The translations under genes were made by a program, and so were the position numbers. From positions 1 through 33,306 of the IMG/VR virus record IMGVR_UViG_3300030376_000340: DNA of 33,306 nucleotides; one strand, 5' to 3'. Below are positions 1-33,306 of this stretch, in pieces. The DNA is from a virus (taxonomy: Duplodnaviria > Caudoviricetes). The notes beneath the pieces are model-generated. The model was not told the origin of the DNA. It did no database searches and was given only the letters and a program-made list of their open reading frames with translations. Numbering within the stretch: the stretch's first letter is position 1; each line of letters begins with the position of its first letter.

Positions 1-225
1 TATTCATTTTGAAAATTTTTTAATAGGTTGGTAACATTTTTTGGCACATTTGGTTTAGTCGGTGTTTTTATTTTTGGTGGTTCTAGTAATAATACTTTGG
101 TAGAAACACCAGATTCTGTTCTAGAAACATCAGCTAAATCATCTAAATCTATGATGACACCTTTATCATTAGAAGGATCGTATCTATGTTTATTATATCT
201 TTTATCATATTTACTTAGTATAGGA
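1..225. repeat. Terminal direct repeat / circular assembly overlap (copy 1; copy 2 at 33082-33306)
   Basis: Matches 33082-33306 except at positions 99, 128, 153 and 163; lies inside a coding frame that continues across the junction. Confidence 0.97.
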
Positions 226-833
226 TTAAGTTTATGTAAAGCACCACCAACAGCAGTCATAACAATAGCATCTGTATATGTTCTATCTCTATCAGAAACT
301 TGTTTACCAATTTCTTCTGATATTACTAATCCACCAAGTTTACTAAATTTATTAGGATTACTACCCATCATAGCTAATCTTAATGGTTTACTTAATAATA
401 ATATTGATGATGGATCTAAAAATATTTCACTAACTAAACTTGTTGCTGCAAAATATGGGTTCTTTAAATCATTTGCTTTTTGTTTCATAGCACTTAATCT
501 AAATGCTGATTCTTGTGGAGATCTTGAATCAAAAAACTTTTCTGGAAATTGATTTGCCCATCCTTTTAATTGTGGATCTAAAAAGGGATTGTATCTTTCA
601 TCTGCATCATCATTGAATCTTGAATAATTTATTATGTCTAAAGGAATTCCAATAACTGTTCTATCAGTTATAGCTCTACTCATCATACCAGGATCAGTAA
701 AAAAGTCGGTTACTTTTTCAAAATCTTTTTTTAAATCTACTGGTTCAAACCTATCTTGTATAGGATTTGTTATTAAGTCTTTTACTTTTACACCCTGAGA
801 TCCAAATTTTATTCTATTAAACCTATTCACCAT
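1..833 (-). CDS. N-terminal part of large internal virion (ejection) protein; continues into 30099-33081
   Basis: ATG at 833 overlaps the end of ORF 823-3957; hand translation MVNRFNRIKFGSQGV...YNPFLDPQLKGW...PKNVTNLLKNFQNE is open and in frame with ORF 30099-33128; joined length ~1271 aa. Confidence 0.85.
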   Translation of the reverse strand, partial: MVNRFNRIKFGSQGVKVKDLITNPIQDRFEPVDLKKDFEKVTDFFTDPGMMSRAITDRTVIGIPLDIINYSRFNDDADERYNPFLDPQLKGWANQFPEKFFDSRSPQESAFRLSAMKQKANDLKNPYFAATSLVSEIFLDPSSILLLSKPLRLAMMGSNPNKFSKLGGLVISEEIGKQVSDRDRTYTDAIVMTAVGGALHKLNPILSKYDKRYNKHRYDPSNDKGVIIDLDDLADVSRTESGVSTKVLLLEPPKIKTPTKPNVPKNVTNLLKNFQNE

Positions 834-3800
834 CTTTTTCAAAACTTTCAAATGCTTGATTAAAAATATCACTCATAAAGTAAAGATTAATATAAGAATT
901 TAAGTCAGGATTATTGTATAAATTTTTTACATATGTTGCATTATTCTCTCCTAGTATAGCACCATATAATTCTTCTTTATCTATATTTGGAAAATCTATT
1001 AAAATTCTAGAAATAAATGCTTTTGTAATAGGTTCATAATTTTTATATGTTTCTTCTACATAGTTAAATATAGAACTAACTACTTCTTTATTATATACTG
1101 TAGTTTCTTTATTTAATAGATCATCCATTTGTCCATTAACTATTCCAAATAATTCATTTCTTTGTTTTGGTGTATTAAATTGTTTATTTCTATACTCTTG
1201 ATGAAATATATTGTGATTATTATAATCATCATTTTCATATAAATGATTCAATATTTTAGCATATTGTGTTTCTACATCTAAACCTCCATATGTTTCTAAT
1301 ATATTACGTAGCAAAGGTGCTATAAATCTTTCTTCTAAAGAATCTAAATATGCTGTACTAATTGTTCCTGTTGATCCTAAATCTTCTTTAGCCATATCTG
1401 CATCTATTCTTGATTCTAATTTAGATAAAGATATTTCTCCCCCATTAGTATATTCTGTAGGATTAAAAGCTCTGCCATCATATGATAATGTATTCAATGT
1501 ATCATAATTTTCTGGTTCTAAATAACTTGTACCACTATTTGCTACAACTACATCATAATTAGCATTAGCACCAGTACCACCATCTTCTCTATATAATACA
1601 TATATATTACCATTTTGAATAAGGTTTCTAATTTTTTCCATGGTTGGAATTTCTAATCTACCATCAGGTAAAGTAAATTGATCTTTCATAGATTCATATA
1701 AACCATGAGTTTCATCACTTAATATCTTAGATAAATTATTATATGTATATGCTGCTAATGCTAATTCTATATCTTCTTGTTGATTACCAGATGTACTTAT
1801 ATTTTTGTGTTCTTTTACTATAGGCATATATACATATGTATCACCAGGAATATTGTCTTGAAATGGACTAGCTCCATAATGTCCTTTTTCCATTGAATTT
1901 AATGTATAATTAATAGCTCTTTCAAATCTTATATTTTTTTGTTCATCATCATCTCCATATTCTGATAAATAATTAAAGTAAGGAAGTGCTTTGTTTAAAA
2001 TAAGATCATTTATTAATGCTGGGTTTCTATCATAAAATTCTTCAGCTGCTTTTTGTGCTGTATATTCATCTTGTGTTTTTACTGCAAGCATAAAATGTCC
2101 AGAAGCATACAAGTTTATTGCTTCATTTCCATCTTTGTCATACCCAGCTTTCCATTGATTTACTATAGATTTTACAAATCTTGCTTTAATGTCATTTTCT
2201 CCATCACCTGGTAGTACATTTTCTGATAACCATTCATTATTTTTAGTTTCTATTTCTTCTAATTCATTTTGTGATCTGTTTACTTTCTTTTTCATTATTG
2301 CTGCTATTGAACCATTAGGCATACCTTCTGATCTAAGTTGGCTCATAGTAGTAAAAAATTCATCCATTTCAGTACTCATACCTTCAATGTCTAGGTATCC
2401 ACCATTGGTCAGTACATCAAATGTAGATAATGTTTTATCTAATATTGCTTCTATATTTTTTTCTTCCATTTGTACAATTTGTGTTGGTCCTATTTGATTT
2501 AACCAATTAGCATATCCTGTTGGTATATATTTTTCATATTGCATAATTTTTGATATAGTAGTTAAATCATCTTCATTTAAACTATCAAAAAAATCTATTG
2601 TATTTTCATAACCATACCCTTTAAAAATAGTAGAATAGTACCCATCCATAATAACTTTTTCTCCACCCATTAATGTAATTTGATCTGCGTCTAATTCTGA
2701 TATTCTATTACTTAAACTATTTTTAGGTTCTTGAAAATTAATACCATCACCAGCTGTATCAAAAATAACTTCGCCATATAATTTTGTTACATTATACTTT
2801 GCAACATTTAAATTAAAAATTTTATTTACTTTTTCTGGAGTAACCTCTAAACCCTGTTGTTCAAGACTTGTAGCTACTTCATCAAAGGTCATTGGTTCAT
2901 AGTAATTACTACCTGGTGTACCTGACATTTTTACAAAATCACTACTAATGGTAGTAAGACTTTTTAAATTTCCTTCTATTTTTTTAATATTTTGATAGTT
3001 TTGTGTTTTATCAACTCCAACTTCATCTATTTTTTTTACTAAATTATTATTTTGTATTTTTGCTACATATCTATTATTAGCTTCAATAACACTTAGTAAA
3101 GTTTCTTCTCCAACTTTTACTCCTGTTTCACTTTCAAAAACATTATAGTTAATACCTCTGTTATTATTTTTATCTAAAAGATAATCACTTTGCCAATTAG
3201 CAAAAGCAAGATTTGCTTCATTCATTTCTATTGGATTTTGTATATCTATATCTTGATAAAATAATGATGCTATAGCATTGATTCTAGCAATTTCTACACT
3301 TTGTAATATTTGTAATTCTTTTGTTCTTAAATCTGATCCATTCATATCACCACCACTAAATGGTTCTAGTGCTTCATATTTACCTTTTAGTGAGCCTAAT
3401 GCTTGGGTTAATACAGTTCCACTATATTCATGTATTAATCTTAATGCTTCTTCTCTATTCTTTGATGTTCTTCCTATGTTAAAGTAATGATTTTCTGCAT
3501 CTATTACTACGTTATTAAGCCAAACATCAAACTTTTCTCTATTTTCATTATATGTTACAGTATTACTTTGTTCTCTTAATACGTCAAAACTTGTTATAAA
3601 CTTTTGTTGAAACCAACCATCAGCAGCTATCTTTAATCTTTCTGGTGCATTACTTAATACAGCATTATGGTATGAGTTCATTTCAGCTGTAAATTCTTCA
3701 AGGTTTGGATTTTTACCAGATGTAAGTATTTCGTTTACTTTGTTGTTCATAAACATTCCTGTATTAAATTCATAATCATTCATCCAATTTGCATCATAAA

Positions 3801-3957
3801 GTTTTGCTTGTGCTTCACCAAAAGCATTTAAAGAATCAGCGATAGGCTGAGTTATACCAGATATATTAGGAGTACCCACTGTTACTACACCCATTCTAGA
3901 AGCTGTAGATGATGGTGATACTGTTGTAGTCGGTAGTATTTTTTGTATTTTAACCAC
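823..3957 (-). CDS. Internal virion / ejection protein (T7 gp15-like position)
   Basis: 1044-aa ORF between the small internal protein and the largest virion gene, after tail tube B; function from synteny only. Confidence 0.65.
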   Translation of the reverse strand: MVKIQKILPTTTVSPSSTASRMGVVTVGTPNISGITQPIADSLNAFGEAQAKLYDANWMNDYEFNTGMFMNNKVNEILTSGKNPNLEEFTAEMNSYHNAVLSNAPERLKIAADGWFQQKFITSFDVLREQSNTVTYNENREKFDVWLNNVVIDAENHYFNIGRTSKNREEALRLIHEYSGTVLTQALGSLKGKYEALEPFSGGDMNGSDLRTKELQILQSVEIARINAIASLFYQDIDIQNPIEMNEANLAFANWQSDYLLDKNNNRGINYNVFESETGVKVGEETLLSVIEANNRYVAKIQNNNLVKKIDEVGVDKTQNYQNIKKIEGNLKSLTTISSDFVKMSGTPGSNYYEPMTFDEVATSLEQQGLEVTPEKVNKIFNLNVAKYNVTKLYGEVIFDTAGDGINFQEPKNSLSNRISELDADQITLMGGEKVIMDGYYSTIFKGYGYENTIDFFDSLNEDDLTTISKIMQYEKYIPTGYANWLNQIGPTQIVQMEEKNIEAILDKTLSTFDVLTNGGYLDIEGMSTEMDEFFTTMSQLRSEGMPNGSIAAIMKKKVNRSQNELEEIETKNNEWLSENVLPGDGENDIKARFVKSIVNQWKAGYDKDGNEAINLYASGHFMLAVKTQDEYTAQKAAEEFYDRNPALINDLILNKALPYFNYLSEYGDDDEQKNIRFERAINYTLNSMEKGHYGASPFQDNIPGDTYVYMPIVKEHKNISTSGNQQEDIELALAAYTYNNLSKILSDETHGLYESMKDQFTLPDGRLEIPTMEKIRNLIQNGNIYVLYREDGGTGANANYDVVVANSGTSYLEPENYDTLNTLSYDGRAFNPTEYTNGGEISLSKLESRIDADMAKEDLGSTGTISTAYLDSLEERFIAPLLRNILETYGGLDVETQYAKILNHLYENDDYNNHNIFHQEYRNKQFNTPKQRNELFGIVNGQMDDLLNKETTVYNKEVVSSIFNYVEETYKNYEPITKAFISRILIDFPNIDKEELYGAILGENNATYVKNLYNNPDLNSYINLYFMSDIFNQAFESFEKDGE

Positions 3958-4462
3958 GAATTATCCTATTCTTAAATCCTATAATTTTTTGTCCAAATGT
4001 TTTTTCGCCTTCTTTTAAATACATATCATGGTATTGCCATCCATTTACTACAGTAGTAGAAGCATTTACTAATGAACCTATATTAGAATATCTACTATCT
4101 AATTTTTCATTATAAATAGCTTGATCATAAGATGTTTTAATTTTATTTACATTAAATCTATTAGTAGCTAAATCTTGTTCTAAAACATTTCTAATATCTT
4201 GTTGTATTGCAAGAAAACTTCTACTTTCTCCTACACCACTAGCTCCTTTAACAGCTCTGTTATTTGCTAGTATTTGTTCTACTTCCCTTCTTCTTGCAAG
4301 TTCTGCTTGTAATCCTTCAAACTCTGCAACTTTTTTTTCTTGTTCATATCTTTTTATATTTTCTCTTGCAGCTGCACTTGCTGCTCGAGCTTGCAAAATA
4401 CTTCCAGTTGCACTAATTCCAGCTGAAATCATAAACATAGTTGCTGGTGTTATTGCTGACAT
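3950..4462 (-). CDS. Small internal virion protein (T7 gp14-like)
   Basis: 170 aa, Ala/Gly-rich hydrophobic N-terminus, 'ASGV...S' motif, directly after tail tube B. Confidence 0.7.
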   Translation of the reverse strand: MSAITPATMFMISAGISATGSILQARAASAAARENIKRYEQEKKVAEFEGLQAELARRREVEQILANNRAVKGASGVGESRSFLAIQQDIRNVLEQDLATNRFNVNKIKTSYDQAIYNEKLDSRYSNIGSLVNASTTVVNGWQYHDMYLKEGEKTFGQKIIGFKNRIIRG

Positions 4463-6657
4463 TAATATATTACCTCTAGTGCCATACCTAATAACTTTAA
4501 TGGTAATGGTTCTGTTTGTGTTATTTTTACTGTAGGTGATCTATCATATCCAAGAAAATAAAATTCTTTTTTACCAGTAACCTTAGCTACTGATGTTGCT
4601 ACATTAAAATCTACTTGTCTAATAATTAGATTCTTTGCAGTTCTATCTGATGCTTGTAAAGCAATATTAAGTGTATCTGCAACATCTATAACTGCTCTAG
4701 ATATTCTTTTAAAATTTCCTGTCAATGGACCATTCTGTACTTCTTTATCTATAGGCATAGTTTCTAACTCAGGACTAAAATTAAATCCTATAGTAACTCC
4801 AGCTGGGTGAGCTTCATTTAGTGTTATTGTATTAGATCCTGTAGTAGTAAATGTTCCTAATGCCATTGTACCATCAACAGCATATACTGAAGTAGATGTC
4901 AAGTGCGTAGGTGTATTATGTAATCTACCTTGTACTATTGTAATTACTGCATTATCAGATGGAGTAGCTGCAAGTGTTTGATTTAATACTAATGTAAACC
5001 CTGTTGCTGTAGCATTAACAGTTTGAATAGTATATTCTGTACTGTTACCAGCTATTGTAATAATATCATTAGGATTTGGTGCAGTTGTATATCCATCTAC
5101 ATTTAATGATAATCCTGATTGACTACTGCCATTTACTTTAGGAGAACCTTGTTGATTTAATGTTGTAACATCAGAACAATCTAAAGTTAAAGTATCATCA
5201 TCAGCAAACTTTTCTAGTGTATATATAGTAGAACCACCTATAACTCTAGATACAACACAAAATAAATTTTCATTAACTGCTGTAATACTTGTAAAATTAT
5301 CTCCTGATCTAGTACTCCATGCTGTCCATCCAGCAATCTTTTCAGATCTAATACTATGGAATAAAGCTAGTGTTCCGTCTGTATTAGTAAAGAAAGCAAA
5401 TTGTTCTGGTCTAGTTGCTGTACCAGTTATCATAGCCATATCTACTGGATTATTAATAACTTGCGAAGCAAGTATAGATATTGAAGTAGAGGCATATGCT
5501 GATTCTACATCTGAAAAAAGATATTCTCTTATAGCTTTACCATTCTTTTGTGCATATAAAGTAGCTCCATCAAATATAACTGGTCTTGCTCTATTACATC
5601 CATATGGTGTTTGCCTCATAAAAACAATATTAGAAGGTGTGACTGCTGAAGTATCAGAAGAAGAAGGTACAAAAAATTCACCACCATCAGTAAATACTTG
5701 TAAGTTTCTTGAACTTACTAAATGCCTAATCTCATTAATTCTATCTGCTGTTATAGTTACATCTATAGCGTCATCTGCATTACCAGAACCTACTTCAAAA
5801 TTAAAATATTCTCCTACTACTGAACCTATAACTGATGCTGGTTTATCCTTAATACCACCAAAATATAATCTATTATCATGGAATGTAACTGCTTGGGGAA
5901 AACCTTTTATTGAAGATATAAGTTGTTCTGCCCATACAAAATGAGGACCATTACTTACTGTATCTTCTATAACTGTAACAGTTATTTCTGTAGAACTTGT
6001 AAATCCTGTTACTTTAACTTGTTTATTATTTACTAATAAGTATGTACCTACATAATCTGCTGTAAAATATCCTGAACTAGCTGTTAATGTTCTTCCTGTA
6101 CCAGTTGCGTGTGCAGACAAAGTAACTGATATAGTTGATGCAGCATATTTAAAAAAAGGTTGTGTTGTTTTATTAACACCACCTACAGTAACAGTTTCAT
6201 TTTCTTCAAATGTAAATAAACTTACTGCAAAGTTTGATGCAGAAGTTCTTACAATTTTAACTATAGGGTTATCTCTATGTACAATAAATACTGTATCACC
6301 AAACTGTGCATAATTTAATTCAAATAATTGTGCTGTTGTCCAATTACAGTTGCTAGTAATATTAGCTTGAACACTAGCACCACTACTATTAAATACATCT
6401 AATCTATTATTAGATAAAGCAAATACTGCCATCTCATCGTTAGAAAATATAAAAGGAATTATTCTTGATGCTCCAGGTAATGTTGATTTATATGTAGTAC
6501 CTGGTCTACGCATTAATCCACCTTCATCAAGTAAGTACCAGTTTCTTAATGTCTTTGCTCCATTGAAATATGCAGAAGCATCTGTTCTTGCGTTTAATAA
6601 AGGATTAAGTTCTCCACTTGCAAAGTTAGTGTATACAGTTCTAAGGACCTTTGCCAT
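4462..6657 (-). CDS. Tail tubular protein B / nozzle
   Basis: 731 aa; N-terminal 'TNFASGELNP...GGLMRRPG', 'FPQAVTFHDNRL' and C-terminal 'PLPLKLL' are typical of podovirus nozzle proteins. Confidence 0.88.
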   Translation of the reverse strand: MAKVLRTVYTNFASGELNPLLNARTDASAYFNGAKTLRNWYLLDEGGLMRRPGTTYKSTLPGASRIIPFIFSNDEMAVFALSNNRLDVFNSSGASVQANITSNCNWTTAQLFELNYAQFGDTVFIVHRDNPIVKIVRTSASNFAVSLFTFEENETVTVGGVNKTTQPFFKYAASTISVTLSAHATGTGRTLTASSGYFTADYVGTYLLVNNKQVKVTGFTSSTEITVTVIEDTVSNGPHFVWAEQLISSIKGFPQAVTFHDNRLYFGGIKDKPASVIGSVVGEYFNFEVGSGNADDAIDVTITADRINEIRHLVSSRNLQVFTDGGEFFVPSSSDTSAVTPSNIVFMRQTPYGCNRARPVIFDGATLYAQKNGKAIREYLFSDVESAYASTSISILASQVINNPVDMAMITGTATRPEQFAFFTNTDGTLALFHSIRSEKIAGWTAWSTRSGDNFTSITAVNENLFCVVSRVIGGSTIYTLEKFADDDTLTLDCSDVTTLNQQGSPKVNGSSQSGLSLNVDGYTTAPNPNDIITIAGNSTEYTIQTVNATATGFTLVLNQTLAATPSDNAVITIVQGRLHNTPTHLTSTSVYAVDGTMALGTFTTTGSNTITLNEAHPAGVTIGFNFSPELETMPIDKEVQNGPLTGNFKRISRAVIDVADTLNIALQASDRTAKNLIIRQVDFNVATSVAKVTGKKEFYFLGYDRSPTVKITQTEPLPLKLLGMALEVIY

Positions 6658-7253
6658 TAGTATCCTCCAGTAGTCAATCTATCCTGTATAAACCTTTTCG
6701 TATTAAGAACACTATTAGATACTTCTTGACTATCTATGTTCTTTGCTATTCTCATTTGGTTTTCACCAAGTGTTTCAAACTGTTGTATCATCTGTGCATC
6801 TCTTGCTACAGATCCAGCAAATATTGCTGCTAATTTATATTGTAAAGCTAATTTAAAATACTCTGGGAAGTCTGATTCTTCTTGTCTAAATATATAATCT
6901 GCTATTAATACATTAGTAGATCCATATGTATTACAAAAAATCTTATCTCCATATCTTGCATAGTGTATTGGATTGTCATTAACTGTAACTGTATTTAAAA
7001 CTAATAGTTCAGGACTTGATGGTAATTGATAAGCATATTCATATCTTCCTGTAGGTGCATCAGCTAATAAAGAAAGTTGTTTTTGTTCTGTAGCAAACTT
7101 CCATCTATGTCTAGATAAACAAGACTTCAGTATATTTTCATACATATTAGAAGCTACTAATGCTTCTGTTGAACCATCATCAAAAGATGAAATAGGTTGT
7201 GCGCCTATCATAATGATAGCTCTTGCACATATGTCTACTTTAGTATCTGCCAT
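6657..7253 (-). CDS. Tail tubular protein A / adaptor
   Basis: 198 aa; 'DICARAIIMIGAQPISSFDD...HRWKFA...YAYQLP' matches the gp11-like adaptor pattern. Confidence 0.88.
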   Translation of the reverse strand: MADTKVDICARAIIMIGAQPISSFDDGSTEALVASNMYENILKSCLSRHRWKFATEQKQLSLLADAPTGRYEYAYQLPSSPELLVLNTVTVNDNPIHYARYGDKIFCNTYGSTNVLIADYIFRQEESDFPEYFKLALQYKLAAIFAGSVARDAQMIQQFETLGENQMRIAKNIDSQEVSNSVLNTKRFIQDRLTTGGY

Positions 7254-7255
7254 GG

Positions 7256-7280
7256 TTAAAGGGGGGAATAAATCCCCCCA
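7256..7280 (-). terminator. Putative weak intrinsic terminator after the capsid genes
   Basis: Minus strand GGGGGA-TTTAT-TCCCCC followed by CTTTAA; position analogous to T7 Tphi; U-tract is short. Confidence 0.5.
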
Positions 7281-7286
7281 ATATCA

Positions 7287-7535
7287 TTATGATAATAATG
7301 CAGTTGTTACTGTAGAGGATGAAGCAGCTGATACTATTAAAATATCTACTACACCATTTGATCCACCACTGTTTACAATAATTACATCACCAGCATTTAA
7401 GTCGCCTGTTGCTGATAAAAAGTAATCTGCATCATCAATAGTTCCTATGGCATCTCCATCAGAGTAGTACCACATAGAATTACTATCTCCCATTTGAGAG
7501 ATCTTCTTAATTGGATTTGAAGTTGCGTATGCCAT
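7287..7535 (-). CDS. Probable minor capsid / decoration protein
   Basis: 82 aa directly after the capsid gene, GGAGAG RBS, beta-rich composition. Confidence 0.55.
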   Translation of the reverse strand: MAYATSNPIKKISQMGDSNSMWYYSDGDAIGTIDDADYFLSATGDLNAGDVIIVNSGGSNGVVDILIVSAASSSTVTTALLS

Positions 7536-7537
7536 GA

Positions 7538-8377
7538 TTAACTCTCCCTACATTTCTGCACTCTACATCCGTCAGTATCAATAAGTACTGCACCCATTGA
7601 CATATATGATGTAGTTAGGTGTGCTACCTTCTCAGGTATGTAGTTTACTTCAGTTCTTACATCTGAACCTACACCTAATCCCATTGATGACTTATGCCAT
7701 GCTAATGTAAATCTATCATTAGAACCATCTTTTGATAAACCACTAAATGCCATCCACATAAATGAAATCCATCTCTTTGCTGTTAATCCACCTTTAAATG
7801 GAAGATCAGCTTCACCGATATATTCAGCTCTAGAGAATTGATCTATGGATAAAAGATCTGACCATTGGTTTCCACCAACAACCCAATATCTTTGTCCATC
7901 ATCTGGAACATCATTTTCTTGGAATGTTTCAAACATCTTCTTAGCTTTGATTAAAGACATACCAGCGGCAGAATCAGAGTTTGCGTTGTGTGCTACTGCT
8001 GTAGCTCCAGCATCAAAAGTATCTGTTACAATACTGTCTGTTTTTCTACCAAGAGCATATGCTGCGTTTTGAGCAACAATGTTTCTTTCATCAATGTTTA
8101 CTTTTAGTTCGTCTAGTTTGTCCACATAGTCTGCTGCGTAAAAGTCGTTTAGTGTTGCAGTTACATTAGAGTGTACAGAGTTCATAGCGACAACTTCGGC
8201 ATGTCTTGCTTTTGTTGAAGCAGAACCCTTGGCTACTTTTTGAAACTGAACGGTATTTCCTTTTACGTTGCTAACATTACGGACCATATTTTTGAGCTTA
8301 GAGCCCATTCTTTGATAAGCCATATGCACTTCTGCTTCGAACTGCTTTATAAAGGCTTGGTCTATAGTCGCACTCAT
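7538..8377 (-). CDS. Major capsid protein
   Basis: 279 aa; 'QFEAEVHMAYQRMGSKL', 'AYALGRKTD' and 'YIPEKVAHL..SMGAV' fit HK97-fold podovirus capsids; follows scaffold; AAAGGA RBS. Confidence 0.92.
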   Translation of the reverse strand: MSATIDQAFIKQFEAEVHMAYQRMGSKLKNMVRNVSNVKGNTVQFQKVAKGSASTKARHAEVVAMNSVHSNVTATLNDFYAADYVDKLDELKVNIDERNIVAQNAAYALGRKTDSIVTDTFDAGATAVAHNANSDSAAGMSLIKAKKMFETFQENDVPDDGQRYWVVGGNQWSDLLSIDQFSRAEYIGEADLPFKGGLTAKRWISFMWMAFSGLSKDGSNDRFTLAWHKSSMGLGVGSDVRTEVNYIPEKVAHLTTSYMSMGAVLIDTDGCRVQKCRES

Positions 8378-8490
8378 AATAAGTTTCCTTTCGAGTATTC
8401 TTGGTTAATAATCAAGTTGTCGTTATAAACTTTAGTATGTTATCCTACTGGGCATATTCCAGTCTATTTCGGCTTGTTAGTTGAGATATA

Positions 8491-8751
8491 TTATATTTTT
8501 GTCATCTTTACAAGACCAGAAGCAATAAAAACATTGACATCACCAAATGTATATGACCCATCAGATTCTTCTATGTATGATGAAAATGTCTTTATATGCT
8601 TTTGATCTTTAGAATAAAGATAGGCTTCTGTAGTAATAACAGCTGGTTTTACTGTATCCATGTCATTTTTTGACATCCATTCACTATGACCAGTAGGATC
8701 TTCCCATTTAAAAATATACTTTTTAAAAGGAAGTTCTTTATTCTTAGCCAT
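8491..8751 (-). CDS. Hypothetical phage protein (W.D....W motif)
   Basis: 86-aa ORF overlapping the scaffold stop. Confidence 0.65.
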   Translation of the reverse strand: MAKNKELPFKKYIFKWEDPTGHSEWMSKNDMDTVKPAVITTEAYLYSKDQKHIKTFSSYIEESDGSYTFGDVNVFIASGLVKMTKI

Positions 8752-9490
8752 ATTTCTTTTCGAATAATTTTGTTACTTTATCGTAATATGCTTTATCTCT
8801 GCGTGATGGATCATAATATCTAGGATCATTCATCATAGATCTTAAATCATCTTCTTCTAGTTCTGCATCTACTACAGTATTAGCATTAGGTAATGGTTTG
8901 CTTTTAGTAATATTCATTATTTCTTCAATAGCTTTGACACCTTCAGCAGTTGTGGCTAACTTACTCATAGCATCATATGCTTCAGTAGATAAATACTTCT
9001 TAGACCATAGCTCTGCTGCTTCTAATCTAGACTTAGCATTATCTCCGAGTGTTTCCATTTCTGATTTTATATCTGGTAATCCAGCTATTTCATTATTAAC
9101 AAAAGCATTAACACCTCTATTAAATACTTCTTGGGATAATTTGTTTTCTTTACAAATATTTGACCATTCTTTAAGTAATTCTTGTTCTTCATTTACCTCA
9201 ATGTTTACATCTTCAGGTACATCAGGCATAACAATTTCATATTTTTCTGGGATAGAACCTAATCTTTCTTGTTCTATATCTGTTCGTATTTGGTTTGATA
9301 ACTCATCAGTTCTCATACCTAATTTCTTTTCTAAAGAATTATATGATGCACTAAGTTCCTCAACTTTAATTTCATTTCTATCTGTATCCCAAAATTTTTC
9401 AGGAACATACTCAGGTCTACTAACTTCTGGTTCTTTTTGTGTAGCTTCTACTGGTTGTTGTTCTTCTGATTGTACTGCTTCTTCTGACAT
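8744..9490 (-). CDS. Capsid scaffolding protein
   Basis: Acidic 248 aa; 'RPEYVPEKFWD...SYNSLEKKLG' and C-terminal 'MNDPRY' basic tail; between portal and capsid. Confidence 0.85.
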   Translation of the reverse strand: MSEEAVQSEEQQPVEATQKEPEVSRPEYVPEKFWDTDRNEIKVEELSASYNSLEKKLGMRTDELSNQIRTDIEQERLGSIPEKYEIVMPDVPEDVNIEVNEEQELLKEWSNICKENKLSQEVFNRGVNAFVNNEIAGLPDIKSEMETLGDNAKSRLEAAELWSKKYLSTEAYDAMSKLATTAEGVKAIEEIMNITKSKPLPNANTVVDAELEEDDLRSMMNDPRYYDPSRRDKAYYDKVTKLFEKKYG

Positions 9491-9765
9491 TAACTCTCCT
9501 TATGTGTTTCTATTCTTTTTTGTATAATAAAATATAAATATCTCATTCCCTCTAAGTGTCTTAGCTGGTCATTTGTAATATCTCTACCAGCTACAGCATC
9601 TACTGTAATAGATTTTAAGTAATTTAAAACCTTTTTTCCTAGATCTGTTTTAAATAATGCAGCAATATCAGCATTAAGCTCTATTTCTGCACCTTTTGAT
9701 CTAGTAAATCCGTCTATTGAATGATAAAAACCTTCAGGTTTGTTGCGTATCTTCTCCCAAGCCAC
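9490..9765 (-). CDS. Bbp19-like protein
   Basis: 'LFKTDLGKKVLNYL...LEGMR' directly downstream of the portal, as in BPP-1-like phages. Confidence 0.7.
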   Translation of the reverse strand: MAWEKIRNKPEGFYHSIDGFTRSKGAEIELNADIAALFKTDLGKKVLNYLKSITVDAVAGRDITNDQLRHLEGMRYLYFIIQKRIETHKES

Positions 9766-11326
9766 CTTGTCCTCCTTGCATTTGTTGCATCTGTTGTAGT
9801 TGTTGCATCTGTTGCATTACTTGTTGCTGTTCAGCTGCATCTCTAATAATTTTTTCTGGTAAATTCATTTTTTCTGCTAGATATCTAGCTACTTCTTCTT
9901 GTTTAACTATTAAATTTAATACTTCAGGACCGAATGTTTGACCTAAAGTAGAATTAAATCTATTAACATCAGCAATATCTTGTTCATTCTGCGCCCTTGA
10001 TAGTGGTGATTCAGGAATAATTTTTATTTCTTTGTTATCTATACTAGGTATTTCTATTCTTCCTTGTTTTTTTAGTATGTATATAACTCGTTTAATTAAT
10101 GGTTGTATAAATTCTGATTGTAATCTACCAAATGATGATCCTATTTGTCTTGATAGATCGGACATTCTTTCTGCAACTTCAGTAGCAGACATTGGTGTAC
10201 CTTTTGTTGGACCAAGTGTATCCATATATAATGCTTTTCTAATATTATTTCTCATATCTTCTAACACTAATTGTGCTACATCAAATCTACCAGCACCATT
10301 AATAGGCTGTAATCCTCTAGATCCAGGAGCAACTGGAATTATTGTGCCAGGCACTAATGCAATATTATCTGTATTAATTACTCCATCATCTTCTAATTGA
10401 TAAATACCAGATATATTCATCTGTGCATTTTCTAATATTAATTCTACAGTAAGGTTAGTAGTCTTAATAGCTGACATAGCATTAAATACTGGTCCACGAC
10501 CATAAACTTCTCCTGATGCTTTGTTCCATCTAAATGTAATAAATGGATTAGATCCAGCTCCAGTATACTTTTCTTGTATTATAATTGATTCATGTTCTTG
10601 TACACATACTACATAATCATATGCTTCTTTATTTACATCAGAATAATTACGCATTGTACCTTCAATAACATTAATCTTTTGATCTGGATCTTGTGATAAT
10701 TTATTTATTGTAATTTCATTAAGTTCTGCATTTGGATATAATACTTTTAGATCTCCTAATCTAATTTGTCGCTTTCTATATATACAATCAATTTTATTAT
10801 TAGGTCCACTATTTAAAGTTATATGAGGTAAAGGTATTGCATTGAATACTATAGGATCAGATGCTGTTCCTTCATTAACTAATAAACATCCTGTACCTAC
10901 TGCACAATCCATAAATGCTTCATGTACTTCTTGATTAAAATTAGAGTTGTGTAATACTTCAAATATATATTGAGTTATTGAATCTAACTGTTCATCTATT
11001 TGAGGAGCTATGTCAGGTGCTATTTCAATACCTGATTTTAAATTAATCCATCTACCAAATGTAGGAGTTATACCAGCTTGTAATCTACTAGCAAATTCTT
11101 GAATACCTACTACAGCTGTTTCATCAAATATTCTATCTGTTCTTTTTTGCCCAGGTGATTCTTCATAAAAAGATTCTCTACCTGGCATAGTGTATTCATA
11201 TGCTTCTTCAAACTTAGATTTCCATATAGTTTTTAAAGCATCTGCTTGTGAATATTTTTTTAAAAACATTTTTGCTGACATTTCATCAGACATATTTGCA
11301 GCAGATCTGTAACTATTATATTCCAT
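9734..11326 (-). CDS. Portal (head-to-tail connector) protein
   Basis: 530 aa; 'FDETA', 'GEVYGRGP', 'MSATEV.ER', 'SPLSRAQ' and a Gln-rich C-terminus. Confidence 0.95.
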   Translation of the reverse strand: MEYNSYRSAANMSDEMSAKMFLKKYSQADALKTIWKSKFEEAYEYTMPGRESFYEESPGQKRTDRIFDETAVVGIQEFASRLQAGITPTFGRWINLKSGIEIAPDIAPQIDEQLDSITQYIFEVLHNSNFNQEVHEAFMDCAVGTGCLLVNEGTASDPIVFNAIPLPHITLNSGPNNKIDCIYRKRQIRLGDLKVLYPNAELNEITINKLSQDPDQKINVIEGTMRNYSDVNKEAYDYVVCVQEHESIIIQEKYTGAGSNPFITFRWNKASGEVYGRGPVFNAMSAIKTTNLTVELILENAQMNISGIYQLEDDGVINTDNIALVPGTIIPVAPGSRGLQPINGAGRFDVAQLVLEDMRNNIRKALYMDTLGPTKGTPMSATEVAERMSDLSRQIGSSFGRLQSEFIQPLIKRVIYILKKQGRIEIPSIDNKEIKIIPESPLSRAQNEQDIADVNRFNSTLGQTFGPEVLNLIVKQEEVARYLAEKMNLPEKIIRDAAEQQQVMQQMQQLQQMQQMQGGQGGLGEDTQQT

Positions 11327-12060
11327 TAAACTGTATATTCACCACCAAAACCTTGTCTAGTACCAGTAATAAATTTTCTATCTCCTTTAGAAATATCTCC
11401 ATCTTTTAAACTTGCTAAATATTTTTTCTTTTTTGTTTCTTTACTAACTATATTATCTCCAACTGGAGCTGCCATTTCTTGACCTTGAACCTCTTGATTT
11501 TTGTTTTGATTATTTCCAGAATCTATATTTTGGTAAGAAAACATTTGTTTATTATTACTTAAATATTCTTGATAAGGTGTTCTTGATTTCGCATACAAAA
11601 CACTTGGCATTACAGGAATACCAGCTAATGCAGCAACTGCTGCCATTCCAGCTTTAAATCTTTTTTGACTTTCAAACATTTGTTTTGATAAAGGTATTGA
11701 TTCTCTTTTGGATGCTTTAAATGCCTCATTAGCTTGTGATGTAAATACTAAACCTTTATCTGTTTGCACTCCTGTCATAAAACTACCATCAGCTCTAACA
11801 GTTCCTAAACCTTGATTAGCTAAATATTCATTTCTTGCTGCTTGGTATTCTGCACCATACATTTGATTTGGAACAGTAGAAGATGTAAATCCTTTTGTAA
11901 CTAATGTACCAGCTGGAGTATTCATTACATTAGGACCAGTAATACCTAATTTTTTTTGAGCATATTTATCTGCATTAATACCTTGTACTACTGCATTTGA
12001 TTCAGCAGATTTATTAGACATTCCACCTTTTGATGAACTAGCTCCTTGTTTTGCACCCAT
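11326..12060 (-). CDS. Hypothetical protein, possibly virion-associated
   Basis: 244-aa ORF coupled by TAATG overlaps on both sides. Confidence 0.65.
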   Translation of the reverse strand: MGAKQGASSSKGGMSNKSAESNAVVQGINADKYAQKKLGITGPNVMNTPAGTLVTKGFTSSTVPNQMYGAEYQAARNEYLANQGLGTVRADGSFMTGVQTDKGLVFTSQANEAFKASKRESIPLSKQMFESQKRFKAGMAAVAALAGIPVMPSVLYAKSRTPYQEYLSNNKQMFSYQNIDSGNNQNKNQEVQGQEMAAPVGDNIVSKETKKKKYLASLKDGDISKGDRKFITGTRQGFGGEYTV

Positions 12061-12281
12061 TAAGTTTCTTCTCCATCACTAAAAAAACCACCACCACCAG
12101 CTTTTGAAAATAATGATCTAACACCAACCATTCCTTTACCAAATCTTTTCTTATATCTTTTTTCTTCAGCTTCTAATCTTTTTTTTTCTTCTTCAGCTTT
12201 TTTACGATCTTCTTCCATTTGCTTTTCCATAGCTATTTCTGAAGCTGATTTTCTGTATTTTGGTGTTCTAAATATTCCCAT
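12060..12281 (-). CDS. Small charged coiled-coil protein upstream of the portal
   Basis: 73 aa, K/E-rich, ending in 'G.RSLF...GGGG'. Confidence 0.65.
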   Translation of the reverse strand: MGIFRTPKYRKSASEIAMEKQMEEDRKKAEEEKKRLEAEEKRYKKRFGKGMVGVRSLFSKAGGGGFFSDGEET

Positions 12282-12676
12282 TGTTTACATCCATTATGTA
12301 CTAAGTATTTATATAACCCATAAGGTGTTATAATCAACCTATTAATACCTAATACCCTCATTATTACTGTAACGCAACTATTTTCTCTTAACCATGCTCC
12401 TTGAAATAATTTAAATTTTTCTCTTTGAAGTGGACATTTTAAAATAACTCCTTTGTTGTTTACAATATATTCCATTATGTAAGATATTTCTTCACCAGAT
12501 AAAACTTTTACATCAAGTCTTTTGTGTATGTGTTCTATAATAATCCATACATTCTTAGTATGATCATACCCCATCATGCCACAATGTGCCATACCCCCTC
12601 TCCTAAACATATGATACCACGATTCTAAAGGTGGATCATAAAAGAATACTAGCCATTCTTTCGGAAAATATCCCAT
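12233..12676 (-). CDS. Hypothetical protein, possible permuted papain-like (NlpC/P60) fold
   Basis: His (AHCG) precedes Cys (NSCV), followed by 'ITPYGL', the order seen in permuted papain-like enzymes. Confidence 0.45.
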   Translation of the reverse strand: MGYFPKEWLVFFYDPPLESWYHMFRRGGMAHCGMMGYDHTKNVWIIIEHIHKRLDVKVLSGEEISYIMEYIVNNKGVILKCPLQREKFKLFQGAWLRENSCVTVIMRVLGINRLIITPYGLYKYLVHNGCKQWEYLEHQNTENQLQK

Positions 12677-14172
12677 TTACCTCGCTTATTTATTGTATTT
12701 CTATTAAATATATCCCAACTTTTGTAAACATTTGTAACTGTTTGTTTCTGTGGTCCTACAGTTAAAGATCTACCTTCTCCAGCACCTAACATTAAATACT
12801 GTAGTGCATCATGTACATGAGAATATTTATTCTTATTAGGTCTATCTTCATATCTTTCTCCAGATGTTTGTATTCTTCTATAATGGTAGCCACCTAAAAA
12901 ACCTTTTCTTAGCTGATTACAGGATGGTGATAGTAAGAAACCTGACTTACCATCAACCATCCTATTCAATGCAGATTCTACTGATTCTATTCGTAGAGCT
13001 ACATCATTTGATGGAGCTGGAAAGGCTTGGATACCTTGCTGTCTAAGTATCTGAAAAGGAGTAGTTTCATCTGTCTGCGCCCTAAAATCACCAGCTGGAT
13101 CACCAAATATTTTTAAATCTTTATCTGCACAATGTTTTATTATTTCATGCTTTAGCATCTCACTAAACTTAACTGTGCCTATATCAAAACAAACTAACTC
13201 ATGGTTTATAATCCATCTACCATCAGGTAGTCGTTGTCCAAATACAGCAGAAGGTGTTAGACCAAAGTCTAACCCTATATATACTGAAGTATCTGCAAAC
13301 TCTATATTCTCACTAGCTATATGTGTATCTTCTCTAAATGAACCATAGACTAACTTTCCATCTTCTATAGTTCCTAATTTATTTAAAACATAAACATCTA
13401 TCCACGATTTTGATTTACCTCTAATAATATTACTATAATACTCAGGAGTAACATTCTTAATATTTTCTGCTGTTGTATTTAGTTCATAACCCTTAATTTT
13501 ATCATCTTCTTTTTTTTCTAACATACCTGGAGGTTGTACAAAAAATTTCCAGTTATCAGGTTTAACTAACATTAATGATTCTTCTTGATTCATATGATCT
13601 GGCACTGGCACTTCTCCTGACATTATAGACCACCAATGATCTTCATCTGGTGCATTAGTATCAGCAATAACACCGTACCATGTAGGTCCACCATCTTTAA
13701 TTGCTGGAAATCTACCTACACGCATAGTACAAGCATCTACAATAGACTTAGGAATTTCTCTAGCTTCATTGATCCATACTCCTGTAAGCTCTAGTGATAA
13801 TAGTTTCTTCACATCTTCTGGTCTATCTAGTGCTAAGAATAAAACTTCTAATTCAATATCATTAATCTTTATGTGATGTGTAAATGGTACTGAATAAGTA
13901 AAATTACCAAATGTATGTTCTGGAAACCAATCTAACCATGTTTTCATGGTAGTAGTTTTTAACTGAGGGTTTGTGTTTCTGATTACTGCCCATCTAGATT
14001 TTCGTTTACCATCAGGAGATGGTTGTTGTCTGGCAGCTCTTCTAAAAATTTCTATACAACAAGATACTGATTTGCCTGATCCTACTGGACCTCGAACACC
14101 TCTAAAGAAGCTATTATCCTTCATAAAGGATTTAATAACTTCTCCAGGTGCTTTATAATTTAATCCACTCAC
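12649..14172 (-). CDS. terL: Terminase large subunit
   Basis: Walker A GPVGSGKS, Walker B WINEARE, motif III DTN, nuclease GLDFG and SHVHDALQY. Confidence 0.96.
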   Translation of the reverse strand: MSGLNYKAPGEVIKSFMKDNSFFRGVRGPVGSGKSVSCCIEIFRRAARQQPSPDGKRKSRWAVIRNTNPQLKTTTMKTWLDWFPEHTFGNFTYSVPFTHHIKINDIELEVLFLALDRPEDVKKLLSLELTGVWINEAREIPKSIVDACTMRVGRFPAIKDGGPTWYGVIADTNAPDEDHWWSIMSGEVPVPDHMNQEESLMLVKPDNWKFFVQPPGMLEKKEDDKIKGYELNTTAENIKNVTPEYYSNIIRGKSKSWIDVYVLNKLGTIEDGKLVYGSFREDTHIASENIEFADTSVYIGLDFGLTPSAVFGQRLPDGRWIINHELVCFDIGTVKFSEMLKHEIIKHCADKDLKIFGDPAGDFRAQTDETTPFQILRQQGIQAFPAPSNDVALRIESVESALNRMVDGKSGFLLSPSCNQLRKGFLGGYHYRRIQTSGERYEDRPNKNKYSHVHDALQYLMLGAGEGRSLTVGPQKQTVTNVYKSWDIFNRNTINKRGKWDIFRKNG

Positions 14173-14366
14173 ACAGTATTGGAATCAGTACCAGCTTTAA
14201 TTAACTTGTAAATAGTTTCAGGTAGTAATGATTCAATAAACATATCTGCTTCTTTATCCGTAATTAATTCTTTTGGATAGTGAGAGAAATGAACCTTCTT
14301 AACAATCTTTCTTAACTTCATTCTGTCTTGAAAAGATATAAGATCCTGTGCGTATTGCTGTGTCAT
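14169..14366 (-). CDS. Hypothetical protein
   Basis: 65 aa, 4-nt start/stop overlaps on both sides. Confidence 0.7.
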   Translation of the reverse strand: MTQQYAQDLISFQDRMKLRKIVKKVHFSHYPKELITDKEADMFIESLLPETIYKLIKAGTDSNTV

Positions 14367-14470
14367 ACAGACTGTACTATTGCAATAACTATTATAACAG
14401 CAACTGCAACAACTAATGTCTTACCTTTTTTGTTAAGATTATTCCAACGATCTAGCATTTTATTATACAT
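14363..14470 (-). CDS. 35-aa single-pass membrane microprotein (MYNKMLDRWNNLNKKGKTLVVAVAVIIVIAIVQSV)
   Basis: Hand-translated; AAGGAG RBS; ATGA overlap with the next gene. Confidence 0.75.
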   Translation of the reverse strand: MYNKMLDRWNNLNKKGKTLVVAVAVIIVIAIVQSV

Positions 14471-14480
14471 ATCTAGCTCC

Positions 14481-14606
14481 TTACTTTTTCTTTTTACTAC
14501 CCATAATCTTTTTCTTTAAAAATTCTGGTAGTTTTTTTTGGTTGCCTTTTAACTTTTTAGAAGGTCTACCTTTTTGTGAACCATAAGTTCCTTTGCCCAT
14601 AGGCAT
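14481..14606 (-). CDS. 41-aa Lys-rich microprotein (MPMGKGTYGSQKGRPSKK...KKKK)
   Basis: Hand-translated; starts 1 nt after the previous stop and fills the gap. Confidence 0.7.
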   Translation of the reverse strand: MPMGKGTYGSQKGRPSKKLKGNQKKLPEFLKKKIMGSKKKK

Positions 14607-14607
14607 T

Positions 14608-14724
14608 TTAGTATCCACCCATCATAGGTTTCTTAGGCTTCTTACCAGCTTTTTTCATAGACATAGCTGTAGCTGATTGTTTCTTTGCTTTCTTAGTCTT
14701 CTTAGGTTTCATCATACCTTTCAT
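14608..14724 (-). CDS. 38-aa Lys/Met-rich microprotein (MKGMMKPKKTKKAKKQSATAMSMKKAGKKPKKPMMGGY)
   Basis: Hand-translated; ATGA overlap with the upstream ORF. Confidence 0.7.
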   Translation of the reverse strand: MKGMMKPKKTKKAKKQSATAMSMKKAGKKPKKPMMGGY

Positions 14725-14969
14725 GTTACTCTCCTATATGCTCTTGTTTTTGCTGCAATAGATTTAGGTTGTTTAACAAACTGTTTTCCTTTTCTACTGC
14801 CTTTTCTCTTAGCTCTAGTAGTACTGGCATACTCAGATGCTGTCAATGATTTGATAGCTGCTTCTGGAAGATATCTTTCTCCAGTCTTAGCAGATGGTTT
14901 ACCAGATTTAGTTCGCCACTTCTGCTTTGTCCATGCTTTCAGACTTCTCTGAGATTTAGCCAATGCCAT
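14721..14969 (-). CDS. Basic protein, DUF5872-like C-terminal half
   Basis: 'QRSLKAWTKQKWRT...ERYLP..AI.SL...EY..T...KR' motif; TAATG coupling. Confidence 0.75.
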   Translation of the reverse strand: MALAKSQRSLKAWTKQKWRTKSGKPSAKTGERYLPEAAIKSLTASEYASTTRAKRKGSRKGKQFVKQPKSIAAKTRAYRRVT

Positions 14970-15121
14970 TACTTACCTACTAATTTTTGAGCTTTCTTAT
15001 GAGCTGCACCAAATGTTTTGCCAGATCTCATTTCTTTTTTCATCATATCCATATGTTTTTTGCTATGATGGACACTATGTTTTTTTAAAGTGTCTTTTTG
15101 TCTTTGTGTTAAAGCTACCAT
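14969..15121 (-). CDS. 50-aa His/Lys-rich microprotein (MVALTQRQKDTLKKHSVHHSKKHMDMMKKEMRSGKTFGAAHKKAQKLVGK)
   Basis: Hand-translated; TAATG overlaps at both ends. Confidence 0.75.
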   Translation of the reverse strand: MVALTQRQKDTLKKHSVHHSKKHMDMMKKEMRSGKTFGAAHKKAQKLVGK

Positions 15122-15288
15122 TATTTATAACCACCTCCAGCTTTCTTATAAGCAACAGCTAACATTTGTGCCTTCCTAGCACTCCACTGTCCACTCTTGC
15201 CTCCTTTTGTTCCAGACTTTATTCTCTGGAATATTCTTTTTCTCATAGTGGGTTTAGTATAGTTCCCAGCTTTATTAACTGTACTCAC
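15121..15288 (-). CDS. Basic protein, DUF5872-like N-terminal half
   Basis: 'YTKP.MR...KGGKSGQWSARKAQML...YKKAGGGY'; likely GTG start at 15288 overlapping the upstream TGA. Confidence 0.75.
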   Translation of the reverse strand: MSTVNKAGNYTKPTMRKRIFQRIKSGTKGGKSGQWSARKAQMLAVAYKKAGGGYK

Positions 15289-15542
15289 CACTTCACCTTG
15301 TTTGCCCAATATGCTGCTGACATATTACCTTTCGCTATATTCTTTGCGTGCCTCGCCTTAAAAGACTTTGCTCTCTTTGTCATAGTTCTATCTCCTGTCT
15401 TTCCTTGTTGTCCAAACCTAATAGTCTTAACTTTATCTCCAGACTTAGCTACCACTATGTGTGATTTAGTCTTATGTCCAGGAGTTCTTTTAGGTTTATT
15501 AAAACCACTAACTCCAGCTCTCTTTATTCGAGGATCTGCCAT
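15285..15542 (-). CDS. Basic conserved viral protein (DUF5754/DUF6321-like)
   Basis: 'KTIRFGQQG...RAKSFKARH...SAAYWA...W' pattern. Confidence 0.7.
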   Translation of the reverse strand: MADPRIKRAGVSGFNKPKRTPGHKTKSHIVVAKSGDKVKTIRFGQQGKTGDRTMTKRAKSFKARHAKNIAKGNMSAAYWANKVKW

Positions 15543-15545
15543 ACC

Positions 15546-16034
15546 TTAATCAGATTTTTTATTCTTTTTTCTTGCGTCTGTTCTTTGTTTTACTATAGCA
15601 AGATTAGTGTCTGATACAATTCGATTTTCCATTCCTCTTTCTCTAGCTAGTTTATCACTTGCATCATCTACCCCACGATTAGATCCCATTTTCCAACTAG
15701 GTAGAACAGCAGACCTTTTTTCTGCTTTAACACTATCCTTTTTAAATAAACTATTTGCCCATTTCTTAATACCATTAATAATTAGTTTAGCCTGAATAGT
15801 ATTAAAGTTATCTTTATTCATCATCATAGCTTTAAATCCTAAAGCTCCACTATCCCCTAAATAACCTTGTAATAATCTATCTTTGTTATAGCCAATTTCA
15901 TCAAACTTATTGATTTGGCTTTCAGATAAATCAGACCAGTAATCATTAAATGCATTAGTAGCTTTGTTTACAGCAGCTTTTTTCTTTTCCTCTTTGTCTA
16001 CTTTTTTAAACTTTGTTCTATTTGCTTTTACCAT
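15546..16034 (-). CDS. Hypothetical Lys-rich protein
   Basis: 162-aa ORF in operon orientation after TerS. Confidence 0.65.
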   Translation of the reverse strand: MVKANRTKFKKVDKEEKKKAAVNKATNAFNDYWSDLSESQINKFDEIGYNKDRLLQGYLGDSGALGFKAMMMNKDNFNTIQAKLIINGIKKWANSLFKKDSVKAEKRSAVLPSWKMGSNRGVDDASDKLARERGMENRIVSDTNLAIVKQRTDARKKNKKSD

Positions 16035-16145
16035 GATCGAACCTTACTATAAAAAATATTTTTTTGAAGTGCTTTTTTCAACTATGTTGTGTGTAAAGGT
16101 GGTTACCACTCTGCTGTCGCCCTATTTTCAACCCCCCCTACCTCG

Positions 16146-16532
16146 CTAGTCTAGGTCTATGGAGATACTAACATTTCCGTGGTGAGAATGTTGTACCTTG
16201 TCAGGAGCTTTCATGCCGATTCTATCTAGTAGATCCTTTGATGCTTCTAGTCTAACATACTCAGACTTACCATTTTGTATAAGGTGTAGTAATGTTGAGG
16301 ATGCGTGGACAGAACCTAGTCCTAACTTGTTGGATACTTCTTGTTGAAGGTATGCCTGTACCTTTGGCAATCGTAGTGTCCTACTAGCTACTACTCTACC
16401 AGCTTCTCCCTTAGAATAACCAGCCTTCTGTGATGCTTCGGTTATGGTGCAACCTGTGGCTACGAGGGTATCAACCAAAGCTCTTTGTTTGTATGTCAGT
16501 CCGTCTTTCTTTGATAACTGTGTTCTTGCCAT
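16146..16532 (-). CDS. terS: Terminase small subunit
   Basis: N-terminal HTH 'LTYKQRALV...ITEASQKAGYS' and C-terminal 'VRLEASKDLLDRIG'. Confidence 0.85.
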   Translation of the reverse strand: MARTQLSKKDGLTYKQRALVDTLVATGCTITEASQKAGYSKGEAGRVVASRTLRLPKVQAYLQQEVSNKLGLGSVHASSTLLHLIQNGKSEYVRLEASKDLLDRIGMKAPDKVQHSHHGNVSISIDLD

Positions 16533-16568
16533 TTACGATAGATACCAAGTGATTCGTAACCATGTCAA
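16533..16568 (-). promoter_or_regulatory. Putative sigma70 promoter giving a leaderless terS transcript
   Basis: TTGACA (16568-16563), N18, TATCTA, N6, ATG; no SD upstream. Confidence 0.5.
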
Positions 16569-16690
16569 GTAAAAAATTGTAAATAAATATTGACCTATGA
16601 CTTATGTATTACCTCAGTCGGCTATGGCGATAACCTCCTTCGTATCCTCTATATCTCATACAGACACAGGCAACCCAATATTTATTTTTA

Positions 16691-16877
16691 TCTCTCTCGA
16701 ATATGCTCTATTCGTCTGTATCAGCTATGTACTCACATCAGCAATCTACACAGACGAACTACCACGATATACAACCTGTAAACATGCACACTTAGTCCAG
16801 CACGAAGTTGTGCGACTAAGTTCTAGCATGTCGACAGAACGATATATCTGTGGTGACGAGTAGGCATATTCAGAGAT
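16691..16877 (+). ncRNA. Candidate structured RNA leader before the first early gene
   Basis: Nested helices: 16693-16716/16855-16876, 16761-16771/16843-16854, 16782-16787/16826-16831, 16790-16797/16814-16821. Confidence 0.55.
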
Positions 16878-16892
16878 CGAAAGGAGATCATC

Positions 16893-17135
16893 ATGAAATA
16901 CAACTCATACACTATCATGTCGAAGGTAGCAGAAACTATCAAAGACACACTAGAAGATAAATATCAAATGGACTTTTGGTATAATGACAGGACCTTGGAT
17001 GACAAGGATATAGAAGGAGTAATAGTATCAGAAGGTGGATCTAGGGATTCATGGGGAATCACCATAGAAACAGAGGATGATGAAGGTAAGGAGTATACTA
17101 TGGATATAGGAATAAGAATGAAGGAGATCAAATAA
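16893..17135 (+). CDS. Acidic early protein
   Basis: 80 aa, AAGGAG RBS, D/E-rich. Confidence 0.75.
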   Translation: MKYNSYTIMSKVAETIKDTLEDKYQMDFWYNDRTLDDKDIEGVIVSEGGSRDSWGITIETEDDEGKEYTMDIGIRMKEIK

Positions 17136-17305
17136 TGGATTATCAAGATGAGATTAACAAATACATTGACCTAGCAAAACTAGCAGAACTCAATGGAGAT
17201 CTAGAAACAGCTGAAGCATACAGAGCAGAAGCACAATGGGTATCAAAGCAAATGGATGACTATGATATCACAGAACTAAATACTGATTTGGAGGTAGTAA
17301 AATGA
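17135..17305 (+). CDS. 56-aa acidic early protein (MDYQDEINKYIDLAKLAELNGDLETAEAYR...)
   Basis: Hand-translated; AAGGAG RBS, TAATG and ATGA overlaps. Confidence 0.75.
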   Translation: MDYQDEINKYIDLAKLAELNGDLETAEAYRAEAQWVSKQMDDYDITELNTDLEVVK

Positions 17306-17817
17306 CTGAATGGAAAGTAGAAACTAAAGAACTATTATTTATAAATGATGCAGCTAAACAGGATATGAATGAAGTATTCGACTTACTGTATCCAATAAAA
17401 GGCACAGAGTTTATGCAAGGATGGTGTAAAGACAGTATCATGTATGAATGTCTAGGTGCTAGAACAGGCATGAACAATGCCAGTAGCAGAGCAGATCAAG
17501 CTAAAAGAGCATTGACTAAGGCAAAAGATGATCGTGTAGATACTGTAACAGAGATTGGTCAACAACAAGACTATGACAGAGTAGCAACATTCAGAGGATG
17601 GTCAGATCTAGCAGACTATTGGACTAACAGATACGACACCTGGTCAGCTAAATTTGAGATATTATATGGTGAAACATGGGAAAAGGCTTTGGAAAACAAG
17701 AACAAAAACAAGGCAACACCATCTACACTAAGACAACCAACAGATGAAGAGCATGAAGAATTTGCAGAAAGTATTCTAAATGCAGACATCAACACATTGG
17801 TGGGTGAGGGGATATAA
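17302..17817 (+). CDS. Hypothetical early protein
   Basis: 171 aa, GGAGGT RBS. Confidence 0.8.
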   Translation: MTEWKVETKELLFINDAAKQDMNEVFDLLYPIKGTEFMQGWCKDSIMYECLGARTGMNNASSRADQAKRALTKAKDDRVDTVTEIGQQQDYDRVATFRGWSDLADYWTNRYDTWSAKFEILYGETWEKALENKNKNKATPSTLRQPTDEEHEEFAESILNADINTLVGEGI

Positions 17818-17904
17818 TCCCCCCCCAACAGGAAGGATTCTGGTATCACCGAATGATATTAATTTTAATTATAGCAGTATACATAATGTATAAAGGAGGC
17901 AACT

Positions 17905-18219
17905 ATGCACAAAGAAACATTAGGAATTGTGGATTACTTTTTCAGACTAATAAAAAAAGTTTTTATGTCAGTAATCAACGGAGTACAAGGACTTAAATTT
18001 CAAGATAGATCAGAGTATATAGGTACATTTGTACTAATATATTTATCACTAGGTGGTGGACTAGTAATGATGTGGATGTTGTTAGGATTAAATCCAACAT
18101 TAATACTATCAGTAATTGGTGCACCAATATGGATATTCATAGTATGGGTATCAAACAATCTCACAGTAGCAATAATCAATGATCGTAAGAAAAGATCAGA
18201 ATATAAAAGGAAAAAATAA
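17905..18219 (+). CDS. Two-TM membrane protein
   Basis: AAGGAGG RBS; two long hydrophobic segments and a basic C-terminus. Confidence 0.75.
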   Translation: MHKETLGIVDYFFRLIKKVFMSVINGVQGLKFQDRSEYIGTFVLIYLSLGGGLVMMWMLLGLNPTLILSVIGAPIWIFIVWVSNNLTVAIINDRKKRSEYKRKK

Positions 18220-18348
18220 ATGGAAACATTACTTATGATACTAGGAATAATAGTACTATCTTTAATGTGTATATCATTTCTCGGTAGTATAACAGCAACA
18301 TTCTTATTCTATCGTGCAATAACACAGGAAGATAAGCAGTCTGAATAG
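18220..18348 (+). CDS. 42-aa membrane microprotein (METLLMILGIIVLSLMCISFLGSITATFLFYRAITQEDKQSE)
   Basis: Hand-translated; starts immediately after the previous stop. Confidence 0.65.
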   Translation: METLLMILGIIVLSLMCISFLGSITATFLFYRAITQEDKQSE

Positions 18349-18411
18349 ACTGCTGGTGATAGGAGGTATCACCGAATCCGACATTTTGACTTTTTTAAAA
18401 AGGAGAAACAA

Positions 18412-18642
18412 ATGACTAGACTACCACTACCACAAGATAGCTTCACACAAGATGAACTAGATAGATTTGATGTTATCTATACAAAATACTATGAGCATTG
18501 TAATAATTATCAAGACTTAGAAAACAAATGTGTAGAGCATATGCTACATGATGGAATGAAACTAATCTATACACAAGAAGTCAGAGAGATGGTTAGAGAA
18601 AGGTTTGATTATGATCTCAACAGAGAACCAAACATTCAGTAA
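18412..18642 (+). CDS. Hypothetical protein
   Basis: 76 aa, AAGGAG RBS. Confidence 0.75.
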   Translation: MTRLPLPQDSFTQDELDRFDVIYTKYYEHCNNYQDLENKCVEHMLHDGMKLIYTQEVREMVRERFDYDLNREPNIQ

Positions 18643-18823
18643 GTGTATCAGATGTCTAGGACTTGGATTAATAATAGATTGGAATAATCCAGAGAGTTCA
18701 GATGAATGTGATATGTGTAATGGAACAGGAGGTACTAATGAATACAGAAGGATTAAAAATATTAAAGGCAAGATTGTGGGATCAAAGACTAACCACAAGA
18801 GATGCAATAAAATATCACGGTGA
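18611..18823 (+). CDS. Small DnaJ-type zinc-finger protein
   Basis: Two CxxCxGxG motifs (CIRCLGLG, CDMCNGTG); ATG at 18611. Confidence 0.6.
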   Translation: MISTENQTFSKCIRCLGLGLIIDWNNPESSDECDMCNGTGGTNEYRRIKNIKGKIVGSKTNHKRCNKISR

Positions 18824-18977
18824 ATCAACTGCACTTAGTCAGTTAGATGATTTGTTTCTAATAGAAAATGAAATATTAGAGGAGTTTGAATCACTCAGAG
18901 ATAAACTAACTAAGGACATCAAGACTGTAGAAGATTGGCTTAAACAGTTAAATGAGTTTAGATTTGAAACCAGATAG
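18738..18977 (+). CDS. Hypothetical coiled-coil protein
   Basis: AGGAGGT RBS before ATG 18738 (MNTEGLK...). Confidence 0.7.
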   Translation: MNTEGLKILKARLWDQRLTTRDAIKYHGESTALSQLDDLFLIENEILEEFESLRDKLTKDIKTVEDWLKQLNEFRFETR

Positions 18978-18987
18978 GAGGTAAATC

Positions 18988-19293
18988 ATGCGAAGCATAA
19001 GACCAGGACATTACCAAGCAACTATATCTTATGGTCAAGATCAAGTGATCGTAGTTAATATTGTTAAGATAAAGTCTAACTTTCAACACAGTATTACTAA
19101 ATGGAGATTGACTGTTGATGATAGTGTACTAGGTCCACAACATAAAACTGATTGGGATACCAAACAGATGGCTATGGAAACAGGAAGAAAAGAAGTAGAG
19201 AACCTTATGTTCAAAGCTTTAGAACTGAGGATTATCAAGGGTTTTCAGTTACCCAAAAATTATTATGGAAAGGAAAAACTACATGAAGTGTAA
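18988..19293 (+). CDS. Hypothetical protein
   Basis: 101 aa, AGGAGGT RBS. Confidence 0.75.
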   Translation: MRSIRPGHYQATISYGQDQVIVVNIVKIKSNFQHSITKWRLTVDDSVLGPQHKTDWDTKQMAMETGRKEVENLMFKALELRIIKGFQLPKNYYGKEKLHEV

Positions 19294-19492
19294 TGCAGAA
19301 ACATTTAAAGATCTAATGTGTAAGGTAAATAGAATATCACCAGGTGCAGAGGTAAAGTTTGCATCAAAAGTATATCATGGAACTAGAGAAGAAGGTGAGT
19401 TCAAAGAACATGAGTTCAAAAAAATAAATAGTATTCTAATTGAGTTTGAAACTTACTCAGGTAGAGATGAGATAATTATAACAGTTGAATAG
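19265..19492 (+). CDS. Hypothetical protein
   Basis: 75-aa ORF; start may be the second Met, which follows AAGGA. Confidence 0.6.
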   Translation: MERKNYMKCNAETFKDLMCKVNRISPGAEVKFASKVYHGTREEGEFKEHEFKKINSILIEFETYSGRDEIIITVE

Positions 19493-19493
19493 T

Positions 19494-19664
19494 ATGAAAA
19501 ACTATAGAGTTGTATTATCTTGGAATGTACAAAAAACTTATTTTGTGAATGCAAAAGATAGTGAAGAAGCAAATGACAAAGCAATACATGGTGGAGGACT
19601 TGATGAAAGTTATGATTCATATGAGTTTGATGACTATATTGAAACAGTAGAGGAGGATGAATAA
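19494..19664 (+). CDS. 56-aa acidic protein with 'V.A.DSEEA..KA' motif (DpnD/PcfM-like pattern)
   Basis: Hand-translated MKNYRVVLSWNVQKTYFVNAKDSEEANDKAI...EEDE; TAATG overlap with the next gene. Confidence 0.65.
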   Translation: MKNYRVVLSWNVQKTYFVNAKDSEEANDKAIHGGGLDESYDSYEFDDYIETVEEDE

Positions 19665-20458
19665 TGCTACCAACAGAACTAATGTTTGAGGTTCGTGAAG
19701 AACCTGTATACAACCAACATGGCTCAAGGCTAGATGGCTACAAGCAGTTGGTTAAAGATGATAACAACGAACTGATTGCAGTTCATAAGAATACATATCG
19801 AGTTATATCACATGACAAAGCACATATAGAAGCACTTGATTTTCTACATGAAAACTTTGATACAAATGGTATGACTGAGCAACATAAGTGGTCTAATCGT
19901 GGTGCTGTTATGGCTACCAGATTTACTTTACCAGAGTATCAAATACCATTCAAAGATACATCCATTGGTCTAGAAGCTGTAGTGTGGAACAGCTATAATG
20001 GTATGCGTTCATTCAGATTTGATCTAGGTTTCTACCTATTTCTATGTCTTAATGGACTAAAGAATTCAGTATGGGATATCAGTTTGAATACAGCACACAA
20101 AGGTAGTAATGAAATTAAACTAAAATTACCTGGTTTGTATTCCGCTATGGATGGACTACATACTGTACATAACTGCATGGAAAACTGGATTGCAGAAGAT
20201 GTAAACTATGGTGAGTTCAGTTATGAAGTAGATAAGCTATGCTTACAACCTACAAGGAATGATAAAAGCCATGTAAATCAACAACATAAAAGGTACATAC
20301 AAGATCAATATGATCAGAACTATGCTAAAGAATTTGGTGAAAACAAGTTTAGTGCATACCAAGCTATCACACATTGGAGTACACACTACCCAAGTGATTC
20401 AGTTAATACTAGATATGATCGTGAAAGAAAGGTTGCAAACTGTCAGTGGTTTCACTAA
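19664..20458 (+). CDS. DUF932-family phage protein
   Basis: 'Y.VISH', 'NSYNG', 'CLNG', 'H' and 'AYQAITHWSTH' motifs; GAGGAGG RBS. Confidence 0.75.
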   Translation: MLPTELMFEVREEPVYNQHGSRLDGYKQLVKDDNNELIAVHKNTYRVISHDKAHIEALDFLHENFDTNGMTEQHKWSNRGAVMATRFTLPEYQIPFKDTSIGLEAVVWNSYNGMRSFRFDLGFYLFLCLNGLKNSVWDISLNTAHKGSNEIKLKLPGLYSAMDGLHTVHNCMENWIAEDVNYGEFSYEVDKLCLQPTRNDKSHVNQQHKRYIQDQYDQNYAKEFGENKFSAYQAITHWSTHYPSDSVNTRYDRERKVANCQWFH

Positions 20459-20467
20459 AACAGAATA

Positions 20468-20521
20468 GAGGGCAATCAAACTTCATAGTATATGATCTCC
20501 TTCCTCCGCATGGTTGCCCTC
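20468..20521 (+). ncRNA. Hairpin with an anti-Shine-Dalgarno loop (candidate antisense sRNA)
   Basis: Stem GAGGGCAATC/GGTTGCCCTC; loop contains ATGATCTCCTTCCTCC. Confidence 0.5.
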
Positions 20522-20535
20522 AATACATAAACATT

Positions 20536-20697
20536 ATGGGAAAAAAAAGAGGTGTAGTACCTAAACATATGCTAGTATTAGAAAGATGTTTAGTCTGTAA
20601 TAAAAAATGGACTAAAGCTATGATGATAGACTACAGAGAATACACATGTATAAAGTGTTACAACAGGAGGAGTAATGAAAAAAATAAACCCCATTGA
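20536..20697 (+). CDS. Small zinc-finger protein
   Basis: CLVC...CIKC; likely ATG at 20536. Confidence 0.6.
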   Translation: MGKKRGVVPKHMLVLERCLVCNKKWTKAMMIDYREYTCIKCYNRRSNEKNKPH

Positions 20698-20890
20698 TCC
20701 AGGCTATTATATTGGACCAGCGATTCAAGTTATAGATGTTATAGAACAATTTAAATTAAATCATCACGAAGCAAACATTATCAAGTATGTAATAAGAAAC
20801 AGACATAAGTACCCTGATAAACCAACACAAGATTTAAAGAAAGCTCGTTGGTATATAGATAGGTTAATAAATCAATATGAAAGTAAATGA
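20675..20890 (+). CDS. DUF3310 (SaV-like) protein
   Basis: 'IDP.YY...IQVID.I...NIIKY..R...K...QDLKKARWYI'. Confidence 0.85.
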   Translation: MKKINPIDPGYYIGPAIQVIDVIEQFKLNHHEANIIKYVIRNRHKYPDKPTQDLKKARWYIDRLINQYESK

Positions 20891-21203
20891 TCTAGTCAAA
20901 GGGTTTGTAAGAGATAAAAGATTAAAACCAAATAAAAAACAAAAGTATAATCTTGCAGATCCAGTACAAAGAAAAAGATGGTGGATAAAAAAAGTATGTT
21001 ATTTAGCTAGAGTTTGGTTTGATCGTGAGATAGAATACAAACTAAGAGTAGGTTTAATAGACGGAGATCCATCTGCTAAGAGATTAGCTGATGCACTATG
21101 GAAGAAAAAAACTGATATTGAAAACATTGTAGAGAGGAAGGTCAATGAATATAAACAATCAAAAGAAAGTTATAGACAGAAGCTCAGGGATCGGAGGGAG
21201 TGA
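20877..21203 (+). CDS. Basic hypothetical protein
   Basis: 108-aa ORF overlapping both neighbours. Confidence 0.6.
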   Translation: MKVNDLVKGFVRDKRLKPNKKQKYNLADPVQRKRWWIKKVCYLARVWFDREIEYKLRVGLIDGDPSAKRLADALWKKKTDIENIVERKVNEYKQSKESYRQKLRDRRE

Positions 21204-21738
21204 TGCTACTTATCTAGCAGCTGGTAAGTGGAAAGATTTATATAATATCAAGAAAGGTTTAGTTGAAGATGACTTAACATTTGTACTACCAGTACAGTTA
21301 GGTATATACACCGAAGCATTTAATAGAGAATGGTTCACAGCTAATTTAGATTTCCCAGTACAAGAGATAGACCATACACTAGTACATAAAGACTATCCAT
21401 TTATGTTAGCTAATGTAGATGGTTTTGTATTGAATCAAGATCTAAAAACTATGGGTATCTTTGAAGCTAAACATACAAACATGATGACTAAAGAAGATAC
21501 AATCATTGAGAAATATTATGCTCAAGTACAGCATTACATGATGGTAGCTAACAAAACTAAAGCATGGTTATCAGTAATATTTGGTAATGTGAGATGGAAA
21601 GCATTTGTAATTTCACAAGACAAAAAGTTTCAGAAGAAACTATTAAATGCAGAGCATCAGTTCTGGACAATACATATAGAAAAAGATGTACCACCTGATG
21701 ACTATGTAGATTTTCAATCTATTGAGGAGGTAATATAA
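21145..21738 (+). CDS. YqaJ-like (lambda Exo family) exonuclease
   Basis: 'IGGSDA', 'MLANVDG', 'FEAK' and 'YAQVQHYM' motifs. Confidence 0.92.
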   Translation: MNINNQKKVIDRSSGIGGSDATYLAAGKWKDLYNIKKGLVEDDLTFVLPVQLGIYTEAFNREWFTANLDFPVQEIDHTLVHKDYPFMLANVDGFVLNQDLKTMGIFEAKHTNMMTKEDTIIEKYYAQVQHYMMVANKTKAWLSVIFGNVRWKAFVISQDKKFQKKLLNAEHQFWTIHIEKDVPPDDYVDFQSIEEVI

Positions 21739-22263
21739 ATGGATGAAAGTAAAAATACTAAGAGTAAAGATATTAATCTTAAAGACAAAACTTTGGATAT
21801 ATGGAATCAGGCTAAAGAAACTGATCCAAGATTCACTAAGAAGGTATCCTTTGGAGCTAGGAGTTTTACTTCTATTGATGCTCACTATCAGATCAGACGA
21901 GCTACAGAGATCTTCGGACCAGTTGGTGCTGGTTGGGGATATAGTGTCAAGTACGATACTCTAACACATGACAACAAAGCATTTCAATTTGCTGATGTAG
22001 TTATATGGATAAGTAAACCAGAGATGGCATACGGACCAGTAAGAGGTTGTAACTTATTAGTAGATGGTAAAGGTAGAGTAGATGATGATGCACCAAAGAA
22101 AGCATTAACAGATGCACTAACAAAAGCACTATCACATTTAGGATTCAATGCTGATGTATTCATGGGTATGTTTGATTCAAACAAATATGTGAAACAGCTT
22201 GAAGAAAAATACAAGGGTAATGTAGATAAATCAAAAGTACAGGAGGTAACAACTAATGATTAA
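21739..22263 (+). CDS. Rad52/Sak-like single-strand annealing protein
   Basis: 'IDA.YQI.RATEIFGP.G.GW' and 'KKALTDALTKA...LGF.ADV'; located between exonuclease and SSB. Confidence 0.75.
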   Translation: MDESKNTKSKDINLKDKTLDIWNQAKETDPRFTKKVSFGARSFTSIDAHYQIRRATEIFGPVGAGWGYSVKYDTLTHDNKAFQFADVVIWISKPEMAYGPVRGCNLLVDGKGRVDDDAPKKALTDALTKALSHLGFNADVFMGMFDSNKYVKQLEEKYKGNVDKSKVQEVTTND

Positions 22264-22666
22264 TAAAGTAATACTTGTAGGCAGAACTGGTACAGATCCA
22301 GAAATTAAAACTATCAAGTCAGGTGAGATGGCTATTATGTCTATCGCTACAACTGAGAAAGTAACAGATAAAGAAACTCAACAAAAGAAAGATAAAACTA
22401 CTTGGCATAAAGTAGTAACATTTGATCCTAATCTTTCTAAGACTATCAAAGATTATGTAACTAAAGGTACTCTATTATATCTAGAAGGTCAGATAGATGT
22501 ATCACAATACACTGATAGTAGTGGTAATAAGAAATATAATACATCAATTCTAATACCAAGATTCTCTGGTGTTATGAAGATGTTAGGTGGTAAGAATGAT
22601 AAGTCTGTAGAATCAGTCAATCATGATGCCTTACCAGATGATGATATTCCTGACATACCATTTTAG
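22256..22666 (+). CDS. ssb: Single-stranded DNA-binding protein
   Basis: 'INKVILVGR.G.DPE', 'TTWH.V', acidic tail DDIPDIPF. Confidence 0.95.
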   Translation: MINKVILVGRTGTDPEIKTIKSGEMAIMSIATTEKVTDKETQQKKDKTTWHKVVTFDPNLSKTIKDYVTKGTLLYLEGQIDVSQYTDSSGNKKYNTSILIPRFSGVMKMLGGKNDKSVESVNHDALPDDDIPDIPF

Positions 22667-23100
22667 TTTCCATATGGAACTGTGTAGGAAAGACATAAGG
22701 TAGTAAGCGTAAAGCTAAAGCTGGTGGCTACACGCCTACACAGTAAAGTTTCGTGATACTGAATAGCTATCAGTATCGGCTGACTGAATAACGTCTATAC
22801 AGAGGCGTAAGGTACACTAGAGATGAAGTATGGGCAAATGCCTGAGATAATCAAAGGTGGTTGTAAGTAGGTAAATGATGAATGTATATCTGTAGCTGAA
22901 AGCATGAGGGTAATAACACTAATCCCTCGCCCTTGGCGAATTTAAGAACGATTAATACAGGCGTTATATCCTAGTTAAAGCGTGTGTTGGTCAGCTTCTG
23001 AAAGATTACTAGAGGCATCGAGTTGGAGCAAATATATGGTTGGTGAGAAAGGACGAAGCATAAGGTCATCCTGGAAAATCCATTAAATCATTCCAGGTAC
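22667..23100 (+). ncRNA. Candidate large structured non-coding RNA (~430 nt); strand inferred
   Basis: Largest ORF-free gap, GC-richer than its surroundings, many short and long-range helices with G-U pairs on the + strand. Confidence 0.65.
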
Positions 23101-23105
23101 ATGAA

Positions 23106-23140
23106 TTGACATGTTATAAACAAAGCCATATATATACTAC
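23106..23140 (+). promoter_or_regulatory. Putative sigma70 promoter giving a leaderless transcript
   Basis: TTGACA, N17, TATATA, N6, ATG(23141); no SD. Confidence 0.55.
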
Positions 23141-23362
23141 ATGGTATTAAAATCTCAGCTTGATGAACTAATAGAAACCTTAACTGATTATACTAGGTAT
23201 CTATCTCAGTTCGGATATGATGATGAAACAATCTTTTGTGCATATGCTGTTACTGCTATGTATCTAACAGGAGAAAAGAACTCTAAGAACATTGGTAAGT
23301 CTATAATGAAAAAGGTTAAGAGTATTAATGTTGTTGAGAGTACTGGTCATACAGTTCACTAG
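23141..23362 (+). CDS. Hypothetical protein
   Basis: 73 aa; converges on and overlaps the end of the late unit. Confidence 0.65.
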   Translation: MVLKSQLDELIETLTDYTRYLSQFGYDDETIFCAYAVTAMYLTGEKNSKNIGKSIMKKVKSINVVESTGHTVH

Positions 23363-23612
23363 CATATTCTAATGCATCAAAGTCATAGTAATCCCAGAAC
23401 TTAAACTCTGGTTTATACTTACCCCATGTTAGTTCTGAATGATGTTCAAAACATAATGGTACTACAAGATAATTAGATCTTTTAAATTGTACTTGTGAAC
23501 CTCGTAAGTGGTGAACATTCATAGGAGTGTTTGATGTACATCCAGGTACACAACATCCATGTTCAATTATTTTATTAAAATATTTTTTATCTTTAGATGT
23601 ATATCTGCCCAT
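23325..23612 (-). CDS. HNH-like nuclease (Ref/DUF968-like)
   Basis: 'GCCVPGC...VHHLRG...VVPLCFEHH'. Confidence 0.7.
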   Translation of the reverse strand: MGRYTSKDKKYFNKIIEHGCCVPGCTSNTPMNVHHLRGSQVQFKRSNYLVVPLCFEHHSELTWGKYKPEFKFWDYYDFDALEYASELYDQYSQQH

Positions 23613-24294
23613 CCCAAGAACCATCCTTCCTTAATAACATTGGTATTAAGTATGGTACACCATTAATGATACAACCACAAGATAGTATTGGTTTAGCTAC
23701 ATTGATTTTCATGTATGCCATAGCTAATGATTGTTTGTTTACAAGACAACCTACTGACATACCCCAGTTTAAATGAAAGTCATTACCAACATACTCTATA
23801 TTTGACTGCGTGTGGTAATGCCCTTGACATACCGAAGCAGACATTAGTTGTACTGACTTAACAATATTCTTAGATACTTGATGTGCAAAGTATATCCTAC
23901 CGAGTGTGTTAGTTTCCCAATGAAACTCTTTCCACTGCCATCGAGATGACACATCTAGTATTTCATTATAATCTTTTAAGAAGAACTTAGACATTCCTTT
24001 AGCCATGGCTCTGCGTAATACCATAGATCCATGATTAGATTCTAATAAGATCATATCAGGGTACATCTTCTCTAACTTCTTAATCCAAAACTTGCCAACT
24101 TCTAGTTCATCAGCTGCGGAAGGTAGGTCTGGATTAATAACATGGCTTACATTGATGCTATGCCAATCCATCTCATCACCGATATTGATTACCTTATCCC
24201 AGTTATATCTGTTTTTTAATTTATTTAGAAAGCGAAAGCTGTCAGGATGGTGATATGGTATATGAAGGTCAGAAATGACCAAAATCTTATCCAT
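23593..24294 (-). CDS. Calcineurin-like metallophosphoesterase
   Basis: DLH, GDEMD, SNH, H and GHYH motifs; likely start MDKILVISDLH at 24294. Confidence 0.85.
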   Translation of the reverse strand: MDKILVISDLHIPYHHPDSFRFLNKLKNRYNWDKVINIGDEMDWHSINVSHVINPDLPSAADELEVGKFWIKKLEKMYPDMILLESNHGSMVLRRAMAKGMSKFFLKDYNEILDVSSRWQWKEFHWETNTLGRIYFAHQVSKNIVKSVQLMSASVCQGHYHTQSNIEYVGNDFHLNWGMSVGCLVNKQSLAMAYMKINVAKPILSCGCIINGVPYLIPMLLRKDGSWDGQIYI

Positions 24295-24346
24295 TTTTCC
24301 CGTTTTAAGGACTGTGGGTGGGGTACTTAACTTCTTCTTGTATGAT

Positions 24347-24727
24347 CTACTTGTCTTTTTTAAATCTGTCTGCGATTTTTTCACCTGATCTACCAATAGT
24401 ATATCCTCCTATACCAACTAAGATAATATTGAGTAAAGAATTTTGTACAGATTCTGGAATATTGGGTGCAGTAAAACCGAACCAATGAGCTACCATCAAA
24501 CCAGCAAAGACTAACATCATAATTGGTCGCCAGTTTCTCTGTAGAAATCCACCTTGTGCTTCTGTTTGTATAATTTTAGCAGCACCTTCTAGTTCTGCTA
24601 GTTCACCAGATATAATCTTCTCCTGGACTTTAGCTTTTAGTTTGTCTGCCTCTCCTTTATTGTCTACTACTTTGTCTATGGTTTTGAATACAGCACCAGC
24701 AACTGGTCCTAATAAATTAAGCAACAT
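24347..24727 (-). CDS. Holin (GTA-type 3TM family)
   Basis: 'NWRP', two hydrophobic segments and 'GGY..GRS.EK'; next to the lysozyme. Confidence 0.85.
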   Translation of the reverse strand: MLLNLLGPVAGAVFKTIDKVVDNKGEADKLKAKVQEKIISGELAELEGAAKIIQTEAQGGFLQRNWRPIMMLVFAGLMVAHWFGFTAPNIPESVQNSLLNIILVGIGGYTIGRSGEKIADRFKKDK

Positions 24728-25142
24728 CTATCTCCCTCATTGTTAATGCTAGTTCGGATGCTCTATTTGGTGTTTGACGATACCAAAGAGAATCAATCAT
24801 TTCATCTGAGGCATCAGTATACCTAGCTTCTTTAAGTGCAGATAGCATACCTTTAAATTTAGATACACCACCTTCACCCATTTGATAAACCATTTCTATT
24901 ACTACTTCTTTAGCAGTAGTATCTATATCATAATCACCAACTATATTGTCAGCACCTTCACAAGCAGTTTGGAAATCTTGTTCAAATAATATATCCCATC
25001 CTTCTCTTGTAGTAGGTATATCTTCACCTTCAATTATTTTATGACCATACCCACCAGTATCGAATCCTTCACTACATTTATAAACATCTAGTCTATAACC
25101 TTCATGTTCTTTAATTCTTTCTTTTAGTTCTTCAAATGGCAT
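24717..25142 (-). CDS. Endolysin, T4-like lysozyme (GH24)
   Basis: 'HEG.RL..Y.CS.G..T.GYGH', 'M.YQMG..GV.KF' and 'DS.WY.QTP.RA'. Confidence 0.9.
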   Translation of the reverse strand: MPFEELKERIKEHEGYRLDVYKCSEGFDTGGYGHKIIEGEDIPTTREGWDILFEQDFQTACEGADNIVGDYDIDTTAKEVVIEMVYQMGEGGVSKFKGMLSALKEARYTDASDEMIDSLWYRQTPNRASELALTMREIDVA

Positions 25143-25338
25143 TATAATCTTTCTGTGTACAAAATCCTGATATGTACAAATCTTTATTATTTCTTAAACT
25201 GTATCTAAAGTTATCCACATATGCAAGGCAATCTGACACAGTTTCATAAGGCTCATATATAGGTTCTAATACACAACTTTGATCTAATGGTGAGTTAAGA
25301 GATTGAACACAAAATATAATTACTAAATAAAACTTCAC
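25132..25338 (-). CDS. Small Cys-containing protein
   Basis: 68 aa, hydrophobic N-terminus, 4 Cys. Confidence 0.6.
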   Translation of the reverse strand: MKFYLVIIFCVQSLNSPLDQSCVLEPIYEPYETVSDCLAYVDNFRYSLRNNKDLYISGFCTQKDYNAI

Positions 25339-25529
25339 TTTATTTGTGTCATTATAATGGCTAGTAGGTTAGAAAATACTAGGAATCCAACAGACCACAT
25401 GACTTTCTTAATCATAGATATATCAGATTCAATATGTTTGAGATGATTATTTTTAATAACTTCGATATCCTTCTTAATTAATAGGATATCTTTATCTAAT
25501 TTATTTATTTTCTCCGACTGACTGACCAT
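25335..25529 (-). CDS. Small coiled-coil protein with C-terminal TM (XhlA-like architecture)
   Basis: 'IKNNHLKHIE.D' followed by a TM helix. Confidence 0.65.
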   Translation of the reverse strand: MVSQSEKINKLDKDILLIKKDIEVIKNNHLKHIESDISMIKKVMWSVGFLVFSNLLAIIMTQIK

Positions 25530-25758
25530 GTTGTATGTCCTTTATTTTTTCAGTAACATTCATAGCTTTGAATTTATTTAATTCATTAGTTATGTGCATA
25601 TTCATTTCATCTTCTTCAGTTAGTCTTAGTATCTTTTTTGTAAGATACGATATAAAAATTTCTTGTTCATCAATAATCTTTTGTAGTTTATTGCTTTGTC
25701 TTTTATTAGACCTGGCTTCTTTACGCCATTTATTTATTTCTGTTTCTGATTCAGTCAT
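25501..25758 (-). CDS. Hypothetical coiled-coil protein
   Basis: 85 aa, TAATG-coupled. Confidence 0.55.
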   Translation of the reverse strand: MTESETEINKWRKEARSNKRQSNKLQKIIDEQEIFISYLTKKILRLTEEDEMNMHITNELNKFKAMNVTEKIKDIQHGQSVGENK

Positions 25759-25976
25759 TAGTTTACTTTACTCATTGATCTAATAAATTCAACACCTTCT
25801 ATATTTTCTATCTGTGCTTCTACTTTAACACAAGATACTCTTGCAGTATCAGATTGCATATTGCGTTCAATGATTCTTTTCTTTTCAAGACAATCTTTAA
25901 CACCATCAGTAACAGTATGTTCAATCATAGTTCCACCAGAAAACAATAATAATGCTATAATTACTTTAGTTACCAT
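25758..25976 (-). CDS. Small protein with hydrophobic N-terminus and 2 Cys
   Basis: 72 aa, overlaps the upstream gene. Confidence 0.65.
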   Translation of the reverse strand: MVTKVIIALLLFSGGTMIEHTVTDGVKDCLEKKRIIERNMQSDTARVSCVKVEAQIENIEGVEFIRSMSKVN

Positions 25977-26331
25977 ATCCGTTTGCTCTTACTTTGTCTT
26001 TTAGTTCTTCTATATCTTCTAATGCTTTTTCCATATCAGCTTGTAATCTCATAATGTTTACTTTGTTATGTGCCATGTTTTCTAAATCTTCTGACATACC
26101 TTCTACTTGTTCTGATACAAATTCTAATAGCATAAACTGTTCCTGATCTATAGGAGTTTGATCTGCGTTTTTTACCAGATCAGCTTCAAATAGAGTAGCT
26201 CTAGTTTCTATATTATTTAGTCTTTCAATAACACCAAAATATGCCCATACAGCAGTTGCAGTAACTGCTAACAAACCTAATAGATTTTTAAGAGGTAAGC
26301 CTATTTCAGTTTTATCTGAAAGACTAGGCAT
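25966..26331 (-). CDS. Single-TM coiled-coil protein
   Basis: 121 aa; N-terminal TM followed by a heptad-rich region. Confidence 0.7.
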   Translation of the reverse strand: MPSLSDKTEIGLPLKNLLGLLAVTATAVWAYFGVIERLNNIETRATLFEADLVKNADQTPIDQEQFMLLEFVSEQVEGMSEDLENMAHNKVNIMRLQADMEKALEDIEELKDKVRANGYGN

Positions 26332-26369
26332 TACTTACAAATACATTCGCCATTACAGTATTCACACAT
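26331..26369 (-). CDS. 12-aa Cys micropeptide MCEYCNGECICK
   Basis: AAGGAG RBS 6 nt upstream; stop overlaps the next start (TAATG). Confidence 0.6.
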   Translation of the reverse strand: MCEYCNGECICK

Positions 26370-26418
26370 AGTTTACTCCTTTACAAATACAGTCATAATA
26401 TTCATTACATTCACACAT
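26362..26418 (-). CDS. 18-aa Cys micropeptide MCECNEYYDCICKGVNYV
   Basis: Start overlaps the upstream stop (TAATG); paralogous to the 12-aa ORF. Confidence 0.55.
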   Translation of the reverse strand: MCECNEYYDCICKGVNYV

Positions 26419-26786
26419 TAGTTTTCTATCCATTGTTTATTAGTTTCATCCCATGTGTGTGTTTTGCCATCCTCTGTAGGAAATGCTACTGGAGGCTCCC
26501 AATAATATGTTGAAGTATTTAAAGTCCATGAGGGGTAGGGTTGTGGCATATAAAAACCTATGCCATCATAATGATAACCTACACCAGCATAATTTTTTCT
26601 TAATGAAAGTGATTGGTCATCACTAGGTGTGTTTGTGTTTGGTTGATAATGAATACCTCCTCTTGTATTGTAAGAGGTTTGTACCCATTCACCAGGAGTA
26701 GTATCAACATAATTATTAAAAAAATCTGCTTCTGCTACTATAACTTTTTTTACTATTCCTTTGTCTACTTTTGCATAATGTGCCAT
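26418..26786 (-). CDS. Probable tail fibre assembly/chaperone protein
   Basis: 'MAHYAK...WVQTSYN...RKNYAG.GY...PQPYPSW.L....W.PP'; this pattern usually follows Gly-rich fibres. Confidence 0.65.
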   Translation of the reverse strand: MAHYAKVDKGIVKKVIVAEADFFNNYVDTTPGEWVQTSYNTRGGIHYQPNTNTPSDDQSLSLRKNYAGVGYHYDGIGFYMPQPYPSWTLNTSTYYWEPPVAFPTEDGKTHTWDETNKQWIEN

Positions 26787-26795
26787 TTTTTTTTC

Positions 26796-29700
26796 CTATA
26801 TACTTGTCAAATCGTACCTAACGATAACTATACCAGATCCTCCACTAGCTCCGCCTTGTGAACTATTACCAATCGGACCACCGCCACCACCGCCTGTATT
26901 ACCAGAACCACTTTGCGGAGTATCACCGCCACTCACACCAGCAGCAGCACCACGACCACCACCACCAGCACCACCATCGCCAGAGTCAGGTGAGCCACCA
27001 TATCCATTATGACAACCACCACCGCCACCGCCAGCTCTTGTTGTCGCTGAACCATTAATTGAAGATTCAACACCAGTACCGCCATTACCGCCTAAGTGAT
27101 TTCCGCCAGAGTTGCCACCTACTGCACCAGCACCTCCGCCTCCACCACCGCCACCAGTTGTAGCAGATCCACCACCAAAACCTTGACCAGAAGTACCAGA
27201 ACCAGCACCAGCTTGAAAAGCTGCTCCACCTCCAGAACCACCAGAAGCAGCACCAGTACGTTGATAACCACCACCATGACCACCGCCAGTTGATGTAATA
27301 GAATCGAATACAGAATCAGAACCACTTGCTCTATCACCACCACCGCCACCTACAGTGACAGTTTTATCTCCAGTGGATAATGTTAAAACACTTTCAGCAG
27401 ATCCACCACCACCAGAAGTAGCACTAGGCACAGATGTTCTATAACCTCCAGCTCCTCCAGCTCCACCACCAGTTGCATTTTGAGATTGTGAGCCACCACC
27501 ACCTCCAGCAATTACTAAATATTGAAGTGATAAATCTGTAATAGTGTTTGTAAATGTTCCAGATGAAGTAAAGGTATGTACTCTAAAATCACCAGTTGTA
27601 GTAATAGATCCACCAGTTGGTAATCCTAATGCTGTTTTGTTTGAAACATCAGATTCTTGAGCATCTGAATTAGTCACTGATATACTAACAGCTCTGCCAG
27701 CAGTGACATTATTATAAACCGCAGCTGGCACAGCAACTGCACCAGTGTTAGTTGAACTTGATGGGGTTATAGTTAAAGTTGTATTTATTGAATCATCGGC
27801 TTGAACAAATTTTATTATTAAACCAGATGAACCAAAATTTGTACCAGCTAATGTTAAGTTAGAAGCAGCTCCAACTAAAATATTTCCAGTTATTCCAGAT
27901 ATAGTAGGGGATGGTATAAAGGTGTCTGATAAAACAATGAGCCATCCTCTAGTAGATCCAGAATATACTAATTTTAGACCACCATTTTTTGCATCAAAAA
28001 TTTTATTATCAGTAGATCCTTCAATTTTTTCTGATCCATCGGCAGCTATTGTAAGAGCATTAGTATTAAAAGTTCCGTTAAGATCTACTACCTCTATAAA
28101 TGCACCAACACTTCCAGCTGGTAAGGTCATTGTAATAGCACCACCAGAAGTATTAACGAAAAATCCTTGGCTAGCAGCAGCAGTGAAATTAGAAGTTTTT
28201 GCAGTAGATTGCCAAGAAGTTCCAGTAGCTATACTCACAGATCCACCTAAAGAAGTAGATGAGCCATTAATGGTTATTGCAGAGTTAGCTAAAGCTGAGT
28301 TAGGAACACTTGATAATCTAGCATTGGGTAAAGTACCAGTAGAAAGTGAAGAGGCATTTGTGACATCAACAGTAGCAAAAGCTAAATTAGCACTTCCATC
28401 TGTTTTTAAAAATTGTCCTGCAGTACCATCAGCAGTAGGATAATTTAATCCATCTAAAACTACCTTACCACTACCATTTGGAGTGACAGCTATATCTCTA
28501 TTAGAAGTAGATATAATACTATTTGTTTGAACATCTAAATTACCACCTAGTTGTGGTGAAGTATCACCAACAACATCAGTAGAACCAGCTATTGTTAATG
28601 TTTCATTACCACCATCACTATTTTCTGTAAAGGAAATGTTACTTCCAGCTACTAGTTTTCCATTAAGAAATCCAGCAGTTGTATCATTACTTGATACTTT
28701 TACTAAAGTATCTGTGTCAGCAGAAATGGCTACCCAAGCACTACCATTGTAAAATTTCATTACATTGCTTGTAGTATTGTAAAATAAATCACCTTCATCT
28801 AAAGATGATGTTGGATCACTTGATCCGATTCGATATTGGTTAGCAAATGTATTAACGTCTGTAATATTTGAAGCAACAGTACTGACATTAGAATTATTAC
28901 CAGCTACTGTAGTTACATTACTAGATATTCCAGCAACAGTGGTAACATTTGATGATATACCAGCTACTGTATTAATATTTGATGAGTTAGAATTTACAGC
29001 ATTAATGTTAGTTGCATTAGAGTTTACAGCACTAACTGCACTAGAAATTCCAGCAACAGTAGTTATATCGCTAGATATACCAGCAAGAGTATTCATATTA
29101 GTTACATTTGAAGATGTAGCTAAAGTGTTCATATCACTTACAATGTCTGAAGTAGCAAGTGTATTCATGTCAGATACTACATCAGCAGTACCCAGAGTAT
29201 TCATATCTGCAACAACATCAGCAGTTGCTAAAGTATTCATATCAGAAACTATGTCAGCTGTGGCTAGGGTATTCATATCTGATACAACATCAGAAGTACC
29301 TAATAAGTTCATAGCAGTTACAGTTGCAGAACTACCTAAGACATTCATGTCATTAACAACATCAGCAGTTCCTAAGATAGCCATATCTGCTACAGCATCT
29401 GCTGTACCTAATCTACCTATCTCTGTGGCTTTACCAGCAACAGCACCTATATCAGTTGCATCAGCAGCAACAGCATTGATATTAGTTGCATTACCAGCAA
29501 CAGCTGTAACATTAGATGAAATACCACTTACTGTGGTAACATCACTAGCAATGCCAGCAACAGTTGCTACATCTGTAATTGATTGTGAAAACTCTAAAGC
29601 ATTACCAGCACTATTAACTGTAAGTATTTTATTAGCTACTAACTCAGGAAATGTCAGGTTAAATGCAGTTGATGTAGATATTTTAGCTTTTGGAGAAAAT

Positions 29701-30092
29701 AATATATCTCTCTCATTTTGCTGAATCATAGCAATAATTTTGTCTAGTTCAGTATTAAGTGTTTCTATAGGAAATGTACCAGATACAGGAAAATCAGAAG
29801 TTCTAGATACAGCTAAGTTTCTAGATATAGTATATTTATCATTAACAGTAGCTCCACTACCGAGTGTAATAGATCCACCTCCTGATACACCAGCACCAGT
29901 TACGGAGTACTGAGTAGCAGAAGATGGACTTGAAGTAAGGGTAAGAGTTGTATCTGCACCATCAGATGCAGCTGTTTTAATGACTGTTAGATCAGCATCA
30001 GCAAAAAATTCAAACGGAACTGTAAATGCAGTTTGCCCACCAGTAGCTGTATACTGTATTCTAGGCGAAGTATCTGATATTGCTAATGCCAT
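26796..30092 (-). CDS. Tail fibre protein
   Basis: T7 gp17-like N-terminal anchor ('F.VPF.FF...DL.V', 'LN.ELDK'), repeat shaft, Gly-rich C-terminal domain ending 'GGSGIVIVRY'. Confidence 0.9.
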   Translation of the reverse strand: MALAISDTSPRIQYTATGGQTAFTVPFEFFADADLTVIKTAASDGADTTLTLTSSPSSATQYSVTGAGVSGGGSITLGSGATVNDKYTISRNLAVSRTSDFPVSGTFPIETLNTELDKIIAMIQQNERDILFSPKAKISTSTAFNLTFPELVANKILTVNSAGNALEFSQSITDVATVAGIASDVTTVSGISSNVTAVAGNATNINAVAADATDIGAVAGKATEIGRLGTADAVADMAILGTADVVNDMNVLGSSATVTAMNLLGTSDVVSDMNTLATADIVSDMNTLATADVVADMNTLGTADVVSDMNTLATSDIVSDMNTLATSSNVTNMNTLAGISSDITTVAGISSAVSAVNSNATNINAVNSNSSNINTVAGISSNVTTVAGISSNVTTVAGNNSNVSTVASNITDVNTFANQYRIGSSDPTSSLDEGDLFYNTTSNVMKFYNGSAWVAISADTDTLVKVSSNDTTAGFLNGKLVAGSNISFTENSDGGNETLTIAGSTDVVGDTSPQLGGNLDVQTNSIISTSNRDIAVTPNGSGKVVLDGLNYPTADGTAGQFLKTDGSANLAFATVDVTNASSLSTGTLPNARLSSVPNSALANSAITINGSSTSLGGSVSIATGTSWQSTAKTSNFTAAASQGFFVNTSGGAITMTLPAGSVGAFIEVVDLNGTFNTNALTIAADGSEKIEGSTDNKIFDAKNGGLKLVYSGSTRGWLIVLSDTFIPSPTISGITGNILVGAASNLTLAGTNFGSSGLIIKFVQADDSINTTLTITPSSSTNTGAVAVPAAVYNNVTAGRAVSISVTNSDAQESDVSNKTALGLPTGGSITTTGDFRVHTFTSSGTFTNTITDLSLQYLVIAGGGGGSQSQNATGGGAGGAGGYRTSVPSATSGGGGSAESVLTLSTGDKTVTVGGGGGDRASGSDSVFDSITSTGGGHGGGYQRTGAASGGSGGGAAFQAGAGSGTSGQGFGGGSATTGGGGGGGGAGAVGGNSGGNHLGGNGGTGVESSINGSATTRAGGGGGGCHNGYGGSPDSGDGGAGGGGRGAAAGVSGGDTPQSGSGNTGGGGGGPIGNSSQGGASGGSGIVIVRYDLTSI
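28860..29580 (-). repeat. Degenerate coding tandem repeats in the tail fibre (30-bp and 39-bp units); limits approximate
   Basis: 13-aa units SDMNTLATADIV/V flanked by 10-aa units VTTVAGISSN. Confidence 0.85.
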
Positions 30093-30098
30093 TGTTTA

Positions 30099-33000
30099 CT
30101 AATATAGTCCTTTTTCTAGTTTATCAAATAAAAAATCTGCATACCATAAGTTGTTGAAAGGTATTAATCTTCTAATTCTTCTAGCAGTATGATGGTTATG
30201 CCTTCCTCTACCCCAGTCATACATAATTTCACCTACTTCACCTATAGTAGATCCTACAGGAGCTACAGAACCCATCTTTCTTTTCATAGAAGTACCATAT
30301 GGTTTGTTTATACCTAATATAGTTGGTCTAACCCCTACATTGTTATTGGTAAATGCCATTATTAATCTATCAATATCTGTAAACATACCACCAACACCAC
30401 CTCTTTCTGCACCATCTAATATTTTTTCTCTTAAAGTTTTATTACTATAATGTGCATTAGTTTGTTTTGCTCTTATAGCATCTAGTATCATACCTAAAGC
30501 AGTTAATGCAGCTAAACTTTCTAAAAATCTACCATCTTCCATTTGCAATCCTCTATACAAAACCCTTCTTGTATATCCTAATCCAAACTTTTTATATTGA
30601 AATAAAACTGATCCAAGAACAGTACTAGCAAATAATGGTGCATCAGATAATCCTGGTGTAACAATTACATTATCTACTTCTTTATTTATAGCTAATCTAA
30701 ATTTCATAGTTGCATCTGAGTTTTCCCATAAATCAGTATTAGGAAATTTTAATTTGTCATATTCTCTTGCATATACTCCTTTTTCTGTACCTACACCTTG
30801 ACCATATTTTCTATATTCTTTCATAATATCATCTATAAATTTTCTTTTTATAGGTGTATCACTACCTATTCCTAAACCAGCCATATAATTTATTTCCCAT
30901 TGTTTAGCTCTACCTTTTAACATTTTTTCCATAATGTCTAAAAGTTTGCCTTGAATAAAAATGGTTGCTACTGTTTTTATAAAAGCATTCCACGGAGTTT
31001 GTAAGTTTCCATATCTAAATGCAAATGTATTTAACTCTTGAAAAATTTGTTCTGCACCAGTAAAGCTACTTCTTAAAGTATCATTACCAGCTATAATATC
31101 ACTTCTTGCACTACTTATTGACCAGTCTATTGCTTGAAAAGACAACTTAGCTTCTTTGAAACCTTTATCAAATATTGATCTAGCCATTCCACCTGAAAAT
31201 GCTTGTATTAATTTTGTTGATGATGCTATTAATCCATCTACAGTTATAATTCTACCTATGTCAGCTATCTGTGTAAGACCAGTAAGCATCCTAACATTGT
31301 TAAATATTTTTATCATTGTTGCTGTTTTGTAAGCATAACCATTAGGATTATCTGGTAATCCCCATTTATTTTTTACCAAAGATACTGATGCTTCTGCTTT
31401 TTCCATTTCAATATTAAACCTTTTGTTAAATTCTGATCGTTGCAAACCATAATAATTTGCACCTTGTTTTTGTAAATCATCTCCTACTTGCATTAATCCT
31501 GGAGCAAAACCATTTTTACCTCCATCAAAAAACCAACCATATCCATATGGATCACCAAACTTTTCTGTCATAGCTATATCAGGACCTATTGATCTAAAGT
31601 AATAAGACATAGATAATTCTAAATTATCTTCTATAAATCCAGCTTTAAATAAAGGTTTATAATCAATATCTTTTAAGTATCTTGTTTTTAAATGTTTTGA
31701 AAAATAACCTCCTTTTAATTCATATAACATACCAGGTTTAATGTTTTTGTCATAAACTGGTTTAGCATCTGGACTATAATTTTTAAAATTAGGTATAATT
31801 TCTATTATATCATCATCAGTAAATATCCGTCTGCCTTTAGTATCTCTTGCTACAGCCATTTGTCTAGCTAATAAACTTGAAAATTCTTTCCATCTTGTAG
31901 ATATTTGATCCCATCTATAATTTACTGGTACAAAAAAATCATCATCTAATTGTTTTGCTAATTTAATTTCTAAGTCAATTCTTTTAATATATTTATTTGC
32001 ATCTGCTCTTGTCCATTCTTCTTTTGTATTTGGATTTTTCCAAACTTTAGTTTTTGGGTTTGCAAATATTTCTTTTAAAGTAGAAGCAAAATCTTCCATT
32101 TTTATAAGAGGTATAAAAAATAATCCTTGTTGATTTATTTTATCTTTAAATAGTTTAAAATAATTATTACCTACAAATTCTGCATATTCAGCAATTTCTG
32201 GAATATCATGTTTATTTTTCATTAATCTTGCATATGTTGTTTCTTTAAAAACCATTTCTGGAGTAAATACATTTTTTAATTTAAGATTAGAAAAACCTTT
32301 TAGATTAAATATTTTCATTAATCCTGTTCTTTCTTTACCTTGTAGTTTTACTGTAAGTCTTTCTGCTACTTTATATCCTTCATCAATTACTTTTACTAAA
32401 TCTTTTCCGAACATAACATGACGCATACTTTCAACAGTGTCAGGACTATTAATTCCATCCATATTAAATTTATATAATAGTGGACTATTAAATAAATTTA
32501 TAGCAAACATCTTTCCTGTTTTACTTCCTGAATGTATAAAAAAATCTAATGGTGATAATACTTGTGTAGCTTTAGTTAAACCAACTACAAACTTACTTTT
32601 TAAATCATTATTTTTATATGTAATATCTTCCCATTTCATATTTTGAAATAACTCATATTCAAACTTTCCAAAATTATATTGTTCTTGATCTAATACTTTA
32701 GCATCATCTAACATAGTAGAGCCAATTCTTTGAATATCTTTTCTATTATCTACTACTTGTTTATATGCAATTCTATTAATTCTATTTTCATAAGCAGCTT
32801 TAGATTCATTTGGTCTTCTTTTATATGTTTTATGTGCAAACTCATGTCTTAATACAAAATCAACCCATTCATTAATATCTCTAAAGTCTTTCTTTTTAAA
32901 TGGAATTATCTTTTCACCATTAATAGTATTAACTTTAAATGGTCTACCATCTTTCCACATTTGTTTAATACCATCTATATCTAATACCATTTCATCATTA

Positions 33001-33306
33001 TGTTTACTGTAATATGCTGGAACATATTTACCTCCAACTAATTTCCCAGACTTACCACCTATAACTATTTTCATAGTAGGATATTCATTTTGAAAATTTT
33101 TTAATAGGTTGGTAACATTTTTTGGCACATTTGGTTTAGTCGGTGTTTTTATTTTTGGTGGTTCTAGTAATAATACTTTAGTAGAAACACCAGATTCTGT
33201 TCTAGAAATATCAGCTAAATCATCTAAATCTATAATGACACCTCTATCATTAGAAGGATCGTATCTATGTTTATTATATCTTTTATCATATTTACTTAGT
33301 ATAGGA
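30099..33306 (-). CDS. C-terminal part of the large internal virion protein (T7 gp16-like position) with an HEXXH domain
   Basis: Frame is open through the window end and joins 1-833; 'LFQYK.F' and 'RRLIPFNNL.Y' resemble podovirus ejection-protein C-termini; precedes the tail fibre. Confidence 0.8.
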   Translation of the reverse strand, partial: PILSKYDKRYNKHRYDPSNDRGVIIDLDDLADISRTESGVSTKVLLLEPPKIKTPTKPNVPKNVTNLLKNFQNEYPTMKIVIGGKSGKLVGGKYVPAYYSKHNDEMVLDIDGIKQMWKDGRPFKVNTINGEKIIPFKKKDFRDINEWVDFVLRHEFAHKTYKRRPNESKAAYENRINRIAYKQVVDNRKDIQRIGSTMLDDAKVLDQEQYNFGKFEYELFQNMKWEDITYKNNDLKSKFVVGLTKATQVLSPLDFFIHSGSKTGKMFAINLFNSPLLYKFNMDGINSPDTVESMRHVMFGKDLVKVIDEGYKVAERLTVKLQGKERTGLMKIFNLKGFSNLKLKNVFTPEMVFKETTYARLMKNKHDIPEIAEYAEFVGNNYFKLFKDKINQQGLFFIPLIKMEDFASTLKEIFANPKTKVWKNPNTKEEWTRADANKYIKRIDLEIKLAKQLDDDFFVPVNYRWDQISTRWKEFSSLLARQMAVARDTKGRRIFTDDDIIEIIPNFKNYSPDAKPVYDKNIKPGMLYELKGGYFSKHLKTRYLKDIDYKPLFKAGFIEDNLELSMSYYFRSIGPDIAMTEKFGDPYGYGWFFDGGKNGFAPGLMQVGDDLQKQGANYYGLQRSEFNKRFNIEMEKAEASVSLVKNKWGLPDNPNGYAYKTATMIKIFNNVRMLTGLTQIADIGRIITVDGLIASSTKLIQAFSGGMARSIFDKGFKEAKLSFQAIDWSISSARSDIIAGNDTLRSSFTGAEQIFQELNTFAFRYGNLQTPWNAFIKTVATIFIQGKLLDIMEKMLKGRAKQWEINYMAGLGIGSDTPIKRKFIDDIMKEYRKYGQGVGTEKGVYAREYDKLKFPNTDLWENSDATMKFRLAINKEVDNVIVTPGLSDAPLFASTVLGSVLFQYKKFGLGYTRRVLYRGLQMEDGRFLESLAALTALGMILDAIRAKQTNAHYSNKTLREKILDGAERGGVGGMFTDIDRLIMAFTNNNVGVRPTILGINKPYGTSMKRKMGSVAPVGSTIGEVGEIMYDWGRGRHNHHTARRIRRLIPFNNLWYADFLFDKLEKGLY
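33082..33306. repeat. Terminal direct repeat / circular assembly overlap (copy 2)
   Basis: 221/225 identical to 1-225. Confidence 0.97.

Follow-up and report, generated by a model that had tools for sequence, protein, structure and literature searches.

A conserved hairpin behind the DUF932 gene of marine pelagiphage-like viruses, with a loop predicted to pair with ribosome-binding sites of early genes

Phages make RNAs in which an exposed loop pairs with a ribosome-binding site, the CI RNA of P4 among them. A second such RNA is the c4 antisense RNA of P1 and P7, a loop of which pairs with the ribosome-binding region of a phage mRNA and blocks its translation, as described in the part of a review used here (PMC12197685). 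On the bacterial side, the alphaproteobacterial small RNAs cuckoo, CcsR and alpha-r14 (NfeR1) carry anti-Shine-Dalgarno (anti-SD) loops on hairpins (PMC4615179, PMC8034643), and the second of these papers adds that RNase E releases CcsR RNAs by cutting them out of the 3' UTR of a small DUF gene. A similar pairing is described for the icaR mRNA of Staphylococcus aureus, in which a downstream C/U-rich anti-SD motif in the 3'-UTR pairs with the upstream SD of its own transcription unit; whether it does so in cis or in trans is left open in the portion of that source we draw on (PMC3868564).

In this study, we analysed a 33,306-nt stretch of viral DNA (the window) in which a hairpin at 20468-20521 had been proposed, on inspection of the letters, to carry a loop complementary to the ribosome-binding sites of two early genes. 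We find that the hairpin is a real, previously undescribed structured RNA element. No Rfam family, the c4, CI and cuckoo models included, matched 20468-20521 up to E = 5 and none matched at gathering score in 14 related loci, and the literature searched held no description of it; for PMC10690425 that search covered four supplement files, which are without loop or stem words, and the alignment archives and PDFs of that paper, which lay outside the search, may contain it.

The window is a near-complete 33.3-kb virus genome of 32.7% G+C that looks like a marine, pelagiphage-like podovirus: its minus strand carries podovirus structural genes, and small genes run rightward in a block that includes DUF932, DUF3310, YqaJ, an exonuclease/Rad52-like gene and SSB. 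Among isolates, Pelagibacter phage EXVC031P Hodr stands closest (capsid 60%, terminase 65%), from which we infer that a SAR11 host is likely. Two terminase relatives (63-64%) found in one Gammaproteobacteria MAG of GTDB were left out of the host assignment; the GTDB genomes yielded no relative of DUF932, and a DUF932 homologue is absent from 50,697 isolated-phage records. Scans recognised no integrase, repressor or antirepressor among 52 ORFs, and no tRNA or tmRNA. Throughout, genes are called early or first according to where they stand in the gene order past the divergent gap at 16532-16893.

A conserved plus-strand RNA structure behind DUF932

The DUF932 (PF06067) gene occupies 19664-20458 on the plus strand, and the hairpin lies in its 3' flank wherever a locus has one. 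In the window, the 5' arm of the stem begins 9 nt past the DUF932 stop codon (20468-20478, plus strand) and pairs with a 3' arm at 20511-20521. The original prediction drew a 10-bp stem of GAGGGCAATC (20468-20477) and GGTTGCCCTC (20512-20521), which we recover and extend to 11 bp by A20478-U20511; it also drew a 16-nt loop, which was wrong, as the enclosed loop is 32 nt long (20479-20510). The 5' half of this loop (20482-20495) contains UUCAU, the complement of AUG-AA, and a weak inner hairpin (20483-20487/20491-20495; -1.3 kcal/mol) whose own 3-nt loop is a triplet that varies between genomes. The core at 20493-20508 is invariant among the variants of the window's class (class A, defined below) and combines the anti-SD CUCCUU (20497-20502) with CCUCC (20503-20507), the latter predicted to be unpaired (0.96). 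A fold of 20456-20530 gave z = -3.24 on the plus strand, with 0 of 200 shuffles as stable, and z = -0.40 on the minus strand; a wider window of 121 nt gave z = -1.10 only. Long-stem hairpins with CCTCC or CTCCT in the loop are represented by this single example in the window and by none in each of 10 shuffled windows. Folds over the ranges of two relatives (L016 and L025), which clip the hairpin, were disregarded. We considered and rejected an intrinsic terminator, given loops of 19-45 nt, no U tract on the plus strand and absence from the calls of the terminator scan.

Scans anchored on DUF932 recovered 80 IMG/VR loci that contain the 3' end of the gene, down to 41% identity (six without the 3' end were dropped). 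Together with the window, the hairpin stands 5-9 nt past the DUF932 stop in 73 of 81 loci, which fall into classes A (33, including the window), B (36), C (2) and D (2), and the eight loci without it are all at 41-45% identity. The class A pattern recovered 29 viral contigs, all already among the known loci, and in metagenomes its match lay behind a DUF932 end in 17 of 17 contigs, some of which overlap with IMG/VR records. A further scan anchored on YqaJ added one class A-like contig with no upstream DNA and two distant loci, leaving the picture of the hairpin unchanged. The hairpin is absent from the 15 kb of Hodr and the 16.8 kb of Lederberg examined. Contigs of relatives assembled from RNA runs span the hairpin and, as contigs, carry no ends, strand or level.

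Base pairing in the stem is maintained as its letters change. In 26 distinct hairpins the stem pairs comprise 256 Watson-Crick, 25 G·U on the plus strand, 3 U·U and no A·C, and alignment on the GGG/CCC of the stem gives four columns with at least two Watson-Crick types. Among 12 class A variants, 97.7% of stem cells are paired and one column has changed on both sides. CCUCC is present in all 25 distinct loops and, in folds that covered classes A, B and C, is predicted to be unpaired wherever the stem forms. The hairpin is thus a plus-strand RNA structure under selection.

These patterns also bear on a reading in which the hairpin would be no RNA regulator at all, being either a minus-strand ribosome-binding site that serves a short antisense ORF or part of the coding sequence of ORF 20446-20697, the two alternatives that the original prediction had itself raised. 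Both fail, and we regard the reading as highly improbable, even though the minus strand of the window does spell an SD, a 10-nt spacer, an ATG and a 25-codon ORF, and all 15 class A variants leave the plus frame open across the hairpin. The 25 non-canonical pairs of the stem are all G·U on the plus strand and none on the minus; the minus ORF, compared over classes A, B and C, is erratic in length: some loci have 25-26 codons, the L050 group has 2 and others 7-9, and B1, B3 and C lack an ATG. As for coding on the plus strand, there is no in-frame start ahead of the hairpin in L050, L051, L054 and L055, and the loop core is without synonymous change in 12 variants, against 79 of 120 amino-acid-invariant DUF932 codons that show it. 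The likely true start of ORF 20446-20697 is 20536, which leaves a small CxxC...CxxC (zinc-finger-like) gene at 20536-20697 on the plus strand that starts 15 nt past the stem and has a GGAGG of its own in many relatives. A stimulator of stop-codon readthrough or frameshifting was considered, since the stem starts 5-9 nt past a stop, and rejected: the downstream frame relative to DUF932 varies within class A (0 or -1) and class B loop lengths differ by single bases.

Other RNA structures were seen in these genomes. The class D loci (L079, 8212-8261, plus strand, and L078) have a second hairpin some 2.3-2.4 kb past DUF932, of 13 bp and with CCTCC in a large loop, and a 60-nt long-stem hairpin with a CTCCT loop lies on the plus strand about 2.7 kb behind DUF932 in L005, L007, L008, L010, L021, L041 and L042, the ends of its stem being compensated between the L005 type and L021. 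In the hairpin-less relatives (L076, L077, L080-L083, L085 and L086), arrays of other stem-loop modules fill the first 100-600 nt past the DUF932 stop and end in a strong hairpin with an A-run, followed by an HTH-like gene; the five arrays tested had no Rfam match at gathering score. The window itself has a row of structured RNA modules behind SSB (22660-23140, plus strand), several beginning with AGTTT, one of which gives a full-length manA-like match at 22757-22936 (34.5 bits, below gathering score; E 1.7e-5). In class A relatives this manA-like module (77-97% identity) lies behind SSB; class B has it about 1 kb ahead of the DUF932 end, just upstream of the gene, and in the relatives at 41-45% identity it follows DUF932 directly, so that RNA modules are shuffled between sites.

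Complementarity of the loop to genes 1 and 2

Read backwards, the class A loop spells an SD, a spacer, ATG and AA(G/A), and in the window its reverse complement is SD-spacer-ATG-AAG. One predicted target is the SD, spacer and start codon (16881-16897, plus strand) of the first rightward gene (16893-17135) and the other is the SD and spacer (17120-17137, plus strand) of the second (17135-17305); neither gene has a PHROG or Pfam family above cut-off. As originally reported, 16881-16891 is matched exactly by the reverse complement of 20492-20502, and 17120-17130 by that of 20493-20503, and we find that these two 11-nt complements are the sole loop matches of at least 11 nt on either strand of the window. 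AAGGAG occurs at 21 further sites in the window, its ATCA continuation only at the gene 1 and gene 2 sites. By duplex energy over 51 gene starts in the window, first place goes to gene 2 and fourth to gene 1; once local structure is taken into account, gene 2 keeps its place and gene 1 falls to a weak -8.4 kcal/mol. Judged on the window alone the 11-nt match is modest evidence, and the relatives give stronger support.

Of 16 distinct class A genomes, 13 have gene 1 or gene 2 as their best early target. When the anti-SD core was held fixed and the 5' half of the loop was shuffled, with p <= 0.05 counted as a win, the real 5' half beat its shuffles on gene 1 in 16 and on gene 2 in 12 of 18 class A genomes. 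A controlled run, in which the non-SD half added pairing at gene 1 in 12/14, at gene 2 in 9/15 and at gene 3 in 0/13 genomes, and at 9/102 other upstream and 9/71 downstream starts, bears out the claim that complementarity extends beyond the SD and limits it to genes 1 and 2 in the window's lineage. The predicted duplex with gene 1 spans the SD, the spacer and the AUG over about 17-19 bp in L033, L057, L121 and L126. The fit to gene 2 is lineage-specific, with 11 of 187 non-cognate phage pairs beating shuffles, and AGGAGATCA occurs at 7 of 12 class A gene 2 sites versus 1 of 15 class B sites. Gene 1 is less distinctive: class A loops also beat shuffles on the non-cognate gene 1 of class B and C phages in 81 of 154 pairs, because AGGAGAT is common there in both groups (class A 7/11, class B/C 9/12), so part of the gene 1 fit reflects a shared strong start site. 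None of 15 class B and C genomes has gene 1 or gene 2 as its best target; gene 1 comes in at rank 4-11 of 8-11 (it is possibly misassigned in L031 and L075), and no single conserved phage target emerged among the starts of classes B, C and D.

Covariation between loop and leader gives a mixed picture. The original prediction stressed that both matches run into a shared ATCA spacer, which is true in the window, but class A relatives have ATCA at only 2 of 11 gene 1 and 7 of 12 gene 2 sites. Its expectation that loop and spacer would change together is likewise borne out in part: some changes of the loop triplet track gene 1, but several class A genomes have lost ATCA with no change in the loop core, the altered spacer being that of gene 1 in L037 and L038 and that of gene 2 in L050, L051 and L054. 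In L054, L055, L015 and L035 the triplet that follows UCAU matches the bases that precede the AUG of gene 1, and a tree of 21 rows places these changes on separate branches. Over 18 related genomes, Watson-Crick matches between triplet and gene 1 leader number 18 of 36 versus 12.0 expected (p = 0.0075). The signal weakens to p = 0.06 when the test is restricted to the 11 distinct combinations, and to p = 0.07-0.11 when G·U pairs are included; these, like all our p-values, are optimistic because the genomes are related and mosaic. The loop changes AAT and ATT break pairing, and the inner hairpin also explains both the invariant UCAU (TCAT) and the change in L054. The loop/leader covariation is only suggestive.

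Other starts near the hairpin were compared in the same way. Pairing with the start of DUF932 itself found no support, there being no cognate advantage (p_all 0.82), and the start of the downstream zinc-finger-like gene gave none either (p_all 0.38). The YqaJ start fits at class level only (p_all < 0.001, p_within 0.86). Its SD variant (window 21130-21147, plus strand) follows loop class, with GAGGAAGG in A and B1 and GAGGAG in B2, and it is possible that YqaJ is a third target or that the pattern reflects shared ancestry.

Possible functions of the hairpin

On these pairing models, the open loop of the conserved plus-strand hairpin likely base-pairs with ribosome-binding sites, and we would put at about even the chances that, in class A, it acts as an antisense brake on translation of the first two early genes. 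By this mechanism, the unpaired CUCCUUCCUCC stretch would nucleate on the SD, the weak inner hairpin would open, pairing would spread over the spacer and AUG (11-19 bp), and loading of 30S subunits on genes 1 and 2 would be blocked once transcription passes DUF932. Because the hairpin is transcribed about 3.6 kb after its targets, the arrangement could serve as a delay switch. By consensus scan, the plus strand from 18507 to 20922 is free of promoter-like sites, and no terminator-like site separates gene 1 from the hairpin; the hairpin therefore probably belongs to, or is cut from, a longer early mRNA, and one long mRNA that folds back on itself fits as well as action in trans. Elsewhere in the region, the divergent gap ahead of gene 1 (16540-16890) is mosaic, its blocks being common to class A and class B phages regardless of hairpin class, and no clear sigma-70 promoter was found in it. 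Short stable hairpins without U tracts stand on the plus strand at the end of gene 3 (17801-17827) and in the gap before 18412 (18336-18375), and are possible processing or pause sites.

A wider proposal, which we put forward tentatively, is that a lytic marine phage family times the shut-off of its first genes by a retargetable hairpin and no protein regulator, keeping the anti-SD loop fixed behind DUF932 and re-tuning the rest in each lineage to the spacer and start codon of selected genes. If so, transcription 3.6 kb downstream would stop the translation of genes at the genome's front end. We know of no described mechanism by which small lytic phages of streamlined marine bacteria shut off their earliest genes, and a hairpin of 54 nt for which targets are named and natural variants of loop and leader exist offers a cheap handle on RNA-only control of early genes.

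Part of the evidence would also suit a generic anti-SD small RNA of the cuckoo/CcsR type, cut from the mRNA and damping many SD-led phage or host messages, with the fit to genes 1 and 2 a by-product of mirroring a strong start site. CCUCC is the only feature common to all classes, classes B-D have no conserved phage target, and both the non-cognate fits to gene 1 (81/154 pairs) and the class-level fit to the YqaJ start would be expected of such an RNA. Most class B-D loci also have a U-rich stretch of the AG(A/U)UU type ahead of the stem, in keeping with the release of CcsR RNAs from the 3' UTR by RNase E at AU-rich sites, as given in the part of that study used here (PMC8034643), and the relatives at 41-45% identity carry other structured RNA modules in the same slot. 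We nevertheless think this explanation unlikely, as it leaves unaccounted for both the contrast between gene 3 (0/13) and genes 1 and 2 (12/14 and 9/15) and the class A-specific AGGAGATCA at gene 2.

Given that the stem begins 5-9 nt past the DUF932 stop, the hairpin could instead act locally in cis, as a switch that ties the zinc-finger-like gene to translation of DUF932: opened by a ribosome at the stop codon or by a long duplex, the stem would let CCUCC, in the loop or the 3' arm, fold onto the downstream SD. In models, the competing fold does win in class A genomes with a downstream GGAGG (stem probability 0.00-0.31 in L050, L057, L064, L065 and L069, in short context), and masking the 5' arm closes the downstream SD of class C, from 0.70 to 0.13. 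The window's subgroup and most of class B, however, keep the loop without that downstream SD and have a stem probability of about 1, there is no covariation with the downstream or DUF932 start (p_all 0.38 and 0.82), and a switch of this kind does not require the anti-spacer and anti-AUG half of the loop, all of which makes it quite improbable. Less probable still is a hairpin with no mRNA partner, serving in processing or stability or as a protein-binding decoy that imitates the 3' tail of 16S rRNA. Its strong stem at a fixed position in the 3' flank would suit such a role, and the C/U-rich loop presumably resembles the anti-SD tail of 16S; but a loop of 19-45 nt with an invariant CCUCC is more than a stability hairpin calls for, and the specificity for genes 1 and 2 would go unexplained.

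Comparison with described anti-SD RNAs

By analogy, the hairpin would work like cuckoo/CcsR, P1 c4 and icaR, as far as the parts of the sources cited above describe them, and it is a member of none. With cuckoo/CcsR it shares a variable stem and a conserved anti-SD loop, as well as a place in the 3' flank of a DUF gene, and the phage host is probably alphaproteobacterial. It differs from them in having one hairpin, in the window and at the site in relatives, where cuckoo/CcsR have 2-4 adjacent ones, and in its dimensions, the class A hairpin being 54 nt with a 32-nt loop against family limits of 24-50 and 9-27. The loop motif given there, CCUCCUCCC, occurs in 0 of 25 distinct loops here, in a comparison made on the motif itself; CCUCCUCC occurs in 8 and CCUCC in 25. 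The element is phage-borne, its flanking gene is DUF932 rather than DUF1127, and, unlike the cuckoo/CcsR loops, the phage loop reaches the spacer and AUG.

The likeness to c4 of P1 and P7 lies in a complement to a ribosome-binding region that is exposed in a loop, which for this hairpin is a prediction. As the review portrays it, c4 is a processed RNA with multiple stems, in contrast to one simple hairpin here, and it targets the ant (antirepressor) operon in the immunity region of temperate phages, whereas the predicted targets here are first early genes without a recognised family. With icaR the hairpin shares a downstream C/U-rich motif facing an upstream SD, here on the same strand and, by consensus scan, with no terminator-like site between the two. 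The icaR motif, as described in that source, pairs with the SD of its own gene; here the DUF932 start has no cognate advantage (p_all 0.82), the best partners are genes 3.3-3.6 kb upstream, and the motif is presented in the loop of a hairpin. Altogether, the hairpin would, by its predicted function, count as a form of anti-SD antisense regulation.

Follow-up and report, generated by a model that had tools for sequence, protein, structure and literature searches.

What occupies the 474-nt spacer (22667-23140) between ssb and a 73-aa open reading frame (ORF) in the 33.3-kb virus record analysed here, whose whole length is the window, and in what form would it act? A preliminary description made from the sequence had proposed a structured + strand phage RNA of about 430 nt; the structured + strand RNA stands, and the single molecule gives way to four modules, named A, B, C and D (Table 1), so that the locus is a real, modular + strand RNA region.

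Genome setting and general properties of the spacer

The record, rated as about 99% complete, carries the gene set of a small tailed phage (terminase, portal-type adaptor, major head protein, tail proteins, holin, and lysozyme), and its rightward block holds a RecE-like exonuclease, a second exonuclease-family protein, and ssb. A SAR11-type host is likely, given the 60% identity of the major head protein to its counterpart in Pelagibacter phage EXVC031P; the same protein is more distantly akin to those of other pelagiphages and of marine Vibrio podoviruses. The stop codon of ssb immediately adjoins module A. Of 50 related loci examined, 42 have a homologue of the 73-aa ORF (45-99% identity) behind the gap, and the others end too early. 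The 73-aa ORF belongs to no family in Pfam or PHROG, a nucleotide search with the gap and 18 kb of the window returned no match among 50,697 phage records, a set from which near-identical ones may be missing, and a tRNA/tmRNA search of the window found none.

The general features reported for the gap are borne out. Specifically, the longest ORF in 22667-23140 is of at most 36 aa on either strand, the G+C fraction is 0.40-0.41 in 22550-22999 versus 0.30-0.34 in the flanks, and a direct count again gives 27 G or C among the 60 positions of 22681-22740. Compared with shuffled controls, the folding energy of the whole region is better on the + strand only: as + strand RNA it reaches -127 kcal/mol (z = -3.39, 0/100 shuffles as good), versus z = -1.17 and 11/100 shuffles as good for the - strand. 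The argument from G-U pairs also holds, since many conserved pairs of module B are G-U on the + strand and mismatches on the opposite strand, and the RNA is therefore read from the + strand. Scans of 22000-23700 for promoters (four promoter-like sites versus 8.8 expected in shuffles) and for terminators (a single terminator-like site, inside a convergent gene) were unusable.

Table 1. Coordinates of the spacer modules, their helices and the neighbouring genes in the window
Feature	Position	Strand	Basis or remark
ssb (136 aa)	22256..22666	+	ORF; PHROG phrog_44 single-strand DNA binding protein, E 1e-30
AGUUU spacers	22664-22670; 22745-22751	+	
Module A	22667..22745	+	MFE -24.2 kcal/mol, z -2.59
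A, small palindromic hairpin TTCC-ATAT-GGAA	22668-22679	+	
A, long irregular two-part hairpin with internal loop, lower stem	22679-88/22735-44	+	MFE
Module B, manA-like RNA domain (197 nt)	22746..22942	+	Rfam manA match, covariation
B, outer stem P0	22750-54 with 22936-40	+	seen by eye, then covariation
B, P1	22755-62/22770-77	+	covariation
B, core closing stem	GGC 22778-80 / GCC 22929-31	+	
B, helix	22783-85/22811-13	+	
B, helix	22791-96/22803-08	+	covariation
B, helix	22815-18/22856-59	+	
B, helix	22832-35/22840-43	+	
B, helix	22870-72/22895-97	+	
B, helix	22906-10/22924-28	+	covariation
Module C, rare cassette, two predicted hairpins (22950-22992, 22994-23016)	22943..23031	+	MFE -22.2 kcal/mol
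Module D	23032..23140	+	MFE -23.1 kcal/mol, z -2.07
D, closing stem	23033-41 with 23124-32	+	pairs in 16/16 copies having it, almost invariant
D, three hairpins	23052-54/23065-67; 23070-76/23091-97; 23099-103/23110-14	+	
73-aa ORF, downstream neighbour	23141..23362	+	ORF track; last gene of the rightward block before convergent leftward genes

A mosaic of four modules

The module boundaries were drawn from pairwise comparison of the window's spacer with related loci, namely 51 loci encoding SSB relatives of 63-95% identity. Where a related locus holds both ssb and the ORF (42 cases), the two genes lie 125 to 738 nt apart, and the window's spacer splits into four independently occurring segments, of which those matching A, B, and D are combined differently from locus to locus: A and D are present and B is absent in L020, B is present and A is absent in L003, L012, L022, and L023, just the last 36 nt of D are retained in L012, and most relatives carry other inserts where the window has C. 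A search with the covariance model R1 of 13 loci whose gap holds no B found no B elsewhere in any of them. Insertions and replacements cluster in the gap across the related loci, and the intergenic gaps of these abundant marine phages are built from exchangeable RNA modules.

The preliminary description had envisaged one ornate RNA of about 430 nt and of a new family, in which a long-range helix, 22778-87/22987-96, closes a domain of about 220 nt. This helix can indeed be drawn with ten pairs, three of them G-U, and the whole region folds with the z-score of -3.39 given above. Its 3' arm, however, lies in module C, which is present in only two other contigs, one of them without B, and pairs locally in the predicted fold of C itself, whereas its 5' arm is the invariant manA core in all 41 B copies, 39 of which lack C, whatever follows. 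Moreover, by a rough estimate, a ten-pair helix with G-U pairs between stretches of about 200-300 nt is expected a few times by chance. The helix is rejected because its arms belong to modules that are usually apart and because the 5' arm is invariant regardless of its flank; the single RNA is likewise rejected, its four autonomous modules being found separately and in other combinations in relatives, and we regard it as highly improbable.

The fold of module B

The structure of B was assessed on 41 distinct full-length copies free of N, taken from 56 pattern-matched viral contigs and the SSB loci (one copy with N was dropped), and comprises 45 pairs in 11 helices, that is, the RNAalifold prediction plus the outer stem P0 recognised by eye. 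In the sequence-only alignment, 97.8% of the cells pair versus 34-51% when the partners are slid by 1-3 columns, 13 of the 45 pairs are compensatory (134 cells), and the pairing, the count of compensatory pairs, and the covariation score are each unmatched in 500 shuffles. When the alignment is refitted to model R1, and thus leans to the structure by construction, 98.9% of the cells pair and 15 pairs are compensatory; four of the five pairs of P0 are compensatory in this structure-biased alignment.

Covariation among homologues thus supports the fold of B, including several helices that had been proposed by eye: compensatory changes occur in five of the eight pairs of P1, in two of six in ACGTCT/AGGCGT, in two of four in GGC-AAAT-GCC, and in one of five, in 13 sequences, in GAGGG/CCCTC. 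Conversely, TCGCC/GGCGA, which is 68.3% paired with no compensatory change and does no better than shuffles, is discarded because its bases serve the final hairpin, the core closing stem, and P0. Altogether, among the nine helices of the preliminary description, covariation supports four in B and one in D, two are predicted only, and two, the long-range helix included, are rejected.

The folding energy of B on its own is no better than that of shuffles (z -1.06), so that the support is comparative, not thermodynamic; on this comparative footing, B is a real structured RNA, which P0 closes into a self-contained domain. About 100 positions are invariant in the 41 copies, many of them in loops and junctions. 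By eye, the invariant segments CAGA (22800-03) and UCUG (22889-92), neither of which varies, are complementary, and a kissing contact between them is conceivable; in the canonical manA consensus, a CUGU-containing loop is instead complementary to ACAGU in the loop of the final hairpin, which hints at a re-wired loop-loop contact in B. A second copy of B ahead of the DUF932-like gene, as in relatives, was considered and rejected: the window has coding sequence (19284-19493) at that place, and R1 gives a single match in the window, at 230 bits.

Module B as a distant relative of manA RNA

The preliminary description could not assign the RNA to a known family; its core can be assigned, below the curated cut-off. 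The window matches no Rfam entry at the gathering threshold; in a scan of 22500-23300 with all 4227 Rfam models at E <= 10, manA (RF01745) matches 22757-22936 over model positions 1-192 with 34.5 bits, below its gathering cut-off of 55.2 bits, and with E 4.1e-7 (4.1e-9 per genome), and the other matches are five chance-level ones to snoRNA and miRNA models, none at E <= 1. Eight of nine scanned relatives carrying B also match manA, at 33-39.5 bits. For comparison, canonical manA loci were retrieved with an Rfam-consensus pattern, which an estimated 980 or so viral stretches match; all 20 loci tested score 152-197 bits. In the reverse direction, R1, whose E-values are rough, matches 11 of 40 canonical manA loci over positions 1-206 (E 3e-5 to 7e-3), and 25 of the 40 give no match at E <= 1. 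Significant full-length similarity is hence found in both directions.

B keeps the order of elements of manA, which runs from a 5' hairpin and the core closing stem through UGACUGAAUAA, a hairpin, UAAGGU, a multi-hairpin middle, and CUGUAG to the final hairpin GGGUA...UAAUCCC; all four sequence blocks of this core align and are invariant, or nearly so, in the 41 copies. Like manA, it is also marine, phage-borne, and often located just upstream of genes. In contrast, the middle third of B aligns poorly, six pairs of one manA stem being flagged as non-standard: the six-pair stem around the three middle hairpins and the long seven-pair hairpin of manA are non-standard or deleted in the B alignment, and analogous shorter stems are found in B (22815-18/22856-59, and 22863-64/22902-03 with 22870-72/22895-97), with one pair compensatory. 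P0 of B is extra and encloses the 5' hairpin as well; in one alignment of a canonical manA RNA to R1, several outer positions, including one P0 pair, are flagged as non-standard. Moreover, the carriers of B are pelagiphage-like podoviruses of about 33 kb, not T4-like cyanophages, and the B family is small (56 viral contigs versus the estimate for the canonical pattern). Judged by these comparisons, B is a distant, sub-threshold manA relative, remote yet significant in both directions and outside manA by Rfam's own criterion, and it forms a new branch of the manA family.

In the passages of Weinberg et al. 2010 (PMC2864571) that deal with manA, this RNA is a probable cis-regulatory riboswitch candidate, located in the potential 5' UTR of genes and drawn from marine metagenomes, T4-like cyanophages, and two gamma-proteobacteria. 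The location agrees with 28 of 52 B copies; the window's own B lies 200 nt and two modules away from the next start codon. A cyanophage paper places wcaG, manA, and abiF RNAs within about 800 nt of one another. According to a preprint (10.64898/2026.07.01.735769), canonical manA RNAs self-assemble in vitro into RNA-only, pentamer-based oligomers and cages, with decamers and a 60-mer; the preprint concerns in vitro work only and is silent on function in infection. B is connected with these cages by distant membership of the same RNA family and, as far as the sequence goes, by its invariant complementary loops, which could in principle kiss. Titles and abstracts on pelagiphages and on manA or the riboswitch-candidate motif contained none that links manA RNA to pelagiphage-type phages. 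Of the 20 canonical manA copies scanned, three have a tRNA gene next to them at no more than about 50 nt, in two cases with no gap, and one locus has a glutamine riboswitch about 225 nt upstream of manA (the loci concerned are L113, L124, L127, and L129).

The manA RNA has been an orphan riboswitch candidate since 2010; Rfam's cut-off for this family misses a whole phage lineage of manA relatives.

Genes and promoters around module B

The core pattern of B retrieves 56 viral contigs, of which four end too early and 52 can be assessed. In 28 of these 52, the core is followed by a Shine-Dalgarno-like sequence and an ATG, the latter 26-30 nt behind the core's CGCC, and in 22, further non-coding modules come next, as in the window. 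The ORFs opened after B are at least seven and unrelated (a DUF932-like protein, a 97-100-aa protein, and several acidic proteins of 56-73 aa); family searches assign them no known function, and they have no common theme. The linker UAACAAAGGAG is common to three of these genes, and because of this B seems to travel with its own ribosome-binding site. By eye, the search of B for pairing against the ribosome-binding site gave only 4-bp matches and no alternative pairing that hides the site.

In the L059 lineage, a near-consensus promoter, TTGACA-16-TATAGT (11/12 matches), ends 6 nt ahead of the first base of the R1 model, and B would therefore start at about the first nucleotide of the transcript; the site preceding B in the L064 lineage could be an intrinsic terminator just as well as a promoter. 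In several relatives the module sits directly behind stop codons, at a distance of 3-14 nt. Homologues of two B-preceded genes are found in the window (19494-19664 and 19664-20458) with no B in front, and B has therefore moved among intergenic sites. The exact core pattern has no match in 185,579 species' genomes and occurs in 41 marine metagenome contigs; in the pattern searches of viral contigs and species' genomes, only phage contigs yielded B.

Modules A, C, and D and the spacer motif

Module A occurs in 23 viral contigs. The helix 22679-88/22735-44 of the preliminary description is present, appears in the minimum free energy (MFE) structure, and is conserved, with both arms identical in 16 of 17 complete distinct copies of A, a conservation of sequence that leaves it at the level of a prediction. 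The module is nearly invariant apart from three alternative apical inserts: at its tip (22710-22720 in the window), L232, L233, and L240 carry inserts of about 28 and about 44 nt, themselves hairpin-forming, in an otherwise nearly identical context. No Rfam match was found for A at E <= 10. Its place directly after the ssb stop codon and its two-part hairpin point to a possible role in processing the ssb message or in protecting its 3' end, and A is reminiscent of the RNase III sites between phage T7 genes.

Module C folds with z -1.75 on the + strand and z +1.02 on the - strand. Only two further viral contigs share the 95 nt of 22941-23035, with 99% identity: L004, where no B lies within 5 kb, and one in which B and C are set apart by 163 nt of different sequence. 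The helix GCTTCT/AGAGGC is found in the MFE structure of C and, with only three near-identical copies known, stays at the level of a prediction. By eye, the segment that comes after B in L059 and comprises linker, ribosome-binding site, and start codon (UAAGAAAGGAUAAUAUGAC) has a seemingly mutated counterpart at the start of C (22943-22965, UAAGAACGAUUAAUACAGG), and C may include a remnant of a lost gene start.

In module D, the CCTGGAA/TTCCAGG helix, also proposed by eye, is supported by a compensatory U-A to A-U swap in three of 19 sequences, and the third hairpin has compensatory changes at three positions among 19 relatives. Between the 3' arm of the closing stem and the ATG of the 73-aa ORF lie 8 nt, and this ORF has no Shine-Dalgarno sequence in the window. 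By eye, TTGACA (23106-11), a 17-nt spacer, and TATATA (23129-34) are followed after 6 nt by this ATG, so that a promoter for a leaderless message of the 73-aa ORF is conceivable; the promoter scan of 22000-23700 does not have this pair among its listed sites. L012 and L013, otherwise without D, still retain its last 36 nt.

Across the 28 distinct gap sequences, no 5-mer occurs in more distinct contexts than AGUUU (45); it stands mostly at module starts as (A/G)AGUUUC, and nearly all modules begin with it. The UUC of this spacer usually opens a closing stem that ends in ...GAA, as in P0 of B, in small hairpins, and in a 56-nt element (see below). Genome-wide in the window, AAGTTTC (10 versus 7.0 expected) and AGTTTC (34 versus 23.3) are not or weakly enriched; the motif thus characterises the gaps and not the genome at large, and could be a processing site or a recombination junction.

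Module B in marine RNA libraries

Of the words sampled from 22500-23400, 7-15% occur in 23 marine RNA runs (14 studies), and all eight RNA runs examined (five studies) hold contigs on B. In four runs of one study, contigs with 0-1 differences lie at 22848-23015, 22895-23049, 22869-23040, and 22786-22940; together, these near-identical contigs span 22786-23049 and cross the window's B-C junction. RNA-library contigs of relatives match 22746-22942 and then diverge into their own flanks, with breaks exactly at 22746 and 22942/45, and one of them joins B straight to the start of the downstream DUF932-like gene. The coding parts of ssb and of the 73-aa ORF are uncovered in most runs, a lack of cover that carries no weight. 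These are assembled contigs, which attest to presence but say nothing about strand, ends, or level, and which may stem from carried-over DNA; within that limit, the search of marine metatranscriptomes finds the B family in RNA libraries, the exact B-C junction included, and leaves the strand aside.

Possible roles of the chain

We lean, with somewhat better than even confidence, towards the following reading: the window carries a four-module + strand chain in which the 197-nt core (22746-22942), the distant manA relative, is probably a portable cis-acting leader for whichever gene follows. The fixed spacing of 26-30 nt to start codons and the promoter-like site of L059 favour such a leader. 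The region would be transcribed together with the ssb block; in the copies placed 26-30 nt before a start codon, folded B would abut the ribosome-binding site, and its folding, ligand binding, or self-association could set the access to this site or stabilise the message. In the window, C and D would uncouple B from the start codon, D being the element that touches the start of the 73-aa ORF, and A would serve as a processing or 3'-end-protecting hairpin of the ssb message. The case for a leader rests on the relatives because the next start codon of the window lies 200 nt beyond B and behind two modules, and this distance counts against it, as do the further non-coding modules behind B in 22 of 52 copies and the downstream genes, which lack a common theme or known function, unlike those of a typical metabolite riboswitch. 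The z-score of -1.06 for B alone, the search that found no pairing hiding the ribosome-binding site, the upstream site of L064, promoter and terminator alike, and RNA evidence from contigs without strand or ends weigh in the same direction. Moreover, the oligomers and cages of canonical manA in vitro and the tRNA-adjacent copies (3/20) fit a free-standing RNA better.

Such a free-standing RNA, the main alternative to the portable leader, is possible if rather doubtful: B would be cut from the operon transcript at the A/U-rich AAGUUU spacers and would self-assemble as canonical manA does in vitro, its neighbours being incidental. P0 closing B into a discrete domain, modules bounded by the recurrent AGUUU spacer (45 contexts), relatives' contigs that diverge exactly at 22746 and 22942/45, the decamers and 60-mer of the preprint (10.64898/2026.07.01.735769), the complementary invariant loops CAGA and UCUG, and the 200 nt that part the window's B from a start codon all agree with it. 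It finds hard to explain, however, the fixed spacing in 28 of 52 copies and the shared linker and ribosome-binding site before unrelated genes; a promoter or terminator of B's own is not seen in the window, nor are processed ends in data that consist of contigs only, the assembly results concern canonical manA, against whose model B reaches only 34.5 bits, and the complementary loops of B never vary. A quite unlikely account treats the modules as general elements of mRNA processing or stability (RNase III or RNase E sites, protective hairpins), like those of phage T7 early mRNA, that set message amounts of the ssb block with neither sensing nor assembly. The intercistronic position, 3-14 nt after stop codons in several relatives, the long two-part hairpin of A with its internal loop, and the exchangeability of the modules, as expected of generic elements, agree with this account; RNase E prefers A/U-rich single strands, and AGUUU would fit this preference. 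The roughly 100 invariant positions of B and the core that it shares with manA nevertheless far exceed the needs of a nuclease site or protective hairpin, and A is conserved in sequence, not only in shape. Hardly credible, lastly, is a decayed gene or an element acting as DNA (promoter, recombination hotspot), in place of functional RNA, for part of the region: the first 20 nt or so of C resemble, by eye, the L059 linker, ribosome-binding site, and start with key bases changed, TTGACA-17-TATATA stands just ahead of the 73-aa ORF, and the gap is a hotspot of insertion and replacement, yet no protein similarity exists between the window and the L059-type downstream protein, the compensatory changes in B and D are explained only by RNA pairing, and C folds better on the + than on the - strand.

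The B branch is small, has a clean closing stem, occurs in phage contigs only, and lies at a fixed distance from unrelated start codons and once directly at a promoter; this geometry makes the choice between a cis leader and a free RNA particle directly testable. A more speculative proposal, unlikely as it stands, is that pelagiphage-like podoviruses carry a toolkit of portable RNA cassettes, with an AAGUUU(C) opening and a UUC...GAA stem, that are swapped among early-region intergenic sites, and that the manA-like cassette, with its own linker and ribosome-binding site, is a plug-in translational control unit gating host-takeover genes via a ligand or self-assembly.

Comparable elements in other phages

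The comparison with GOLLD and ROOL made in the preliminary description is only loosely apt. These RNAs are phage-associated and ornate, of unknown function and of 500-800 nt, whereas the RNA unit of the window is shorter than 200 nt; both are presumably among the Rfam 15 families, and neither is matched in the scan of 22500-23300 with 4227 models at E <= 10, in which manA alone reaches E <= 1. Closer in arrangement are the promoter-early stem-loops of T4-type phages, reportedly described by Arbiol and colleagues in 2010 as mobile regulatory cassettes that flank shuffled genes; they are said to be promoter-plus-hairpin DNA repeats thought to drive recombination. The likeness lies in short conserved regulatory cassettes at gene boundaries of the early region, marking sites of modular exchange; the difference is that the modules of the window appear, by sequence comparison, to be larger folded RNA domains with covariation.

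An element of 56-60 nt (GUUUCCCCUG...GGGGAAU) recurs in L044 (2906-2972) and in the gaps of L003, L005, L008, L019, L026, and L051, either right after ssb or after B, and is 89-98% identical between phages whose SSB proteins share about 63% identity. A closing stem and two inner hairpins can be drawn by eye; its folding z is only -0.59, and it has no Rfam match at E <= 10. Module E and the element that precedes the ORF in distant relatives gave chance-level matches only against Rfam. In these distant relatives (L044, 2968-3053), the homologue of the ORF is preceded by an element with a 12-pair stem (z -2.10) and then by an AAGAG ribosome-binding site; as both lineages have an element before the ORF, this position would be structured in both, with unrelated sequences.
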